From a virus (taxonomy: Duplodnaviria > Caudoviricetes): a stretch of 55,390 bases of DNA. Made by a program: the position numbers and the translations under genes. Shown one piece after another: positions 1-55,390 of this stretch. The notes beneath the pieces are model-generated. The model saw only the letters and a program-made list of their open reading frames with translations, was not told where the DNA came from and made no database searches. How positions within the stretch are numbered: the stretch's first letter is position 1; every line of letters starts with the position of its first letter. The stretch lies in IMG/VR virus record IMGVR_UViG_3300036790_000109, positions 1-55,390 of that record, one strand, 5' to 3'.

Positions 1-324
1 CGCCGCGCCCCGGTAGCCAGTTGCACTCGCCGCGCCCCGGTCGCCAGTTGCACTCGCCGCGCCCCGGTCGCCAGTTGCACTCGCCGCGCCCTGGACGCCA
101 GTTGCACTCGCCGCGCCCTGGACGCCAGTTGCACTCGCCGCGCCCCGGTCGCCAGTTGCACTCGCCGCGCCCCGGTCGCCAGTTGCACTCGCCGCGCCCT
201 GGACGCCAGTTGCACTCGCCGCGCCCCGGTCGCCAGTTGCACTCGCCGCGCCCCGGTCGCCAGTTGCACTCGCCGCGCCCTGGACGCCAGTTGCACTCGC
301 CGCGCCCCGGTAGCCAGTTGCACT
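1..324 (-). repeat. 27-bp tandem repeat, 12 units, encoding SATG-XX-GAA
   Basis: Unit cgccgcgccc(c/t)gg(tc/ta/ac)gccagttgcact repeated head to tail with no spacers. Confidence 0.97.
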
Positions 325-651
325 GAAACCTTCGGGCTTGGAGCGGGAGAACGTGTAGTTAACAGCAGCTTGGATCAGTGCGCCCAAAGAGATCGACGCT
401 TTGACCCGCAGCACTGAACTCGCGACTTTCGCGTCGTCTCCATGCTCCACGAGCATCCCGTCCTGCTCCACAACCGCGTACACGGATGAAGCCGGCGCGT
501 AATAGTTGAATACGTCGAGCGGGTACGCACAGGCATGGAAGCCGCTTTCACACGGAACGACTTCACCGGTGTGCTTGTACTCACCACCAACCTCGAACTG
601 GACCCCACGGCACTTCCAGTCCAAGCCAAAACCCTTGTATGAAGTAATCAT
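1..651 (-). CDS. DUF7666-like repeat protein, N-terminal part (continues across the window end to 55066)
   Basis: Manual translation from ATG at 651 (ATGA overlap with upstream stop, GGAGAG SD): MITSYKGFGLDWKCRGVQFEVGGEYKH...CESGFHACAYPLDVFNYY...SATG(XX)GAA repeats. Missing from the ORF track because it runs off the end. Confidence 0.85.
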   Translation of the reverse strand, partial: MITSYKGFGLDWKCRGVQFEVGGEYKHTGEVVPCESGFHACAYPLDVFNYYAPASSVYAVVEQDGMLVEHGDDAKVASSVLRVKASISLGALIQAAVNYTFSRSKPEGFSATGYRGAASATGVQGAASATGDRGAASATGDRGAASATGVQGAASATGDRGAASATGDRGAASATGVQGAASATGVQGAASATGDRGAASATGDRGAASATGYRGAA

Positions 652-1361
652 CTCACTCTCCGGTAAGGTAACTTGAAGTGCTCAATGGCCGCAGAGATTG
701 TAAATTTCCGGTTGAACTCGCCGATGACGCCGGGCTTCGTGAGGTTGTCGATATGCCCAACATCCGCACCGACCGTATCGCCGTCCCGCCGCTTCGGCCA
801 CGAGCTTCTATCAGTCCAATCGGGGTACTCCCCCAGCACTGCGTCGACATCGAGCCAGTCTCCTTCGTTGATGTGCCCCGTGTGCAGGCCGCCGAGCGGT
901 CGCGTCGGGGCGAACATCATCTGCGCCGGAACAAATGACTCTCGAGCGATGAGCTCAATTCCCACATCCAGCGCCACTCGGCGAGCGACAGCCTGGAACT
1001 CGTCGTACCCCGCAGGGCGCGACAGCGGTACCACGACCCGGAATCGGGGACGGTCGGGGCGATGGCTGAAAGTGGTGTACATGGCGAAGGCGAGGCCGCC
1101 CCACTTGTTGAGAACGTCCCCCCATGTATCGATCGTGACGTGGTCGAAGTCATACGTGATGGCGTGTCGAGCTATGAAGTTCTGACTGTCGCGGTAGACC
1201 GGATCAAACTCGACGGGGCAGTACCAACCGCGCTCTGCCTTGTCGTTGACTTCCGGTGGCAGCTCGGTCAGCCACTTCGCCAGGGACGGCCAGTCGAGCC
1301 AGCTCACCTTGGAGATGGCGGCAAGACTGACCGTCCCGAACGATGTGCACAGGTTGCGCAT
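648..1361 (-). CDS. Primase (prim-pol/VirE-associated type), N-terminal half of a split primase-helicase
   Basis: DFDH motif, YTTFSH..PRFRVVVPLSR, SFVPAQMMFAP, DWLDVDAVL..YPDWTD.SSWP, KPGVIGEFNR; stops after HFKLPYRRVR. Start ATG 1361 by TGATG coupling. Confidence 0.85.
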   Translation of the reverse strand: MRNLCTSFGTVSLAAISKVSWLDWPSLAKWLTELPPEVNDKAERGWYCPVEFDPVYRDSQNFIARHAITYDFDHVTIDTWGDVLNKWGGLAFAMYTTFSHRPDRPRFRVVVPLSRPAGYDEFQAVARRVALDVGIELIARESFVPAQMMFAPTRPLGGLHTGHINEGDWLDVDAVLGEYPDWTDRSSWPKRRDGDTVGADVGHIDNLTKPGVIGEFNRKFTISAAIEHFKLPYRRVR

Positions 1362-1477
1362 CAGGCACAGAACAGCAGGTTGACGACGGTGCGCGCGGTC
1401 AAGCCGACGATGATCCCGAGGGTAAGACCCACGGATAGCCCCGCGGCGAGGAACTCCCAGCGGAGTGAGCGCTGCAT
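1361..1477 (-). CDS. Small membrane peptide (38 aa)
   Basis: Manual translation MQRSLRWEFLAAGLSVGLTLGIIVGLTARTVVNLLFCA; TGATG-coupled on both sides. Confidence 0.6.
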   Translation of the reverse strand: MQRSLRWEFLAAGLSVGLTLGIIVGLTARTVVNLLFCA

Positions 1478-2055
1478 CACGCACCCGCCTGGTTCGGGGC
1501 GAGCTGCGAACCCGGGGTAACAGGGACGCCAGGCACAGGGATGCAGTAAATCAGCACGGACTGGCCGGGTTTTATCTCCGCGCTCGAGGAGATGAGCGTG
1601 TCATTGCCTTGCTTGACGCACGTGTTGAGATCGGGCGCGTGGCCCAACAGCTTCTGGCCGATAAAGGCCCCGTGGCTGTCATAGCCGACCGCGATAGCGA
1701 GGTAGGTGAGGGTAGCGACGTTGGTGGGCTGCGCAATGACGTGGCGTATCGGAGCCTTCATGTCGAACTGGACGTGGAGGCACGCGGCGGCGATCTTCGC
1801 GTCTTTCGGTATTGCCCCGTGCGCGTATGCGTCCGAGATGATCGACATGTTGTGCTGCTGGCAGAGCGCTTCCTTCGGGCTCTCACCGAGGAGATCGGCG
1901 CCGTCGAGATGGCCGCCTGCGTCGTACTGCAGTGCGAAGCCGATGAAGTCCTCAACGTGGGTGACGGTCTGAGCGCCGACGGCTCCGGCGGCAACTGCGT
2001 ATGACAGCGCAGCGATGAGATACAAAGTCTTGAAAGACTGAAGGAAGTTCTTCAT
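1477..2055 (-). CDS. Exported protein with internally duplicated Cys-containing domain
   Basis: N-terminal signal peptide; repeats FALQYDAGGHLDGADLLG...C and LAIAVGYDSHGAFIGQKLLG...C. Confidence 0.75.
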   Translation of the reverse strand: MKNFLQSFKTLYLIAALSYAVAAGAVGAQTVTHVEDFIGFALQYDAGGHLDGADLLGESPKEALCQQHNMSIISDAYAHGAIPKDAKIAAACLHVQFDMKAPIRHVIAQPTNVATLTYLAIAVGYDSHGAFIGQKLLGHAPDLNTCVKQGNDTLISSSAEIKPGQSVLIYCIPVPGVPVTPGSQLAPNQAGA

Positions 2056-2073
2056 GTGCCTGATGCCTCAGGG

Positions 2074-2469
2074 TTAGGCGTAGGTGTTGGGGCGGTGCGA
2101 GTAGTCGCCGGCAGCTTTGTGTGCTGCGCGGGCGCGAGCTTGGAACGCATCGCGGTCGGCGTCGGCTTCGACAGAGGAGGGCGGCATCGGGAAGATGCGC
2201 ACGCCAGCGAGCGGATGCGGCGCGGGGCGATACGTGACGAATGTTGATTCGGGACCGTAGCCCATCGCGCGATCTCGCGCAGGTTGCCAAGCCCAATCGC
2301 CGCTCAAACTTCTTTCAGATAGCGTCGACAGGGTCGGACCTTCGCCCGAGCTCGCCCTGCCGTCCCCGGTGCATCGACGCGCCTCGTATAGCGCTAGCTG
2401 ATATTCGGGGGTGTCCAACACTCGCTCGTTTGATTCGAGCTTTTCGTTGCTGTATTTCGCGTGAGCCAT
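2074..2469 (-). CDS. Hypothetical protein
   Basis: 131-aa ORF with GGAG SD; first gene after a terminator. Confidence 0.5.
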   Translation of the reverse strand: MAHAKYSNEKLESNERVLDTPEYQLALYEARRCTGDGRASSGEGPTLSTLSERSLSGDWAWQPARDRAMGYGPESTFVTYRPAPHPLAGVRIFPMPPSSVEADADRDAFQARARAAHKAAGDYSHRPNTYA

Positions 2470-2497
2470 TTTCCGTTTTCTCCAAGGTGCCCACGCG

Positions 2498-2527
2498 AGA
2501 GTACGCCGCGAATTTTCACATCCGCAA
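2498..2527 (-). promoter_or_regulatory. Candidate sigma70 promoter for the replication operon
   Basis: TTGCGG-18 bp-TACTCT directly downstream of the terminator U-tract. Confidence 0.35.
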
Positions 2528-2530
2528 GCA

Positions 2531-2566
2531 GAAAAAGAAAAAGCCCGCTCAAGGGCAGCGGGCTTT
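2531..2566 (-). terminator. Rho-independent terminator
   Basis: AAAGCCCGCT (2540-2549) / AGCGGGCTTT (2557-2566) stem followed on the minus strand by a U-rich tract. Confidence 0.8.
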
Positions 2567-2646
2567 AACAGAAGTCAAATTTATTTCAATAATGCGTTTT
2601 CGTTATGTCTCCTTTCTATTGCAGAATGTGCAAATCGGTGTAGTAT

Positions 2647-3333
2647 TTACGCCGCCAATCGGGACCGACGGCTTTCTGCCGGAACGAACAGGTTCCCACC
2701 CACCCGCAAAGGCCGATTCTCCCTCGCCGCGATCTTCGGGTCGGTCGTCACCGAGGCGTTCGCGGCGAGCTGCTTGAGGATATGGTCCATAGCCTCCCTG
2801 AGCACCGCTACGCCGGCTTCCTTGTCCTCTTTCGCTACCTGCTTGGCGAACCCCACCAGGCCGTCCGTGAGCTTCCTAGCGCGCATCTTGATGCGTTCCG
2901 GTGTCAAAGCGTGCTTTCGAGAAAGGCCCACTGAGGCGTGCTCGAGCTGTGACTTGCTCGTGCGTTTCGCGTCCAGCTTCATGAGATCGTGTTCCGGCGC
3001 ACGAAGCCACTTCGCGATAGTTCCGTGAGAACTACGGGCAAAGTTCAAACGCCTGTTACGCTCCTTCCCGAAGCGGCTGCGCGGCACTTCATCCTTGGCG
3101 AGGATTTCGTCCGTGGCAATCGTCTCCCACACGACCTTGTAGAAGCGTCGGTGTACGGCCTTCAAAACTACTCGCTGCGCAGCTTGGTCAGCCTTTCCAT
3201 CGAGCTCGGCTTGCGCCGTCTCTATCAACGCTCGAAAATACTCGCCGCGGGCACCGTCCCGGGTGCGTCGTCCATCCATAAACTGGCGGGCAACAGCGCG
3301 GACTTCAGCCGCGCTCCACGTCTTTGCGGTCAT
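2647..3333 (-). CDS. Hypothetical basic protein
   Basis: 228-aa ORF with phage-like codon usage; no motif recognised. Confidence 0.7.
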   Translation of the reverse strand: MTAKTWSAAEVRAVARQFMDGRRTRDGARGEYFRALIETAQAELDGKADQAAQRVVLKAVHRRFYKVVWETIATDEILAKDEVPRSRFGKERNRRLNFARSSHGTIAKWLRAPEHDLMKLDAKRTSKSQLEHASVGLSRKHALTPERIKMRARKLTDGLVGFAKQVAKEDKEAGVAVLREAMDHILKQLAANASVTTDPKIAARENRPLRVGGNLFVPAESRRSRLAA

Positions 3334-3435
3334 GCGTTCTTCTCACTTTATGTCAATACGAGCTAGATTGCTCGGTGAGGAGACTAGCACAAACCGTGCC
3401 GACCCGAAAATGTCGGCAAAATCGGACAATTGTAA

Positions 3436-4098
3436 TTACGCGCGGCGGGTCATACGCGACAACGTCTTGGCTGTGAACTGCTTCCCGTGAGCTGTGCGAT
3501 GGCCGGCCGCGTTGAGACGCGCAGCACGCTCTGCCAGGCTTCCCGTGCCCGCTGCGACGAGCAGGGGCGCGTCTCTGCGGGTAGCTTCCATGATGCGCTT
3601 GGCGGCCGTTACCGCGCCGCCGCGGGCGGGCGCGGGAGATCCTAGCTTCACCCCCTTGGCTTTCAGCACCCGCAGCGCCATTTTGGTGCGTTCGCTGATC
3701 TGGTCGCGCTCAAACTCGGCGAGTACCGCCAGCATCCTGAACACCATGCGCCCGGCCGCGGTAGTCGTATCGATTTTCTCGGACAGGCTGACCAAGTCCG
3801 CGCCTTGCCGCTCGAGCCGGTCAGCGATGTCCAGCATGTCTCGCGTACTGCGCGCCAAACGGCTGATAGAGTAGGAGACGAGCGCCGTTCCCCTGACTGC
3901 CGCGGTAAGTGCCTGCTCGAGTCCGGGCCGTCCTTTGGTGCTCGAGCCCGATATGCCGGCGTCCTCATAGATGGCGATCAAGTCGCCATCGTTGAGCTCG
4001 GTCCACTTCCTGATGCGGTCACGCTGCGCATCCAGCGAGATTCCCTCGGTAGCCTGATCTTGCGTCGAGACGCGGACGTAGCCTATGACTTTCATCAA
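3436..4098 (-). CDS. Small serine recombinase (resolvase/invertase family)
   Basis: GYVRVSTQDQ, EDAGISGS, SISRLARS, DTTTAAGRMVFRMLAVLAEFERDQISERTK; short C-terminal DNA-binding region. Confidence 0.93.
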   Translation of the reverse strand: MMKVIGYVRVSTQDQATEGISLDAQRDRIRKWTELNDGDLIAIYEDAGISGSSTKGRPGLEQALTAAVRGTALVSYSISRLARSTRDMLDIADRLERQGADLVSLSEKIDTTTAAGRMVFRMLAVLAEFERDQISERTKMALRVLKAKGVKLGSPAPARGGAVTAAKRIMEATRRDAPLLVAAGTGSLAERAARLNAAGHRTAHGKQFTAKTLSRMTRRA

Positions 4099-4445
4099 AA
4101 GTTATCCGCAGCTGCGCCAAAAACGAATTGCCATTGCGAGCCGTCGTTTAGCGTTACGGTCCCGTGTCCATCGCGGCCGTTGGCTTCTCGGGTAGCAATA
4201 ACAAAACCCTTGCGGCCATCCGAGCAAAGTACCTGCATTGATATACTCACTGACATGCTGAGCGCATCATACGTGCCAGTGCAAGTTATGCGGCCGTCAG
4301 TGGCGCGAAAGCTGCCGCCCCCGGTAAAAGACGCGGTGGCTGTCCCCCGGAGCGTGTCGCCATTCTTGCCGATGATGACCACCGGCTCAGTAACAGCGCA
4401 TCCCACGAGAGACAAAGCAACACCTAGAGCTATTAAGTTACGCAT
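4095..4445 (-). CDS. Lipoprotein
   Basis: MRNLIALGVALSLVGC lipobox followed by a beta-rich domain; GAGGA SD. Confidence 0.8.
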   Translation of the reverse strand: MRNLIALGVALSLVGCAVTEPVVIIGKNGDTLRGTATASFTGGGSFRATDGRITCTGTYDALSMSVSISMQVLCSDGRKGFVIATREANGRDGHGTVTLNDGSQWQFVFGAAADNF

Positions 4446-4578
4446 TGAGCCAATCCTCTTCTGACTTGTCGGGTAAAGCTGACTTGTCGGGTAAAGTAGG
4501 GGGCGCGTGAAGTTTGTGCGACTCCGCATGCTCCGGCCGCCGCGGATCGCCGCCGCACGTTGGGCAATATTCACTCAT
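4438..4578 (-). CDS. Small hypothetical protein (CxxC), ends TLPDKSALPDKSEEDWLNA
   Basis: ATG 4578 with SD; fills the gap in the operon. Confidence 0.55.
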   Translation of the reverse strand: MSEYCPTCGGDPRRPEHAESHKLHAPPTLPDKSALPDKSEEDWLNA

Positions 4579-4641
4579 TGAGCCAGTCCTCGGATTCTGA
4601 CTTGTCGGGTAAAGTACTGTCCTCGCGTGAAAGTTTGTGCG
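4443..4641. repeat. Imperfect ~70-bp duplication containing three copies of CTGACTTGTCGGGTAAAG
   Basis: Blocks ~4443-4520 and ~4576-4641; 18-mer at 4461, 4479 and 4597. Confidence 0.85.
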
Positions 4642-4930
4642 CGCGGATGCCCGCGCATTCGTCAGGCGGAAACCCCACACTTTCGAGCGTCGGTAAAGTG
4701 GCGGTTGCCTTGAGCGCATCGTTCACAATGGAGCGCTGCGGCTCTTGCGCCAGCGCTCGGCCGAGGGGCGTATCAGGCACCGAGTCGTCCGGCGCGTCTA
4801 GCTCATCTGCCAGGTCTGAGAGTTCCTTGGCAATGCCGCGGTCCAAGTCTCCGCCATAGTGGCGGTTTGCCTCTAGGACGGCGCGCAGTCGCAAGGTTGC
4901 GATGATTAGGTCGCGTTGGTGCGGAGTCAT
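4571..4930 (-). CDS. Hypothetical protein, ends TLPDKSESEDWLNE
   Basis: ATG 4930 overlaps the upstream stop (ATGA). Confidence 0.65.
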   Translation of the reverse strand: MTPHQRDLIIATLRLRAVLEANRHYGGDLDRGIAKELSDLADELDAPDDSVPDTPLGRALAQEPQRSIVNDALKATATLPTLESVGFPPDECAGIRAHKLSREDSTLPDKSESEDWLNE

Positions 4931-5205
4931 TCGTCGAAGCCTTCGCCGTCTGGCCATGTAGGATGCGAGACACAGTGGCTGCTGCGCGCGTCCAGTTTGC
5001 CGCTCTTAGTGACAGCAAACTCGGAATGCTCCAGCCAGTCGGCATCGCTCGCGAATTGAACGCGGTACGACTTGCCGTCGGGCCGCTTACCGCGTGCCCA
5101 CGTCGGCTTGTGCTCGCGCGTGAAACGATGCACGAACCTGGCTTTAGCTTGCTCGCGTGCCGGTGGCGACAGCTTGTCGCCGGTTACCCATATTAGCTCG
5201 GCCAT
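4927..5205 (-). CDS. Hypothetical early protein
   Basis: MAELIWVTGD...HRFTREHKPTWA...SHPTWPDG; SD upstream. Confidence 0.7.
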   Translation of the reverse strand: MAELIWVTGDKLSPPAREQAKARFVHRFTREHKPTWARGKRPDGKSYRVQFASDADWLEHSEFAVTKSGKLDARSSHCVSHPTWPDGEGFDE

Positions 5206-5271
5206 ACTTCTTCTCCCGCGCCACCAATGGCGCATTGTCGGGTACCCGTTACCCAGGCACCCTGCAATGCG

Positions 5272-5697
5272 TCACGGGCAGATTGCCGTTCCTACGCTGT
5301 TGTAGCAGCAGTCTATGCCGATGCTCGGCTTCTCGGGCGAAACGCGTATGCGGTAGTTGTCCAAGTCAATCGGACGATACAGGTACAGCGCGCAACCGCG
5401 CGGATCGGTTTGGTGGTAGACCTTGAAGCCGCGCGACTCGGCAATCTTGGCAACGCGTTTGAGCGCGCCGGTTTCCGCATCAACGGCGCGGCCCATACGC
5501 TTGCCGTCGTACGTCGAATGCCAGTACGGGATATCCGTTTTCTCATCCCGCTGTATCGCGCCGTTGCACTCGTGCTCTGCCCAGCTATGCAAGCGGGCCG
5601 ATGCGCGTACCAGCGTAGCGGCTTCGTCCGGTGTGAAGCCGAGACGGCCGAGACTTGCGAACGTTTCTTGTCTGTGTCTGCTCATCGAGTTCACCAT
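5272..5697 (-). CDS. Conserved-looking hypothetical early phage protein
   Basis: LHSWAEHECNG and HQTDPRGCALY motifs; start at 5697 or 5685. Confidence 0.75.
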   Translation of the reverse strand: MVNSMSRHRQETFASLGRLGFTPDEAATLVRASARLHSWAEHECNGAIQRDEKTDIPYWHSTYDGKRMGRAVDAETGALKRVAKIAESRGFKVYHQTDPRGCALYLYRPIDLDNYRIRVSPEKPSIGIDCCYNSVGTAICP

Positions 5698-5963
5698 TTA
5701 GCGAAGTTAGGAAGCTTAGAATAGATGTCGTCGCAAATGTTTTCGTACATTTGCGCCGTTGGTATGTCTCCCATGCCGCGCGACAGCATTGCCGCTGCTT
5801 TGTTGCTGGCGTAATGGCCTAGCTGACGCGTCGCGCGCACGTATCCAGCATACTGCGCCGGAAACAGCTCGCGCGCCGTGTCAATGGGGTGCTTGTCGGC
5901 GCGGTTCCAGAATTCGACAAGCTCTTTTTGCGTCATACCGTCATCCAAGTTAAGGGCAGGCAT
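5691..5963 (-). CDS. Hypothetical early protein
   Basis: MPALNLDD... with GGAGAG SD. Confidence 0.7.
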   Translation of the reverse strand: MPALNLDDGMTQKELVEFWNRADKHPIDTARELFPAQYAGYVRATRQLGHYASNKAAAMLSRGMGDIPTAQMYENICDDIYSKLPNFAKW

Positions 5964-6019
5964 GTCTCTCTCCGGTTTGTAAGGTAGGCGTATCCCGCGA
6001 CGTTCCCAACGTGGAAACG

Positions 6020-6172
6020 TCACAAGTTCCACCGCGAGTATCGCACCGAGTCAGAAGACACGACGACGCGCAGCGATGCGTTCTCGTACGTGTCGGATAT
6101 GCGCTGGCGTTGCTCACGTGTCAAGGCAGGCTCACGCCAAGCGGTAAGGAATGCCCGTATCAGACGCATCAT
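6020..6172 (-). CDS. Small hypothetical protein (50 aa)
   Basis: Manual translation MMRLIRAFLTAWREPALT...RWNL; ATGA-coupled. Confidence 0.5.
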   Translation of the reverse strand: MMRLIRAFLTAWREPALTREQRQRISDTYENASLRVVVSSDSVRYSRWNL

Positions 6173-6411
6173 GATATGTACCCCTCTGACACTGCGAACT
6201 CGTACAGCGCACGCTCGGCGGAAACCACGTCGCCAAACAAGCCTTCATGACTGCCGATCGGCACGCACCATCCGAGCGGCGCGGGCTGGTACATGAACAG
6301 CTCATCCATATACACGCGCCCCGGACCGGTGGCACCAGACGCAGCAATGTGCTCAATCGCGCCAAGGTCCGCAACGTCGCGGCCCGTAGCTTGGAACTCT
6401 TCGAATGTCAT
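6169..6411 (-). CDS. Hypothetical protein, first gene of the early operon
   Basis: MTFEEFQATGRD... with GGAG SD, just downstream of a promoter. Confidence 0.7.
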   Translation of the reverse strand: MTFEEFQATGRDVADLGAIEHIAASGATGPGRVYMDELFMYQPAPLGWCVPIGSHEGLFGDVVSAERALYEFAVSEGYIS

Positions 6412-6442
6412 CACGTGAGTGTCTCCGGTGACCATGGGCGGA

Positions 6443-6471
6443 AGCATACGCCATACCCTTTGCGTGTGCAA
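6443..6471 (-). promoter_or_regulatory. Sigma70-type early promoter
   Basis: TTGCAC (6471-6466) - 17 bp - TATGCT (6448-6443). Confidence 0.65.
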
Positions 6472-6767
6472 TACCTGAAACGCAAAAAGTGTGGAGTAGT
6501 GCCGTGGGAACTAACCGTGAGTGAGGAGAAAGGACTGCATTCGACTCAATCCGTGATGAGCAACGCCAGCCTCTCAAAACGTGAAAATAAGGGATAGCAC
6601 GGTAAGGGGTCGGCTCACTGCACGGCTTGGCGGCCTTCGTATGCGGTCTGTTATGTCGCATTAGACACGCGGAACGCGATATGGCGCGATAGCGCGGCAT
6701 TAATATTGAGAGAGGCTAAAGCACTTAACGATAATTAGAGAATATTAATTCGAGCCATTTAACCGCG

Positions 6768-7060
6768 TGCTCCAGCATGCTCCAGCAAAGTCGGCGGAGC
6801 ATGCTGGAGCATCCTAGAATCAATGACTTAGATAATTGCGAGCTTGCGGGCAATAATCACGTGTTAGTTTTACACTTATGCAGTCAACAGGTAGTGCGAG
6901 ATAAGTGCATAGATATCAACGTGTTAGCGTCGGAACGTGAGAACGTATGGAGAATGCTCCACGCTCCACGATGCTCCAGCTAGAGCATCGTAGAGCATCT
7001 AGAGCATCGCAATATGCTCCAGCGCGCTCTGGCTCCCTTTAGGGGCCAGTAGCTGGAGCA
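6768..7060. repeat. Iteron-like cluster (~12 copies of a TGCTC(C/T)A core, both orientations); candidate origin or packaging region
   Basis: TGCTCCAGC at 6768, 6778, 6972, 7015; GCTGGAGCA at 6803, 7052; TAGAGCATC at 6981, 6991, 7000; lies in the non-coding divergence region. Confidence 0.7.
6818..6926 (+). promoter_or_regulatory. Two IHF consensus sites
   Basis: AATCAATGACTTA (6818-6830) and TATCAACGTGTTA (6914-6926) both match WATCAANNNNTTR. Confidence 0.6.
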
Positions 7061-7360
7061 TGCGAAGTGCAGAGTCGACCCGGTTAGCTTGAACCGAGAG
7101 ACGCCAAACTATTCCGGCTCGGCAAGTGTTAAGCGCCACCCCGCGTTGTGGCGTACGCATGCGGTCGGTTGCATACGCGACGCACTGCAGTAGCTGCCAG
7201 GCACGCGCGTGCCATGGTCAATAAGACATAACGCATTCCTTGCCACGGAACTGGTCATATTACATATGCTGGAAACGAGCTCCCCGAAATCGATTGCCAC
7301 CCTTCGCTGTCAGTCATACGCAGCGTAAGGTCCTTCTGTAAGTCGTACAGCAAAAAATTT

Positions 7361-7390
7361 TTGCACAAATATATTTTGCCGGGGTATGAT
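7361..7390 (+). promoter_or_regulatory. Sigma70-type rightward promoter
   Basis: A/T tract, then TTGCAC-18 bp-TATGAT. Confidence 0.5.
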
Positions 7391-7416
7391 CGCGTGGGGT
7401 ACTCAGGGCTTTCTAC

Positions 7417-8097
7417 ATGCAACGTCACACCGCCATTCTCGCTTTCATCGACCAAGTTAGTTCAGAACTTCCCCGTGGACAACGTGGTCGCGACGCGCGT
7501 GCCTTGCTGCCCTCGCGGCTTTGTAAAGGGTGCCGACAATTAGCGCCGGAGCTGGGATTTCGCGCGAAGGGGGATGCGTATTGTATTACCTGTCGTGATG
7601 CGCGCAGAGTTGTTCGTGAAAATCCAGAAATGCATCGCGCGCAGAAACTGGCTAAGGTGCGTGCGCGCGCGGCTGCCGTGCAGGCGGACCCCACTTTGCG
7701 CGTCAAGCGCAACCAGATAGCGGCAGAATCGCGCGCTCGTCAAATAGCGCGGAACCCTGAAGAATTTCGTTTTCGCCAAAAGGCAAATCGAAAACGGTGG
7801 CGGGACAGCCACCCCGGTCACAGGCAGCCATCTTCACGCATTACTCCCGCGCGCCGCACGGCGCCGCCCACCCGGCCGGCCCCCGCCGCATGTGAAGCGT
7901 GTAAGCGCGTGTTTGTTGGCACCCCGCACGCAGATCACGTGCACGGGACAGATATCTTTCGCGGGTGGCTATGCGGACAGTGCAACACTGGCATTGGGAT
8001 GCTTGGGGACAACATTGAGGGCCTGGGGCGTGCGATTGCGTACCTCGAGTGGTCGAAAGCACAAGTTCCCGTGGAAAAGCGCTGGCTGCTGGAATGA
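7417..8097 (+). CDS. Endonuclease VII-type HNH endonuclease
   Basis: CEAC...HADHVHGTDIFRGWLCGQCNTGIGMLGD. Confidence 0.85.
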   Translation: MQRHTAILAFIDQVSSELPRGQRGRDARALLPSRLCKGCRQLAPELGFRAKGDAYCITCRDARRVVRENPEMHRAQKLAKVRARAAAVQADPTLRVKRNQIAAESRARQIARNPEEFRFRQKANRKRWRDSHPGHRQPSSRITPARRTAPPTRPAPAACEACKRVFVGTPHADHVHGTDIFRGWLCGQCNTGIGMLGDNIEGLGRAIAYLEWSKAQVPVEKRWLLE

Positions 8098-8486
8098 GTT
8101 GGCCCGTAGTGCCGCAGGAACTTTTCTACTAAAACTTTTGTAAATTCATAAGCTTGGGGGCGCGCCCGTAGCGGATGTGCTTTCGCACATGGGATGATCG
8201 CGTGGGTGGGAGATTAAATCTCCTTCCACAGCCTCTGTCGCCCGGCCGCGTTACAAATGGTTGCTGCGCGTCGACAAGCCAGAACAGCCCCAACGTCTCA
8301 CCGGCAGCGGGGCACCAATTCCACCGCGTCCCGCCCCCACGGTAGCCGCTGCCCGTCTCCGACCGTCGCCCGCGCCGCCTTCTCCCGGTCCGAGCACAGT
8401 GTCTGCGGGTCCCTCGCTACCGTGGGGGAGATGGGCAGGAAGAAACCAACATCGCCGCCCAGCCCACACCGCAGACGATCTTCGGC

Positions 8487-8984
8487 ATGCCCGTCCCGCT
8501 GTGGGCGCGCCTGCACTTCGTGTGCGCCGCAGATCCGCTGTCGCGGCTGATCGCCTGGTACGGCCGCGGCGCGCAGGGCCTGAGCCACGTCGACATCGAG
8601 CTTCCCGACGGTACGCTGGTCGGTGCGCGCTCGAACGTGATCAACGGCATACCGGCCGGCTTCCAACGTCGACCGGCCAACTACGCGAAATGGATACGCG
8701 TCAGCACCGTCACCCTGCCGCTGACTGAGCTGCAGGCGATGCGCGCGTACCGCTGGGTCCGCAACACCGTTGGGGCGAAGTACGACACGGCCGCCATCCT
8801 CGGGTTCGTTGAGGGGTCGGCGCTGCACAAGCGCGGGGAGTACATCTGCTCGGCGGCCGGCACCGAGTTCCTGCGGCAGGCGGGGAAGCTCCCGACGCTG
8901 CCGATCGCGGCTTCACAGGTAACACCTGACACGCTGCAGATGATGGCGATAGCCGCCGGCGGGAAATGGGAGAACGTGAAGTGA
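8487..8984 (+). CDS. Permuted papain-like (YiiX/NlpC-P60-related) enzyme
   Basis: SHVDI...GAKYD..AILG...YICS (His before Cys). Confidence 0.7.
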   Translation: MPVPLWARLHFVCAADPLSRLIAWYGRGAQGLSHVDIELPDGTLVGARSNVINGIPAGFQRRPANYAKWIRVSTVTLPLTELQAMRAYRWVRNTVGAKYDTAAILGFVEGSALHKRGEYICSAAGTEFLRQAGKLPTLPIAASQVTPDTLQMMAIAAGGKWENVK

Positions 8985-9199
8985 TGCATCCGTCGACTTT
9001 CGAGTACCTGCAACCGACACCGGCGCAGATTGCTGCGATGGCGCGCGTCCGGGGCGCCGCGAAGGCGTACCACGACGTGTTGGATGAAGTGCTCCCCGAC
9101 GGTCCGGACAAGACTTTCGTGATTCGCACGCACCGCTCGAATGCGATGTGGGCGAACGTGGCGCTGACGCGCCAACCCGACGGCGCGCCGCGCGCATGA
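8984..9199 (+). CDS. Acb2/Tad1-like helical hairpin protein (putative cyclic nucleotide sponge)
   Basis: FEYLQPTPAQIAAMARVRGAAKAY...LPDGPDKTFVIR...AMWANVALTR resembles the family pattern. Confidence 0.6.
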   Translation: MHPSTFEYLQPTPAQIAAMARVRGAAKAYHDVLDEVLPDGPDKTFVIRTHRSNAMWANVALTRQPDGAPRA

Positions 9200-9402
9200 G
9201 TACCCGCAGCCAAGCAACCTACACCGCCTTGGGCGCCGCCGTCCTCGCGCAGTTCGCCGATGCCCACGGCGTGAAGTTATCCGCCTCGGACGCCATGACG
9301 CTGCTTTCCGGCGCGTTCATTGCACTCCACGTGGTCGGAGCCTACATCGACCGACGGTGGCCGCCGGTCCCTACTTCGCCGGTTACCCCGGCCAAATCCT
9401 GA
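9196..9402 (+). CDS. Small two-TM membrane protein (holin-like)
   Basis: Two hydrophobic segments; ATGA-coupled. Confidence 0.55.
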   Translation: MSTRSQATYTALGAAVLAQFADAHGVKLSASDAMTLLSGAFIALHVVGAYIDRRWPPVPTSPVTPAKS

Positions 9403-9416
9403 CAGGAGAAAGATCC

Positions 9417-9692
9417 ATGTCCGTACTGACCCAGCTCCTCCCCGTCCTCGCGGCGGGCGTCGAAGTCGAGGCCATTCCGGCCGTCATCACGTTCTTCAAC
9501 ACCGTGCAGGCCAATGCGAAGCTGCCGGTTGAGCTGCAGCCCGGCTCCGATGCGCTCGCCTTCGCGCAGCTCGAGCAGAACCTGCTCGTGGACGCCCCGT
9601 CGCTGATCGCGACCGAAGTCGGCACGGTCAACGCGATCGTGGTCGGCAAGCTCCAGGCGGCTCTCACGGCGGCGCAGAAGCTCGTCAAGTGA
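9417..9692 (+). CDS. Hypothetical protein
   Basis: MSVLTQLL... with AGGAG SD. Confidence 0.7.
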   Translation: MSVLTQLLPVLAAGVEVEAIPAVITFFNTVQANAKLPVELQPGSDALAFAQLEQNLLVDAPSLIATEVGTVNAIVVGKLQAALTAAQKLVK

Positions 9693-9871
9693 GCCTGGCG
9701 ACGGTACTCGCGATACTCGGGGCGGTCAACACGCTCATGGGTGTCATCAAGGATACACCGGCTGTTGCCGACGAGGTGCGTTCGCTCCTCGTGAAGGTTG
9801 AGCCGGCTGTCGACAACACGGGCCTCCGGCAAGCGTTCGACTTGCTGAAGGCCGAGGTGGAGAAGCTATGA
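9689..9871 (+). CDS. Hypothetical protein
   Basis: GTGA-coupled 60-aa ORF. Confidence 0.65.
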   Translation: MSLATVLAILGAVNTLMGVIKDTPAVADEVRSLLVKVEPAVDNTGLRQAFDLLKAEVEKL

Positions 9872-10182
9872 GCCCTGCAGCTGTTCTGATGGCGGGAGCC
9901 GGACTGGCTCTGGCCGCCAGCGTTATTAGCCTACCATCCGGCGCGGCTGCCGCGGTAGAGCCTGATGAGACAGCCGCCGAGCTGCGCACCGACGGCCCGA
10001 CGCTCGAAGAGTACGTGGCAGCCGGCTATTCGGCGGAGAATTATCCGCCCACGGGTTATGCCGAGCGCGCCGCCGAGGATTCGCCGATCGCGAAGTTGGT
10101 GGCTGCGGCGTTGGCGCCCAAGCCGCCGAAGTATGTGGAAGTCCCGGGCCACCTCGGCCCGACCGCCGTCAACGGCACCTGA
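9868..10182 (+). CDS. Hypothetical protein with hydrophobic N-terminus
   Basis: ATGA-coupled; DGPTLEEYVAAGY..NYPP.GYA motif. Confidence 0.65.
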   Translation: MSPAAVLMAGAGLALAASVISLPSGAAAAVEPDETAAELRTDGPTLEEYVAAGYSAENYPPTGYAERAAEDSPIAKLVAAALAPKPPKYVEVPGHLGPTAVNGT

Positions 10183-10232
10183 CAGAACGCGTGCCCTGCT
10201 GCTCGAGGGGCTAATTACGAGCCGCGCCCGAC

Positions 10233-10328
10233 GGATGTCGTTGGCGTTGAGATACCCGGGGGCATTGTACAGGCCACGGCCTGACCGATCCGGGGAAGAT
10301 CAAGGCGCCTGCAGCGTCAACGACATCC
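10233..10328 (+). ncRNA. Candidate structured RNA
   Basis: 17-bp closing stem 10233-10249 / 10312-10328 with two G-U pairs; internal CAGGC-CACG-GCCTG hairpin; intergenic. Confidence 0.5.
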
Positions 10329-10355
10329 AACCTATTCGTTTCCGGAGAAGTTGAC

Positions 10356-10661
10356 ATGACCCAGCCCGAGATCGTGGATATCGGTAGCGTGGCCGCGGCG
10401 AACATTGCCGCGCGCCTGAAGCTCGACGAGAAACGCGTCCCTGAGATCAAGCGCGCCATCGCGGACGAGATCAATGCGATGAGCTCGCACTTCTCGCTCG
10501 CCTTCGCTGACGTTCAGACGCAGTACGAGGCGGAAGTCGCGAAGGTGAAGTCTGCGTGGAGCTACGTGCGTTCGAAGCCGGGCATCGTCGCCGGCACGCT
10601 CGGCCTCGTGTTCCTCTTCGGTGCGGTACTGGGAGCGATCGTTGGCTTCCACATCGGATGA
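10356..10661 (+). CDS. Hypothetical protein with C-terminal TM helix
   Basis: GGAG SD; hydrophobic C-terminus. Confidence 0.75.
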   Translation: MTQPEIVDIGSVAAANIAARLKLDEKRVPEIKRAIADEINAMSSHFSLAFADVQTQYEAEVAKVKSAWSYVRSKPGIVAGTLGLVFLFGAVLGAIVGFHIG

Positions 10662-11319
10662 TACCAACTGGCTCGATGGTCCGGCGCCGGTAGTCGAAGA
10701 CGACGATTGGCTGAAGATCGAGGACCCGAACGCGAATCGGGTGCCTTCGCAGTTCCACATGCTTATCGAAGCATGCATGCCGGGGACCGAGCGCCGCATG
10801 TGCTCGTGGGGCAACTATCTCGCGTACCGCCCATACAACCCCCGCACTGACAAGGAAGTCAACCCGCGAACCAAGGAGCGGTTCAGCATGTTCATCGCAG
10901 CCGGTGAGGTGAAGCACCTCGGCACGTACGACGACGTGCAGATCTGGGAGTTCCAGAAGGGGAGCCCCTACTACCACGACGGCAACAAGGCGTACGTGGT
11001 CGGCCAGAATTACTGGGGTGATATCCGTCAAGTTGCGACGCTCGCGTGTGAGCGGAAATGGGCGGAGTATCACGACTTCCTCGAGGGCATGGCGAAGGCC
11101 ATGAAGGGCGGCAACCGTGACCCGGCCTTCGCGAAGACCATGTGGCAGGATGCTTTGAACCAGATCGCCGTCGCGATCAAACAGATGAACGGCCCGGAAG
11201 AGCGCGAGGTGAACGAAGGATTCATCGGCGTGCGCGCGAAGCGCGGGATCGCCCGCGGCGGCATCCTCGCGACGCTGAACAGCTCCGGCCTGCAGAAGGT
11301 GGAGTTCAGTGGCCGATGA
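10642..11319 (+). CDS. Hypothetical protein upstream of the terminase
   Basis: Probable TTG start at 10642 with GGGAG SD; strong codon bias. Confidence 0.75.
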   Translation: MASTSDDTNWLDGPAPVVEDDDWLKIEDPNANRVPSQFHMLIEACMPGTERRMCSWGNYLAYRPYNPRTDKEVNPRTKERFSMFIAAGEVKHLGTYDDVQIWEFQKGSPYYHDGNKAYVVGQNYWGDIRQVATLACERKWAEYHDFLEGMAKAMKGGNRDPAFAKTMWQDALNQIAVAIKQMNGPEEREVNEGFIGVRAKRGIARGGILATLNSSGLQKVEFSGR

Positions 11320-11956
11320 CAGTTGGCTTGACACGGCGAAGACTCCCGCTCAACTGCCTGCCGTAGTAGAGCTGCCGGCGACTTACCCGGAGCGCCTCGC
11401 GCTCGCGGAGCGTCTCTGGCCCGAGCTCTCGGAAAAGCAGCGCAGATTCTTGCAAGCCTGGCGGGACTGTCGGTTCAACGCCCGCGCGGCGTGCCGGCAA
11501 CTCGGTATGTCGGAGAACACCCGGCCGAACACGCAGTGGATGAAGGAGCCGGACTACGCGACCGTCGTGCAGATATGGCTTGCGAACGCTGGCGTTGCCG
11601 CGCTCGACAAGGACCGGTTGCTCGCCCGCCAGGACGACATCGTGGAGACTTTGCTCACGCCGAAGCCCGTTCTGCATCAGGGCATCGCGGTGTTTGACCC
11701 GACCCGACCCGGAGAGATTCTGAAAGAAGTCGAAGCGGGCGCCGCGAGCCGCGCGAACGAAGTGCTGATGAAGGCCGCCGGGCTGCTCAAGGACAAGGAG
11801 CTCGAAGTGAACGTCGGAGTGGTCGTGAACAACGGGCCGCCGACGCTCAACATTCAGGTACTACCTGCGCGCCCGAAGAAGGACGCCGCGCTCGAGACCG
11901 TACCGATTGACGCGAAGTTCACGGAGGTGCCCGACGATGAGTGGCTCAGCACTTAA
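11309..11956 (+). CDS. terS: Terminase small subunit
   Basis: LSEKQRRFLQAW...NARAACRQLGMS HTH-like motif; directly upstream of TerL. Confidence 0.7.
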   Translation: MADDSWLDTAKTPAQLPAVVELPATYPERLALAERLWPELSEKQRRFLQAWRDCRFNARAACRQLGMSENTRPNTQWMKEPDYATVVQIWLANAGVAALDKDRLLARQDDIVETLLTPKPVLHQGIAVFDPTRPGEILKEVEAGAASRANEVLMKAAGLLKDKELEVNVGVVVNNGPPTLNIQVLPARPKKDAALETVPIDAKFTEVPDDEWLST

Positions 11957-13562
11957 TCCGCTCGGGCCGGTTGCCGGCGCTTACTGCCTCGACAACCACG
12001 AAGTCGCTGTCATCATGGGGCCGTTCGCTTCGGCGAAAACAACGGCTTCGATGTTGCGCATCGCTCGGCATGCGTGGGAGCAGCAGCCGTGGGGAGGCGT
12101 TGCACGCACCCGGTTCGCGATCGTACGTAACACCGGCCCGCAGCTGTACGACACGACAATGAAGTCGTTCTTTAAGCTGTTCCCCACCGACAACAAGTGG
12201 CGGAAGTGGACTTCGACGCAGAAAACCGCGACATGGAAGTTCCCGATAGGCAAGGACAGGGACGGGAAGTCCGTGATGTTGCATTCGGAGTTCATGTTCC
12301 GAGCGCTCGATGATCCGGATGACGTGGCGAACCTGCTGTCGCTCGAGGTGACGGGGTTCTACTTCAACGAGTTCCGCGAGATCGAGACCGACATCTTCGT
12401 GAACGCCCGCGGCCGGTACGGTCGTTTCCCGGGCGCCGACATGGGCGGTTGCACGTGGCAGGGCGCCATCGGGGACACGAACCCGTGGGCGTTCACGCAC
12501 GACTACCACGACATGTTCGTGGTCGACAAGCGGCCGGGTTTCGAGTTCTTCCATCAGCCAGGCGGGCTCGATGAGGGTGCCGAGAACCTCGAGAACCTGA
12601 ACCAGACGCGGGAGTCTATCACATGGCCCATAGACGATCCGCGGCGCAGGGAGCTTGGGCGAACGTATTACTCGCGCTTGCTCGATACGTACAAGAAGCA
12701 CGATGCGGACATGTATGTACATTCCAAATACGGAGTGTCTCGTGCAGGGAAGCCGGTATACGAATCGTACAACGACAACACGCACTGCAGGACGTTCGAG
12801 CTCCTCAAGGCGAAGGTCAAGGGTGTTGAGTGTACGCCGCTCCTGATCGGCTACGACAACACGGGGCGGACGCCCGCGGCGATCATCGCGCAGAAGACCG
12901 CCAACGGGCAGTGGCGCCGTAGGTACGAGTTCATCGGCGAGGGCATGGGGATGAAGGCGCACGCCAAGGCGCTTCACCAGTTCCTCGCGGAGAAGGTTCC
13001 CGACTACCACATCGAGAAGATCACGTGCGACCCCGCCGGCCAGGCGAAGGGCGCAGACGATCTCGACATGCGGATGGTCGTGCAACGTGAGTTCCCGGGC
13101 GTGATGGTGATCAACGCGCGCACGAACGACATCTCGACGCGCATCGACGCCGTAGACGGCGCGCTGCGGCGGATGGTCAACGGCGAGCCGGCTTCGATCA
13201 TTCACCCCGACTGCAAGATCCTGCGGACGGCGTACCTGACGAAGTACCAGTACCGGAAGTTGAAGTTGGCGGGCGAGGAACGCTACACGGAGGAGCCAGA
13301 CAAGAGCGCAAAGCCGTACGACGACATCGCGAACGCCGACCAGTATCTGATGTTGGGCGGCGGGGAAGGGCGGGTCAACTCGGACGGCACGGGCAAGGAG
13401 ATGTGGGGCAAAGGACAGTCGATAACGCCGGTGGCCCAGAGCGATGCGCGCAATGTCGGGAAGGATCCCCGCAAATGGAAAGGCGAGCCGATTGCGCCGG
13501 GCCGCCCGGGTTTCAAAACCAACTTCGACCCACGCAGCGGGAGCGTTTTCAATGAGAGATGA
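11937..13562 (+). CDS. terL: Terminase large subunit
   Basis: Walker A-like MGPFASAKT, FAIVRNT..QL.DTT, LLSLEVTG, DTNP, nuclease IGYD, CDPAG, DDIANADQY. Confidence 0.92.
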   Translation: MSGSALNPLGPVAGAYCLDNHEVAVIMGPFASAKTTASMLRIARHAWEQQPWGGVARTRFAIVRNTGPQLYDTTMKSFFKLFPTDNKWRKWTSTQKTATWKFPIGKDRDGKSVMLHSEFMFRALDDPDDVANLLSLEVTGFYFNEFREIETDIFVNARGRYGRFPGADMGGCTWQGAIGDTNPWAFTHDYHDMFVVDKRPGFEFFHQPGGLDEGAENLENLNQTRESITWPIDDPRRRELGRTYYSRLLDTYKKHDADMYVHSKYGVSRAGKPVYESYNDNTHCRTFELLKAKVKGVECTPLLIGYDNTGRTPAAIIAQKTANGQWRRRYEFIGEGMGMKAHAKALHQFLAEKVPDYHIEKITCDPAGQAKGADDLDMRMVVQREFPGVMVINARTNDISTRIDAVDGALRRMVNGEPASIIHPDCKILRTAYLTKYQYRKLKLAGEERYTEEPDKSAKPYDDIANADQYLMLGGGEGRVNSDGTGKEMWGKGQSITPVAQSDARNVGKDPRKWKGEPIAPGRPGFKTNFDPRSGSVFNER

Positions 13563-13577
13563 GAAGGGCGGCTGGTA

Positions 13578-14243
13578 GTGAGTTTGCTCGACACAGCCGC
13601 GCACGACAGCATCCTTGACCGCGCTCCCGCGAACAAGGTGCAGGGCTGCATCTACCTCATGCGTCACGGACAGACGGCGCTCGATGTCGAGCACCGCTCG
13701 GACGGGCACCTCGACTTCCCGCTGAGTGACGAGGGTCGGATCGGGCTGATGGCGGCACAGCAGCATCTGAAGACGGTGCCTCTGACGCACATCTACACGC
13801 CCGACCTGAAGCGCACGCACGAGACCGCGCATATCGTCTCCTCCGGCGCGCTCTCCGCACCGAAGATCGTGACAACGGACGATGCGCGCACATGGAACTT
13901 GGGCGTGCTCGCCGGCACCAAGAAGCGCTACGGGCGTCCCGAGGTGCAGAAGCTCATCGACAGTCCGGGGACCGCGCCGCTCGGCGGCGAATCGTTCACC
14001 GGGTTCCAGAGCCGCTTCCTGCCGTGGTTCCAGAAGACCGCGGCGAAGGCGGTGTCGACCGGCAAGCCCGTGTTGATCGTCTGCTCCGGCTCGAATCTGC
14101 GGTGCCTCGGCCAGGTGTTGTTCGGCGATCCTGACGCCATTGATCTTGACGAGGGCGGCCTCGCTGTCTTGCGCTACGCCGCCGGCCGCTGGCACGAAGA
14201 GGTTCTCTTTGGTGCCGAGGGCGCGAGCCAGCATGTCAGCTGA
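13578..14243 (+). CDS. Histidine phosphatase family protein
   Basis: YLMRHGQT, PLSDEG, DLKRTHETA, GGES. Confidence 0.88.
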   Translation: MSLLDTAAHDSILDRAPANKVQGCIYLMRHGQTALDVEHRSDGHLDFPLSDEGRIGLMAAQQHLKTVPLTHIYTPDLKRTHETAHIVSSGALSAPKIVTTDDARTWNLGVLAGTKKRYGRPEVQKLIDSPGTAPLGGESFTGFQSRFLPWFQKTAAKAVSTGKPVLIVCSGSNLRCLGQVLFGDPDAIDLDEGGLAVLRYAAGRWHEEVLFGAEGASQHVS

Positions 14244-14679
14244 GCAGCTGTCGCTGCTCGACACGGCAGGGATGAAGGTGCGGGATTGGTACCTCGTGTA
14301 CCACCCGCGAGTGCCGTGGTTCAAGTGGATGCGACACTTGAAGCAGGGCTTCCGGCACGTCGAGCTCGCACGCCCCGTGCGCTACGGCCCGGGCTTCAAC
14401 GAAGTCGTGTGGCTACATGTGCTTCCTACGATCGAAACGTTGGATGCCGAAATCGCTTTCGATTCGACGCCCCCGTGGGAGCGGTGCCCCAACTCGGTAG
14501 TTCAGCGCGTTCGCGTGAGCCGCCCTGAGGGGCGCATCTACAAGTGGTTTCACTTCGGCCCGGTGTCTTGTGTCGAGATTGCGAAGTACGCGCTCGGCAT
14601 AAACAGCTGGCGGATATGGACGCCCTGGCAACTTTATAACTTCATTCAACGGCGCGGTGGCGTCATAGTGGGAAAGTAA
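14233..14679 (+). CDS. Conserved phage protein, papain-like His...Cys arrangement
   Basis: LKQGFRHV...SCVEIAKYALGI...WTPWQLY. Confidence 0.65.
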   Translation: MSAEQLSLLDTAGMKVRDWYLVYHPRVPWFKWMRHLKQGFRHVELARPVRYGPGFNEVVWLHVLPTIETLDAEIAFDSTPPWERCPNSVVQRVRVSRPEGRIYKWFHFGPVSCVEIAKYALGINSWRIWTPWQLYNFIQRRGGVIVGK

Positions 14680-15402
14680 ATGGGTGGCAGCGGCGGTTCA
14701 GGTCCAACTCTTCAACAGCAAGAGCTGCAGACAGAGCAGGCGATGACCAACGCCAATCTGAATCTGGAAGAGAACGATCAGCGCAAGACCATGCTGAACG
14801 CCATGCAAGGGACGCGCGTGTTTCGCGGCTCGGCGCTTTCTCGCGCTGTACGGGGGAACAACAATACAGGCAGTTCTCAGGGCAACGGCATCAGCAAGGC
14901 CCAGGTGACAGGCTATTCCGCACCCCCGGTGGTGAGCGCTTCGCAGAGCCTACTCAGCCAGACGCAGAGCGGGAACACGACTGCAAACCCGGCCGCGAGC
15001 AACACCGCGGCCACCCGGTTTGGCGGCGGGTCGTCTTCGCTCCCGAGCGGCGCGAATTGCTTCTCGGGCGGTACTCGAGTGTTGACGGCCGAAGGGTTCC
15101 GACGCTTCGATGAACTGCCTGCGATCGTGGAAATTATCAACCACACCGGTCGCCATACGGCCGAGCTTCTGGTGCACGAAGGCTCGACGGAGCCGATGCG
15201 CGTTATGGGGGCGGATCTGGTCACGGAAACCCACCCCATCAGGGTAGGCGACGGCTGGGTTGACGCGAAACTCATATTCGCGGTGGAAGCGCCTGTCGAG
15301 CCGCGCACCGTCTACAACTTGCATGTGTTGGGAAGCGAGCAAGACGCGCACTACCTGCTCGCCAACGGCCTGACCGCGCACAACAAGATCATGGGGACTT
15401 GA
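14680..15402 (+). CDS. Putative virion protein (pre-portal position) with C-terminal Hint/BIL domain
   Basis: MGGSGG...low-complexity N-terminus; CFSGGTRV (15058), TETHP, VYNL, HN (15379-15384), then KIMGT. Confidence 0.8.
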   Translation: MGGSGGSGPTLQQQELQTEQAMTNANLNLEENDQRKTMLNAMQGTRVFRGSALSRAVRGNNNTGSSQGNGISKAQVTGYSAPPVVSASQSLLSQTQSGNTTANPAASNTAATRFGGGSSSLPSGANCFSGGTRVLTAEGFRRFDELPAIVEIINHTGRHTAELLVHEGSTEPMRVMGADLVTETHPIRVGDGWVDAKLIFAVEAPVEPRTVYNLHVLGSEQDAHYLLANGLTAHNKIMGT

Positions 15403-15403
15403 G

Positions 15404-15580
15404 ATGGCGATCCACATCAATCCAGCCCACAAGGGCCGATTCACCAAGAAAGTCACCGGCAGCAAGAACGGGAAGCTGACAGACAAGGGTGTCGAGAAGG
15501 GGCTGCATTCGAAGAGTGGCATCGAGCGCAAAGAGGCGAACTTCGCGCGCATGGCGCGCCGGCACTTCAAGCCGCTGTAG
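15404..15580 (+). CDS. Small basic protein (58 aa)
   Basis: Manual translation MAIHINPAHKGRFTKK...ERKEANFARMARRHFKPL. Confidence 0.7.
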   Translation: MAIHINPAHKGRFTKKVTGSKNGKLTDKGVEKGLHSKSGIERKEANFARMARRHFKPL

Positions 15581-15583
15581 CCT

Positions 15584-17236
15584 GTGACGCTCCTGTCCGT
15601 ACTGCCCTCGGGTCTTGAGGACGTTCAGATGCTGATGAAGCGTCGGAACGCCGCAGCCCAGAAGAAAGAGCTCTGGCGCTCGATATACAGGGACGCGTAC
15701 CTGTACTCGATGCCCGCGCGCGAGACGTTCACCTGGCATACGGAAGGGCAGTATCGGAACAACCGCCTATTCGACTCGACGTTGCAGGAAGCGACGTACA
15801 CGGCGGCCAACACGCTTTGCGCGCTCCTCTTCCCGTCGTGGGTCGAGTGGGCGCAGCTCTCCCCCGGCGGGGCGCTAACACCAGACGTACTTGACAGCAA
15901 CCCGAATATTCTGCGCGGGTTGCAGAAGGCCACGAAGGCGTTCTTCAACTACCTGAACGCTTCGAACTTCAACACGGTAATCAGCGAGGCGGCACTCGAC
16001 TTGCAAGTCGGCACGTGCGCGCTGTCGTTCAACGAGGGTGATCAAGAAGACCCGTTCGTATTCCAGTCGATCCATACCTCGGCGCTGGAACTCGAGGAAG
16101 GCCCAAACGGGACGATCGAGACGACGTTCGTAAAGCGCAAACCCGAGGCACGCAATCTCCTTCGCATGTATCCGGGGCTTGAGCTGTTCGATCTGCCGGC
16201 GCAGACGCAGGAGATGATCAAGAAGCAGCCAGAGCAGAAGCTCGAGATCATCCAGGGCGAGATTTACGACCCGGAGACGAAGAAGTATTACGGCGTCGTG
16301 ATTGATGAATGCGGCCCGACGATCATCTGGCGGTACGACTTCGGAAAGAGCAACCCGACAATTGTCGCGCGAGCGTCGAAGACAGCCGGGGAAACATACG
16401 GGCGCGGCCGCGTGCTTCTCGCGCTGGCCGACGCCCGTACGCTCGATCGCATGCAAGAGTTCGTGCTGACGCAGGCGGCGCTCGCGATCGCCCCGCCGAT
16501 GACCGGCGTGAGTGACGGCGTGTTGAACCCGTACACGGCGAGCCTTACGCCGAACACGATCATCCCGGTAGCGAGCAACTCAGATGGGTCGCCGTCGCTG
16601 AAGCCGATTGAGCTCGGCCAAAATTTCAACGTCACGGAGCAGATGCTGAAGGATCTGCGCGAGCGCGTGCGCCGCACGATGCTCGGGCCGGAGCCCTCAG
16701 AAGGCCCCGTTAAGAGCGCGACCGAGATCAGTGTCGCCGACCGCAACCGCCTCTGGGCCATGAACGGCGAGTACACCCGCATCCAGGCAGAACTCCTCGC
16801 GAAGATCATCGCGCGCGGCGTCTACATCCTTCAGAAGAAGGGCTTGATGGCGAAATTCAAGCTCGACGGCAAGTCCGTGAGCGTGAAGTACACCTCACCC
16901 TTCGCGACGACGCAGAACGCAGACGACTTGATGAATCTGCAGAAGACGGTGCAGTCGCTGCTCCAACTCGGTCCGCAAGCGGGCGCCGCCGCGGTATCGA
17001 CGGGCCTGAACGTCAACGACATGCCGGCGTATGTCGCGCGGCTCAACGGCGTACCCGAAAGCCTGATCATGACCGAGGACCAGAAGCAGGCCCTCGGCAA
17101 GCAGGTGGCGCAAGCCGCGCAGGTGCAGCAGCAGGCGCAGACGCAGCAAGCCGGTGCGCAGGCGCAGGCCGAGTCGCAAGGCGCCGCGCCGCCACCCGAG
17201 CAACAGGGTGGGCCGCCGCCGGTGCCCGCGCAGTAG
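15584..17236 (+). CDS. Portal (head-tail connector, T7 gp8-like)
   Basis: LFDST, GETYGRG, SATEI, VKYTSP motifs; size and position. Confidence 0.92.
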   Translation: MTLLSVLPSGLEDVQMLMKRRNAAAQKKELWRSIYRDAYLYSMPARETFTWHTEGQYRNNRLFDSTLQEATYTAANTLCALLFPSWVEWAQLSPGGALTPDVLDSNPNILRGLQKATKAFFNYLNASNFNTVISEAALDLQVGTCALSFNEGDQEDPFVFQSIHTSALELEEGPNGTIETTFVKRKPEARNLLRMYPGLELFDLPAQTQEMIKKQPEQKLEIIQGEIYDPETKKYYGVVIDECGPTIIWRYDFGKSNPTIVARASKTAGETYGRGRVLLALADARTLDRMQEFVLTQAALAIAPPMTGVSDGVLNPYTASLTPNTIIPVASNSDGSPSLKPIELGQNFNVTEQMLKDLRERVRRTMLGPEPSEGPVKSATEISVADRNRLWAMNGEYTRIQAELLAKIIARGVYILQKKGLMAKFKLDGKSVSVKYTSPFATTQNADDLMNLQKTVQSLLQLGPQAGAAAVSTGLNVNDMPAYVARLNGVPESLIMTEDQKQALGKQVAQAAQVQQQAQTQQAGAQAQAESQGAAPPPEQQGGPPPVPAQ

Positions 17237-17248
17237 CAGGAGAAGACC

Positions 17249-17554
17249 GTGGGGGAGAGTGAAGCTGACTGGCTGTTTCCGAAGAAAGAGGAGCAGCGCG
17301 CGAAGGTAGAAGAGAGCGGACTTCTGTTCGCACAGAGGTACCTCGTGTTTTTTGGGCCGACAGCGGACCCACGCGCGCGGGAGTTGCTCGAGCACTGGAC
17401 CGCGCAGGCGCGCAACGCCCGCATCCCGCGCACCGCGACGTTGGGCGAGTACGCCGCAGCGAATGCATTCAGGGAATTTGTTGAGGGTCTGCACCAGCAG
17501 ATCGCCTTTGCCATGCACGGCGCGAATCAACCGAAATCGAGGACAGCAACGTGA
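17249..17554 (+). CDS. Small protein between portal and scaffold (Bbp19-like)
   Basis: Y..FF...ARELLEHW...AFREFV pattern and synteny. Confidence 0.65.
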   Translation: MGESEADWLFPKKEEQRAKVEESGLLFAQRYLVFFGPTADPRARELLEHWTAQARNARIPRTATLGEYAAANAFREFVEGLHQQIAFAMHGANQPKSRTAT

Positions 17555-18576
17555 CCACACCTGCAGCCGCTCCAGCGGCACCTGCAGCGGCACCAGCAGC
17601 CCCCGCGACGGCACCCGCCGCGCCAGCAGCTCCTGCAGCCGCCCCAGCCGCTCCCGCGGCGCCCGCAGCCCCTCCGGCTGCCCCCGCGGCCCCTGCGCCC
17701 GCTCCGGCGGCTACACCGCCCCCGGTTGACCCCGGTGATTCGCTACTGCCTCCCGGAGACGCTCCGGCGCCCGCCGCGGAGCCGACCGCGGCCGAGAAGC
17801 TCGAGGCGGCCCGCGCGCTCATCAAGGCCGCGGAGACCGCTGCCGACCCGAACAACGGCAAGTCCTGGCTCCTGAAGGACGGAGTAATGGGCGAGGGCGA
17901 GAAGCCCACCTGGTTTAAAAGCGAGAAATACCGGACGGTTGCGGCGCAGGCCGAGGCGTACACCGCGCTCGAGTCCCGCTTCGGTTCCTTCACCGGCGCG
18001 CCGAAGAACGAGAAGGGCGAGGCCGCCTATACGTTCACGCCGCCCGAGGGCGTCGAAGTAAGCATGGACCACCCGGTCATGCAGGAGTTCACGAAGTGGG
18101 CCGCCGGGAAGCAGCTGAGTCAGGAAGGATACAGCGAGCTCCTCGGGATGCTCGTGCAGTACGAGGCTGCGCAGGCCCCGAACATGACCGCGATCAAGGA
18201 GCGCCTCGGCGAGAACGCTGACACGCGCATCGCGAACGTGGTGACGTGGAGCAAAGCCAACCTCGGCCCGGATGGCTACGCGAATCTGCGGGCGGCCACC
18301 TCCGGCGCGAACGCGGACGCCGTGTTCAAAGTCGTCGAGCAGATGATGGGGAAGACCGGCCAGGTGCGGCTGCCGCCCCCCGGCCAGGACATTCCGGGCG
18401 TGCAACCCGGCTCAGGGCTTGATGCGATCAAGGCGGACCACGCGGCGAAAGACGCCAACGGGAAGCTGAAGGTCGACACCGTGCCCGGCTACCGCGCGCA
18501 GATCGAGAAGCGCTACGCCGAGTATTTCCAGAACGCTGGCTACTCCGATCGCGCGTACCAGACAGCAGGCAGATAA
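17551..18576 (+). CDS. Capsid scaffolding protein
   Basis: Ala/Pro-rich N-terminus, KPTWFKSEKY..V..QAEAY..LE.RFG, position before the capsid gene. Confidence 0.8.
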   Translation: MTTPAAAPAAPAAAPAAPATAPAAPAAPAAAPAAPAAPAAPPAAPAAPAPAPAATPPPVDPGDSLLPPGDAPAPAAEPTAAEKLEAARALIKAAETAADPNNGKSWLLKDGVMGEGEKPTWFKSEKYRTVAAQAEAYTALESRFGSFTGAPKNEKGEAAYTFTPPEGVEVSMDHPVMQEFTKWAAGKQLSQEGYSELLGMLVQYEAAQAPNMTAIKERLGENADTRIANVVTWSKANLGPDGYANLRAATSGANADAVFKVVEQMMGKTGQVRLPPPGQDIPGVQPGSGLDAIKADHAAKDANGKLKVDTVPGYRAQIEKRYAEYFQNAGYSDRAYQTAGR

Positions 18577-18581
18577 GCGAA

Positions 18582-18760
18582 GTGATTCGCACTGGGCTCT
18601 CACGGGAGAGCTCAGACAGAATCGCATGTTGCCGCGGGGACCTTCGAAAGAAGCCTGCACCAGCAACCGCCGTGTGCGCTACGAGACAGCGTGAGGTGAG
18701 AGCGGGCCGGGAAACCGGGACCCCAATTGATCCAGTTGGCCGTGGAAGTCGGCTATGCCT
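18582..18760 (+). ncRNA. Structured 5' leader of the major capsid gene
   Basis: Stems 18582-18625 and 18628-18667, GAAA tetraloops at 18646 and 18711, hairpin 18723-18739. Confidence 0.5.
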
Positions 18761-18791
18761 CTCCCTTTCAACCCCTTTTGAGGAATCTCAA

Positions 18792-19667
18792 ATGTCAATC
18801 AATTTGGGTGGCGTTTATACGTCAACCACGAACGCCGCTATCGCGTCGTTCGACACCGATGTGAAGCTGGCTTACCAGGGCGAAGGCGTCCTGCGTAACA
18901 CCGTGCGTGTGAAGACCGGCATCGTCGGCCAACAGTTCGCGTTCCGTAAGATCGGCGCGTCGGTTGCCTACCAGCAGACCGCTTCGGCCGAGGAAATCAC
19001 CCCGAACGACACGAGCCACACGAAGATTTTCGCGACCCTGACGAACTGGCGCGTTGGTGACTACACCGACCTGTTCGACCAGGCCGAGACGAACATCGAC
19101 GAGCGCTCGTTCCTCGCGAAGGACAATGCGAAGGCGATCGGTCGTGCCGAGGACCAGCTTGTCATCAACGCGCTGGCGGCCGTTTCCGGTCCCGCTGGCA
19201 CCGTGGCGTCCGGTTACGCCGGCACGAACACCGGCTTGACCGCGGATAAGATCCGTCACGCCAAGCGGTACCTCGTGCAGCAGCAGGCGTCTGGCGGCGA
19301 TCACTACATGGTGATCAACGCAATCGCTCTCGAGACGGCCCTCGCCGAGATCGAAGTGACGAGCGCGGACTACCAGTCGATGCGCATCCTCACGGATGCC
19401 GACGCGAACAACAAGAAGATGTTCGGGTTCACCTTCAAGGTGCTTGAAAATCGCGTTGAGGGCGGCCTCCCGGCTGGTTCCTCGAACGTGACCGAGTGCT
19501 TCGCGTACGACAAGGCGGCCATGGGGCTTGCCACGGCGATCGAGCCGACTTCGCGCGTGGACTTCATCCCGCAGAACAACGCGTGGCTCTCCCAGAGCAT
19601 CTACATGGGCGGCTCCGTGGTCATCGACCCGCTGGGCGTCGTGATCGTGAACGTCTACGGCACCTAA
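18792..19667 (+). CDS. Major capsid protein
   Basis: GAGG SD; FDTDVKLAYQ..G.LRNTV, AIGRAEDQ.VI, G.VVIDP.GVV; strong codon bias. Confidence 0.88.
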   Translation: MSINLGGVYTSTTNAAIASFDTDVKLAYQGEGVLRNTVRVKTGIVGQQFAFRKIGASVAYQQTASAEEITPNDTSHTKIFATLTNWRVGDYTDLFDQAETNIDERSFLAKDNAKAIGRAEDQLVINALAAVSGPAGTVASGYAGTNTGLTADKIRHAKRYLVQQQASGGDHYMVINAIALETALAEIEVTSADYQSMRILTDADANNKKMFGFTFKVLENRVEGGLPAGSSNVTECFAYDKAAMGLATAIEPTSRVDFIPQNNAWLSQSIYMGGSVVIDPLGVVIVNVYGT

Positions 19668-19706
19668 TCGGTAGCCGTTCACCAACTCCATTCAGAGGAA
19701 ACGCAC

Positions 19707-20018
19707 ATGGCTTTCTCAAGCTACAACACGCAGTTCACCCGCCTCGGGCCGGTGAACGACAACTGCCCGACGATTTGGGTGTACAAGGCGACCGAGACTT
19801 CTCTCGACACTGTCGCGGCGAGCGGCTACTTCAACGCCGTCGCCAACAAGCTCAAGGTCGGCGACCTGGTCTACTTCACCACGGCGGCTTCCCCGTGGCT
19901 GGCTGGCCTCGCCGTCGTCAAGAGCAACACCCGCAACATCACGGCGGTTCCCCCGGTGTCCGGTGTGGTTGACTTGTTCAACTTCACGGCCATCAATTCG
20001 AGCATCAACAGCGGCTAA
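19707..20018 (+). CDS. Capsid decoration/cement protein
   Basis: TVAASGYFN...LKVGDLV motif directly after the capsid gene. Confidence 0.65.
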   Translation: MAFSSYNTQFTRLGPVNDNCPTIWVYKATETSLDTVAASGYFNAVANKLKVGDLVYFTTAASPWLAGLAVVKSNTRNITAVPPVSGVVDLFNFTAINSSINSG

Positions 20019-20026
20019 TTCCGCGC

Positions 20027-20056
20027 GGGGCGGTGGCTTTCGCCGCCCCTTCTTTT
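20027..20056 (+). terminator. Rho-independent terminator
   Basis: GGGGCGGTG / CGCCGCCCC stem followed by TTCTTTT. Confidence 0.8.
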
Positions 20057-20069
20057 CGGAGGTTTTAGC

Positions 20070-20309
20070 ATGTCTGGAGTCGTAGTCCCTAGTTCAGATA
20101 CCGCCAACTACCCGCTGTATGCGCAGATCGTGCAAATGCAGACGTTGGTGACGGCAAACAAGAACCCCGTGCAGTCGGCGGCGTACCGCCAACAACTTCC
20201 CGCGCTGCAGCACCAGCTCGTTGCCAACCTTTTGGCGAGCAATAAGCTGCCGCCCGCAACCATTTTGAGCACCTGCACGTACGGGCAGGCGGACTCGAGC
20301 ACGTATTAA
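20070..20309 (+). CDS. Hypothetical protein, paralogous to 38711-39232
   Basis: AQI..MQTLVTAN.NP...ATILST pattern shared; GGAGG SD. Confidence 0.7.
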   Translation: MSGVVVPSSDTANYPLYAQIVQMQTLVTANKNPVQSAAYRQQLPALQHQLVANLLASNKLPPATILSTCTYGQADSSTY

Positions 20310-20312
20310 GCG

Positions 20313-20612
20313 ATGTCTTCCTACACTCAATGGGTGCCATTTCAGATGGCGTGCCGCCTGCGCTGTTTGCAGCAAGGCACGTTGAATGTAGGCAACACGC
20401 AGCAGAACCGCCTCAATCTGCTGTCCTTGGCTCTCACAGAGGCCAACACAGGCCCGTCGTTCGGTCGGGCGATGAACGGTAACTGGGCAACGTGGGTTGA
20501 AGGTTTCGGCCCAGGCGTCAGTACCAACGGGGCCGCTACCGGCTACACGGGCGCGGGACTGCTCGTCATTCCGGCGCTCGTTCCAGGATTCGTCAAACCA
20601 ATCGCCTCATGA
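20313..20612 (+). CDS. Hypothetical protein
   Basis: 99-aa ORF in the operon. Confidence 0.65.
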   Translation: MSSYTQWVPFQMACRLRCLQQGTLNVGNTQQNRLNLLSLALTEANTGPSFGRAMNGNWATWVEGFGPGVSTNGAATGYTGAGLLVIPALVPGFVKPIAS

Positions 20613-21229
20613 GCACGATGCTCGTGGTGGGCAGCGCGCCGTGTCTGTACGAGGACGTGAAACGCGCGCTGGCAATTCGGCCGTTTGCAGCTCTGATGCT
20701 GGTCAACGGCGCGTGCACGGCAATAGAGACCGCCGAGCACGTCCTGGCCGGTCACGAAGAGAAGGCGGAATTCTTCGCGAGAGAGCGCCGCGAGCGCTTT
20801 CCGAATGCTCCGCCCTGGCGTCTTCACGCGACGACGCACCCGCACCGCCAGAAGACGGCACGCGAGCTCTTCCCGAGCGTCACGGACTGGCATCCGCATG
20901 AAGTCGGTGTTGGGGCTACCTCGGCGAGCAAGGCCGCAAAGCTCGCGTTCCTCCTCGGGGCAACTGAGGTGATCTTGTGTGGTTGCCCGCTCGATCAACC
21001 GGGCTACTTCCCGGGCGAGGCGAACGTGCCTCAACACGTCATGTGCCACCGCATCGGTGATCACGGGATGGCGTACGGCGAATCCGTACCGGTGCAGGAA
21101 ACGCGAATCATCAAGGGCTATCGCGAGAAATTCAAGATTCTCGCGGAGACCGAATTCAAAGGGCGGGTTTGGTCAATGTCGGGCTTTACCCGCATCTGTT
21201 TGGGGGCTCCGCCTGATGCCATATGCTGA
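20609..21229 (+). CDS. Rossmann-like transferase (GT29/MptE-like fold)
   Basis: LVVGSAP, LVN, GATSA..A..LA..LG..EVILCGCPLD. Confidence 0.6.
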   Translation: MSTMLVVGSAPCLYEDVKRALAIRPFAALMLVNGACTAIETAEHVLAGHEEKAEFFARERRERFPNAPPWRLHATTHPHRQKTARELFPSVTDWHPHEVGVGATSASKAAKLAFLLGATEVILCGCPLDQPGYFPGEANVPQHVMCHRIGDHGMAYGESVPVQETRIIKGYREKFKILAETEFKGRVWSMSGFTRICLGAPPDAIC

Positions 21230-21533
21230 TCCAGTAAAAGCCCGGGAAGCCCAGCAGCGATGGCGGCGAAACAACAAAGCGAAGAACAGAGAAAATAACT
21301 TGCTTAGTTGGCGACGCAGAATGGGTATTCCATTGCCCACGCGTACGGCGCCGGCGAAATGCGAAATTTGCGATGGGCTGCCTAAAAATGGCCGGCCACT
21401 TGTGCTTGATCACGACCACCTTTTCGGGACTTTTCGCGGTTGGTTGTGCCATAGCTGTAATTTAGCGATCGGGCTTCTTCATGACAGTCCTGACCGCGCG
21501 GACAAACTAGCCGCGTATTTGCGGCGTCCTTAA
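21216..21533 (+). CDS. Endonuclease VII-type HNH endonuclease
   Basis: CEIC...LDHDHLFGTFRGWLCHSCNLAIG. Confidence 0.85.
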   Translation: MPYADPVKAREAQQRWRRNNKAKNRENNLLSWRRRMGIPLPTRTAPAKCEICDGLPKNGRPLVLDHDHLFGTFRGWLCHSCNLAIGLLHDSPDRADKLAAYLRRP

Positions 21534-21546
21534 GAGGCTTGATGAC

Positions 21547-21849
21547 ATGTCCACATGGGTTAATTTGAATCGGGCGGCGAAATTCCCCGAGGTTGAAAAA
21601 GTGTACAAGCGCGCGGGGCGCGGCCAGGGCTCGACGCAGTCTGCTGGCGCTACAACGCCCGCGTCAGCGCGTTACGGGTTTCTGACGTACGTCAAGCGGC
21701 TCGTGAGTGAGACCGCCTCGATTCCGTCGTGGGTGCGCTTCATGCCCGCCGGGTCGAACGATTGGCAGAACTGCCAAGTCGACGTGACCAGCATCCCGGG
21801 CGTCCGAGCGCTTCGCACCAACGGGAAGTGGGTCAACTTCGTAGCTTGA
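21547..21849 (+). CDS. Hypothetical protein
   Basis: 100-aa ORF in the operon. Confidence 0.65.
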   Translation: MSTWVNLNRAAKFPEVEKVYKRAGRGQGSTQSAGATTPASARYGFLTYVKRLVSETASIPSWVRFMPAGSNDWQNCQVDVTSIPGVRALRTNGKWVNFVA

Positions 21850-21869
21850 TCTGATCCGAGGAGAAGCGG

Positions 21870-22508
21870 ATGACACGAGTAGCTGAAGGACTCGGCCGGA
21901 AATGGCTGTGGCCTGATGAGGATCGGGAATGTATCAAGGTCATATTCGACTGGATGTCGGATCTTGATCGCACGGTGAAGCTCTGCAAGCAGCGTCGCAC
22001 CGCTATTCAAGCGGGCGGCAACATGGGCGTGTGGCCGTGGCGCCTGGCGCAAATGTTCGATCACGTCGTGACCGCCGAGCCGGATCGCGAGTGCTTCAAC
22101 CTGCTGTACGACAACCTCGACGGCACGCCGAACGTCGACATGTATCCGGCGGCCTTATTCGATGCCGAGACGCATTGCCGGATGGAATTCGAGGCGCAAA
22201 ACCGCGGCGCGCAATACATCGCGGTTGATCGGCGCGGCAATGGCGCTATCCCCTGCATCACGATCGACAGTTGGGGCATCACGGACTGTGACCTGATCTA
22301 TCTCGATATCGAGGGCGCGGAGCTCAAAGCCATTCAGGGTGCCGTTGAGACGATCCGCCGCTCGAAGCCTGTGATCGCGTTTGAAGACAAGAACCTGTCG
22401 ACGCGTTTCGGCACGAGCAAGTACGACGCCGAGAAATGGATTGCCAACGAGCTCGGCTACAAGGTAGTGGCTCGCTATCACAACGACGTGGTGATGACAT
22501 GCACGTAG
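21870..22508 (+). CDS. FkbM family SAM-dependent methyltransferase
   Basis: QAGGNMG, TAEPD, IYLDIEGAELKAIQGA..TI....PVI. Confidence 0.88.
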   Translation: MTRVAEGLGRKWLWPDEDRECIKVIFDWMSDLDRTVKLCKQRRTAIQAGGNMGVWPWRLAQMFDHVVTAEPDRECFNLLYDNLDGTPNVDMYPAALFDAETHCRMEFEAQNRGAQYIAVDRRGNGAIPCITIDSWGITDCDLIYLDIEGAELKAIQGAVETIRRSKPVIAFEDKNLSTRFGTSKYDAEKWIANELGYKVVARYHNDVVMTCT

Positions 22509-23128
22509 TCACAGTGCTCAAGTCCGGCGGCGACTTCAAACCGTCGCACGTCCAGGCCCTGAAGCGCCAGCTCGAGAAGCACGCCCCAAGTGCAACTTTC
22601 TCGTGTTTCACCGACATGAAAGTTGAGGGCGTCGAGTGCCGTCCGCTTAAACGCAAGTGGCCTGGCTGGTGGTCGAAGATGGAACTCTTCGACCCGGAAG
22701 TGCGCGGCGACATCCTCTACATGGATCTCGACACCGTGCTCGTCGGGCCGCTCGACGATCTGACGCGCGTCAACTCGCTCGCGATGCTGCGCAACTTCTA
22801 CCGCGACGGCAAGAAGCTCAAGGAAGGATTGCAGAGCAGCGTCATGTTCCTGCCTGAGCGCCACCGCACCGTCGCGTGGGATCTGTTCATCCAGCACCCG
22901 GCTTGGCACATGTCGCTCTACCGCGCGGGCGGCGATCAGCGGCTGCTCGAGTCGCTCTGGCTCAATACCGCCGCGCGCCTTCAAGATCTTCTCCCCGGCC
23001 AGTTCGTGTCGTGGAAAGTCAACTGCGCCAAGGGCGTGCCGCCAGAGGCGCGCGTAATCGTGTTTCACGGCAAGCCCCGGCCTTGGGACGTTGGACAGTT
23101 CCTCCACCTATATCGCGCGACGGCATGA
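22499..23128 (+). CDS. Glycosyltransferase (GT-A, GT8-like)
   Basis: WPGWWSKMELF, YMDLD (DxD), GDQ, VFHGKPRP. Confidence 0.85.
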   Translation: MHVVTVLKSGGDFKPSHVQALKRQLEKHAPSATFSCFTDMKVEGVECRPLKRKWPGWWSKMELFDPEVRGDILYMDLDTVLVGPLDDLTRVNSLAMLRNFYRDGKKLKEGLQSSVMFLPERHRTVAWDLFIQHPAWHMSLYRAGGDQRLLESLWLNTAARLQDLLPGQFVSWKVNCAKGVPPEARVIVFHGKPRPWDVGQFLHLYRATA

Positions 23129-23276
23129 GCACTCCGGAGCAACAAAGAGCGCGACGCCAACGCGAGCCGGATAAGGTTCGAACTCGCGACCGCGCATGGG
23201 CGCGTTGAAAGAAGATCCCGTGCGCATGCGTGCACTGGAGACGTACATCAACCAATTCAATTGGCTAAACACATGA
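23125..23276 (+). pseudogene. Internally deleted EndoVII-type endonuclease remnant
   Basis: Arg-rich N-terminus (stop 23208) and, in another frame, MGALKEDPVRMRALETYI matching EndoVII C-termini; catalytic core absent. Confidence 0.55.
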
Positions 23277-23887
23277 CAGCATCTGCAGCCATCGTAACGC
23301 AAACGCAACTATCGTGGATATCCGCGGCGTTAGTGTTATGTGGAGAGAAGCCGCTCAACAGCCTGACGGACAACCGGTACGGCGCGGCGGTCGCGGCGGC
23401 ATTGTTCGACATGTCGTACGAGGAAGAATTGCAGAGCAATCGCTGGCGTTTCGCGTCCAAGAAGGCGCAGCTAGCGCAGCTCAACGCAACACCACCCAAT
23501 GAGTGGATGTACGCGTTTCAACTTCCTACCGACATGCTCCTGCCGATTGGCATCTGGGGCGTCGGGACTGATCGCTCGTATGATATATACGGGGACGTTA
23601 TTTACACTAATATAACATCCAATCCAGGCCCGATTAACGCCACCGCGCCTGTGCTGACTTTTGATTATTTGTTTAAGCCAGCGCCGTCATCGGTGCCTTC
23701 GTATTTCAGTTTGCTGATGACGTTCAAACTCGCGCGCGACATGATCAGCCCGATCACAGAATCCGACACCGGCGTGCAAGTCATGACCGCGAAATACAAC
23801 GCACAGCGCGCCCGCGCGCAGTTCGCCGACGCTCAGGGGCGCCCGAATCGGCCGCTGCAGAACAACCCCCTCGTGCAGGTGCGCTAA
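23273..23887 (+). CDS. Tail tubular protein A (adaptor)
   Basis: SAALVLCGE, WRFA.K...L, W.YAFQLPTD.L motifs; synteny. Confidence 0.85.
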   Translation: MTASAAIVTQTQLSWISAALVLCGEKPLNSLTDNRYGAAVAAALFDMSYEEELQSNRWRFASKKAQLAQLNATPPNEWMYAFQLPTDMLLPIGIWGVGTDRSYDIYGDVIYTNITSNPGPINATAPVLTFDYLFKPAPSSVPSYFSLLMTFKLARDMISPITESDTGVQVMTAKYNAQRARAQFADAQGRPNRPLQNNPLVQVR

Positions 23888-26476
23888 GTGGGTCAAGAGA
23901 TCCAAACACATGATATCCAGAGCAACTTCCTCTCGGGAGTGCTCGATCCTCGTGTGCAAGGTCGCATTGACACCAGCGCGTACGCGTCTGCGCTGCTTCA
24001 GGGTATCAACATCGAGCTCGTGCATCTCGGCGGCGTGCAGCGTCGACGTGGGCTCGTGCAAAACCTGATACTTCCGAACGAATTGACGTTGCTGGCCGGC
24101 ACGTACACATGCCCCAACGGCCCGTCGACTCTCACTGGCATAGGCACGAACAGCCAAACGAACGCGTTCACCACGACCACCGCGCCGAGCACCACAAACC
24201 CTTGGGTACTCGTGCACTGCGATCTTGGAAGTGCGCAGAACGTACTTTTTGCCGACTGTCTCGCGATCATCCTCGGCGGCGGCGCAAGCACCGAATTCTG
24301 CATCCAGTGGAGCAACGACAACTCGACGTGGGCAACGCTCGGTGCCAGTTTTTACCAGCTCGACAGCACGGCGGAATACACCTACCGGCGCACGGCAGGT
24401 GTCACATACCCGGCGACGTACACGAATGCGCGGTACTGGCGCGTCGCTAAAGTAGGCGGCGCGGACCTGACTTCCGAAGTCACGTTCAGTGATTTTGTGC
24501 TGTGGGGTGACAGCGGCAACTACTCCGCCAGCCGGTTGATCCCGTTCGAAGTCAGCACGACCGAGCCGTACGCGCTGGCGCTTACGGACCGATCGGGCAT
24601 CGTCGTCTATGACGGCGAAGTCGTCGACTATCTGGCGCTTCCGTACAAGAGTGTGGATCTGGCGCTGCTCGACGGCCAGTCGAGCGCCGAGTCGCTGATG
24701 GCGGTGCATCAGAGCTACGCGCCGCAGTTCGTGGTGCGGCTCTCCTCGCCGCTGGCTCCCGCAGGCGGCGCGAACGCGTCCTTCTACAACTTCCAGACCT
24801 TCCTCGCCGAGTTCGCCGCGATCCCGCAGGTTGACTATGCCGATGCCTTGAGCCCGGCGGCAACCTCGGATCTCCAGACGCTAGACTTCAACAGCGGCTG
24901 GAACGTCGGTGACACGTTCACTTTCACGATTCAGACGGACACGACCGGCCCGATCACCTACGCAGGTGACAACCAGACGACGGCGAACGCCATCGCCACG
25001 GCCGTGCAGGCACTGTGGGTGGTGAACGGTTACACCGGTGTGAGCTGCACGAGTAACGGCAGCTACGGCTACACGCTCACGTTCGCAGACGCCGCCGCGG
25101 GCGACATGGGCGCCATCGCGATCACCTCGTTGAGTTCGAACGCCACGGCCTCCGCGACCGAAACGCAGGTGGGCGTGTCGCAGCAGGAAGATGCCTGGAG
25201 CGCGACGCGCGGCTACCCGGGCACGGTGACGTTCTTCCAGGGCCGCATGTTCTTCGGCGGTCTGCGGTCGCAGCAGGAAACGTTGCTTGGGAGCTGGGTC
25301 AACGACATCCTGAACTTCGATACCGCACAGGGCCTGGACGACCAGGCGATCTACACGACGCTGAACGGCGTCGCGCTGAATGCCGTAACGGCGCTGTTTC
25401 CGGGCGTGTCGCTCTGCCTCTTCACGAGCGGCGGCGAATTCCGTTTCGTGAACGACAACGGCCAGCCGATCACCCCCACGAGCATTCCGACGAACCAGAC
25501 GCAGTACGGCACCGCGCAGATCAAGCCTGTCATGGTAGATGGGCAGATCGTGTTCGTGCAGCGCAACGGTAACGTCATCCGTGACTTCCAGTTCGACTAC
25601 ACACAGAACCAGTACAACTCCCTCGGCATCTCCTCCTTCGCAACGAACCTCATTTACGACGTTCAAGACATCGCGTCGTGGAACGGGTCGGAAGTAGAGG
25701 AGATGAACTACGTGTTCGTGTGCAACGGCGCGAACAACAGCGTCAACCTGGCGCTTGAGAACCCACTATATGATGGCACGTGCGCGGTTTACAACTCGTG
25801 CAAGGAAGCGAGCGTACAGGCGTGGGTCGTCTGGGAGACGAACGGTGTATTCAATAACGTCTGCACGGTCGCCCAGGACATCTTCTTCATCGTCCGGCGG
25901 AACCTGAACGGCGTGTGGGTGGTGTCGTTGGAGCAGGCGGTCGAGGGCACGTACACGGACTGCGGCACCGGCTCAGTGACGCAGGCGCCCTCGTCCACGG
26001 TGAGCGGCCTCAGCTGGCTAAACGGCGTTGAGTGCCGAGCGATCGCCGACGGGTACGTGCTCGACAATGTGACGCCGGTTAACGGCGCGGTATCGCTCAC
26101 CCTCGGCGGCCGCCCGTACACGGCTACGACGTACGAGATCGGGATCAACTTCAACCCGACGGTTGAGCCGATGCCGCTGCAGACGGTGCGCTGGCCGGCC
26201 GGCTCGAACCTCGCACGCAAGAAACGCATCGTCAAAATGCGCATCAAAGTAGCGAACACGCTGGGCCTTCTCTACAACGGCGAGCCGCTCGACACCTCGA
26301 CGATTGACACGTTCAACTTCGACACGGCACCCGTGCCGTACAGCGGCATTTTGACGCTCGAGGATTCGACGAACTGGGACGAGACGGAGGACAAAACGGT
26401 GGTGTTTACGCAGGTAGATCCGGTGCCGTTTTACCTCATGTATCTCGACGTACAACTTGCGGGGCAGCAGCAGTGA
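23888..26476 (+). CDS. Tail tubular protein B (nozzle) with inserted beta domains
   Basis: QSNFLSGVLDP, GG..RR.G, WS..RGYP..V.FFQGR.FFGG, FVQRNG..IRDF. Confidence 0.88.
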   Translation: MGQEIQTHDIQSNFLSGVLDPRVQGRIDTSAYASALLQGINIELVHLGGVQRRRGLVQNLILPNELTLLAGTYTCPNGPSTLTGIGTNSQTNAFTTTTAPSTTNPWVLVHCDLGSAQNVLFADCLAIILGGGASTEFCIQWSNDNSTWATLGASFYQLDSTAEYTYRRTAGVTYPATYTNARYWRVAKVGGADLTSEVTFSDFVLWGDSGNYSASRLIPFEVSTTEPYALALTDRSGIVVYDGEVVDYLALPYKSVDLALLDGQSSAESLMAVHQSYAPQFVVRLSSPLAPAGGANASFYNFQTFLAEFAAIPQVDYADALSPAATSDLQTLDFNSGWNVGDTFTFTIQTDTTGPITYAGDNQTTANAIATAVQALWVVNGYTGVSCTSNGSYGYTLTFADAAAGDMGAIAITSLSSNATASATETQVGVSQQEDAWSATRGYPGTVTFFQGRMFFGGLRSQQETLLGSWVNDILNFDTAQGLDDQAIYTTLNGVALNAVTALFPGVSLCLFTSGGEFRFVNDNGQPITPTSIPTNQTQYGTAQIKPVMVDGQIVFVQRNGNVIRDFQFDYTQNQYNSLGISSFATNLIYDVQDIASWNGSEVEEMNYVFVCNGANNSVNLALENPLYDGTCAVYNSCKEASVQAWVVWETNGVFNNVCTVAQDIFFIVRRNLNGVWVVSLEQAVEGTYTDCGTGSVTQAPSSTVSGLSWLNGVECRAIADGYVLDNVTPVNGAVSLTLGGRPYTATTYEIGINFNPTVEPMPLQTVRWPAGSNLARKKRIVKMRIKVANTLGLLYNGEPLDTSTIDTFNFDTAPVPYSGILTLEDSTNWDETEDKTVVFTQVDPVPFYLMYLDVQLAGQQQ

Positions 26477-26598
26477 AGTATTTGTTTTGGCGTGTGTTTT
26501 ACGCTGTCTACCTCTACCTTCGTTTCATGCTGCCGTTTGATCTACAAATCACAAGGGTGTTCATGCGCAACCCTTGGCTACTTTTCTCGGGGCGTTAA
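26473..26598 (+). CDS. Small hydrophobic ORF (41 aa)
   Basis: Manual translation MKYLFWRVFYAVYLYLRFMLPF...; GTGA-coupled; AT-rich. Confidence 0.45.
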   Translation: MKYLFWRVFYAVYLYLRFMLPFDLQITRVFMRNPWLLFSGR

Positions 26599-27045
26599 AT
26601 GAACGCTGGAGTTAGTGCTCTCGTTGAAGTCGCGGCGGCCGCATCGGTTGTTGGTGCTGGCGTCTCGGCGTATTCGTCTATTCAGCAGGGTCAAGCGACG
26701 GCGAAAGCTGACAAGCAAAAGGCACTTGCGGAGTCCATCAACGCGACGCAGCAGCAGATAAACATGCGCCAGAAAATGCTGGCGGCTATGGCTTCGCAGA
26801 ACGCAGGAAGTCTGGGCGCCGTCGGCACGGGTGGCCCCACTAGCTTCGGGGCGAATACGCTGCGGCAGATCAACCAGGGAACCAACGATCTCATGGTCAA
26901 CAGCGCGAATGCTTCTTCGCAGGTATCGCTGCTTGACAACGCGGCATCGAACGCCACGAGTGCAGGCACCTTGGGCGCCGTGAGCGCTGGTGTCGGGGCT
27001 GCGGGCAACGCGAACGTCGACGCCGTCGCCGGGAAACTCCTGTAA
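26599..27045 (+). CDS. Internal virion protein (gp14-like ejection protein)
   Basis: Ala/Gly-rich hydrophobic ends, Gln-rich centre; synteny. Confidence 0.75.
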   Translation: MNAGVSALVEVAAAASVVGAGVSAYSSIQQGQATAKADKQKALAESINATQQQINMRQKMLAAMASQNAGSLGAVGTGGPTSFGANTLRQINQGTNDLMVNSANASSQVSLLDNAASNATSAGTLGAVSAGVGAAGNANVDAVAGKLL

Positions 27046-28754
27046 TGGCAGGCCCCGGCGGAGACATTATTCCTGGCCTTCCTGCGATCCCCGGGCCGCA
27101 GAGTAACGGCGGCCGTCCCTATGGGCAGGACTACCGGCAGGTTCAGCAGCCTGCCGAAGTCGACATGTACGGCATCAACCGCGCGGCGGAGGCGGAAGAG
27201 TCGGCGGCCAATTTCCGCGCTTCAGAGTTGAGTCGCACGTTCAAGACGTTCGAGGGGGGAGTCAATGACATCGCCGATAAGGTCGAAACCCACGCGGGCG
27301 CCCTGGCGGGGGCCGCGTCCGGCAATACGGGCCACCCCCAGTACCAACAGGGGCTCGAGCGATTCACAGCATATGGGCAAGCCTTCAACAATGCCGCCAC
27401 CGGCGCTTATGCGGTCGAAGCAGAGGCGCAAGCCGATGACGCCGCGGCACGGCTTCGGGTTGAAGCGAACAACGACCCCAAAACCTTCGCCACAACCTAC
27501 AGCGCAGTTAGAGATGCCGTTCTAAAGACGGCGCCGGCTGATGCCGTTCCGATGCTGACGGAACTGTACAACCGGCATCTGGCAGAAGGCGTCGCGGCTG
27601 TCTCCGGCGCGCAAGCGCAGCAACAGCAGGACACGCAGCGCGCGACGTACCAGATGGGTATCGACCGACAGACGAGCCGCGTTGCTAATCTCCAGGGCTC
27701 GGCTAACCCACAGGACCAACTGCGCGCACAGGACGAGGAGGTGAAGCTGTCGCTGCTCATCCAGGGCGGCGTCAACAGCGGACTCTATAGCCCCGCGCAG
27801 GCGCAGGCCCTGCGCATAGGCGCGATGCGCGCCGTGACGGAGCAGGTGTTCCAGACTCAGATCGATCGCGAACTCGCGAACCCGAACGGAGATGCTCTCG
27901 GGGTGTTGCAACGGTTCCGCGAGGCGCACCTTGCGAACTTGGCGAACACGAAAGAGCCGGTGGTTCTCCCCGAGTCGGAGTTCCAGAAGCTCATGGCGGA
28001 TGGCACGACGAAGGTCCGCGAGCAGAACCTCATGGAGCGCCAGATCAAGCTGAACGGCAACACGGCCGAGCAGCAGCGCTATAAAGCCGGCGAGCAGCTC
28101 TACACGAGCCAGTTGTTCGAGGGGAAGCTCACCATGAAGTCGCTCGATGATGCTGTGCGTAGTGGCGATTTGAAACCTTCTACGGCGCGGTCGCTTCGAA
28201 CACAGATGTTGAGTGGGGACAACAAGAGCGTTCCGCAATCGAAGTGGAATGCGTACCACGATCCGCGCCTCCTCGACATGACGAATCAGGATATCGCTAA
28301 CCTGCCGGGGTTGAGCTGGAATGACAAACTTACATTGTCGCAGTACGCCCAGAAAGAGCGCGACGGCTGGAATGGCACGCAGAACGTCAAACTTGCCCGT
28401 CAGGCGATCAGCGATGCGCTGAAGATCCCCCGCGGCGCAGAAACCGCGACGCTTACCACCGATCAGCTTCGCGGGCTGCAGGATGCGAACCAGGAGTACA
28501 CGACGCTGATGCAGGGCACGGACCCGGCCAAGCGCGACAGCATGGCCGCGACGATTGCGCAGCAAGTCATCAAGGGCGTGCATCAGAAGCAGGCCATGAA
28601 CGTCGTCGACACGCAGCAGGCGGCGCTTCAGAGCTATATCGAGGAATACGGCCCGGGCAGCAATAATCCGACCGACTCGAAGACGTACGACACGACCGTG
28701 AAGGGCTACGAGACACGGATCACGCAGGCGCTACGCGCGGCCTCGGGGAAGTAA
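27045..28754 (+). CDS. Internal virion protein (gp15-like)
   Basis: 569-aa helical Ala/Gln-rich ORF; synteny. Confidence 0.7.
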   Translation: MAGPGGDIIPGLPAIPGPQSNGGRPYGQDYRQVQQPAEVDMYGINRAAEAEESAANFRASELSRTFKTFEGGVNDIADKVETHAGALAGAASGNTGHPQYQQGLERFTAYGQAFNNAATGAYAVEAEAQADDAAARLRVEANNDPKTFATTYSAVRDAVLKTAPADAVPMLTELYNRHLAEGVAAVSGAQAQQQQDTQRATYQMGIDRQTSRVANLQGSANPQDQLRAQDEEVKLSLLIQGGVNSGLYSPAQAQALRIGAMRAVTEQVFQTQIDRELANPNGDALGVLQRFREAHLANLANTKEPVVLPESEFQKLMADGTTKVREQNLMERQIKLNGNTAEQQRYKAGEQLYTSQLFEGKLTMKSLDDAVRSGDLKPSTARSLRTQMLSGDNKSVPQSKWNAYHDPRLLDMTNQDIANLPGLSWNDKLTLSQYAQKERDGWNGTQNVKLARQAISDALKIPRGAETATLTTDQLRGLQDANQEYTTLMQGTDPAKRDSMAATIAQQVIKGVHQKQAMNVVDTQQAALQSYIEEYGPGSNNPTDSKTYDTTVKGYETRITQALRAASGK

Positions 28755-28755
28755 C

Positions 28756-30579
28756 ATGGCAGTCGATCCGGCAATGCTGTCCTCCCTCATTGCGCAGCAC
28801 ACCGCGGCCGCGCAGCAGGGCAACCAGCAGCAGATAACGGCGAATGCGCAGGCCGCACTTCATGGCCCGAGCGGTGCACCGCAGTCTCCGGGGCTTTTGC
28901 GCTGGATGACGCAGATGCCTGCGCGCGTGACGACCGACATGATCGACGGCGCGGTGCACGCGGCCGACTCGATGGCGCACGACGGGAGCTGGGGTGAGGC
29001 TGCGACGCGCGTCGGCCGCGATGTAGCCGCGGGTACTGCGGATGCCGCCGCGAGCACGGGTGATGCCGTTGCCGGCCTTGGCCGCATGGTTGAGAGCAAC
29101 TTCTCCCGGTCAGTTCGGGCCGTTGAGAACCCGGTGCAGGCCAACGAGGATGCGGCGCTCAGCCACACGGAAAGCCAAGACCCCACGATGGCGGCTCGCA
29201 TGAAGACGGTGGAGGGCGATCCGGCTCCCGCCGCGCCGCCGCCGAGTTCTATATGGAGTCACGCCCGCAGCGCCATCCTCGACTTCCGCGATGCAGTCGC
29301 CGTGAAGGACCCGAATCTTGTTGACGGCCTGACGCAGAACGTCGCACAGCTCGCCATCCCGTTCGCCGGCTACAGCAAGGCACTCGCCGGTGTACACGAT
29401 GCTGCGATTGCCGCCTCGACGACGCAAGAGTTCGGCGGCTATCTGTTGGCCTCGGCGAAGCAGGATCTTGGGAAGCTGGCACGGAACGTCATTGCCCCGG
29501 GCGCGGTGACTGATGCGACGGCACTACAGCCACACCAGGCGCGCTTTGCGGACACGCTGGCCCTCGGCCGGCACACAGAGACGAAACTCGGCGATGTGTT
29601 GAACGCCATCGCCCCGGACGGCAGTGCGATGAACGCCTACATCAACTACCTGTCCGATCGTTCGAATGAGTCAGAGGCCGAGGGCCGCTTCAAAAACGTC
29701 ATCGACGGCTTCGGCGTCAACATGATCGCGACGCCGCTCCTGACCGCGGCCGCCAGCACGTTGAAGCAGGGCACGGCCGGGTTGCGCTACCTGATCGACA
29801 ACGGCGCGACTTCGGCCGGGGACTTCCCGCGCCCGGCGCAGGCGACGCAGGCCGGTAAGATCGTATTCCATGGCACGCCGCACGACTTCGACGAGTTCGA
29901 CAACTCGAAGATCGGGACAGGCGAGGGCGCTCAGGCGTACGGCCACGGCCTGTATTTCGCAGAGAACCCCGCTACTGCCGGGCATTACCAGCAAATGCTG
30001 ACGAAAAACGCCTCGCCCAACGGCAGCCTGGGAATGCGCATGCAGGATGCCCGTGATCTCGTTGCGAAGGCCGGAAGTCCTCGTGAGGCATACAGCCAGG
30101 CGCTCAAGCGCGTCGCACAGATGCCTCCTGACCAGCAAGAATATTGGGGCGATGTGGCGCACCTGATCCGGTCAGGGAATTACTCCAAAGGCGCTGGCCG
30201 TCTGATGCACGTCGACATCCCCGATGAGCATGTCAATAACATGCTCGACTGGGATAAGCCGCTGTCTGAACAGCCGGGCGCCGCGAAGGTTTTCAAGTCG
30301 TACGGCATTACGGACGGAAACATGACCGGTGGAGACGCCTATCAGATGCTGTCCCACAAGCTCATGCCCGACACGCCGCCCGACCCCGAGGGGTCTCCGA
30401 AGGGTTGGAGTTACGTCCAGCGCGGCGACGAGGGCGCTCCGCGCGCATCGGCCGTCCTCAACCTGCGCGGTATTCCAGGTATCCGCTACCTCGATCAGGG
30501 GTCCCGCGGAGCCGGCAAGGGGAGCCGCAACCTCGTCCTCTTTGACGCCAAGCACGCGAAGATCGTGGAGAAGCATTGA
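28756..30579 (+). CDS. Internal virion protein with C-terminal ART-PolyVal-like domain
   Basis: SEAEGRFKN motif; FHGTPHDFDEFD..KIGTGEGAQAYGHGLYFAE...GIPGIRYLD...NLVLFD. Confidence 0.75.
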   Translation: MAVDPAMLSSLIAQHTAAAQQGNQQQITANAQAALHGPSGAPQSPGLLRWMTQMPARVTTDMIDGAVHAADSMAHDGSWGEAATRVGRDVAAGTADAAASTGDAVAGLGRMVESNFSRSVRAVENPVQANEDAALSHTESQDPTMAARMKTVEGDPAPAAPPPSSIWSHARSAILDFRDAVAVKDPNLVDGLTQNVAQLAIPFAGYSKALAGVHDAAIAASTTQEFGGYLLASAKQDLGKLARNVIAPGAVTDATALQPHQARFADTLALGRHTETKLGDVLNAIAPDGSAMNAYINYLSDRSNESEAEGRFKNVIDGFGVNMIATPLLTAAASTLKQGTAGLRYLIDNGATSAGDFPRPAQATQAGKIVFHGTPHDFDEFDNSKIGTGEGAQAYGHGLYFAENPATAGHYQQMLTKNASPNGSLGMRMQDARDLVAKAGSPREAYSQALKRVAQMPPDQQEYWGDVAHLIRSGNYSKGAGRLMHVDIPDEHVNNMLDWDKPLSEQPGAAKVFKSYGITDGNMTGGDAYQMLSHKLMPDTPPDPEGSPKGWSYVQRGDEGAPRASAVLNLRGIPGIRYLDQGSRGAGKGSRNLVLFDAKHAKIVEKH

Positions 30580-31055
30580 TGCTTCTTCGGTACTGCCGTA
30601 AATGCGAGAAGGAAACGCCGCGGTATCCGCGTCTAGGGAAACGCAGCGGGCAAGGTGATTGCGCTCCTTGTGTATTGGCTCGATATGAGCGTAACAAGAC
30701 GAAAATAGCTGTTGTGCATGCTGCATGGGTGCGGGCCAATCGCGCGTCGGAGCAGCAAAAGCAGAACGCTGCACGGCACGGACTCACGTTAGAGCAGTTT
30801 GAGAATTTGCTTGCGCAGCAGCAAGGAAAGTGCGCGGGCTGTCGCGGTGAGTTCATTAAGACGCCGCACATTGATCACGACCATAACTGCTGTGCATCTT
30901 CGCGTCGTAGCTGCGGTAAATGCGTTCGCGGTTTACTTTGCGCGCGATGCAACAATCTTTTGGGGCGTGCCCATGATAGCCCCGATTTACTTAGTGCGCT
31001 TGCGCGGTACCTGCGCGTGTATAAGGGGAAAAGCTCTTGCCTGACTTCGGCCTGA
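30579..31055 (+). CDS. Endonuclease VII-type HNH endonuclease
   Basis: HGLTLEQF..LL..Q.GKCAGC...IDHDH.CC....SCGKCVRGLLCARCN. Confidence 0.88.
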   Translation: MLLRYCRKCEKETPRYPRLGKRSGQGDCAPCVLARYERNKTKIAVVHAAWVRANRASEQQKQNAARHGLTLEQFENLLAQQQGKCAGCRGEFIKTPHIDHDHNCCASSRRSCGKCVRGLLCARCNNLLGRAHDSPDLLSALARYLRVYKGKSSCLTSA

Positions 31056-34000
31056 CTGAAGCCCTCGAGGCCGCCATGAAGGGCGCCAAGTCCGCGGCTG
31101 TCGAGTACCCCGCGGAAAGGGCGCTCGCGGCGCGCTCGGCTGCCACCGATCTGGCGCCGGGTGCGGCCGCCGCAGGAGCCGCCAAGGCGCCCCCGATCAT
31201 GAGCGCCCCGCCGCCCATGCAGCCCGTCAGCGTGCAGGCCCCCCAAATCGACCCCAGCCTGCCCCCGACCGATGTGCCGCCGCCCACTCCAGGCGCGGCT
31301 GCAGCCTCCGTCAACGCTCAGCCAGCGCCCCAGCCCGTTGCGGCCGCGGCCGCCGATGCGGCCCCGCCGAGCGCCGCCCCTGGCGCCTCTCAAGGCGTCC
31401 CAGACGTATCCGGTCTCCCCAAGGGGACGCCGGTGCCGAACCCGAAGGCGCCGACCGCCGTCGGGGGCGTGAACGATCCGGCCAATATCGACGGCTCTGG
31501 CAAGCCGGCGCCCGCCAGCGCGCTCCCGCCGCCCGCGAAGCCGACCCCGCCTGTGCCGACGGATGTCCAGGCTGCGGCCACCCGGTTCATGACGGCGAAC
31601 TTGGATGGCGTGAAGGCGGAGACGCTGAACGTCGCCCACATGCCGAACGTGAATGTCATCGATTCGCCCGACTCGCTCAAAGCGGGGCTCTTGCAGGTGG
31701 CGAGCGACAACCGGCACGCGATCGACACGGCCAGCCGCGGCACGGTCCCCGATGCCCAGATGATCGGCCTCGCGCAGGATCTCTCGGTCAACGTCGACAC
31801 CGCGAAGCAGGTACTCGGTCGGGTGGTCGGTACGAACTTGCCCAGCCCGGAAGTCGCGTTGGCCGCGCGCATGATCGCGAACGATCAGGTAGGGAACCTG
31901 TTTGCCCTTTCCGGCAAGGTGGCCGACGGCACGGCGAGTTCCGTCGAAGTCACGCAGTGGCAGCAGCATCAGCAGCTCGTGAGCGACTTCGTGACGCAGC
32001 TGCAGGGCGGCAAAGCGGAAGCCGGCCGGACGTTGCGGGGGCTCGGCATCAAGATCCCCGGGAACCTGCCCCCGGAGGTAATGGACCACATCGCCAATGT
32101 GATCCGTCAGAACAACCCGAACATGGAGGCGACCGCTAAGGCGATACAGCTTGCTGGGACGCCTAGTGGCATCGCGAATATCGTGCATGGCACGAACCTC
32201 GCGGGTCGCATCGGCAAAGCGGCGACCGGCGCACTGTCGCGCATATTCATCAACGGCATCCTCTCGGGTCCGTCAACGTGGATGCGCATTTTCGTCGGCA
32301 ACAACTTCAACCTCGCCCTGAACAGCGCCGACATCTTCGCGGCGGGCATCGGGCGCGGCATATACGGCCTCGCGGCGCGCGCGGGTGGATTCCCGACCGC
32401 GGCGGAAGGCGCGACGATCAGCGATGCGGTGGCGCACCTTCACGGTGTGATCAGCGGCGGGGCTGATGCGCTTCGCATGGCCGGCCGGGTCCTGAAGACC
32501 GGCGAGTCAATGGATTCCGTGATGCGGTCGCAGGAAGGACAGAAGGGCAACCTGCATCCGGCTAACGGGCCGACGCGCGAGCTGTTGCCTGAGATCGGCG
32601 ACGGCTATTTCGGCAATATCGTGAAGGGTGTTGACCGCGCGGTCGACTACCCGGGCGCGATCATCGGTGGCATCGACCAGTTCACTCAGACGCTTGGGCG
32701 CCGCTCGTACGCAACGATGATGACCCTCAAGGAAGTGCGGGCTCGTCTCTCGGCCGGGACGTTGAAGCCCGGCGATGCGGAGGACATTGCGCGTCAGATG
32801 ATGGAGAACCAGACGCCTGAGATGGAACAGGCGGCGGACGCGTGGGGCCATCGCATGACCTTCCAGACGCCGTTCCCCGAAGGTGGCGTTGGCGAGGCGT
32901 TCCAGAACGTGCTCCAGAAGGCCCCGGTGCTGCGCTACATCTTCCCGTTCATGCGCACGGCCACCAACATATTCAAGCAGAGCCTGCTCGAGCGCACGCC
33001 GCTCGCGGTCTTCTCGAGCCGGCTTCGCGCGCAGATCGCAGGCGGCGGGTTCGAAGGCGATCTCGCCAAGAGCCGCATTGCCACCGGCACAGCCGTGGGC
33101 AGTATGTTCGCTTGGATGGCGATCCACGATCGGATCACCGGCGATGCCCCGAAGGACCCGAAAGAGCGCGGCGAGTGGGAGCTTGACGGCCGCACACCGT
33201 ACTCGATCCGCGTCACGAACCCACTCACCGGAGAGGATACCTGGCGCTCGTACCAGAACTTCGAGCCCATGGCTTCCGTCGCCAGCGCCACGGCTGACGC
33301 TGTCGCGCTTCATGCGCTCATCGATCAGGACGAGAGCGGCTACTCGATGGCCCAGCACGGGGACACGATGATGGATGCTATATCCAACATCATGGCTTCG
33401 ATTATAACAAACACCGGCGATAAGACGTTCATGCAAGGCGCCGCCAAGTTCTCAGAGATGTACAACGATCCCAAGCGTGCCTTCGCCATGTGGGCGGATG
33501 AGATGGGGCAGGCGATGGTGCCCTTCAGCGGCGCGCTCAAGTTCGTCCGCAACATGCAAGACCCGTACATGCGTAACGCGTATACGCTCATGGGCAAGAT
33601 CAGGGATGAGCTTCCGACGTTGCCCGGTGTGAAAGGCTCGAAGGCCCTCGCACCGCGCCGTGATGTCTTCGGTGAGCCGATCAAGACCTACAGCGGCAAT
33701 TCCATCCTCGGTCCGGTCTCACCGCTCCCCAGCAGTCCTTCCAAGAAAGACCCGGTGACAGATGAACTCCAAGCCGTGATGGCCTTCACGCACAGCGTGC
33801 CGATCACGATGCCGGCGAAACAGCTCGCGCTCTTGGGCGCTGGTCGCGGCTTGCAGGACGGCGAGGGGATGCGGCTCACGCCGCGAGAATACGACCGGTA
33901 CGTGACCATGAGCCGGCACGACCCGATCTTCAACAACGGGACGATGACTTTCCGCGAGAAGTTGGCCGATCTCATCCAGTCGCCTCTCTACCAGGGCGCC

Positions 34001-34153
34001 TCGCCCGCAGAGCGCGCGGTGTATCTCGAGCACGTGCAAAACCAAGCTGACCGAATCGGCCGCACCCGACTCTTCCAGGAAGACCCCGAGTTCGCCGAAC
34101 GCATGACCCAGTGGACGGCGCAGAAGAACCGTCTTAAATACGGAGCCCAGTAA
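31037..34153 (+). CDS. Large internal virion protein (gp16-like)
   Basis: Pro/Ala-rich N-terminus; INGILSGPST, FPFMRTATNI, RRDVFGEPI. Confidence 0.75.
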   Translation: MPDFGLTEALEAAMKGAKSAAVEYPAERALAARSAATDLAPGAAAAGAAKAPPIMSAPPPMQPVSVQAPQIDPSLPPTDVPPPTPGAAAASVNAQPAPQPVAAAAADAAPPSAAPGASQGVPDVSGLPKGTPVPNPKAPTAVGGVNDPANIDGSGKPAPASALPPPAKPTPPVPTDVQAAATRFMTANLDGVKAETLNVAHMPNVNVIDSPDSLKAGLLQVASDNRHAIDTASRGTVPDAQMIGLAQDLSVNVDTAKQVLGRVVGTNLPSPEVALAARMIANDQVGNLFALSGKVADGTASSVEVTQWQQHQQLVSDFVTQLQGGKAEAGRTLRGLGIKIPGNLPPEVMDHIANVIRQNNPNMEATAKAIQLAGTPSGIANIVHGTNLAGRIGKAATGALSRIFINGILSGPSTWMRIFVGNNFNLALNSADIFAAGIGRGIYGLAARAGGFPTAAEGATISDAVAHLHGVISGGADALRMAGRVLKTGESMDSVMRSQEGQKGNLHPANGPTRELLPEIGDGYFGNIVKGVDRAVDYPGAIIGGIDQFTQTLGRRSYATMMTLKEVRARLSAGTLKPGDAEDIARQMMENQTPEMEQAADAWGHRMTFQTPFPEGGVGEAFQNVLQKAPVLRYIFPFMRTATNIFKQSLLERTPLAVFSSRLRAQIAGGGFEGDLAKSRIATGTAVGSMFAWMAIHDRITGDAPKDPKERGEWELDGRTPYSIRVTNPLTGEDTWRSYQNFEPMASVASATADAVALHALIDQDESGYSMAQHGDTMMDAISNIMASIITNTGDKTFMQGAAKFSEMYNDPKRAFAMWADEMGQAMVPFSGALKFVRNMQDPYMRNAYTLMGKIRDELPTLPGVKGSKALAPRRDVFGEPIKTYSGNSILGPVSPLPSSPSKKDPVTDELQAVMAFTHSVPITMPAKQLALLGAGRGLQDGEGMRLTPREYDRYVTMSRHDPIFNNGTMTFREKLADLIQSPLYQGASPAERAVYLEHVQNQADRIGRTRLFQEDPEFAERMTQWTAQKNRLKYGAQ

Positions 34154-36381
34154 TGGCTATCCCTCTTTCCCTGAGCGAAGTTCCCGATGTCGACCCGTAC
34201 GTCCAGTATGTTGCGACTTCGGGGCAGACGGTCTTCCCGTACCCGTTCCCGATCACGCAGGATAGCGATCTCGTTGTAGTCTATAACGGGATCACGTGGG
34301 CGACCGACAACGGTTACTCGCTCTCGGGGCAGGGGAACGATACGGGCGGCAACATGACGTTGTCCACTGGCGCTACGGCCGGGGACATCATCACGCTCTA
34401 CCGGGATATCGCGATCGAGCGCATCACGCAGTTCGCGCAGAATTCAGGCTTCTCGAGCGCGGCTTTCAACGCCGAGTTCAACAACCTGTACCTGATCGCG
34501 CAGCAGCTCGAGACGCAGATCGGTCAGTGCTTGCAGCTCCCAAACACGAACTATCCGGCGCCCGTCACGTCCCTCACTCCGGCGAACTACGCGGGCAAGT
34601 ACCTGGCGTTCGATTCGTACGGCAACCCGACGCCCGGGGTTCTCACCTCGAGCGGCTCGATCACGCAAGGGATCATCGGCAGCCTGCTTTACCCGCAAAC
34701 GACACTCGAGAAGAACGCGAGCGTCGTGCCGGTGAACCTCTATATCGCTCCGGGCATCCCTGAGCGGTACGGAGCGGTCGGCGATGGCGTGACGGATGAC
34801 ACCCAGGCGCTCACGAACTGCATAGCTTCCAACGATACGATCGTTTTCACGCAAGACAAAATCTACGGCGTGCAGACGATCACCTTCCCGTTCAACGGAC
34901 CGCATCTCATCGACTTCAACGGCGCGTGTATCCGTGGCATCGCGACGACCGCGACGAATGCCGTCGTGGTGTTCGCCGCCACTGAGACCAACGTCTACAA
35001 CTACTATGTCGACGGGAATTTCAGTCAGTATTACCTCTGCGGCACGTGGTGGTACAACGCCAACTACTCGGCGCAGTACAACGTCTTTTTCGGGATGAAT
35101 CACACCTACTTCGGTGGCGTACAGACCGCTTCGGGGACCACGGTTCGAGCGATGATCTACGGCGCACTCGTCGGCAACTCCTCGACGGGCGAGGCGCAGA
35201 GCGAGAACAGCATCCACGGTTGGCGGACCCGCGGCTGTCAGAACCCGTTCTACTCGAACCACGCCAACGGCGTGTTGCACATGACGGACCCGATCTTCGT
35301 CTGCCTCGCCGAGGAGTGGCCGGAGACTGGCGGTACGCCGAACGCGCCGTGGAGCTATGCCAACGGGCGAGCGCTCGAAGTGGTGAACGGTATCGTGAAC
35401 TGCACGGGGGGCGAGATCCAGTTCGCCAGCAGCGGTATCACCGTGGCGGCGGAGCTGTATCAGTTCCGCGGCCAGAATATGATCATCGAGATCGCGGCTC
35501 CCTTGCGCATCAACGGGACGCCCACCAACGGTGACGGCGTTCGCTTCGACGGGGGTCGTATCCTGCAAGATGCGCTCCAGCCCACCTTCATCGTGGCGAC
35601 GGGTGCGAGCGGAGTGCTCGCACTCAGCGACATGTTCGTGCTGCGCCCGAGCGGCACGGGGGCGTTCGACAACAACGTCATGATCGACTGCTCGGATACG
35701 ACCGAGCCGTTCGAGGTGCTGCTCAACGATACCGAGAGCTACGAGTACCGGTGGATTCAAAGCGGTGCGGATGTCCGTATCGTCAAGCCGGGATCGGCGA
35801 CCACGGTGCGCTATCGCAACCACCGCATGAACATGACGGCTGCGGACACGAACGTCTACATGTTGAACACGTTCCCCACGGACAGCATGTTGGAGGGAGT
35901 CGGGTTCGATCGTCTCGGGTACACGACGACGGGCTGGACGCTGACGCAGATCACCGGCAGTGGCAGCACAATGAGTGCCACTACGAACACAGGGCCGACG
36001 GGGTACAACGCTGCTCAGCTCACACTCACTGCGGCTTCCTCGTACGAAGCCCAAGCCACCTACGGCAACCCCGGGAGCCAGGCGGACCTTCAGGGCTCGG
36101 CTCTGCATGTAGCCCCAGGTGAGCTCTACTGGGTGAGTTGCTGGGCGAACCTCTCCACAGGGTCCACTGGCACGGTGATCGCGGACTGCTACAAAGCCTC
36201 CGGCTCGGGCGTCGGGGCGACAACGCTTGCCGATAGCGGTTCGATCCCGCAGGGCTCGTGGAAGTTCATCGAGATGCCGTTCGTCGTGCCGGCGCTCACC
36301 GCCTACGTCTGCTTCGGTGTCCGGGCGAGCACCGGCGGGGCGATCGAGATCACCGACCTTCGCGTCCGGCGTGCTTCGTGA
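34153..36381 (+). CDS. Tail spike/fibre with T7-like anchor, beta-helix and C-terminal CBM-like domain
   Basis: QY.ATSGQTVF.YPF N-terminus; YGAVGDGVTDDTQAL. Confidence 0.85.
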   Translation: MAIPLSLSEVPDVDPYVQYVATSGQTVFPYPFPITQDSDLVVVYNGITWATDNGYSLSGQGNDTGGNMTLSTGATAGDIITLYRDIAIERITQFAQNSGFSSAAFNAEFNNLYLIAQQLETQIGQCLQLPNTNYPAPVTSLTPANYAGKYLAFDSYGNPTPGVLTSSGSITQGIIGSLLYPQTTLEKNASVVPVNLYIAPGIPERYGAVGDGVTDDTQALTNCIASNDTIVFTQDKIYGVQTITFPFNGPHLIDFNGACIRGIATTATNAVVVFAATETNVYNYYVDGNFSQYYLCGTWWYNANYSAQYNVFFGMNHTYFGGVQTASGTTVRAMIYGALVGNSSTGEAQSENSIHGWRTRGCQNPFYSNHANGVLHMTDPIFVCLAEEWPETGGTPNAPWSYANGRALEVVNGIVNCTGGEIQFASSGITVAAELYQFRGQNMIIEIAAPLRINGTPTNGDGVRFDGGRILQDALQPTFIVATGASGVLALSDMFVLRPSGTGAFDNNVMIDCSDTTEPFEVLLNDTESYEYRWIQSGADVRIVKPGSATTVRYRNHRMNMTAADTNVYMLNTFPTDSMLEGVGFDRLGYTTTGWTLTQITGSGSTMSATTNTGPTGYNAAQLTLTAASSYEAQATYGNPGSQADLQGSALHVAPGELYWVSCWANLSTGSTGTVIADCYKASGSGVGATTLADSGSIPQGSWKFIEMPFVVPALTAYVCFGVRASTGGAIEITDLRVRRAS

Positions 36382-37193
36382 CCGTAGCGCTCACCAGCAA
36401 CTTCTTCTCGAACGCCCGAGGGCTTACGCTCCTGGACGGTGGTGGCATCACGTGGTCGATCAACAAGAACACGAACGCCATCAGTGCTAGCGGGAGCGGC
36501 GCGGGCGCCTCGGGAGCGAATCCGACGGGGAAAGTGGGGCTTGCCGTCGTCAACGGCTCGGCCGCGACGTTTTTGCGCTCCGACGGCGCGCCGCCGATCG
36601 ACCAGACGATCACACCGACGTGGACGGGACTGCACACGTTCACCGGCGGCATGACCGTCTCCGGTACGGTGAAGTTCGACACCTACACGTTCGTGCTCAC
36701 CGGTAACGCTTCCGTCTCTGGCACGAACACCGGGGATCAGACTCTCCCGGTCGGTGCGAACCCCTCGGCGAGCTTGGGATTGGCTGCGGTGAACGGCTCA
36801 GCCACCAGCTTCATGCGTAGCGACGGTGCGCCGGCTCTTTCACAGGCCATCGCACCGACCTGGACCGGCACGCATACCTTCAATCTCGCCCCCGTGTTCA
36901 AGGTCGCTCCGCAGACCCTGAACGGCTCGACGAGTGTGCCAAACAACACCGCGACCACGCTCGTCGCCGTGCCCAGTGTCGCGCTCGCGACGTACCTCGT
37001 CTGCGCGGGCGTTTCGGCCTCGGGTGGTGACTATGCCATCGCGATACTAAACGTGAGTGAGAGCGCAGGCAACCTGACGGTGCTCGCGCACAACTCCTCC
37101 TTCACGGTGAGCATGAGCGGTTTGAACCTTCAGTGCACTCACACGATCGGCTCGACGCAGACCGTGAGTTACAACCTCATTCTGATTCAGTAG
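36378..37193 (+). CDS. Tail fibre-like protein with an internal 43-aa duplication
   Basis: GTG start 36378; two copies of GANP....GL..VNGSA..F.RSDGAP...Q.I.PTWTG.HTF. Confidence 0.75.
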   Translation: MTVALTSNFFSNARGLTLLDGGGITWSINKNTNAISASGSGAGASGANPTGKVGLAVVNGSAATFLRSDGAPPIDQTITPTWTGLHTFTGGMTVSGTVKFDTYTFVLTGNASVSGTNTGDQTLPVGANPSASLGLAAVNGSATSFMRSDGAPALSQAIAPTWTGTHTFNLAPVFKVAPQTLNGSTSVPNNTATTLVAVPSVALATYLVCAGVSASGGDYAIAILNVSESAGNLTVLAHNSSFTVSMSGLNLQCTHTIGSTQTVSYNLILIQ

Positions 37194-37202
37194 GAGAAGG
37201 AT

Positions 37203-37961
37203 TTGATCACCCCCATTCAGCTTCGTGCCGTCTTCACGACTTGCCGCAACCCGACGAACTGGGTCCGCGTCTTCAATCAGGTCGTCGAGGAGTTCGCCAT
37301 CACGACGAATGAGCGCCTGGCGATGTGGCTCGCGCAGTGCGGCTACGAGTCGGAGAACTTCAACGTGGTGCGCGAAAACATGAGCTACCGCACGGTCGCA
37401 CAGCTTCGCGCCGTGTTCGGCAAGGAGTTCCCGACGGATGAGGCGGCGCAGCCCTACGTGATGAACCCGCAGGGCCTGGCGAATGCGGTCTACGCGGGGC
37501 GTAACGGCAATGGCGATGCCAAGAGCCAGGACGGCTTCAGGTTCCGCGGCGGCGGCCTGATTGAGCTCACGGGGCGGGTGAATTACAAGGCGGTGGGCGA
37601 TGCTCTCGCGCTCGATCTCGAGCCGCGCCCGATCCAGATCGAGCAGCCGGTCATCGCGGCGCGCACGGCGGGGTTCTTCTGGAAGCAGAACGATCTGAAC
37701 GCCGCGGCGGATGCCGGTGACTTCGATTACACCACGCGACGTGTGAACGGGTCAGCTATGGAGGGCGCGGAGCAGAGGCGGGCGCTCTGGCAGAAGGTGC
37801 TGGCCGCGCTCACGAATCCGACGGGACAGGCCGTTGCGGTCGCCACCCGGCGCGCCGTGCCCGTCCCAGTCGATGGGGTTATGGACCCGCAATGCAACCG
37901 GCAGCTTGCCGCTGCCTACACACCGGATGTACCGAGGAGCGCGACAGATGGCGATATCTAA
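37203..37961 (+). CDS. Endolysin, glycoside hydrolase family 19
   Basis: LAQCGYES, EN..Y, ANAVY..RNGNGD, FRGGGLIELTGR.NY, TRRVNG. Confidence 0.92.
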   Translation: MITPIQLRAVFTTCRNPTNWVRVFNQVVEEFAITTNERLAMWLAQCGYESENFNVVRENMSYRTVAQLRAVFGKEFPTDEAAQPYVMNPQGLANAVYAGRNGNGDAKSQDGFRFRGGGLIELTGRVNYKAVGDALALDLEPRPIQIEQPVIAARTAGFFWKQNDLNAAADAGDFDYTTRRVNGSAMEGAEQRRALWQKVLAALTNPTGQAVAVATRRAVPVPVDGVMDPQCNRQLAAAYTPDVPRSATDGDI

Positions 37962-38187
37962 CGGGCAGATTTACGACGTACTGCTCGAGATCAAAGGAGA
38001 CGTTGGCAGCCTGAAGGCATCTTCGGAAATGCAACTCCAGGCGATCAAAAATCACGGCGGGCGCCTCGTCGCCATAGAGGCTACGCAAGCTAAGCAGGCG
38101 GGGGCCGCTCGAGTGTGGGGGCTCGTCGCCACGGCCGCGGGGGCGCTCATAGGGAGCGTCGCGAGTTACTTCGGGCTGCATCGCTAG
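37948..38187 (+). CDS. Holin-like protein (coiled coil plus C-terminal TM)
   Basis: AGGAG SD; follows the endolysin. Confidence 0.55.
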   Translation: MAISNGQIYDVLLEIKGDVGSLKASSEMQLQAIKNHGGRLVAIEATQAKQAGAARVWGLVATAAGALIGSVASYFGLHR

Positions 38188-38195
38188 GAGCTGTC

Positions 38196-38714
38196 ATGGC
38201 TCAAAAGTTCAGCTACCCGGTGAAGCGCAGTCCGAAATCGGACCCGCAGCAGTACCGCGTGTACAGAATGGAGAACGAAGCAATCGGTGCGCGCCGGTAC
38301 CACAGGATGACACCGGAAGTGCAACGGGGGCTGGCGGCAGGGATATGCCGCAACTACCGTGTGCCCCAAGTGCATCTGGAGTGGGCCGATCTCGGCAAGT
38401 GGGCGGCGGAGTGGGGTTCAACACCCCGAACCATACGGCTTAGCACGCGCAAGGGAACATCACAGGATCTGCTTACCTTGACACATGAGCTCGCACATCA
38501 TGTTCACCATTGGCTTTCCGGGGGTGCCGCCAATAAACAAGAAAGCCACGGACCCGAGTTCGTTGGCGTCCACATGAGCATCCTCGACACTTGCCGGGTG
38601 ATCCCGGTCGTTGGCATGCGCGCGGTGTGTGCGGCGTGGAAGGTACGTTATGCGGACCCTGGTACGAGGAGTTCGCTGAAGCAACTCCGACGCGTTGCGC
38701 AGGGGCGCGCATGA
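38196..38714 (+). CDS. SprT-like zinc metallopeptidase
   Basis: HELAH plus HGPEF. Confidence 0.75.
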   Translation: MAQKFSYPVKRSPKSDPQQYRVYRMENEAIGARRYHRMTPEVQRGLAAGICRNYRVPQVHLEWADLGKWAAEWGSTPRTIRLSTRKGTSQDLLTLTHELAHHVHHWLSGGAANKQESHGPEFVGVHMSILDTCRVIPVVGMRAVCAAWKVRYADPGTRSSLKQLRRVAQGRA

Positions 38715-39232
38715 CTGTAGTAGCCCCCAGCCAAGACACCGGCGGCGCCGCGCTGCTGGCGCAGATCGCCACCGTGCAGGCGCTCGTCACGGCGAACGCC
38801 AACCCGCTCGTCCTGGCCCAGCTCACGGCTCAGCTCAACCAGCTCCAGGTTGAGGCGATCGATCATTTCATGGTGACGGGATGGATCAACGCCGCGACGA
38901 TCCTCGAGACGTACACGGCGCCCGCGTGGGATTCGGTGGGGCAGGCGCTCACGGCGCGCGTCGCCTTCCTGCAGGCGCTCTACGAGAACGCTCCTGCGCC
39001 GCTTCCCGGCAACGCCGAGGGCTACGGCACGGCAGGGTGGGTGACGGTGGCGCAGAACTACGCCCAGCAACTATACGCCGCGCAGATCAGTCTTGTGGAG
39101 CACATCATGGCGCTCCCCGGTGGAACGCCCGCGGCCACGATGCTCGCGAACTTGACGGGCTTCCAATCCTTCCCGTTCGAATACGTGTTCAGCTCCGTCG
39201 GCTACACCGACGCGGACACCGAGGGCGACTGA
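38711..39232 (+). CDS. Hypothetical protein with two helical repeats, paralogous to 20070-20309
   Basis: AQIATVQALVTANANP...AATILETYT and a second ...AATMLANLT repeat. Confidence 0.7.
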   Translation: MTVVAPSQDTGGAALLAQIATVQALVTANANPLVLAQLTAQLNQLQVEAIDHFMVTGWINAATILETYTAPAWDSVGQALTARVAFLQALYENAPAPLPGNAEGYGTAGWVTVAQNYAQQLYAAQISLVEHIMALPGGTPAATMLANLTGFQSFPFEYVFSSVGYTDADTEGD

Positions 39233-39237
39233 GCCCG

Positions 39238-39666
39238 CTACGCAATGATATCGGGGATCTTCGTCCCCACGGGGGGCTGCTCCTCCATCGAACCGACCGC
39301 CTTCAGGGCGGCGTTTTCGTTTCTGAGGGCGGAGATTTGCCCCATGAGGAGCTGGACCGAGAGCGCATCGTTCCGGCGGATGGTCCATTGGTCGGGGGAG
39401 ATGATGTCCTCGCCGCGCAAGAGCCAGCCCACCCAGTACGGGCTAAAGGCCCCAAGATCCCCGTTCACCAGCGCCTGGGCGGCGTAGGGCATGCGGGACT
39501 TGCCGGACTTCCACCGGCGCGCCGTCGCCAGGTCGACGCGGCATAATGCCGCGATGTCCTCAGCGCGTTTTCCGTAGCAGGCATTTTGCATCGCCTGAAT
39601 TTGCGCCGATGTTGGTTTGCTGGCGAGCTTCGCCTTTGTTTTTCGTGGTTTGGGTCTCGTCCACAC
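39238..39666 (-). CDS. HTH + DUF3653-like protein (XafT-like Xer activation factor candidate)
   Basis: AEDIAALCRVDLATARRWKSG HTH, then GDLGAFSPYWVGWLLRGEDIISPD resembling DUF3653; start GTG 39666 or ATG 39591. Confidence 0.7.
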   Translation of the reverse strand: MWTRPKPRKTKAKLASKPTSAQIQAMQNACYGKRAEDIAALCRVDLATARRWKSGKSRMPYAAQALVNGDLGAFSPYWVGWLLRGEDIISPDQWTIRRNDALSVQLLMGQISALRNENAALKAVGSMEEQPPVGTKIPDIIA

Positions 39667-39685
39667 CGCGATATGGTAACACGGA

Positions 39686-39713
39686 ACTACGCATAATATA
39701 TAACGTGTCGCAA
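39686..39713 (+). other. dif-like Xer recombination site (candidate attP)
   Basis: ACTACGCATAA-TATATA-ACGTGTCGCAA versus E. coli dif GGTGCGCATAA-TGTATA-TTATGTTAAAT; XerC arm and spacer conserved, XerD arm degenerate. Confidence 0.7.
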
Positions 39714-39820
39714 AGGCATTCTGCCTCAAGCACTTACGCGATCAATGGGTTGCACCCCTTGACGTGACGCATGCACGGAGGCAGAATGCTGCCATAGGCG
39801 AAGCCAGCGGCGGACGTTGC

Positions 39821-39973
39821 TCAGGACACGTTCGGCATTCGGACGATCATCTCGAGGAGGACCCCGAAGGCGAGGGTGGCCGCCAGCACCTGTAGGGCGA
39901 AGAGGAAGCCGTGGCCCCACACTTCGAGCTGGTCCTTCTGTCTGCGCGTGAGCCGGATCTTTTTGCTGAGCAT
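39821..39973 (-). CDS. Small membrane protein (50 aa)
   Basis: Manual translation MLSKKIRLTRRQKDQLEVWGHGFLFALQVLAATLAFGVLLEMIVRMPNVS; TGATG-coupled to the helicase. Confidence 0.6.
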   Translation of the reverse strand: MLSKKIRLTRRQKDQLEVWGHGFLFALQVLAATLAFGVLLEMIVRMPNVS

Positions 39974-41379
39974 CAGCATCTCCCGAGTTTGGTGGCGAGG
40001 GCAGCCATCAGATTTTGTTGGGTGAGAGTTTTCGCTTTAATGAGCCGGATGTAGTCCTCGTCCCGAGTGCCTTGCGCCACGATGTGGTGTACTCGGACAT
40101 TTCGGCCCATTCGTCGATGACCACCCGTGAGGCGGGCGCGGGCTTGCTCGTACCATTCGAGGTTATTGGTGAGCCCGAACCAGAGCATGTCTTCGCAGCC
40201 AGCTTTGTATACATCATTGAGACCATGGCCGGCAGATGCGGGGTGGAGTACTCCCCAGTCAATACGGCCAGCAGCCCAGTCAGCGAAGTCCCGGTCAGAG
40301 TCCAAGTGTCTCCAGGTCCGACCGTCAGCCTTAGATCGCCTTTCGAGTACGCCAGCAACCCGACTGGTGTCGTGTTTGAAGTTGACACAGATGAGGACTT
40401 TGCCACCGATCTCCTCCAGCGCTTCTTCGAGCGCCTCTAGCTTTGCATCATGGAACGGCACCCACTCGCGCTTCTCACCCGTGTAGCAAGCGCCATTCGC
40501 GAGCTGGAGTAGCTTACCGTCCAACACTCCGCCGTTAACCGCAGTGAGCTGCTTCCCAGCAACTTCCGCAATGTACTCGCGCTCAAACTTCTTGTACGTC
40601 TGCATTGCCGTGTGGCTGAGTTCGCACCGTATGAAGTTGTCCTTGACCGGCGGGAGATCCAGGTAATCTTTCTCCCTGAGCACGAGCACGATGTCTTTGA
40701 GTTTTTCATGGATCTCCGGCGGTGCGTGGGGCTTCAGAGCCCACTTCTGGAACATGCCGCTCGGCGGCGTGAACCACCGATCGCGCATCGCGGTCTCGCT
40801 TTTCCCGAGCCGATGGCCCTTGTCAAGTAACCAGAGCTGGCTCCAGAGTTTCCCGTATCCGTTCGGGATCGGCGTGCCGGAGAGCTCGGTTAAGCGTGGG
40901 AACTTCGTCTTCTCGCGCAGGTCCGCGAGTGCCTTGAACCTCTGACTCGACTGGGATGCGAAGGTCTGGGCCTCGTCGGCGGCCACCCAGTCCCACGGCC
41001 ACTCGGTTACGAGCTTGTTGTGCTGGACGAACTGGGCGTGCAGCCAGGGAACGCGATCACGTCCGATCGTATGGATGTCCGCGTCACTCTTGAGAGCATC
41101 AAAGCATTGCTCAGCAGTTCCCACGATACGAGAGACACGAAGGTGGTTGAGGTGCGACCACTCCTGTACTTCGTCTGACCAGACTTTACGGGCTACTCGC
41201 TTAGGGGCAATGACCAGCATTTTGCGAACATCGAAGCTCTCCCGCATATCGCTGAACGCTGTGAGCGTTGCGACGGTCTTGCCGAGGCCCATCTCCACCC
41301 ACAGCGCCGCATTACGCCGCGACTTCAGGAAGTCGACGGCATGACGCTGATAGTTGTAAAGATCAGAGCGGTAGAACAA
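39973..41379 (-). CDS. SNF2-family helicase
   Basis: EMGLGKT, VIAPKRVA, DEAQ, LSGTP, HPASAGHGLN. Confidence 0.92.
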   Translation of the reverse strand: MFYRSDLYNYQRHAVDFLKSRRNAALWVEMGLGKTVATLTAFSDMRESFDVRKMLVIAPKRVARKVWSDEVQEWSHLNHLRVSRIVGTAEQCFDALKSDADIHTIGRDRVPWLHAQFVQHNKLVTEWPWDWVAADEAQTFASQSSQRFKALADLREKTKFPRLTELSGTPIPNGYGKLWSQLWLLDKGHRLGKSETAMRDRWFTPPSGMFQKWALKPHAPPEIHEKLKDIVLVLREKDYLDLPPVKDNFIRCELSHTAMQTYKKFEREYIAEVAGKQLTAVNGGVLDGKLLQLANGACYTGEKREWVPFHDAKLEALEEALEEIGGKVLICVNFKHDTSRVAGVLERRSKADGRTWRHLDSDRDFADWAAGRIDWGVLHPASAGHGLNDVYKAGCEDMLWFGLTNNLEWYEQARARLTGGHRRMGRNVRVHHIVAQGTRDEDYIRLIKAKTLTQQNLMAALATKLGRC

Positions 41380-41701
41380 CGGACTCGCTCTCCTCGGCTG
41401 GCGGTACCAGTTCGATATCGGCGTGAGCCATCATCCGTTGGAACAGCCGCAGCGCTTCGTACTCCGCATTGGTGCGCGGGGTAATTCGTAGCCTGATCTT
41501 CGGATCGACAACCTCTGTCTCGACAGTGGGGCGTGCGTTGAGCTGATCCCGCATCCACTTGCGCCAGCCCCGCAGATGCTCGATCTCGGCCTGCTGCTCC
41601 TTGATGTGCTTGAGCACGCCACCGGGATCGGTGCTCATCGCAGCCAGCCATGCGTGGTCTAACGCGCCCAGCTCATCCTTGGAGGGCTGTCGCTCAACCA
41701 T
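41363..41701 (-). CDS. Hypothetical protein
   Basis: MVERQPSK... with GGAG SD; coiled-coil-like. Confidence 0.6.
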   Translation of the reverse strand: MVERQPSKDELGALDHAWLAAMSTDPGGVLKHIKEQQAEIEHLRGWRKWMRDQLNARPTVETEVVDPKIRLRITPRTNAEYEALRLFQRMMAHADIELVPPAEESESVVLPL

Positions 41702-41942
41702 TGCCGTAGCTCCAGTGCGGATGATTCGTGATGTCGATATCAAAGAAATGCCGCATCAGCACTGCTGCCGTGCGATTCGCTACCTCGGGAGAGACGCGGG
41801 CGTTGTCCATGATCGGCATCGCTAGGTTGCAGTGCCACGCCCACGCATAGTCGGGGTCGGACTGGAGGGCTTTCGCCAATAGGTGCCGCGCGGATACAGG
41901 GTCGTCCGGCGGATTCTCGGACAGCGGTCGTTCGTTGCTCAT
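41694..41942 (-). CDS. Hypothetical phage protein
   Basis: DPDYAWAWHCNLAM motif. Confidence 0.7.
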   Translation of the reverse strand: MSNERPLSENPPDDPVSARHLLAKALQSDPDYAWAWHCNLAMPIMDNARVSPEVANRTAAVLMRHFFDIDITNHPHWSYGNG

Positions 41943-42328
41943 GAACAACACTCCTTCTCGTAGTCCAGTACCGACTGCTTGAACTTTTCGAAATCGTCAC
42001 ACTCGAAGACGTACCACCCGGCCTCGCGCATGAGCTCCTGCTCTTCGAGCTGAGCGTCCGTACTCGTCTTGCCTGGCGCCTTGAACTCGGTGGCGAACTT
42101 GATGCGGATTTCCTTCGTGTAGTGGGAATCCGTAATGCAGTCCGCCCAACTCTCTTCGCGCGCGCGGGCAAACAGGTAGTCAGGCACGCTTCGCTGCGAT
42201 GGCGAAGAGAATTTTCTGGCCCAGTACCCGCGTGACCGCGCCCAAGCGACGCACTGCTTCTGCACATCCTTCTCGAGCAGCTTGCGCGAGATGGCTGCGG
42301 GGGCGATCAAATCGGAAACGGTCTTCAT
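41939..42328 (-). CDS. VRR-NUC nuclease
   Basis: LEKDVQ...KFSSP..RSVPD.LF...EFKAPGK...Q. Confidence 0.85.
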   Translation of the reverse strand: MKTVSDLIAPAAISRKLLEKDVQKQCVAWARSRGYWARKFSSPSQRSVPDYLFARAREESWADCITDSHYTKEIRIKFATEFKAPGKTSTDAQLEEQELMREAGWYVFECDDFEKFKQSVLDYEKECCS

Positions 42329-42572
42329 AGAAAAATCTCCACGTAAGCTGAAAACCCTCGTGGCCGTGCCACCAAAGCTTGCGCTGAGCCCATCGCCAGT
42401 CATCGTTGCTGGGGCAGTATTCGAAGCCCCAGATCGGTAAGCACACCCACAAGAGAGTGGCTTCGACATTGCGCCCATGTACGTCCATGCTGCCGTGCGG
42501 ATAGACGAACGTAACGCCGCCGAACGCAGTGTCAGGTAACAATAAACCGGTATTAGCGATAAAGCGTTTCAC
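42180..42572 (-). CDS. Hypothetical Trp-rich protein
   Basis: GTG 42572 fills the operon gap but overlaps VRR-NUC by ~150 bp. Confidence 0.35.
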   Translation of the reverse strand: MKRFIANTGLLLPDTAFGGVTFVYPHGSMDVHGRNVEATLLWVCLPIWGFEYCPSNDDWRWAQRKLWWHGHEGFQLTWRFFYEDRFRFDRPRSHLAQAAREGCAEAVRRLGAVTRVLGQKILFAIAAKRA

Positions 42573-42849
42573 GGATCCACCCCACTGGAACGGGAGTTGC
42601 CCGGTACGTCCACTCGGCCTCGTTGTACTCCCTCGGCGCGCCGCGCTCAGCAATCCACTGGACCATGCCGACGCGCACACCGGTGCCCCACATGTGATAC
42701 GTCCTGTAGATGACGCCGACGAAGTAGCCCATTCCACCTAAGCTGAAATCGGGCTTTACCGCGTTGACTTGGAACTGGCGCACCTCCTCCGGGAAGAAGT
42801 ATTCGCGCCCCTTCTTCGGGCCGTCGATGCAGATGATTCGGGTGTTCAT
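42553..42849 (-). CDS. Hypothetical protein
   Basis: MNTRIICIDGP...; ATGA-coupled. Confidence 0.65.
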   Translation of the reverse strand: MNTRIICIDGPKKGREYFFPEEVRQFQVNAVKPDFSLGGMGYFVGVIYRTYHMWGTGVRVGMVQWIAERGAPREYNEAEWTYRATPVPVGWIRETLYR

Positions 42850-43037
42850 TGACGCTCCCACACGTCACGGCGCTTGACGACCGACTCGAGCTTGAAGCAT
42901 TGGCCGTCTTCCGTTACGGCGTATACGCCGTGTTCGCAGGCAACAATCAACTGCTCGTCCCACCCGGTCAGCCCGACAACCGCGCCGGAATCGTTCGGCA
43001 GGTACGCCAAAAGCTTAAAGGGGCGATCATTTCCCAT
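42846..43037 (-). CDS. Hypothetical protein
   Basis: 63-aa ORF overlapping the polymerase stop. Confidence 0.6.
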   Translation of the reverse strand: MGNDRPFKLLAYLPNDSGAVVGLTGWDEQLIVACEHGVYAVTEDGQCFKLESVVKRRDVWERQ

Positions 43038-45177
43038 ATCGTTTGCTCCTCTTCCCGTCGGTCGCGAGCGGCAGCCCCGCCGCGTACGCAGGCTGGTCGA
43101 TCATGCGCTGCTTGATGCGGTCCACAGGCCCCTGGCCGCCTTCGGGCACCTCGAGGATCACCTTGTCGTGTTCCGACCCCACGATGATCTCCCCGGCTGC
43201 ATCCTGCGCCAGCATCGCGTTGCACAACAGATCCCGGCTGAAGCCCTGGTCCGCGTTCTCGTCGAGCTTGCCGCCATACGTCTGCAGGCGCATCCATTGC
43301 CGCGTGTACGTGTCCACGCCCATGTAGTCCATGAAGCCCGGTATGGTGTACGGCACGAGTTCGTTGTTGATCCAGCGCTCACTCTCCCGCGGCGGCGTCC
43401 ACTCCGGGTCGAAATACTTGATCTTCCGGCCCGACGGCAGGCGCATGCACAGCCACTTGCGGCCCTTGTACGTCTCGACGCGAAAGCCGATCTTCTTGTT
43501 CGGTATCCAAAACACCTGGCCTTCGAACTCGACAGCGCGCTCCGCTGCCTCCTTGAGATGCTTCCAACCTTGCACGATATGCGGGTGGTCACGCCGCCAG
43601 AGGAACTTCAACCCGTTGCAGGCCGTCTCAACGTCCCCACTCACTGTGTTCGACGGATGGTTCTCCCGCATCCACTTCGCGTGCTCAAGGGCTTCCACCG
43701 GCAAGAGCGGGAGGACAACCTTCGCCATCTCCTCAAGATCAATGCCGTAGGTATCAACCATGGTGGCGAATGCGGACACGCCGCCCTCGTACCCGAGCGC
43801 GAGGCGCATGACTTTGCCCCACTGCCGGCGCGGGTCTTCGTCGCTGAAACCGGCGAGATCCAACCCGAACGCGCGGCAGACCGTGATGGAATAGAGATGC
43901 CGGCCTTTCCCCGCATCGTAATCCCGGTAGGCATCAAGCACCCATTGCTCATCGAAGAACCAAGCATTGACCCTATCCTCGATCCCGCTAAAGTCCGGGA
44001 AGACTAAATCCATGCCAGGGGACGAAACGAGTAATCCCCTCACGCACGACCCCGCCACCTTCATCGGATCTTTGTCCGGCCACAGGAAGCGGATGGTCTC
44101 CAGCGACCGCTCCCGGAACGCCTCGATCGCCACGTTCGGGTCCTTGATCAGAGGCCGCGCGAGGTTCTGCACCTGCACGAGCTGAGAAGACCAGCGCCCA
44201 GTAGCCGCCCCGTAGAACGAGAGCATGCCGCGCAAGCGGCCGTCCGCACAGGCCACACGGAGCATCGCCTGCAGCTTGGACACCGATTTCGCACCGTACG
44301 CGGTAAAAATCCGCAGGACTTTCTTGGCAGTCTCGGGGATGGTGGGGAGTTTCACGGCACATTTGATCGTCTCCGCTGTCATGTCCAGCAAGCCAGGGTA
44401 CCCGTTGGCACGAACCCACTCGGCGATCTTTTCGCGCTGCGTGGGCTTCAGTCCCGTCCCGGTTAACCAATCGCGTGTCAGTTCCTCACACTCGACGGCG
44501 AGCTGCTCCTTGTACTGCTCGACGACATAGAGAATGTTCTGCGCGGACTCAAGATCGACAAGCCACCCCGCGTCGTTCACACGCTGATCTAGCTCATACA
44601 GCCGCTGCTCGTTCGGGTCGATATCCGGCAGGGCCTGGTCAATCTCGCGCTCGGCCCGCACGTCGTCCTTGCAATATCGCCAGAGCGTCTCGAACTTCTC
44701 CAGCGCGTTCTTCATCGTCCATCGCGTAGCGGGGTCAGCCTTGGTAGGTTTGCGCGGCTTGCATAGCGCCAGCATTGCGAAGCGACCGTTGTCGTCCTTG
44801 GGTGCCGTGCCGAGGGCTTTAGCCGCCTCGGCAAGAGATCGGGGGATGCCGTTCGAGGCGGCCTTGACTGCGGTGCAGCGACCCTGCGGGATACCCAGCG
44901 GCGGGAAACCGATCTTGCGGGCGGCCGCGCTGTTCGACATCACGCGCTCGAACATGTAATTGTGGGCGCAGACCGTGCCGCCAGATTCGATGTGTTGCCG
45001 CAGCCGCTCAGGACACGGGCCGTCCAAATCGGGGCGCCAGAGCTGTACCTCTTCGTCGTCGAAGGCGTAGCAAACGCAAAGGATCTCCGTGGTGGGGTCT
45101 TCCGCGTATTTGTAGAGCCCGCAATCGCCGAGATCGCACTCGCTGTAGGACTCGAAGTCTAGATGCGCGACGGTCAT
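43027..45177 (-). CDS. DNA polymerase family A (APSE/BPP-1 type) with 3'-5' exonuclease
   Basis: LDFES, AHN..FER, YCKDDV, TGRWSS..VQ.QNL, DFSGIE.R, RQWGK, YGGKL.EN, HD. Confidence 0.93.
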   Translation of the reverse strand: MTVAHLDFESYSECDLGDCGLYKYAEDPTTEILCVCYAFDDEEVQLWRPDLDGPCPERLRQHIESGGTVCAHNYMFERVMSNSAAARKIGFPPLGIPQGRCTAVKAASNGIPRSLAEAAKALGTAPKDDNGRFAMLALCKPRKPTKADPATRWTMKNALEKFETLWRYCKDDVRAEREIDQALPDIDPNEQRLYELDQRVNDAGWLVDLESAQNILYVVEQYKEQLAVECEELTRDWLTGTGLKPTQREKIAEWVRANGYPGLLDMTAETIKCAVKLPTIPETAKKVLRIFTAYGAKSVSKLQAMLRVACADGRLRGMLSFYGAATGRWSSQLVQVQNLARPLIKDPNVAIEAFRERSLETIRFLWPDKDPMKVAGSCVRGLLVSSPGMDLVFPDFSGIEDRVNAWFFDEQWVLDAYRDYDAGKGRHLYSITVCRAFGLDLAGFSDEDPRRQWGKVMRLALGYEGGVSAFATMVDTYGIDLEEMAKVVLPLLPVEALEHAKWMRENHPSNTVSGDVETACNGLKFLWRRDHPHIVQGWKHLKEAAERAVEFEGQVFWIPNKKIGFRVETYKGRKWLCMRLPSGRKIKYFDPEWTPPRESERWINNELVPYTIPGFMDYMGVDTYTRQWMRLQTYGGKLDENADQGFSRDLLCNAMLAQDAAGEIIVGSEHDKVILEVPEGGQGPVDRIKQRMIDQPAYAAGLPLATDGKRSKRYGK

Positions 45178-45683
45178 TGCAGGTGACTCCAAGACGTACC
45201 ATCAAGGATGCGGCGAACCGTGGCCTGTGCGCAGTTAACCTCGCGAGCAATTGCCGCTTTTGTACACCCTTCATCGTAGCGCCGCCGGACATGCAGCACG
45301 ACATCGTCTGTTAGCTTGGACGCCCAGCAGCGTTCTCCGACAGGCTGCGTACCGTGGCGGCGCTTGTCTGCCATGTTGGCCGCAACGGTTTTCCACGCGA
45401 GGTTGCCGGCGCGGCAATCTTGGTTGATCCCGTTATCGTGCGCTACCCAGTAGCCGTCGCCAGGACGCGGTCCGTGAAAAGCCTCGCAGACAATCGAATG
45501 TACCGTCCGCATGGTACGAACCCCCTCTTTACTGAGGGCGACCTGCGGGTACCGATTCGTGCATATTGCCTGCGCGAGTACCTTCCCGGGGGTGCGCGGC
45601 CGCGACAATGAGCGCACGCGCCCCTGATCCGAGACTTCGTACAAGCCCTCGAATCCGACAACGGCTTTCCAACGCTCCTTCAT
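45174..45683 (-). CDS. NUMOD4-HNH homing endonuclease
   Basis: ERWKAVVGFEGLYEVSDQGRVRS; VH..V..AFHGP...HDNG...NL.W.T...N. Confidence 0.92.
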   Translation of the reverse strand: MKERWKAVVGFEGLYEVSDQGRVRSLSRPRTPGKVLAQAICTNRYPQVALSKEGVRTMRTVHSIVCEAFHGPRPGDGYWVAHDNGINQDCRAGNLAWKTVAANMADKRRHGTQPVGERCWASKLTDDVVLHVRRRYDEGCTKAAIAREVNCAQATVRRILDGTSWSHLQ

Positions 45684-45943
45684 GCGACCTTCGCTATCTG
45701 GTCAACAAGGATCTCCGTCTTGACGACGGGCGTGCCCGGTGAGCCGCCGAGATCCGGCCGGCCACGAGGCGGCAAGGGTGGGGCGGTCGTATCGTCGGCC
45801 ACACCTTCTGCGCGGACCGACAACAGCTTCGCAGTGCCGAGCTGCCCGACGATCTGGCGGGCAATCGCTTCCGCGTTCTGAAGCGTATCCGCCTGGACTT
45901 CCACTTCGAACTTGCGGGCGATGATTGCGAGGAACTTTGCCAT
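45680..45943 (-). CDS. Hypothetical protein
   Basis: 87-aa ORF with GGAG SD. Confidence 0.65.
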   Translation of the reverse strand: MAKFLAIIARKFEVEVQADTLQNAEAIARQIVGQLGTAKLLSVRAEGVADDTTAPPLPPRGRPDLGGSPGTPVVKTEILVDQIAKVA

Positions 45944-45954
45944 TCACTTCTCCA

Positions 45955-45985
45955 GAAAAAGACGGGCGGCCGCAAGCACCGCCCC
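45955..45985 (-). terminator. Rho-independent terminator after SSB
   Basis: GC-rich GGGCGG/CCGCCC hairpin followed by TCTTTTT on the minus strand. Confidence 0.65.
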
Positions 45986-46002
45986 AAGCGCTTCTCCTCA
46001 AA

Positions 46003-46728
46003 TCAATCCCAAGGGTCCTTACCCGCCGTGCCCGCAGCGGGCGCCGAGTCGCCAGGCATGTCGGCGAGCTCATCCGCCGCGGTGCGCTTGGCACCGCCGA
46101 ACGCCTCGCCGGGGCGCACGAACTGCACCGAACGGAAGTTGGCGTTCACACCGGCCTGCTCGTTGTTGTAGACGTAGAGGCTGATGCGACCAGTGCAGAA
46201 CGCACCGCCGTACGGCACCTCGTTGCTCGAGACGGTCTCTTCGGTCGTCTTGCCGGTCTGACGGTCGACTATGTGCCAAGCGTTGTCGCTCAGCAGCTCC
46301 ACCTGACGGCCGCGCCGGTCACCGATGATCGGCGGCGTGTTGTCTGCGACTTTGACGTAGAACATATCCTTGTAGCCGTCGTAGACCTTCTTCAGCTTGT
46401 TCCCTTCACCGAAGCAGAAGAGGACGCCTTTCGTCCCGGTCGTCTCGTTGTCCTTCGGCCAGTTGCTGCGGCCGTTGAAGAAGATGTCGAGCTGCCGCAG
46501 CGCCTCATCTTTGATCTCCTTGATGGTGGCGGCCGCTTGCGCGTTGCTCGGGTCGAGCAGCCAGGTCATCGTCGCCTGCGGCTTCTTCGCCTTCCCCGTC
46601 TTCGGGTCCGTCTTCACCTCATTGCCGAACCGGTCGGTACGGTAGTGAAGTTCCGGACGGTAGAAGCTGACGCGTCCCTCGGGGATGCGGATGATCTTCG
46701 GTTCGATCTTGGGTCGTTCGTTTGCCAT
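46003..46728 (-). CDS. ssDNA-binding protein (DUF2815, gp2.5-like)
   Basis: GRVSF, YGGAF, GVNA.F..VQF...GEAFGG, acidic-aromatic tail DPWD. Confidence 0.85.
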   Translation of the reverse strand: MANERPKIEPKIIRIPEGRVSFYRPELHYRTDRFGNEVKTDPKTGKAKKPQATMTWLLDPSNAQAAATIKEIKDEALRQLDIFFNGRSNWPKDNETTGTKGVLFCFGEGNKLKKVYDGYKDMFYVKVADNTPPIIGDRRGRQVELLSDNAWHIVDRQTGKTTEETVSSNEVPYGGAFCTGRISLYVYNNEQAGVNANFRSVQFVRPGEAFGGAKRTAADELADMPGDSAPAAGTAGKDPWD

Positions 46729-46747
46729 GTTTGTCCATTACCTCGTA

Positions 46748-46954
46748 TTAACGGATGTCTTTCGGGGGCAACAGCGAGCCCTCGATGTGTGGCGCGGGAG
46801 GTGCGCTGGGTTCTAGCGCGCGCACTTTTTCGAGCGTTGTCCCGGCAAGCCACGTAGCGTGTTGGTACGCCCCAAGAGATATCTCTCGCAACGCGGCAAT
46901 GCATAAATCGCGCTGTTGCTCCGACGTAGAAGGATTATTGGAGAAAAGCGTCAT
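46748..46954 (-). CDS. Hypothetical protein
   Basis: 68-aa ORF in the operon. Confidence 0.55.
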   Translation of the reverse strand: MTLFSNNPSTSEQQRDLCIAALREISLGAYQHATWLAGTTLEKVRALEPSAPPAPHIEGSLLPPKDIR

Positions 46955-47188
46955 TCAGTCCTCCCGTACGTTTACGGTGTTGGCTCGAAGTTTTGCAACG
47001 GCGGCGTCTACTGCCCGATTCGAATTCGCTTGATGCGCAATCGCATCGGCGCGGCACTCCACTGCGTTACGCAACTCATCCGCCTCCTTCAATTTTCCCG
47101 CCGCGGCCATGCACAAATCTACAGTGCGGTTGTCCCCGGAGACTTTCTCAAGCGCTTCAGCTAATTCGCATATAGTTAACTTTGCCAC
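46955..47188 (-). CDS. Hypothetical protein
   Basis: 77-aa ORF with GGAGG SD. Confidence 0.6.
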   Translation of the reverse strand: MAKLTICELAEALEKVSGDNRTVDLCMAAAGKLKEADELRNAVECRADAIAHQANSNRAVDAAVAKLRANTVNVRED

Positions 47189-47196
47189 TAACCCTC

Positions 47197-47448
47197 CTAC
47201 TTGACCGTCTTCATAACCAAAGCTGCAGCTTGAATTCTCGGGTCGTCTGACGTAGTAAGTTCTGTAACTACTATCATATTTTTACGGCAAAAACTGCATC
47301 CGTTAGCGGGGTGATTCTTCGAATCGCTGGCGCCACATGCCCAGCAGCCGAAAGAAAGCGACAACCCGCATGCAGCAGCGTCATCGATCAGCCCGCGAAC
47401 GCGCTGTAAAAGGCGATCGATACGCGCGCGGTAGTCAGCTTCTGTCAC
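47197..47448 (-). CDS. Hypothetical protein with two CxxC motifs
   Basis: CWAC...CSFC; GTGA-coupled. Confidence 0.6.
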   Translation of the reverse strand: MTEADYRARIDRLLQRVRGLIDDAAACGLSLSFGCWACGASDSKNHPANGCSFCRKNMIVVTELTTSDDPRIQAAALVMKTVK

Positions 47449-48227
47449 GTTCCCACCTCCATAAGTTCCTCATCCGCATCTCGATAAAACGTCCCACCTG
47501 TCTCGTGCGACACCTTGTACGAAGCTCGCGTTGAGCACGTCGTCTTCTTGCCGCAGAACTTGCAGTGCGGGCCCGCCTTGTACTGATCCTTCAGCTTCCC
47601 AGCCAACAGCGCCTCGGTGCGTGGCCGCACTACGTCGTATCCCCACTGGAGCAAATGCCCGACGCTGATCTCCTCACACTCCACTTCGGCTGCCACGCCT
47701 CTACGCGGTTGCGAAATGCGGTTGATGAACTTCTTGAACTTGTATATCCAGTCGTACTTGAAGAAGACGCCAAGGTCGTACAGCTTGAGCTGCGAATTAT
47801 CCTTTGCGCTGACGACGACTCCCTTGCCGCCCTTAAAATCGGTGACGACACACGCATCTCGATAAGGTCGTGCATCATCGAGCGTTCCGAACCCCCCAGG
47901 CACCAACTCGTCATACGTCACGATCTCCTCAACCAGCGCCGGCCCCGGCAGCTTCTGCACGCTCTCGACGAACGTGTCGACGGCGCGGATCATCGACTTC
48001 CCGACCTTGAACTGGTACTCGCCGCTCTGGAGGATCTTGCCTTTCCAGTGCTCCGCCGATCGTCCCTCGTTCCGTGCCCACTCCGAGAGCGTGTGCATGG
48101 CCGTCCCTTCGGCCGCGTACTCGGTTTGCCCCTGGCCTTCACCCGCGCCGCAGTTGAGCCAACGCTCGGAACTCGACGGGCCGAGAGGGCTGTGTGGCCC
48201 CGGCGGGATGACGATGACTTCGCTCAA
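47445..48227 (-). CDS. DUF2800 (Cas4-like PD-(D/E)XK) nuclease, short form
   Basis: HSPLGPSSSERWLNC, AAEGT..H, FGT.D, DFK.GKG, NSQLKLY, HCKFC....C; TTG start 48227. Confidence 0.85.
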   Translation of the reverse strand: MSEVIVIPPGPHSPLGPSSSERWLNCGAGEGQGQTEYAAEGTAMHTLSEWARNEGRSAEHWKGKILQSGEYQFKVGKSMIRAVDTFVESVQKLPGPALVEEIVTYDELVPGGFGTLDDARPYRDACVVTDFKGGKGVVVSAKDNSQLKLYDLGVFFKYDWIYKFKKFINRISQPRRGVAAEVECEEISVGHLLQWGYDVVRPRTEALLAGKLKDQYKAGPHCKFCGKKTTCSTRASYKVSHETGGTFYRDADEELMEVGT

Positions 48228-48769
48228 AGCAATTCCCGAGCTCGCTTCAAGAACTCTTCCTCCACCGCTGCTGGATGCCAGAGCGGCATGCGCACGCCGG
48301 TGCCCCAAAACCCGGCCACTTCCTGTCGGAACACGGCATCGTCCGTAGTCTTCGTCCAGGCAAGCCACTCGGGGTCCAACCCGAACACGCAGAAGATGAG
48401 TTTCCCCGTCTCGTGCTCGATCCGTCGGTACTCCGCCATCAACGGCGCGTGTTTCACCGGCGAGGCGATATCGTTCAAGTACGCCTCGCTTGCATCGTGT
48501 AGAAGCCCCGCGAGCGTCGCCTCCTTCGATCCGGCGAACCGGAGCGCCATCCCCGCCGACACCTCGAGCGAATGCTGCCCCACGCTGTAATGCTGCGGGC
48601 AGGCGCCCGTGTACCGGCACAACAGGCTCAGGTGATGGGCAATGTCCTCGATGCAAATGTCTGCAGCCCGAAGCGCAAGCGGGTTCACATACTTGCCAGT
48701 GAACGTCCTGATTTTCCCTTTGCGCTCTTGGGCGTCGCGCGAGAGGGTTGTGATGTAGTCCGCTTGCAT
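48224..48769 (-). CDS. HD-domain deoxynucleotide phosphohydrolase (YfdR/YfbR-like)
   Basis: IEDIAH.LS..CRY.G, YSV.QHS, LLHDASEAY..DI..PVK. Confidence 0.88.
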   Translation of the reverse strand: MQADYITTLSRDAQERKGKIRTFTGKYVNPLALRAADICIEDIAHHLSLLCRYTGACPQHYSVGQHSLEVSAGMALRFAGSKEATLAGLLHDASEAYLNDIASPVKHAPLMAEYRRIEHETGKLIFCVFGLDPEWLAWTKTTDDAVFRQEVAGFWGTGVRMPLWHPAAVEEEFLKRARELL

Positions 48770-48785
48770 GTCCGGTTCTCCTGTG

Positions 48786-48908
48786 AGGCTATAGCCTGTC
48801 AAACGTCCGCTGCTTGACAGGCCACAACCTGTCGGCTGGTTTTCCGCCCATCTCCCGCGCGCTCGGTGCTTTACTGCCGCGGCAGGACAGCTACCACGAG
48901 CGCGCGGG
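48786..48908 (-). ncRNA. Candidate structured RNA / processing element
   Basis: 17-bp stem 48786-48802 / 48814-48830, complete only on the minus strand via three G-U pairs; 12-bp stem 48854-48865 / 48897-48908. Confidence 0.45.
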
Positions 48909-48918
48909 CGGGACTCGG

Positions 48919-49662
48919 TCAGGTCTTGGTGGTCGGAAGCGCCTTGACGGCGGCAATCACCGCCGCATACTTCTCGGCCGGGAGCGCCTTGAGCGACGGC
49001 CCGCTGCCGCCACCGGCAGCCGGCGCGACGCCGCCGTGCTCCATCACGACCTTCTGCACGGTCTCCTGGCTCGTGCGCTTGCCGGCCTCAACCAGCGCGG
49101 CCCGCACGTCCTCTACCGTCGGGGCGATTGCTGCAGGCATCGTGCCGGTCTCGAACGGGTCGACTTCGGCCGCGGGCTCCCCGGGTGTGCTCTTCTTGGC
49201 GGCGGCCGCCAAGACCAGCGCGTACTTCTCCGGGGTGCGCTGGAGCTCGGTCAGGTTATCGACGCCACTCGCTTCCTTGAGCACCTTCAGGGCCTCGGCC
49301 TGACTGGTGACCTTGGACAGCTTCGTCAGCGCCTCGCGTACCTGATCGATGGTCGCCGTAACGGCGGCAGCGGGCGGGGCCGTATTGAACGGATCGGCCT
49401 CTACGACCGCCGGAGCGGCCGCAGGCGCCGTGCTGGCGGTGGGGGCGTCACTGCCACCCTTCGCCGGGCGGCCGCGCGGCTTGGGAGCCGCCTTGTCGGC
49501 TGTGGAGGCGGCTGGCGGCACCGAAGCCACGGTGCCTGACTGCGCGTAGATCGGCTTGCCGCCGTACGTACCGTTCACCGCCTCGGCGAGCGTCGAGATC
49601 GCCCCGGCTATCAACGCCAGATTGGTCGCGACGCGGCTCAGGGCGTCTTCTTGCTCTGCCAT
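48919..49662 (-). CDS. Ala/Pro-rich protein with two helical repeat domains, typical of APSE-like replication modules
   Basis: TIDQVREAL...PEKYALVL and TVEDVRAAL...AEKYAAVI; two ADPF/VDPF motifs. Confidence 0.75.
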   Translation of the reverse strand: MAEQEDALSRVATNLALIAGAISTLAEAVNGTYGGKPIYAQSGTVASVPPAASTADKAAPKPRGRPAKGGSDAPTASTAPAAAPAVVEADPFNTAPPAAAVTATIDQVREALTKLSKVTSQAEALKVLKEASGVDNLTELQRTPEKYALVLAAAAKKSTPGEPAAEVDPFETGTMPAAIAPTVEDVRAALVEAGKRTSQETVQKVVMEHGGVAPAAGGGSGPSLKALPAEKYAAVIAAVKALPTTKT

Positions 49663-49697
49663 ATGTCAAGTCCTCTGCTGTGGTGGAAAAGTAGAAA

Positions 49698-50093
49698 TTA
49701 CAATCTGGCGCCGCGGGCCAGCGGCGCGCCTTCGGCTTCGATTTCCCGCTGCAGGAGCCGAAGCGCCCGCCAGGCGGCGGCGGCGGAGTGCCGCACTTCG
49801 ACTTTCGTGCCATCGGCAAGGATCATCTCGTCCCATGTGCCGCGGTCCTTCAGGTGGCGCAGCAATGCATCGGCGTCATCGCCCGACTTACCGCGGGCGT
49901 CGTGCAACGGCTCGCCGGGGTTGTGCTTCGCGTTGCCCCAGTAGCTCAGCATCGCTACAGCCGTTAGCGCATCGGGGAAGTAATCGAGACAGCCCGTGGC
50001 GAGCGGCATCGTCTTGCGCGGATCGACCGGTTTGCCGGTGCCCGCGACGCCATCATTAACGGCCAACTGCTTCTCAAAATCGTACTGGATCAT
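49698..50093 (-). CDS. dATP/dGTP diphosphohydrolase-like (DUF5664-like) protein
   Basis: DYFPDAL.AVA..S..GNAKH, ADALLRHL, H.AAAAWRAL. Confidence 0.7.
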   Translation of the reverse strand: MIQYDFEKQLAVNDGVAGTGKPVDPRKTMPLATGCLDYFPDALTAVAMLSYWGNAKHNPGEPLHDARGKSGDDADALLRHLKDRGTWDEMILADGTKVEVRHSAAAAWRALRLLQREIEAEGAPLARGARL

Positions 50094-50953
50094 GTCAGTT
50101 TGCTCTTTCGTGTTTCCACGTCCGTCAGAAGTTTCTTCCCGCGGCACCACCCGCCGCACGACGTGCACTGGTACCTCGTGTACACTCCTTGTTGCAAAGT
50201 CGTAAACCCGGCGTGTCGGAGCTTCGGACTTGCACATTTCGGGCAGACTCCTCCGGCGCGTAGGTCATACGTTCCAAGGTTGGGATGGGTTGCCATCCAG
50301 GGCCGCAGGCGGTAGTACACCTTGCGCGTCGAGACGATGTCCTGGATGTTGTATTTCTTGAGCTCTTTCCAGGCGAGCGGGTTGTCCTTCAGGCACTCGA
50401 TCCAGAGTTCGAACCCGGGGAACTTCTTGTGCTCCGACTTCGGGCTGTCGGTAAGCAGCTTCGATGTCCAGGCGAGCTTCTGACTCGTGAAGGCGAACGC
50501 CTTGCGGGCCTCCAGCATCGTGTCGATCACGCGGATGGGCGAGTAGGGCGTGTAGCCGTGCTCGATCAGGCGCGCGTTGATCTTACGAACATCGAACCGC
50601 TTGCCGTTCTGGGCGACGACTAGGTCGGCCTCATCCAGCAGCCGCCATACCTGCTCGAGGAGCATGCTGTCATCGCGCACCTTCTCCGCGCCGCGACCGC
50701 CGGTGTCGGCATAGAACGGCTTGCTGCCATCCAGCCACTGCGCCGCGTACGAGAGGATGGTCCAGTCGGTCTTGATGAAGTCGATGCCGATGTTCTGGTC
50801 CCAGAGGCCCCACACATACGCCTCGATCGGCGCGGACTCGATGTCGAGCACGAGGATGCGGGGGTCTTTGGGCGCGGCAACGGGGTCGAGCTTCTCCGTA
50901 TGGAGGATGCGACCGCCACCGTTGTCGGGGAATGAGAGCTTTCTCACGCTCAT
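50090..50953 (-). CDS. RNase H-fold DEDD exonuclease with C-terminal zinc ribbon
   Basis: LDIESAP, QNGKRFD, IDT, YNIQDI, CPKC...CTSC. Confidence 0.88.
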   Translation of the reverse strand: MSVRKLSFPDNGGGRILHTEKLDPVAAPKDPRILVLDIESAPIEAYVWGLWDQNIGIDFIKTDWTILSYAAQWLDGSKPFYADTGGRGAEKVRDDSMLLEQVWRLLDEADLVVAQNGKRFDVRKINARLIEHGYTPYSPIRVIDTMLEARKAFAFTSQKLAWTSKLLTDSPKSEHKKFPGFELWIECLKDNPLAWKELKKYNIQDIVSTRKVYYRLRPWMATHPNLGTYDLRAGGVCPKCASPKLRHAGFTTLQQGVYTRYQCTSCGGWCRGKKLLTDVETRKSKLT

Positions 50954-51126
50954 TTCGCCATCCCTTTGATCTTGGAAATGCGTGAGGCGAGCGTCTGCAA
51001 CGTGATGCCGAGCGCCTTCGCCGCCGCGCGCCGGTCGCCACTCGCCTTGCGCATGGCGGTCACGGTCTCTTGCACCCAGCTACCGTCGCGCTTCTGCGTT
51101 CTGTCGGGGAATGCCAGATTCTTCAC
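50950..51126 (-). CDS. Small Fis-like HTH protein
   Basis: GDRRAAAKALGITLQTLASRISK; GTG start 51126. Confidence 0.7.
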   Translation of the reverse strand: MKNLAFPDRTQKRDGSWVQETVTAMRKASGDRRAAAKALGITLQTLASRISKIKGMAK

Positions 51127-51644
51127 AGTCCTACCTCCGTGACACGCCGCGACCACTCCTGCACCGCCTCACGATCGAGGGGTAGCTGCTGGTACTGCGG
51201 CTGGATGTTCATGTTGACGAGCTGCCGGAACCGGTACAGGTCGAACGGCACGCCCAAGCGCTTGCACATGTCGACGGCATCGGCCGTCCTGAACGCCGAC
51301 CGCCAGTCGTACATCTTGGCTCCCGGGATCGCCTGCATCCGGCGAAGGTGCCGGGCGTGGTCGAGCTCGTTCATGCCGAGGACGCGCAGCGATGCGTTGA
51401 TCTCGCGCGGGTCGCGATAAATCAAGATCTTCGGGCACCTCTGGGCTAGCACCCACTCTGGGTGGAGGAGGGCCGCAGTGCAGGAGATACCGATACGCCG
51501 ACCCGGAATGTGAATCTGCTGCAACTGGTCGGCCGTGTACTCGAGGAACGGGTCGTGCAGGCACAGCGTCTCGTCCGTCGTCAGGAGGTTGGCGAGCCAG
51601 GTCGTTGCAGAGCGCGGACCGGCGAGGACCATGAAGTTGATCAT
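51123..51644 (-). CDS. Sulfotransferase-like / P-loop protein
   Basis: GPRSATTWLANLL...CLHDP, IYRDP.EI.ASL. Confidence 0.65.
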   Translation of the reverse strand: MINFMVLAGPRSATTWLANLLTTDETLCLHDPFLEYTADQLQQIHIPGRRIGISCTAALLHPEWVLAQRCPKILIYRDPREINASLRVLGMNELDHARHLRRMQAIPGAKMYDWRSAFRTADAVDMCKRLGVPFDLYRFRQLVNMNIQPQYQQLPLDREAVQEWSRRVTEVGL

Positions 51645-51898
51645 GCGGCCACCTGTTTGTGGGATTCGAAGTCGAGCTGCTCATCTGTGAGATACGGCTT
51701 GTAGACGGTGTTGCGCGTCTCGAACACCGGGCCGCCTGCGCCGCGGGCGCGCACGAGCTGCACGCGCGTCGTCCTGATCCACTCACCGGGGGCCGGTATC
51801 TTTGCGCTGTGGTGCTCGCGCAGGTAGACGAATGCCAGTTCCCCGGGAACTACTTCACCGGCGAGATCCACGTAATGCACTTCGGGCTTGTCGCTCAC
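51641..51898 (-). CDS. Hypothetical phage protein
   Basis: WIRTTRV...FETRNTVY motif; GTG start 51898. Confidence 0.7.
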   Translation of the reverse strand: MSDKPEVHYVDLAGEVVPGELAFVYLREHHSAKIPAPGEWIRTTRVQLVRARGAGGPVFETRNTVYKPYLTDEQLDFESHKQVAA

Positions 51899-52095
51899 TT
51901 TGAACTCCTCGGGACTGCGGGGTCGCGGACGATGCCGGGCGTGGCTCCTATCTGGAGTTCCATCTGGGCGTCGCCGTCGTAGCCGGTAGCGCCCGCGTGG
52001 TTGCACCACGGGCCGTCGTCGCGTTCGGCGACCGTGCGCATGTCGTGCTGCTCAACGCCGCAACGCGGACAGCGGTATACGTACAAAGGGCTCAT
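51895..52095 (-). CDS. FmdB-like zinc ribbon protein
   Basis: MSPLYVYRCPRCG. Confidence 0.7.
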   Translation of the reverse strand: MSPLYVYRCPRCGVEQHDMRTVAERDDGPWCNHAGATGYDGDAQMELQIGATPGIVRDPAVPRSSK

Positions 52096-52412
52096 CGATC
52101 TACTCCCAACATGCGGCCGAGCACCCAGTGACTGCCTGTTATGACGCCCGCGATGGATGTGAAGAGAAGCCAGCGCTCGCGGCTTACCGCGGCGGTCTTC
52201 AGCGACCGCAGCCAGTTGCGCTGAATGTCAGACGAAGAGTGCACGGTGTTGCGCAGTGCCCAGAACGTGTCGAGCGCTACAGCCAAGAAGTCTTCCTTGT
52301 CGACGTTACGCATGCGCCCCGTGTAGTGACCGGCCGCCTCGAGCATTCGCGCGGCGTGCGGCGGCTGGAACATGTCACGCTCGAACGTCTCTCTGTCTTC
52401 TGTGTAAATCAC
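52092..52412 (-). CDS. Hypothetical protein
   Basis: GTG 52412 with GGAG SD; GTGA-coupled. Confidence 0.6.
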   Translation of the reverse strand: MIYTEDRETFERDMFQPPHAARMLEAAGHYTGRMRNVDKEDFLAVALDTFWALRNTVHSSSDIQRNWLRSLKTAAVSRERWLLFTSIAGVITGSHWVLGRMLGVDR

Positions 52413-52594
52413 AGGCAGTCTCCATGGCACTCACAGGCGTTGCATTGAGCGTCGAACAGGTCAGCTTCGGCCGTCTCGGCGCGACTTATGGCGGCGTCCA
52501 ACTGCGACATCAGGCCGTCGCGTAACTTCTCCAGTTCTTCTACCTTGTTGCGCAAGTGCCAGTTCTCGCGGCTTAGCTCCAGTGATAAGCTCAT
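52409..52594 (-). CDS. Small coiled-coil protein
   Basis: ATGA-coupled to the helicase half. Confidence 0.6.
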   Translation of the reverse strand: MSLSLELSRENWHLRNKVEELEKLRDGLMSQLDAAISRAETAEADLFDAQCNACECHGDCL

Positions 52595-53967
52595 CCCAGC
52601 CAGCCCTCTGATCCGGATGTTACGAGCGATGTCAGCGAGACGCGGTCCTCGCCGTGTTTGAACGCCATGCGCTTGGCAATCAGGCTAGTGAGCGCGGCCA
52701 CGGCGTGCGAACGACGCTGGTCGCGGCCGTCGCCGCGCGGCACGCGCGCCTTGAAACCTTCGATCAAGTCCTCTTCAGCCACCGTGCCGGAGGGCGCCAT
52801 CGTCTTCAGGAGATCGTGAATGATCGCCTCGCGCGGCCCGAGCTTGGCTTTGCGGGTGCTCGGCGTGTTCTCCGGCGCGTTCTCAACGTGTTCGATCACG
52901 CAGCTTGACTCCTCTTCCCCGTCCGCATCGACCCCGAGCGGGACGACCTTCAACTTGAAACTGTGCGACTCGCCATCCGAGCCGTCTTTCATCTTGGTGA
53001 CGGTGGCGGCACGGAAATCACCATTTCGAGTGATCTCGATTTCTGCATCGGCAGCAGCACGGAGCCCGCTCCAGCCGCGAGCACCTTTCGCTGCATCCTT
53101 ACCCGAATGATGGATAAGGACGACAAGTGCTCCGGTCTGTTGATGGAGGAACTTGCAATGGGACAGGACGAGGCCCATATCCTCACCCGAATTCTCGTTC
53201 CCGCCAGGCGTCGTAGCAGAGAGAGTGTCGACGACCAGGACATCTAGGCTGCCCCACGTGAGGATTGCTCTCGTGAGCGCTGCAACGTCTTTCGGCTCGC
53301 GTAGATTTGGCGCGTCGGATATGACACCCACATCCAGTTCAGCCAGCTCCACTTGATGCCCCCGAGCGTACGCCCGGAGTCGCGCTTTAAATCCGCCAGC
53401 ACCTTCCGCGCAAACGTATCCCACCCGTCCTTTAGCGGTGCGCTTACTGCGCCACTCGATCCCCCGGGAAACTGCCGCGCACAGATCGAGAGCAAGGAAC
53501 GTTTTACCGCTCCCAGATTCTCCATAGATAACGGCCAGTTCAGCGCGAGGCAGCATGCCACGCACAAGCCACTCCATTGGCGCGCCGCTTGAGAACTCAA
53601 CTGCTGAATGGACTGTGAAACGGCTTGCTGCGTCTGGGCTGTCATGGACTTGGAGTTCCTCAGTTACTCGCGGTAGCGGGCCGAGATCAGCAAGCTCATC
53701 GGTCGAGCGAGCGCACCGGATCTCTGGACAGGTGTTAGCGAGTTCCACCATTGCGTGATAGCTTGGTCGATCAGTGATTGGAAGTTCTTCACTGCCGCGA
53801 TCTCGGTCCCCAAACAGGTGAAGTCGTACGAGATCGAAAGCTGAATGCGTTCCCCTCGCCGGATCTGTGTCGTGGTGCGAAGTAATGCTGGTATCGTCGT
53901 CATAGACAGCAACCCCTTCAGGTCGTGAGCCGGCGGTGTAGGTCCATCGGGATGTTTCGCGCGTCAA
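52591..53967 (-). CDS. C-terminal half of split primase-helicase (rest of primase accessory domain plus AAA_25/RepA-like helicase)
   Basis: RWTYTAGS..G..VYDD...SHHDTDP....SAFDLVRLHLFG; GESGSGKT, VVDTL, IHHSGKD...ARGWS; probable TTG start 53967. Confidence 0.85.
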   Translation of the reverse strand: MTRETSRWTYTAGSRPEGVAVYDDDTSITSHHDTDPARGTHSAFDLVRLHLFGDRDRGSEELPITDRPSYHAMVELANTCPEIRCARSTDELADLGPLPRVTEELQVHDSPDAASRFTVHSAVEFSSGAPMEWLVRGMLPRAELAVIYGESGSGKTFLALDLCAAVSRGIEWRSKRTAKGRVGYVCAEGAGGFKARLRAYARGHQVELAELDVGVISDAPNLREPKDVAALTRAILTWGSLDVLVVDTLSATTPGGNENSGEDMGLVLSHCKFLHQQTGALVVLIHHSGKDAAKGARGWSGLRAAADAEIEITRNGDFRAATVTKMKDGSDGESHSFKLKVVPLGVDADGEEESSCVIEHVENAPENTPSTRKAKLGPREAIIHDLLKTMAPSGTVAEEDLIEGFKARVPRGDGRDQRRSHAVAALTSLIAKRMAFKHGEDRVSLTSLVTSGSEGWLG

Positions 53968-54080
53968 CGGAGCACCCAGCCGGCGTACAGGTTGATGCCC
54001 TTGATGATCCACGGCAGCGCGAGCACGGAGCACACCGCGAACACCGTGAACTTAACCCAGAACCGTGTTTCATCGCTCAT
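53964..54080 (-). CDS. Small membrane peptide (38 aa)
   Basis: Manual translation MSDETRFWVKFTVFAVCSVLALPWIIKGINLYAGWVLR; coupled on both sides. Confidence 0.6.
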   Translation of the reverse strand: MSDETRFWVKFTVFAVCSVLALPWIIKGINLYAGWVLR

Positions 54081-54976
54081 GCATCAAACCAGTCCGGTTG
54101 CTTCGATGAACGCCGCGGCGACTTGCGGTACGATTGCATTGCCGTAGCCCCGCAGGAGTCCCACACGGCCGGGTATCCCATGAGCCAACGGGAATGAGCC
54201 GGGTTCAACTGGCCGCCACTTGCCGTCTCGGCACCACACAACGTCGCTTGGCGTCCAAGGAGCGCGTTCACCGGCACGTCCGCCTGCTGACACGCCCCGT
54301 CCTTCCAGTCCCGTGTTGTTGTTGTTGCCCAGCCGGCTTGCAAGCTCAGGCTCGTCAAGCTGACGCCGCACGCCCCGTTCAGCGCCGCCTTTCGCTCGAG
54401 GAATCGCTCCGGAGTACCGCCCGCTTCCCTCGCCGCTGACATCGCCCAGCTCGCCGCGTCGACCAGCGTCGTCCCCGCGTGCGCCTTCTTCGCCCCGGGC
54501 GACCGCTTCGCCGTTGCGTTGCGCGTGTTCGATGCGTCCAAGGTGGTGGTGGTGGGCCACCCAGTAGAGGCGCTGCCTGATGTGCGGTGCCCCGACGCCC
54601 GCAGCGCACAAATCTGCCGCTTGGCAGGCGTAGTCCGAACCTTCCAAGTCAGCGAGAACAACGTCGAGCCACGCGAGGCCAGCCGGGCTCGCAACCTGCT
54701 CTCCAAAGATGACTGAAGGCGCGTGCTGGTCGATGAGGTACCCGAAGGAGGGCCAAAGGTGCCGAGGATCATCAAACCCTCCGCCTTTGCCTGCCGCGCT
54801 GAAAGGTTGGCAGGGGCAAGAGCCGGTCCACACGGCTCGGTCGTCGGGCCATCCAGCCAATCGGAGCGCGTACGACCAGCCGCCAATGCCGGCGAAGAAG
54901 TGACACTGGGTATATCCAACCAAGTCTCCAGGTCTAACGTCATCAATGGACCGCCCATCAACATGACCGCTGGCAA
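54077..54976 (-). CDS. Alternative-frame (beta-like) subunit of C5 DNA methyltransferase; start uncertain
   Basis: WPT-type repeats and motif IX-like GQLNPAHSRWLMGYP; its stop overlaps the next ATG. Confidence 0.6.
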   Translation of the reverse strand: MPAVMLMGGPLMTLDLETWLDIPSVTSSPALAAGRTRSDWLDGPTTEPCGPALAPANLSARQAKAEGLMILGTFGPPSGTSSTSTRLQSSLESRLRARLASRGSTLFSLTWKVRTTPAKRQICALRASGHRTSGSASTGWPTTTTLDASNTRNATAKRSPGAKKAHAGTTLVDAASWAMSAAREAGGTPERFLERKAALNGACGVSLTSLSLQAGWATTTTRDWKDGACQQADVPVNALLGRQATLCGAETASGGQLNPAHSRWLMGYPAVWDSCGATAMQSYRKSPRRSSKQPDWFDA

Positions 54977-55052
54977 TGTGGCCTTCTTTGATCAACTCAC
55001 GAAGCCACGCGGCAGCGCGCGGATCGTTCTCGTTGTAGTAGGCGAGGGCCAT
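54084..55052 (-). CDS. DNA (cytosine-5) methyltransferase, alpha-like subunit
   Basis: FFAGIGG, GSCPCQPFS, GEQV, PHIRQRLY, GYGNAIVPQV. Confidence 0.92.
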   Translation of the reverse strand: MALAYYNENDPRAAAWLRELIKEGHIASGHVDGRSIDDVRPGDLVGYTQCHFFAGIGGWSYALRLAGWPDDRAVWTGSCPCQPFSAAGKGGGFDDPRHLWPSFGYLIDQHAPSVIFGEQVASPAGLAWLDVVLADLEGSDYACQAADLCAAGVGAPHIRQRLYWVAHHHHLGRIEHAQRNGEAVARGEEGARGDDAGRRGELGDVSGEGSGRYSGAIPRAKGGAERGVRRQLDEPELASRLGNNNNTGLEGRGVSAGGRAGERAPWTPSDVVWCRDGKWRPVEPGSFPLAHGIPGRVGLLRGYGNAIVPQVAAAFIEATGLV

Positions 55053-55065
55053 AGTTCTTACGGCA

Positions 55066-55390
55066 CTATTCCTTGACCATGACGAATTTGCCGCGCTTCA
55101 GCGTGTACCACGTATCCGCTTTAATGCCTGATGTCTTACCAACAACAGCTCCAGCGGCAGCGATCACGTTTCCGTAGTCGTCGCGTTCCACGAGGAGGAG
55201 GGCGCACCCATCCGCGCCCTTAACTTTGCCCTGGTAGCCAGTTGCACTCGCCGCGCCCCGGTCGCCAGTTGCACTCGCCGCGCCCCGGTCGCCAGTTGCA
55301 CTCGCCGCGCCCCGGTCGCCAGTTGCACTCGCCGCGCCCTGGACGCCAGTTGCACTCGCCGCGCCCCGGTCGCCAGTTGCACTCGCCGCG
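55066..55390 (-). CDS. DUF7666-like repeat protein, C-terminal part
   Basis: Repeats, then GKVKGADGCALLLVER...GIKADTWYTLKRGKFVMVKE and stop at 55066. Confidence 0.85.
   Translation of the reverse strand, partial: AASATGDRGAASATGVQGAASATGDRGAASATGDRGAASATGDRGAASATGYQGKVKGADGCALLLVERDDYGNVIAAAGAVVGKTSGIKADTWYTLKRGKFVMVKE
55228..55390 (-). repeat. 27-bp tandem repeat, ~6 units, same as 1-324
   Basis: Identical unit sequence; the window ends mid-unit. Confidence 0.97.

Follow-up and report, generated by a model that had tools for sequence, protein, structure and literature searches.

The window analysed here is the whole stretch of 55,390 nucleotides, and all features described below lie on its minus strand. 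Two genes near its opposite ends encode the parts of a primase-helicase. The gene at 648..1361 encodes a 237-aa protein, the N-half, which contains an AEP primase-polymerase domain followed by the first two helices and the first strand of a middle domain and which ends ...KPGVIGEFNRKFTISAAIEHFKLPYRRVR before its stop codon (ORF 1361..648; LPYRRVR-stop). The gene at 52591..53967 encodes a 458-aa protein, the C-half, with the remainder of the middle domain (RWTY...SHHDTDP...AFDLVRLH), a linker, a RepA/DnaB-like RecA-fold helicase domain (AAA_25) and a C-terminal domain. The C-half is initiated with TTG at 53967 and reads LTRETSRWTYTAGSRPEGVAVYDDD...SHHDTDP...AFDLVRLHLFG, its head being (L)TRETSRWTY. 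The N-half start at 1361 agrees with the N-termini of relatives, and the C-half start agrees with their M-S/G-R/K-E-x-S-RWTY heads; a longer C-half frame from GTG at 54033 is possible and is not conserved in relatives.

The N-half has no match to any Pfam family, and PHROGs and a fold search were needed for its identification. The PHROG profile ranges abut in the two proteins: phrog_256 is covered over 73-246 by the N-half and over 255-348 by the C-half head, and phrog_9765 over 77-263 and 271-365, respectively. A profile search of solved structures by sequence found the helicase part alone (RepA). Since the fold matches of the whole 687-aa model were filled by the RecA fold, the N-terminal 352 aa of a fused homologue were folded separately. 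This model resembles the S-2L PrimPol (Z 10.1, rmsd 3.2, 142 aligned, Foldseek E 2e-6) and RSF1010 RepB' (Z 7.5, rmsd 4.1, 148 aligned). In the N-half of the window, D71 and D73 are invariant and S99/H100 are nearly invariant. The features of the AEP primase-polymerase superfamily, namely the fold as modelled on the fused homologue, the catalytic acidic DxD and the conserved histidine, are all found. The C-half matches Pfam AAA_25 with an E value of 2.3e-35, and its helicase residues G149, K155, D247, E258 and R297 are invariant. RSF1010 RepA was matched on the fused homologue or its profile (fold Z 22.7; profile E 4e-8). The AAA_25 match, the Walker A and B motifs and the RepA fold are those of RepA/DnaB-like RecA-fold hexameric helicases. 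The genes would therefore specify a replicative primase-helicase made as two polypeptides from two cistrons, with AEP, middle, RepA-like hexameric-helicase and C-terminal domains.

Between the halves, read across the ends of the window, lie three open reading frames, referred to here as cargo. The first cargo gene is divided by the window boundary. Its 5′ part (1..651, running off the window start) encodes a DUF7666 domain followed by collagen-like GAASATG(D/V/Y)(R/Q) repeats and matches Pfam DUF7666 (E 9e-31), Collagen and phrog_4433 (E 6e-77). The repeats correspond to 12 copies of a 27-bp unit at 1-324. In the 3′ part (55066..55390, ending at 55066), more copies of the 27-bp repeat (55228-55390) precede a short C-terminal domain. 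The N-domain and the C-domain form one frame in one gene in four relatives (L256, L257, L260 and L264). The second gene, at 54084..55052, encodes a C5 cytosine DNA methyltransferase of 322 aa (DNA_methylase, E 6e-15; phrog_363, E 3.5e-77 over residues 3-319). The third is an ORF for a 38-aa hydrophobic peptide at 53964..54080, which starts 3 nt past the methyltransferase stop and has no family match in Pfam or PHROGs.

This content was correctly listed in the first-pass annotation, which however had the methyltransferase in two frames. The enzyme is intact in a single frame (frame A), whose alignments with phage methyltransferases are unbroken, cover 98-99% of its length and show 52-55% identity. 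The supposed second frame is an overlapping +1-frame ORF of 299 codons (54077..54976) inside the methyltransferase gene. The +1 frame is open for 289-318 codons in all four homologous methyltransferase genes examined, and the +2 frame contains 8-18 stops. The same annotation had stated that the insert is not a homing endonuclease, which holds in that none of the three insert ORFs has a nuclease family match in Pfam or PHROGs. The insert size of about 2.1 kb given there becomes at least about 2.06 kb; this is a lower bound, because the record breaks inside the 27-bp repeat. Among 18 loci with DUF7666 relatives, none is near a primase half and one has a methyltransferase match about 5 kb away, so the cassette of the window is not a recurrent unit. 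Upstream of the N-half, the gene at 1477..2055 encodes a protein of 192 aa whose N-terminus is hydrophobic; a 39-aa ORF (1480..1361) connects this gene to the N-half through overlapping start and stop codons. A homologue of this protein (31% identity over 144 residues, E 2e-16) sits between the primase-helicase halves of L173.

The cistrons are all co-oriented and tightly packed, and both outer junctions are start/stop overlaps, as seen from the outset. The N-half TGA (650-648) overlaps the ATG (651-649) of the next ORF to give ATGA at 648-651, and the TTG of the C-half overlaps the TGA of the 38-aa ORF to give TTGA at 53964-53967. At the upstream junction, TAC CGG AGA GTG AGA TGA (648..665), the RRVR codons hold a GGAGAG Shine-Dalgarno-like run. 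The last four codons of the N-half and its stop would thus also serve the first cargo gene, supplying its ribosome-binding site and ATG. The upstream junction ..GGAGAGTNNGATGA recurs in L003, L083, L172, L173 and L175, and that of the distant relative L181 reads ..GAGCGAGTTCGATGA. No separate ribosome site precedes the C-half start, which lies 0-27 nt past the last cargo stop, the gap being 27 nt in L173. Translation of the C-half therefore probably relies on coupling to the cargo, as judged from spacing alone. No terminator-like site and no Rfam match were detected on the gene strand between the halves.

The arrangement described above requires that the ends of the window are joined. The circular linkage is inferred, and it is well supported. 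The two ends overlap in phase, with 7 nt exact and 142 nt containing 3 mismatches. In L003, L175 and L004, the gene order of the window continues from 4098..648 directly into 54033..47445. The record has a CheckV completeness of 100%, and contigs of X1 and of X2, a second soil run with at least 99% likeness in 16 of 17 pieces, cross the N-half stop and the DUF7666 start. The X1 Logan contigs end within the repeat on both sides and do not bridge it. These data bear on the possibility that the split is an assembly artefact, with ends that are not joined, or that the gene is a pseudogene dying through a recent insertion. Such an explanation could appeal to a record that is classed as linear and breaks inside a tandem repeat, and to the departure of the window from the consensus at 10 of 123 conserved columns. 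Against it, apart from the linkage data, the same split is interior to contigs of 25-59 kb in relatives, at least 119 other clusters have the same boundary, and conservation amounts to 92% for the window and to 98% for both L003 and L175. We consider an artefact or a dying gene very improbable.

The conservation values derive from columns with at least 90% conservation in 111 fused proteins, of which the window keeps 113/123 and L003 and L175 keep 121/123 each. Four of the ten altered columns of the window (K265, H267, Q278 and N280) belong to the cut domain. Decay of either half, which had been named as evidence against the split enzyme, is not suggested by these values, the two halves keeping most of the conserved columns. 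Both halves are kept under constraint, to judge from their sequences.

Fused homologues of 676-798 aa carry the LPY motif, 6-7 further residues and then RWTY in a single chain; L004 and L005 (687-693 aa) have LPY, 7 residues and RWTY. Among the best 120 matches to the first 400 residues of the fused protein, 115 have lengths of 658-798 aa and the others of 483-536 aa. One frame reads through the cut point in 84/86 locus rows of one set and 77/83 rows of another. Together with the PHROG ranges and the LPY-RWTY spacing, this confirms that the motifs on the two sides are contiguous in one domain, as the first-pass annotation had stated. The two halves add up to 695 aa (237 + 458) against 687-693 aa for the fused proteins, so nothing is missing from the split enzyme. 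In the AF2 model of the fused protein P0001 (pLDDT 92), a strand at 237-239, a turn and a strand at 245-248 belong to a unit that extends from 213 to 330. Matches to the fold of the DnaG zinc-binding domain cross the cut (model residues 211-325 and 211-348), with weak Z scores of 5.4 and 5.3. In the model, the cut thus falls in a beta-hairpin turn of the small middle domain. The initial description of a primase-helicase split in mid-domain is borne out by the ORFs, the PHROG ranges, the fused homologues and this hairpin-turn position.

Modelling the two chains as a complex, as had been proposed with that description, rebuilt the cut domain. The N-half with residues 1-130 of the C-half scored 0.70, and the best of 3 controls scored 0.01; in the benchmark, the mark of 0.70 is reached by 58/80 solved complexes and by 2/110 mismatched pairs. 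At least 34% of contacts are common to the runs, the partner pLDDT is at least 59, and the modelled interface joins residues 204-237 of chain 1 with residues 5-51 of chain 2. The score expresses model confidence, and since the alignments included fused homologues, the pass may reflect no more than likeness to the intact fold. The C-terminal helices and strand of the N-half would dock on the N-terminal sheet and helix of the C-half, which would rebuild the middle domain and tether the primase to the helicase. The two polypeptides are accordingly predicted from the model to reassemble.

The halves might instead be an independent primase and helicase which do not reassemble, as RepB' and RepA of RSF1010. 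The best fold matches do include RSF1010 RepB' (Z 7.5) and RepA (Z 22.7), and each catalytic domain lies wholly within one half. However, the cut falls inside a compact unit and not between domains, so that one chain keeps two helices and a strand and the other chain the remaining strands and helices. The pieces of exactly this unit form the modelled interface, and both of them are conserved in split lineages. Two independent proteins are, in our judgement, improbable, and a single enzyme in two reassembling parts is preferred.

The same break is found in six other distinct loci (L003, L083, L172, L173, L175/L182 and L181) with unrelated and mostly smaller inserts. At least 119 other clusters (90% identity) of stand-alone N-halves have the same break and an xRVx-stop tail; 119 of the 120 stand-alone N-half clusters listed end 4-5 residues past LP[YF], mostly with xRV[RK]. 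The position +3 after LP[YF] is V in 10/10 split tails vs 6/144 fused proteins. Among stand-alone proteins of C-half length, 20/27 start with M-x-x-E-x-S/A-R-W/Y. In the N-half tree of 85 rows, the distribution of the 10 split rows requires 7 changes, with a minimum of 4 imposed by the starred branches. A single split clade is rejected by the AU test (delta lnL 185, p 0.0006), for a split group that was named after the first tree had been seen and a tree that recombination within the gene could distort. A scan of viral contigs for the junction pattern gave 7 stretches, of which 2 are known relatives and 5 lack primase homology. A scan of viral contigs with P0121 gave 61 loci, whose best matches of 80 residues or more have just 29-35% identity, so no genomic context was gained for that split lineage.

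In this phage clade the split is long established and frequent, and the gap between the halves serves as a slot for variable cargo. The first-pass annotation had assumed that the cassette split the gene. Because the same break occurs with unrelated inserts elsewhere, the 2.1-kb cassette is not the cause of the split. Homologues encoded as two genes with this boundary, which that annotation had reckoned among the observations against its reading, are found within the clade, and the wider family is fused. Its idea of a stabilised gene fission stands, in that the halves are conserved, and its two-subunit enzyme stands as a prediction of the complex model.

The inserts could also be removed to restore one gene or one protein, through excision by a serine recombinase, RNA splicing, protein splicing or ribosomal bypass. 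Inserts that vary among relatives are expected of mobile DNA, and a serine recombinase gene (3436..4098) is located about 2 kb away. Excision by this enzyme had been offered as an alternative in the first-pass annotation, with the remark that no convincing junction repeat was found. The remark was right: the longest word common to both junctions has 8 nt, which is equalled or exceeded in 54/200 shuffles. The alternative itself is unsupported, as the recombinase lies outside the insert and has a homologue at the same place in the fused L004 and in the split L175. A search of 1-2200 and 52000-55390 gave 0 Rfam matches at E <= 0.1, and stop/start overlaps occupy the places where intron junctions would be expected. 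A split-intein fractured gene was rejected, as the N-half stops 4 residues past the conserved LPY, the C-half starts 6 residues ahead of the conserved RWTY, and the summed length of the two, 237 + 458 aa against 687-693 aa, leaves no room for intein halves. Run contigs on 1-3000, a view covering joints up to 20 kb away and hence not those to the far end, have no joint at 648-665, and the sole joints listed lie elsewhere with sides of 20-21 letters. Furthermore, the junction stop, ribosome site and start are conserved in more than 100 relatives. Removal of the insert by any of these routes is hardly to be expected, and two cistrons that remain separate are the preferred reading.

How the split arose is suggested by L181, in which the sole insert, at the same site, is an Endonuclease VII gene (Endonuclease_7, E 3e-20). 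The first-pass annotation had likened the locus to T4 gene 39/60 and Aeh1 nrdA. The L181 insert makes this analogy closer than was thought at the time, and the insert of the window has no nuclease family match. A nuclease is present in 1 of the 7 distinct split loci with visible inserts, and among 80 loci with relatives of the L181 endonuclease none has a primase half within 4 kb; for these reasons the endonuclease origin is offered as a hypothesis. The HExxH insert protein of L003 and L175 matches phage clusters, one auto-named 'DUF4157 domain-containing protein' (score 0.97) and another, at rank 23, with PF13699 in 21% of members; these cluster matches give no pointer to a nuclease. In the proposed route, a free-standing homing-type endonuclease gene would have entered the gene at this loop, where one relative still carries an endonuclease gene; recombination would next have passed the split allele between lineages, and other cargo would later have taken the place of the nuclease. 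We regard as likely that the locus encodes a genes-in-pieces enzyme of long standing, whose cargo slot varies in content, is coupled to it in translation and may have been seeded by a homing endonuclease. A further-reaching version, which we hold to be rather doubtful, is that the break is a portable and protected cargo slot in an essential gene, moved by homing-type gene conversion, with the endonuclease kept in some lineages and lost in others. The cargo (methyltransferase, collagen-like DUF7666 protein, small membrane peptides and HExxH proteins) would then be expressed and retained because translation of the helicase half needs reading through it, and imprecise loss would be lethal.

To our knowledge, essential phage genes in split form have been described in a few T4-like cases linked to homing endonucleases. 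The same phenomenon is now seen in a different enzyme, an AEP primase with a RepA-like helicase, in a large uncultured clade of soil phages, where the split has diversified into more than 100 clusters, the gap is a site of accessory-gene swapping, and the split state is scattered on the tree with one junction signature. The literature search found no work on this enzyme as a split primase with a homing endonuclease, and the phrases 'split primase' and 'DUF7666' were not found in the main texts searched. Annotation pipelines will label the halves 'hypothetical protein' and 'AAA ATPase' and miss the primase. The locus can serve as a test case for how a domain cut in a hairpin reassembles, how translational coupling anchors accessory genes to essential genes, and whether endonuclease-seeded insertions can outlast their endonuclease.

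The RepB' primase and RepA helicase of RSF1010 are whole, separate proteins, and gp4 of T7 is one chain with a DnaG-type primase. The phage enzyme shares with the RSF1010 pair the N-terminal AEP fold (RepB', S-2L PrimPol) and a RepA-fold helicase with Walker A and B motifs, and by analogy with both systems would bring primase and helicase to one fork. It differs from both in being one ancestral chain cut inside its middle domain. A closer parallel is offered by the genes-in-pieces. According to passages in PMC2988022, mobE in Aeh1 nrdA and mobA in T4 39/60 are free-standing homing endonuclease genes that gave rise to such genes, and free-standing endonucleases with overlapping stop and start codons are known. 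As in these cases, the primase-helicase gene is contiguous in relatives and is cut in an important region into two cistrons, the start of the insert overlaps the upstream stop, and the products must reassemble, which is predicted here from the model. Of the features of genes-in-pieces, contiguity in relatives with a split inside a conserved folded region is thus found, as is constraint on both halves, and a homing endonuclease insert is absent from the window. Unlike in Aeh1 and T4, the insert ORFs of the window have no nuclease family match, the cargo differs in each relative examined, and the split state, which is scattered on the gene tree, is common to more than 100 sequence clusters. The fractured genes described by Dassa et al. 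2009 (PMC2677866) combine split inteins with a free-standing endonuclease. They are likewise separated by an inserted gene and often come from phage or environmental DNA; they differ in their intein halves, which are lacking here, and as the two products sum to the fused length, protein splicing cannot ligate them. In Aeromonas phages 25 and 44RR, the DNA polymerase gene 43 is split into 43A and 43B, with either a seg gene or untranslated intercistronic sequence between them (passages in PMC2988022). Like the predicted two-part primase-helicase, this replication enzyme consists of two polypeptides, which in its case co-purify, and the intervening DNA varies and is not always an endonuclease gene. 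Unlike 43A/43B, the enzyme described here consists of an AEP primase and a RepA-like helicase, and the DNA between its halves is predicted from the sequence to hold translated, tightly coupled accessory genes.

All the genes under discussion lie on the minus strand of the window. The N-half, an ORF of 237 aa (1361..648), ends in KPGVIGEFNRKFTISAAIEHFKLPYRRVR and a TGA stop, which overlaps the ATG of the first cargo ORF in an ATGA at 648-651. The 5′ part of this cargo gene (651..1) encodes a DUF7666 domain and then collagen-like 9-residue repeats, and runs off the window start; its 3′ part (55389..55066) encodes further collagen-like repeats and a short C-terminal domain. The next gene of the insert encodes a C5 methyltransferase (55052..54084), and a 38-aa hydrophobic ORF (54080..53964) begins 3 nt past its end. 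The stop of this ORF overlaps the start of the C-half in a TTGA at 53964-53967. The C-half (53967..52591) comprises 458 aa, begins with LTRETSRWTYTAGSRPEGVAVYDDD and matches Pfam AAA_25 (E 2.3e-35). Inspection of the ORFs and Pfam domains found the description of the two halves, the overlaps and the insert ORFs in the first-pass annotation to be accurate. It had, however, placed the methyltransferase in two frames. The gene is complete in a single frame, aligning in one piece to phage methyltransferases with 98-99% coverage and 52-55% identity.

An ORF (54077-54976, minus strand) is nested in the methyltransferase gene (54084-55052), whose +1 frame is open for 302 codons in the window. The +1 frame is likewise open for 289-318 codons in all three homologous phage genes examined (L414, L415 and L416; 59-64% GC), and the +2 frame of the same genes contains 8-18 stops. 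The +1-frame product matches phrog_1008, and both overlapping ORFs are annotated as methyltransferases in one Xanthomonas phage record. The amino-acid identity in the +1 frame is 41-44%, no higher than that in the +2 frame. Judged from these sequences, the ORF could represent either overlapping coding that is conserved or an effect of codon usage.

The window is a complete IMG/VR virus record of 55,390 bp that is classed as linear. Four lines of evidence support joining of its ends. Both ends fall in a single 27-bp tandem array, sharing its orientation and phase, and overlap by 7 nt exactly or by 142 nt with 3 mismatches. The N- and C-domains of the DUF7666 gene, found at opposite window ends, belong to one gene and one frame in the related contigs L256, L257, L260 and L264. 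The gene order in L003, L175 and L004 shows the window genes 4098..648 leading directly into 54033..47445. Finally, CheckV completeness is 100%. Collagen-like tandem repeats are suggested to commonly break short-read assemblies, as in the window: six of 18 related contigs end just past the DUF7666 domain, within ~90-390 bp (L258, L259, L262, L263, L269 and L272). Logan contigs of X1, the likely source run, and of X2, a second soil run, cover the N-half/DUF7666 junction without differences. The X1 contigs halt in the repeat on both sides, short of the link between the ends, so that contigs support the circular linkage proposed in the first-pass annotation in part. Three successive DUF7666 genes are present in L260.

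The two halves are contiguous in homologues, as the first-pass annotation had stated. In the PHROG profiles, the N-half and the head of the C-half correspond to positions 73-246 and 255-348 of phrog_256, and to 77-263 and 271-365 of phrog_9765. L004 contains a single ORF of 687 aa reading LPYTPTSNPERWTY at this place, and L005/L006 one of 693 aa reading LPYVSGSSEERWTY. When the first 400 residues of a fused protein were used as the query, 115 of the 120 best matches were 658-798 aa long; the other five were shorter (483-536 aa). Among loci with N-half homologues, the junction is read through in frame in 84 of 86 rows of one set and 77 of 83 of another, counts that include some duplicate contigs. 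Of 144 fused proteins, 128 have 7 residues between the conserved stretches on either side of the cut, LP[YF] and RWTY, and 14 have 6.

The position of the cut was located in an AlphaFold2 model of the fused homologue P0001 (111-row alignment, mean pLDDT 92.1). In the model, two helices (215-223 and 226-232) and a strand (237-239) precede a short turn, which is followed by four strands (245-248, 257-260, 265-268 and 277-280) and a further helix (281-293). The cut falls in the turn, which has a confidence of 95-97, and a separate model of the N-terminal 352 residues (pLDDT 92.6) concurs. According to the fold search, residues 1 to ~204 form an AEP primase-polymerase fold, similar to the cyanophage S-2L PrimPol (Z 10.1, rmsd 3.2, 142 aligned residues; Foldseek E 2e-6) and to RSF1010 RepB′ (Z 7.5). 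The helicase part resembles RSF1010 RepA (Z 22.7; profile E 4e-8). Weak matches of the DnaG zinc-binding domain to residues 211-325 (Z 5.4) and 211-348 (Z 5.3), both crossing the cut, are below the advised trust level of the tool and were used solely to mark the extent of the middle unit. From the models and fold matches, the cut splits this unit: two helices and a single strand stay with the primase chain, and the remainder belongs to the helicase chain, in agreement with the mid-domain split proposed initially. The main rival explanation is that the N-half and the C-half act independently, like RepB′ and RepA of RSF1010; the position of the cut speaks against it.

Binding of the two halves is supported by a predicted complex of the N-half with residues 1-130 of the C-half, which scored 0.70 against 0.01 for the best of three controls, although the input alignments contained fused homologues, so that this pass may reflect the intact fold alone. 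Solved complexes attain this score mark in 58 of 80 cases, and mismatched pairs in 2 of 110. Agreement among the three runs covers at least 34% of the contacts, with a partner pLDDT of at least 59, and the confident interface lies between N-half residues 204-237, with a few core residues, and C-half residues 5-51, 60-64 and 74-80. Both halves are conserved. Across 111 fused proteins, 123 columns show at least 90% conservation, of which the window retains 113, L003 and L175 121 each, L173 115 and L181 114; four of the ten columns changed in the window fall in the cut domain. The AEP DxD motif (D71, D73), the helicase Walker A lysine and the Walker B aspartate are all present. This conservation and the many independent contigs contradict a pseudogene or an artefact.

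The ~2.1-kb cassette was initially regarded as the element that split the gene. The closest relatives with genomic context, however, share the break with different inserts. L003 (N-half 68% and C-half 66% identical to the window) carries ORFs of 81 and 135 aa. The small ORFs in the insert of L083 (68%; same contig as L170 and L174) include one of 74 aa and one for a 59-aa membrane protein, and the insert of L172 (68%, partial N-half) opens directly with the same 59-aa protein. L173 (72%) encodes a 185-aa protein related to the window ORF 2055..1477 (E 2e-16), L175/L182 (70%) a 60-aa ORF and a 150-aa HExxH protein, and L181 (47%) a lone 156-aa ORF matching Pfam Endonuclease_7 (E 3e-20). When the search was confined to the size range of 130-415 aa, 172 proteins matched at E <= 1e-20. 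Of the best 120, one of them from the window itself, 119 terminate 4-5 residues past LP[YF], mostly with RRVR or RRVK, and the last likewise ends RRVR. At the other side of the break, 20 of 27 stand-alone proteins with the length of the C-half begin M-x-x-E-x-S/A-R-W/Y, the position of the window's TTG. The split is thus not peculiar to the window phage, nor was it caused by the cassette; it is an old condition that has succeeded in a large clade of soil phages.

The DUF7666/methyltransferase/38-aa set is merely the present cargo of the window phage. It does not form a recurrent unit: among 18 DUF7666 loci, not one is close to a primase half, and a methyltransferase match is nearby in a single case. 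The HExxH protein (135-150 aa; L003 7585-7992, L175 6848-7300) is the second cargo gene in both loci, with 57% identity. Its only leads are phage clusters, one auto-named "DUF4157 domain-containing protein", and a lower-ranked cluster with PF13699 on 21% of its members. Hydrophobic ORFs of 37-59 codons recur directly before each half in the window (1361-1480 and 53964-54080, minus strand) and in the cargo slots of relatives (L083 8920-9099; L172), all joined to their neighbours by stop/start overlaps. L175 and L182 are contigs of equal length (57,124 bp) with identical N-half matches, and are filed in metagenome-assembled genomes of two unrelated taxa, Terriglobia and Stellaceae; other relatives carry Steroidobacteraceae, Saccharibacteria and Nocardiaceae labels. 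Phage contigs were probably placed in these bins by chance, so the bins do not identify the host.

The upstream junction is kept to the nucleotide across the loci, and divergence sets in right after the ATGA: it reads TACCGGAGAGTGAGATGA in the window, TACAGGAGAGTCGGATGA in L003, TACAGGAGAGTTCGATGA in L083 and L172, TACCGGAGAGTGCGATGA in L173 and L175, and TTTGAGCGAGTTCGATGA in L181. From these sequences, the tail codons of the N-half hold a Shine-Dalgarno-like (A/C)GGAGA 7 nt before the cargo ATG. No purine-rich ribosome site precedes the C-half start in any of six loci (window, L003, L172, L173, L175, L181). The last cargo stop overlaps this start in the window and L181; elsewhere the gap between them measures 2 nt (L003), 3 nt (L172), 4 nt (L175) or 27 nt (L173). 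Upstream of the N-half, a 192-aa ORF, a 39-aa ORF and the N-half are chained by GTGA and TGATG overlaps. Still further upstream, a strong terminator-like hairpin of 10 pairs and a T run (2566-2540, gene strand), downstream of the ORF 3333..2647, is the probable point at which the transcription unit of both halves begins, and no terminator-like site was found between them on the gene strand. A single transcript would carry the N-half, the cargo and the C-half, whose translation would be coupled in that order. Removal of the insert by excision or splicing lacks support. Excision by the serine recombinase had been considered as an alternative initially, but junction repeats are at chance level and a recombinase homologue occupies the same place in the fused L004. 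Rfam gave no match over the two ends of the window (1-2200 and 52000-55390; E <= 0.1), and there is no room for inteins.

The spread of the split was followed in a tree of the N-half region without its tail (85 rows, 10 split), built after removal of five fused rows on long branches and of every other fused row. The window pairs with L173 (99*) within a starred set of five split and five fused rows. The split label requires seven changes, at least four of them forced by starred branches; an earlier 147-row tree gave five, at least three forced. Constraining the split rows to one group lowers the log-likelihood by 185 units (AU p 0.0006). Each of the ten split tails has valine at +3 past LP[YF], a residue present there in 6 of 144 fused proteins. 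The final 11 nucleotides of the L181 junction equal those of L083 and L172, although the N-halves of L181 and L083 are only 49% identical. A shared junction on unrelated backbones fits better with spread of the split allele by recombination than with repeated independent fission. Reversal by precise loss, or tree error from recombination, are possible alternative causes of the scatter. The shared junction and the Endonuclease VII gene of L181 suggest, by analogy, the hypothesis that the split stems from a homing endonuclease. A nuclease is only one of seven distinct inserts, and all 80 relatives of the L181 nuclease lie at other places.

In the main text of the open-access literature searched, neither "split primase" nor "DUF7666" was found, and a broader search of the same scope returned nothing on the enzyme. 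The split extends the genes-in-pieces phenomenon to a new enzyme. It has persisted for long and diversified, its cargo slot varies and is filled with genes other than nucleases, and its downstream half apparently relies on cargo translation. For the hypothesised homing-endonuclease origin, suggested by the Endonuclease VII insert of L181 together with the shared junction, the precedents are mobE in Aeh1 nrdA and mobA in T4 39/60 (PMC2988022).

Follow-up and report, generated by a model that had tools for sequence, protein, structure and literature searches.

The window, by which we mean the whole stretch of DNA that was analyzed, is an IMG/VR record of a soil phage of 55,390 bp with a GC content of ∼62%. 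CheckV puts its completeness at 100%, and the same 27-nt tandem repeat, which lies inside a repeat-rich open reading frame (ORF), is found at both contig ends (positions 1-324 and 55228-55390). Because both ends fall in one repeat array, the genome is circular or circularly permuted and was broken in the repeat, which leaves little room for missing sequence. The window is a whole or nearly whole genome, which agrees with an earlier account of this DNA made from the letters alone (the sequence-only reading). The plus strand carries, from ∼10.3 to 39.2 kb, a terminase-like gene and genes for a T7-type portal, a major head protein (phrog_3437), a tail protein (phrog_376, 6e-87), and an internal virion protein (phrog_6651, 5.5e-38); the head-tail adaptor family phrog_332 was matched at 2.5e-72. 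A weak match to glycoside hydrolase 19 on this arm (E 0.0011, below the cut-off) may mark the lysin, and large ORFs that we judged by their size to be in the range of tail fibers are also present there. The minus strand, read from 39.2 kb via the contig ends to ∼10.3 kb, encodes an SNF2 helicase, DNA polymerase A, exonucleases, a primase-helicase, and a methyltransferase. The late, plus-strand arm stops at 39232 and the minus-strand arm at 39238, six bases apart, and the arms therefore converge beside the site described below, as had been proposed. By portal, the closest deposited phages are podophages, at an identity of 31% or less. Gene content, from which alone the phage is known here, makes a tailed podophage a reasonable assignment.

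At the point of convergence, the window contains a XafT-like gene and a dif-like site, whose parts are listed in Table 1 together with a hairpin next to the site and a recombinase gene elsewhere in the genome. No tyrosine recombinase was detected in the window, either as a PF00589 match in six frames or by tblastn with two tyrosine recombinase queries. The sequence-only reading had called the phage integrase-less, and this stands for tyrosine and large serine integrases, but the small serine recombinase of Table 1 had been overlooked. No convincing inverted repeats that would delimit an invertible segment were found near the serine recombinase gene. A Pfam search of 10 early-region proteins recognized no repressor, its sole match being an endonuclease VII domain.

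Table 1. Features of the dif-like locus and the serine recombinase gene of the window
Feature	Position	Strand	Evidence or remark
Small serine recombinase, 220 aa	3436..4098	-	PF00239 E 3.4e-44 and 1.8e-42; PHROG integrase/invertase families
XafT-like gene, HTH + DUF3653-like, 117 aa	39238..39591	-	NF040522 E 6.5e-12; homologues with PF12375
XerC-binding arm ACTACGCATAA of dif-like attP, predicted	39686..39696	+	Inner 7 nt CGCATAA kept in most homologous sites
Central (crossover) region TATATA, 6 bp	39697..39702	+	X2 contig leaves window sequence after 39702
Degenerate XerD arm ACGTGTCGCAA	39703..39713	+	4/11 identical to TTATGTAATAT
Long hairpin, possible terminator/insulator	39713..39792	-	12-bp perfect arms 39716-39727 and 39778-39789

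The 28-bp site at 39686-39713 is present on the plus strand exactly as it had been reported. Its core, CGCATAATRTATA, has one perfect copy in the window and two matches when up to 2 mismatches are allowed, against 0.48 expected from shuffles. The longer pattern CGCATAATGTATA has a single match in the window at ≤1 mismatch, and none of 60 first-order Markov simulations contained any. We compared the site with 13 free-form homologous sites, defined as those with a complete right arm. Positions C5, G6, A8, and A11 of the XerC arm are invariant in all 13, and the XerD arm is degenerate in all 13, with 1 to 7 of its 11 positions matching. The degenerate arm of the window retains G at inner position 5 and T at position 6; the same letters are found in 10/13 and 9/13 of the free-form sites, respectively, counts that are non-independent since the sites are kin sequences. 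The KOPS motif GGGNAGGG occurs twice on the plus strand of the window and not on the minus strand, too few copies to show a strand bias.

The XafT-like gene is the final gene of the minus-strand arm, with the site just upstream; its possible starts (ATG at 39591, GTG at 39666, TTG at 39729) lie 95, 20, and 0 nt from the site. The match to the NCBIfam model NF040522 ("VC1465 family Xer recombination activation factor", XafT) scored 45.5 bits against a cut-off of 70 and aligned residues 35-122 with positions 12-102 of 111 in the profile. DUF3653 (PF12375) was not detected in the window protein at E ≤ 1 in a protein scan or at E ≤ 10 in a six-frame scan; the protein misses the Pfam gathering threshold for this family, and its best Pfam match is HTH_23 at E 0.073. 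A search of 5.8 billion proteins returned nine homologues, one of them the window's own protein. Four carried a precomputed PF12375 annotation, which is borne by homologues at 50 to 58% identity, and on scanning PF12375 was found in 6/9 members of an alignment (A1) of the window protein with eight homologues. The A1 profile retrieved 870 cluster representatives at E ≤ 1e-3 among 1.84 billion proteins. No tblastn match to the protein was obtained in 50,697 deposited phage genomes, and no relative was found by sequence in the PDB. The description of this product as an HTH + DUF3653-like protein holds through NF040522 and through the PF12375-bearing homologues, but not as a direct PF12375 match. 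By these sequence comparisons, the protein is a divergent XafT/DUF3653 relative that stands outside the family by curated thresholds.

We then asked how often such genes are accompanied by such a site. Alignment scans of IMG/VR, GTDB genomes, and JGI metagenomes gave 28 loci, of which six duplicates were removed (L008, equal to L009; L037, equal to L036; L042, nearly equal to L035; and L044-46, equal to L004-6), so that 22 loci remained besides the window. Of the resulting 23 non-redundant loci, 16 have CGCATAATGTATA (≤2 mismatches) at most 300 nt upstream of the homologue, on the opposite strand and in the same orientation, mostly at a distance of 24 to 60 nt from the matched region. Elsewhere in the loci, over 455,640 nt and on both strands, the pattern at ≤2 mismatches has no match. 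The 16 sites share the half-site arrangement of the window, in which a good XerC arm and spacer are joined to a degenerate XerD arm. Conservation of the site next to homologues, on which the sequence-only reading had staked its case, was thus borne out. We note that the pairing of site and gene spans many unrelated elements.

Four of the seven site-less loci (L007, L010, L030, and L033) have the homologue directly behind a gene for a Xer-like tyrosine recombinase, which is XerC-like in L007 (318.6 bits), XerD-like in L033, weaker in L010, and judged from the upstream DNA only in L030. The arrangement of these four loci hints that XafT-like factors may also be cellular regulators of Xer recombinases. 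As for the others, L034 has neither site nor recombinase, and L040 and L043 are short partial matches. The locus L028 presents, in order, a cellular-type gene with a PAS domain, a full site (ACTGCGCATAA TGTATA TTATGTAATAT), the XafT-like gene, DNA polymerase A, and a 5′-3′ exonuclease, and it looks like the attR of another phage. L003 has ERF, YqaJ, and, by tblastx, a homologue of a DNA polymerase exonuclease subunit, along with ORFs that are lysis- or tail-like by position and sequence, two large ones among them lacking a Pfam match. DNA polymerase exonuclease homologues are also carried by L036 (by tblastx) and L031 (by ORF reading only). Judged by such genes, several of the homologue-bearing loci are other double-stranded DNA (dsDNA) phages.

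Three phages proved collinear over nearly the whole genome: the window, a 57,124-bp contig, and a 54,904-bp IMG/VR record; scans for further relatives returned only the 54.9-kb record. The 57,124-bp contig has a 141-bp terminal overlap and is therefore circular, and its portal is 74% identical to that of the window. It encodes a XafT-like protein 42% identical to the window's, and the corresponding position is occupied by a site of its own, AGTTCGTAGAA TGTATA CTAAGTGGGCC; a tyrosine integrase was looked for in this genome and none was found. Inserted beside its module are 3.3 kb of sugar-nucleotide epimerase/dehydratase genes. The 54,904-bp record (L017) has a helicase 73% identical to the window's, and its tblastx matches to the window are mostly at 60 to 88% amino-acid identity. 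At the equivalent position, with the helicase arm on one side and the last late gene on the other, this relative differs from the window in having its own 435-aa tyrosine integrase of the P4 type (Arm-DNA-bind_3, Phage_int_M, Phage_integrase). The dif-like site is absent from it at ≤2 mismatches, 39238-39666 gave no tblastx match in it, and it lacks a serine recombinase. An integrase in this slot of a close relative implies that the lineage is temperate and that the slot is its lysogeny slot. The exchange of an integrase for a XafT cassette also provides a natural pair of phages in which the costs and benefits of the two strategies can be compared.

The sequence-only reading had predicted recombinant junctions at the spacer, joined to an arm beginning with TTATGT. 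The stretch 38700-40700 is present in three soil runs, designated X1, X2, and X3. In X1, which may be the source of the record, a 36,206-nt contig runs unbroken across the site and represents the attP form, and X3 gave no cover at the site. X2 derives from another sample and study than X1. One contig of X2 (2052 nt, depth 6.4) follows the window from 38700 to 39702 with 0 differences and continues with 13 foreign letters, TTATGTAATATTA, which form a canonical XerD arm when compared with the dif quoted in the sequence-only reading; the 11 letters of this arm recur on the right side of the full L028 site. A second X2 contig of 101 nt consists of 49 foreign letters followed by 39686-39737 with 5 differences; this contig may be either attL or the attP of a diverged strain that is dominant right of the site in X2. 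Of the two breakpoints, 39686 coincides exactly with the outer border of the 11-nt XerC arm, and 39702 with the last base of the 6-nt spacer. Logan contigs are assembled from 31-letter words. The 2052-nt contig ends in 39686-39702 and the 13 new letters, 30 in all, as expected if the sample contains another molecule (an empty dif or a further attR) with the same sequence everywhere to the right of 39686. To form a chimera, a 31-mer would have to be in common, whereas attP and the X2 arm have only 17 letters in common. The predicted junction at 39702 was thus recovered from an independent run, and the 2052-nt contig, a single one that extends 13 letters past the crossover, appears to be the attR. 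Should this contig derive instead from a free phage variant that has a complete dif mimic, it still records an exchange precisely at the spacer, on a background identical over 1 kb.

This junction also bears on a different reading of the locus, namely, that the serine recombinase is the real integrase or excisionase and that the dif-like site is incidental or regulatory for the HTH gene. The serine recombinase has a syntenic homologue, 41% identical, in the 57-kb relative and none in the integrase-bearing one, so that it occurs in both phages without a tyrosine integrase (2/2) and not in the relative that has one. Its catalytic domain is nearest to integrative recombinases of the CcrB/CcrC/XisF type, a PHROG "integrase" family is its top match, and resolvase-sized serine recombinases do serve as the integrases of some filamentous phages. 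The natural junction, however, lies at the dif-like spacer, 35 kb from the serine recombinase gene, and is joined to a canonical XerD arm, and we know of no reason why the sites of a serine recombinase should mimic dif. Moreover, the protein has PF00239 only and is missing the recombinase and zinc-ribbon domains of the large integrases, and the site-gene pairing holds in 16/23 loci from many unrelated elements. We regard a serine integrase as very unlikely to account for the locus; the serine recombinase may instead be an accessory.

If the phage instead persisted as a circular plasmid prophage, the site and the XafT-like protein could serve in cer/psi-like multimer resolution via Xer, and the X2 junction would be a by-product. 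Plasmids do resolve dimers at Xer sites (PMC9226527; this and the other papers are cited here from their accessible parts), the assembled forms of the phages are circular or unbroken across the site, and no full integrated copy was found in capsid searches. A search with the major capsid protein covered 243 other genomes from the order of genome G003 and the 2 genomes from that of G779, and neither set contained a close relative. Among 401 alphaproteobacteria there were 85 capsid matches, all at ≤38% identity except G003 itself, and these searches of bacterial genomes yielded no complete prophage with both ends. In IMG/VR, the exact attR string, the attP and attL strings, and a hypothetical attR of the relative were all without a match. 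The presence of a true integrase at this locus in the 54,904-bp relative nevertheless identifies it as an integration module in the lineage, and the integrative TLC class is recognized by its degenerate XerD arm together with XafT (PMC6744903, PMC9226527). Junctions with a host-type XerD arm, seen in X2 and, beside a cellular-type gene, in L028, also argue against a plasmid, which we consider a highly improbable explanation.

Candidate hosts were sought through their own dif sites. Of 151 alphaproteobacterial genomes, 24 contain a single match each to the pattern GCATAATRTATATTATGTAATAT (≤2 mismatches), and none was obtained with the reversed control; the spacer TATATA is found in 13 of these 24. 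The best alphaproteobacterial site, GATACGCATAA TATATA TTATGTAAAAT, is identical at 25/28 positions to the recombinant site deduced from X2. These matches indicate that the host is probably an alphaproteobacterium. Two other groups were tried and rejected: the dif pattern was found within 1 mismatch in 1/301 genomes of Acidobacteriota, an AT-rich one, and within 3 mismatches in 1/401 of Terriglobia, a poor match. Binning was rejected as a route to the host as well, the two metagenome-assembled genomes (MAGs) that contain the 57-kb relative having no dif that matches the site of that phage; the dif of one of them, G003, reads TCGCATAA TATGTA TTATGGGA. Two gammaproteobacterial MAGs contain a classical dif at 3 mismatches.

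Taken together, these data suggest that the locus is a TLC-type IMEX module, through which the phage is likely to integrate at the host dif by means of host XerCD and the XafT-like activator. Five things are observed directly: the site, the family of the gene, the co-occurrence of the two, the tyrosine integrase that a relative has in their place, and a single natural recombinant junction, located at the spacer. Integration at dif by these factors was the central proposal of the sequence-only reading, and it has come through the evidence on gene family, site conservation, and junction with support. We modeled the mechanism on TLC-φ (PMC6744903, PMC9226527), from which catalysis by XerCD, the XerD-first order, independence of FtsK, and contact between XafT and XerD are carried over by analogy. 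The circular phage genome would, after infection, pair its attP with the chromosomal dif. Host XerC would occupy the good arm, while the XafT-like protein would switch on XerD without FtsK and steady the synapse where the XerD arm is poor. The 55 kb would then be inserted through two strand exchanges at the edges of the 6-bp spacer, which is identical in both sites. The xafT-like end of the prophage would consist of the phage XerC arm, the spacer, and the host XerD arm, which would make a working dif, and the opposite end would consist of the host XerC arm, the spacer, and the degenerate phage arm. A full dif at the xafT-like end is seen in X2 and L028.

The sequence-only reading had further suggested that integration acts as a switch by cutting the xafT-like gene off from the replication operon upstream. 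This idea is weakened by the hairpin of Table 1, since such a stable structure stands between the operon and the site; the minus-strand RNA of 39700-39805 folds at -45.9 kcal/mol (z -3.7). On reading the upstream DNA, we noted a similar GCATTCTGCC inverted repeat on the upstream side of the site of the 57-kb relative and, in relatives, -10-like hexamers that separate the XerC arm from the gene. The hexamers weaken the switch idea as well, and from these motifs the gene may have its own promoter overlapping attP, which would stay with the gene on integration. Such a promoter is compatible with integration at dif. In a stricter version, the motif would be only a promoter or operator of the HTH gene, and its likeness to dif would be convergent. 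The site region is indeed AT-rich and intergenic, and the upstream DNA of L003 and of the 57-kb relative reads TATACA, 17 nt, TAGAAA and TATACA, 16 nt, TATAAT, respectively, with the spacer TATACA at the position expected of a -35 element. A promoter scan, however, gave no minus-strand promoter at the window's site, and conservation is found in the XerC arm (C5, G6, A8, A11) and not in the hexamers. This version would also leave the X2 junction, the full dif of L028, and the integrase swap unexplained, and we find it scarcely credible. Both the plasmid and the regulatory explanations fit less of the evidence than does integration at dif through host XerCD and the XafT-like factor.

To our knowledge, tailed phages are taken to need an integrase or transposase of their own. 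In the literature searched, Xer is exploited by inoviruses, a gokushovirus, corticovirus-like phages, and double jelly-roll phages, with genomes of a few to ∼16 kb, according to the accessible parts of PMC12715192, PMC9765430, and 10.64898/2026.02.19.706829. No tailed phage using Xer was found in this literature, which was mostly without subscription journals and in which the DUF3653 lists of supplements could hide one. The closest parallel is the Vibrio cholerae satellite TLC-φ, whose XafT is VC1465. Both attP sites combine a good XerC arm with a degenerate XerD arm, the latter deviating at 8/11 positions in TLC-φ (PMC9226527) and at 7/11 in the window. They also share an HTH + DUF3653-like factor beside attP, the lack of a tyrosine integrase, and the fifth inner G of the XerD arm. 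They differ in that TLC-φ is a small filamentous satellite of a gammaproteobacterium, whereas the window is a 55-kb dsDNA genome with T7-like virion genes and its own DNA polymerase, probably from an alphaproteobacterium, and the window protein is remote from the VC1465 family, its score lying below the cut-off.

Other elements share parts of this arrangement. In the non-tailed elements described in the accessible part of PMC12715192, the XafT-like gene is terminal in the integrated element beside a dif-like site, as it is here; unlike those elements, the window has no recognizable RstR/P16-like repressor beside the gene. The same text has the lysogeny module moving horizontally between unrelated virus groups and treats it as characteristic of non-tailed elements. 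LME-1 of Legionella pneumophila and the gonococcal genetic island (GGI) carry a partial dif mimic and integrate at dif, after which one dif is intact and the other is modified (PMC9765430). LME-1 differs from the window in using the single recombinase XerL and 22-bp identical att sites; the available portion of that paper calls it "phage-like" and describes neither a virion nor a XafT-like factor for it. The GGI is presented in the accessible text of PMC6744903 as lacking a XafT-like protein, and XafT-type Xer activation is mapped there in gamma- and betaproteobacteria. What appears to be new here is that a podophage-like genome of 55 kb carries an IMEX cassette of the TLC type, which can be swapped with an integrase cassette, probably outside the gamma- and betaproteobacteria.

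We favor, with some reserve, a wider reading that joins these observations. It envisages an integrase-free lineage of tailed dsDNA soil phages that carries a portable cassette of dif half-site and XafT-like gene, through which host XerCD would insert 55 kb beside dif. The cassette would be swappable with an integrase and common to other dsDNA phages that encode a polymerase (L003, L028, L031, and L036), and the same subfamily of proteins would also stand in operons behind chromosomal xerC/xerD-like genes. If a 55-kb podophage does use the TLC-φ strategy, the dif region would tolerate very large Xer-driven insertions, and viromes could no longer be screened for "virulent" phages by the lack of an integrase. 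A XafT-like gene with a XerC half-site would serve as a marker of lysogeny for the prediction of prophages and of hosts, the latter because attP copies the host dif. XafT-type activation would also extend beyond the gamma- and betaproteobacteria, probably to Alphaproteobacteria.

Homologues of the window's XafT-like gene were also found in bacterial contigs next to Xer-like genes. In four such contigs (L007, L010, L030 and L033), the XafT-like homologue directly follows a XerC-like or XerD-like gene, and the two genes overlap or are separated by a few bases. No dif-like site was found upstream of any of the four pairs, which may represent an operon of a Xer recombinase and its activator, either cellular or island-borne. 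The L007 pair adjoins ORFs that resemble recA and alaS in sequence.

Coordinates of features in the window, in the 57-kb collinear circular relative (L014) and in bacterial contigs
Feature	Location	Strand	Remarks
Serine recombinase, 220 aa	window 3436-4098	-	Resolvase is the sole domain
GCTGGAGCATGC-like motif, perfect 16-nt palindromic pair	window 6768-6811		
GCTGGAGCATGC-like motif, other copies	window 4521, 5019, 6965, 7014, 7052		
226-aa protein	window 7417-8097	+	endonuclease VII domain at C-terminus
Major head protein	window 18582-19667		
Three-gene sugar-nucleotide insert	L014 15516-18391		between helicase and attP/XafT-like module
Xer-like + XafT-like pair	L007 8737-10348		
Xer-like + XafT-like pair	L010 8880-10381		
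Xer-like + XafT-like pair	L033 1068-2260		

The closest relatives of the catalytic domain of the window's small serine recombinase are CcrB, CcrC and XisF. A syntenic homologue (41% identity) is encoded by the 57-kb relative, none was found in the collinear integrase-bearing relative, and no invertible segment was seen near the recombinase gene. At 4521-7068, within the variable early region, copies of a GCTGGAGCATGC-like motif form a cluster that may mark an operator or origin. The gene for the endonuclease VII-domain protein is surrounded by early region on the opposite strand.

For the major head protein, 84 of the 400 other alphaproteobacterial genomes sampled each carry one remote homologue (27-38% identity), and these may be capsids of gene-transfer agents or prophages. 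Both window ends carry one common 27-nt tandem repeat, with 12 copies at 1-324 and 6 at 55228-55390 as assembled, and the assembly broke here. The ORF containing this repeat encodes a product built of 9-residue repeats of the GAASATG(D/V)(R/Q) type, which matches many PHROG families, tail-fibre or collagen-like.

The insert in the 57-kb relative encodes an RmlD-like reductase, a Polysacc_synt_2 dehydratase and a UDP-GlcNAc 2-epimerase, and looks like a moron cluster at a would-be prophage end. In the metagenome contig L028 (1-1300), the order is PAS-domain gene, complete dif-like site, XafT-like gene, DNA polymerase A gene. The XerD arm of this site is the same as that at the X2 junction, a soil-run contig identical to the window up to 39702 and continuing into a canonical XerD arm. 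The L028 segment resembles the attR end of a different integrated dsDNA phage.
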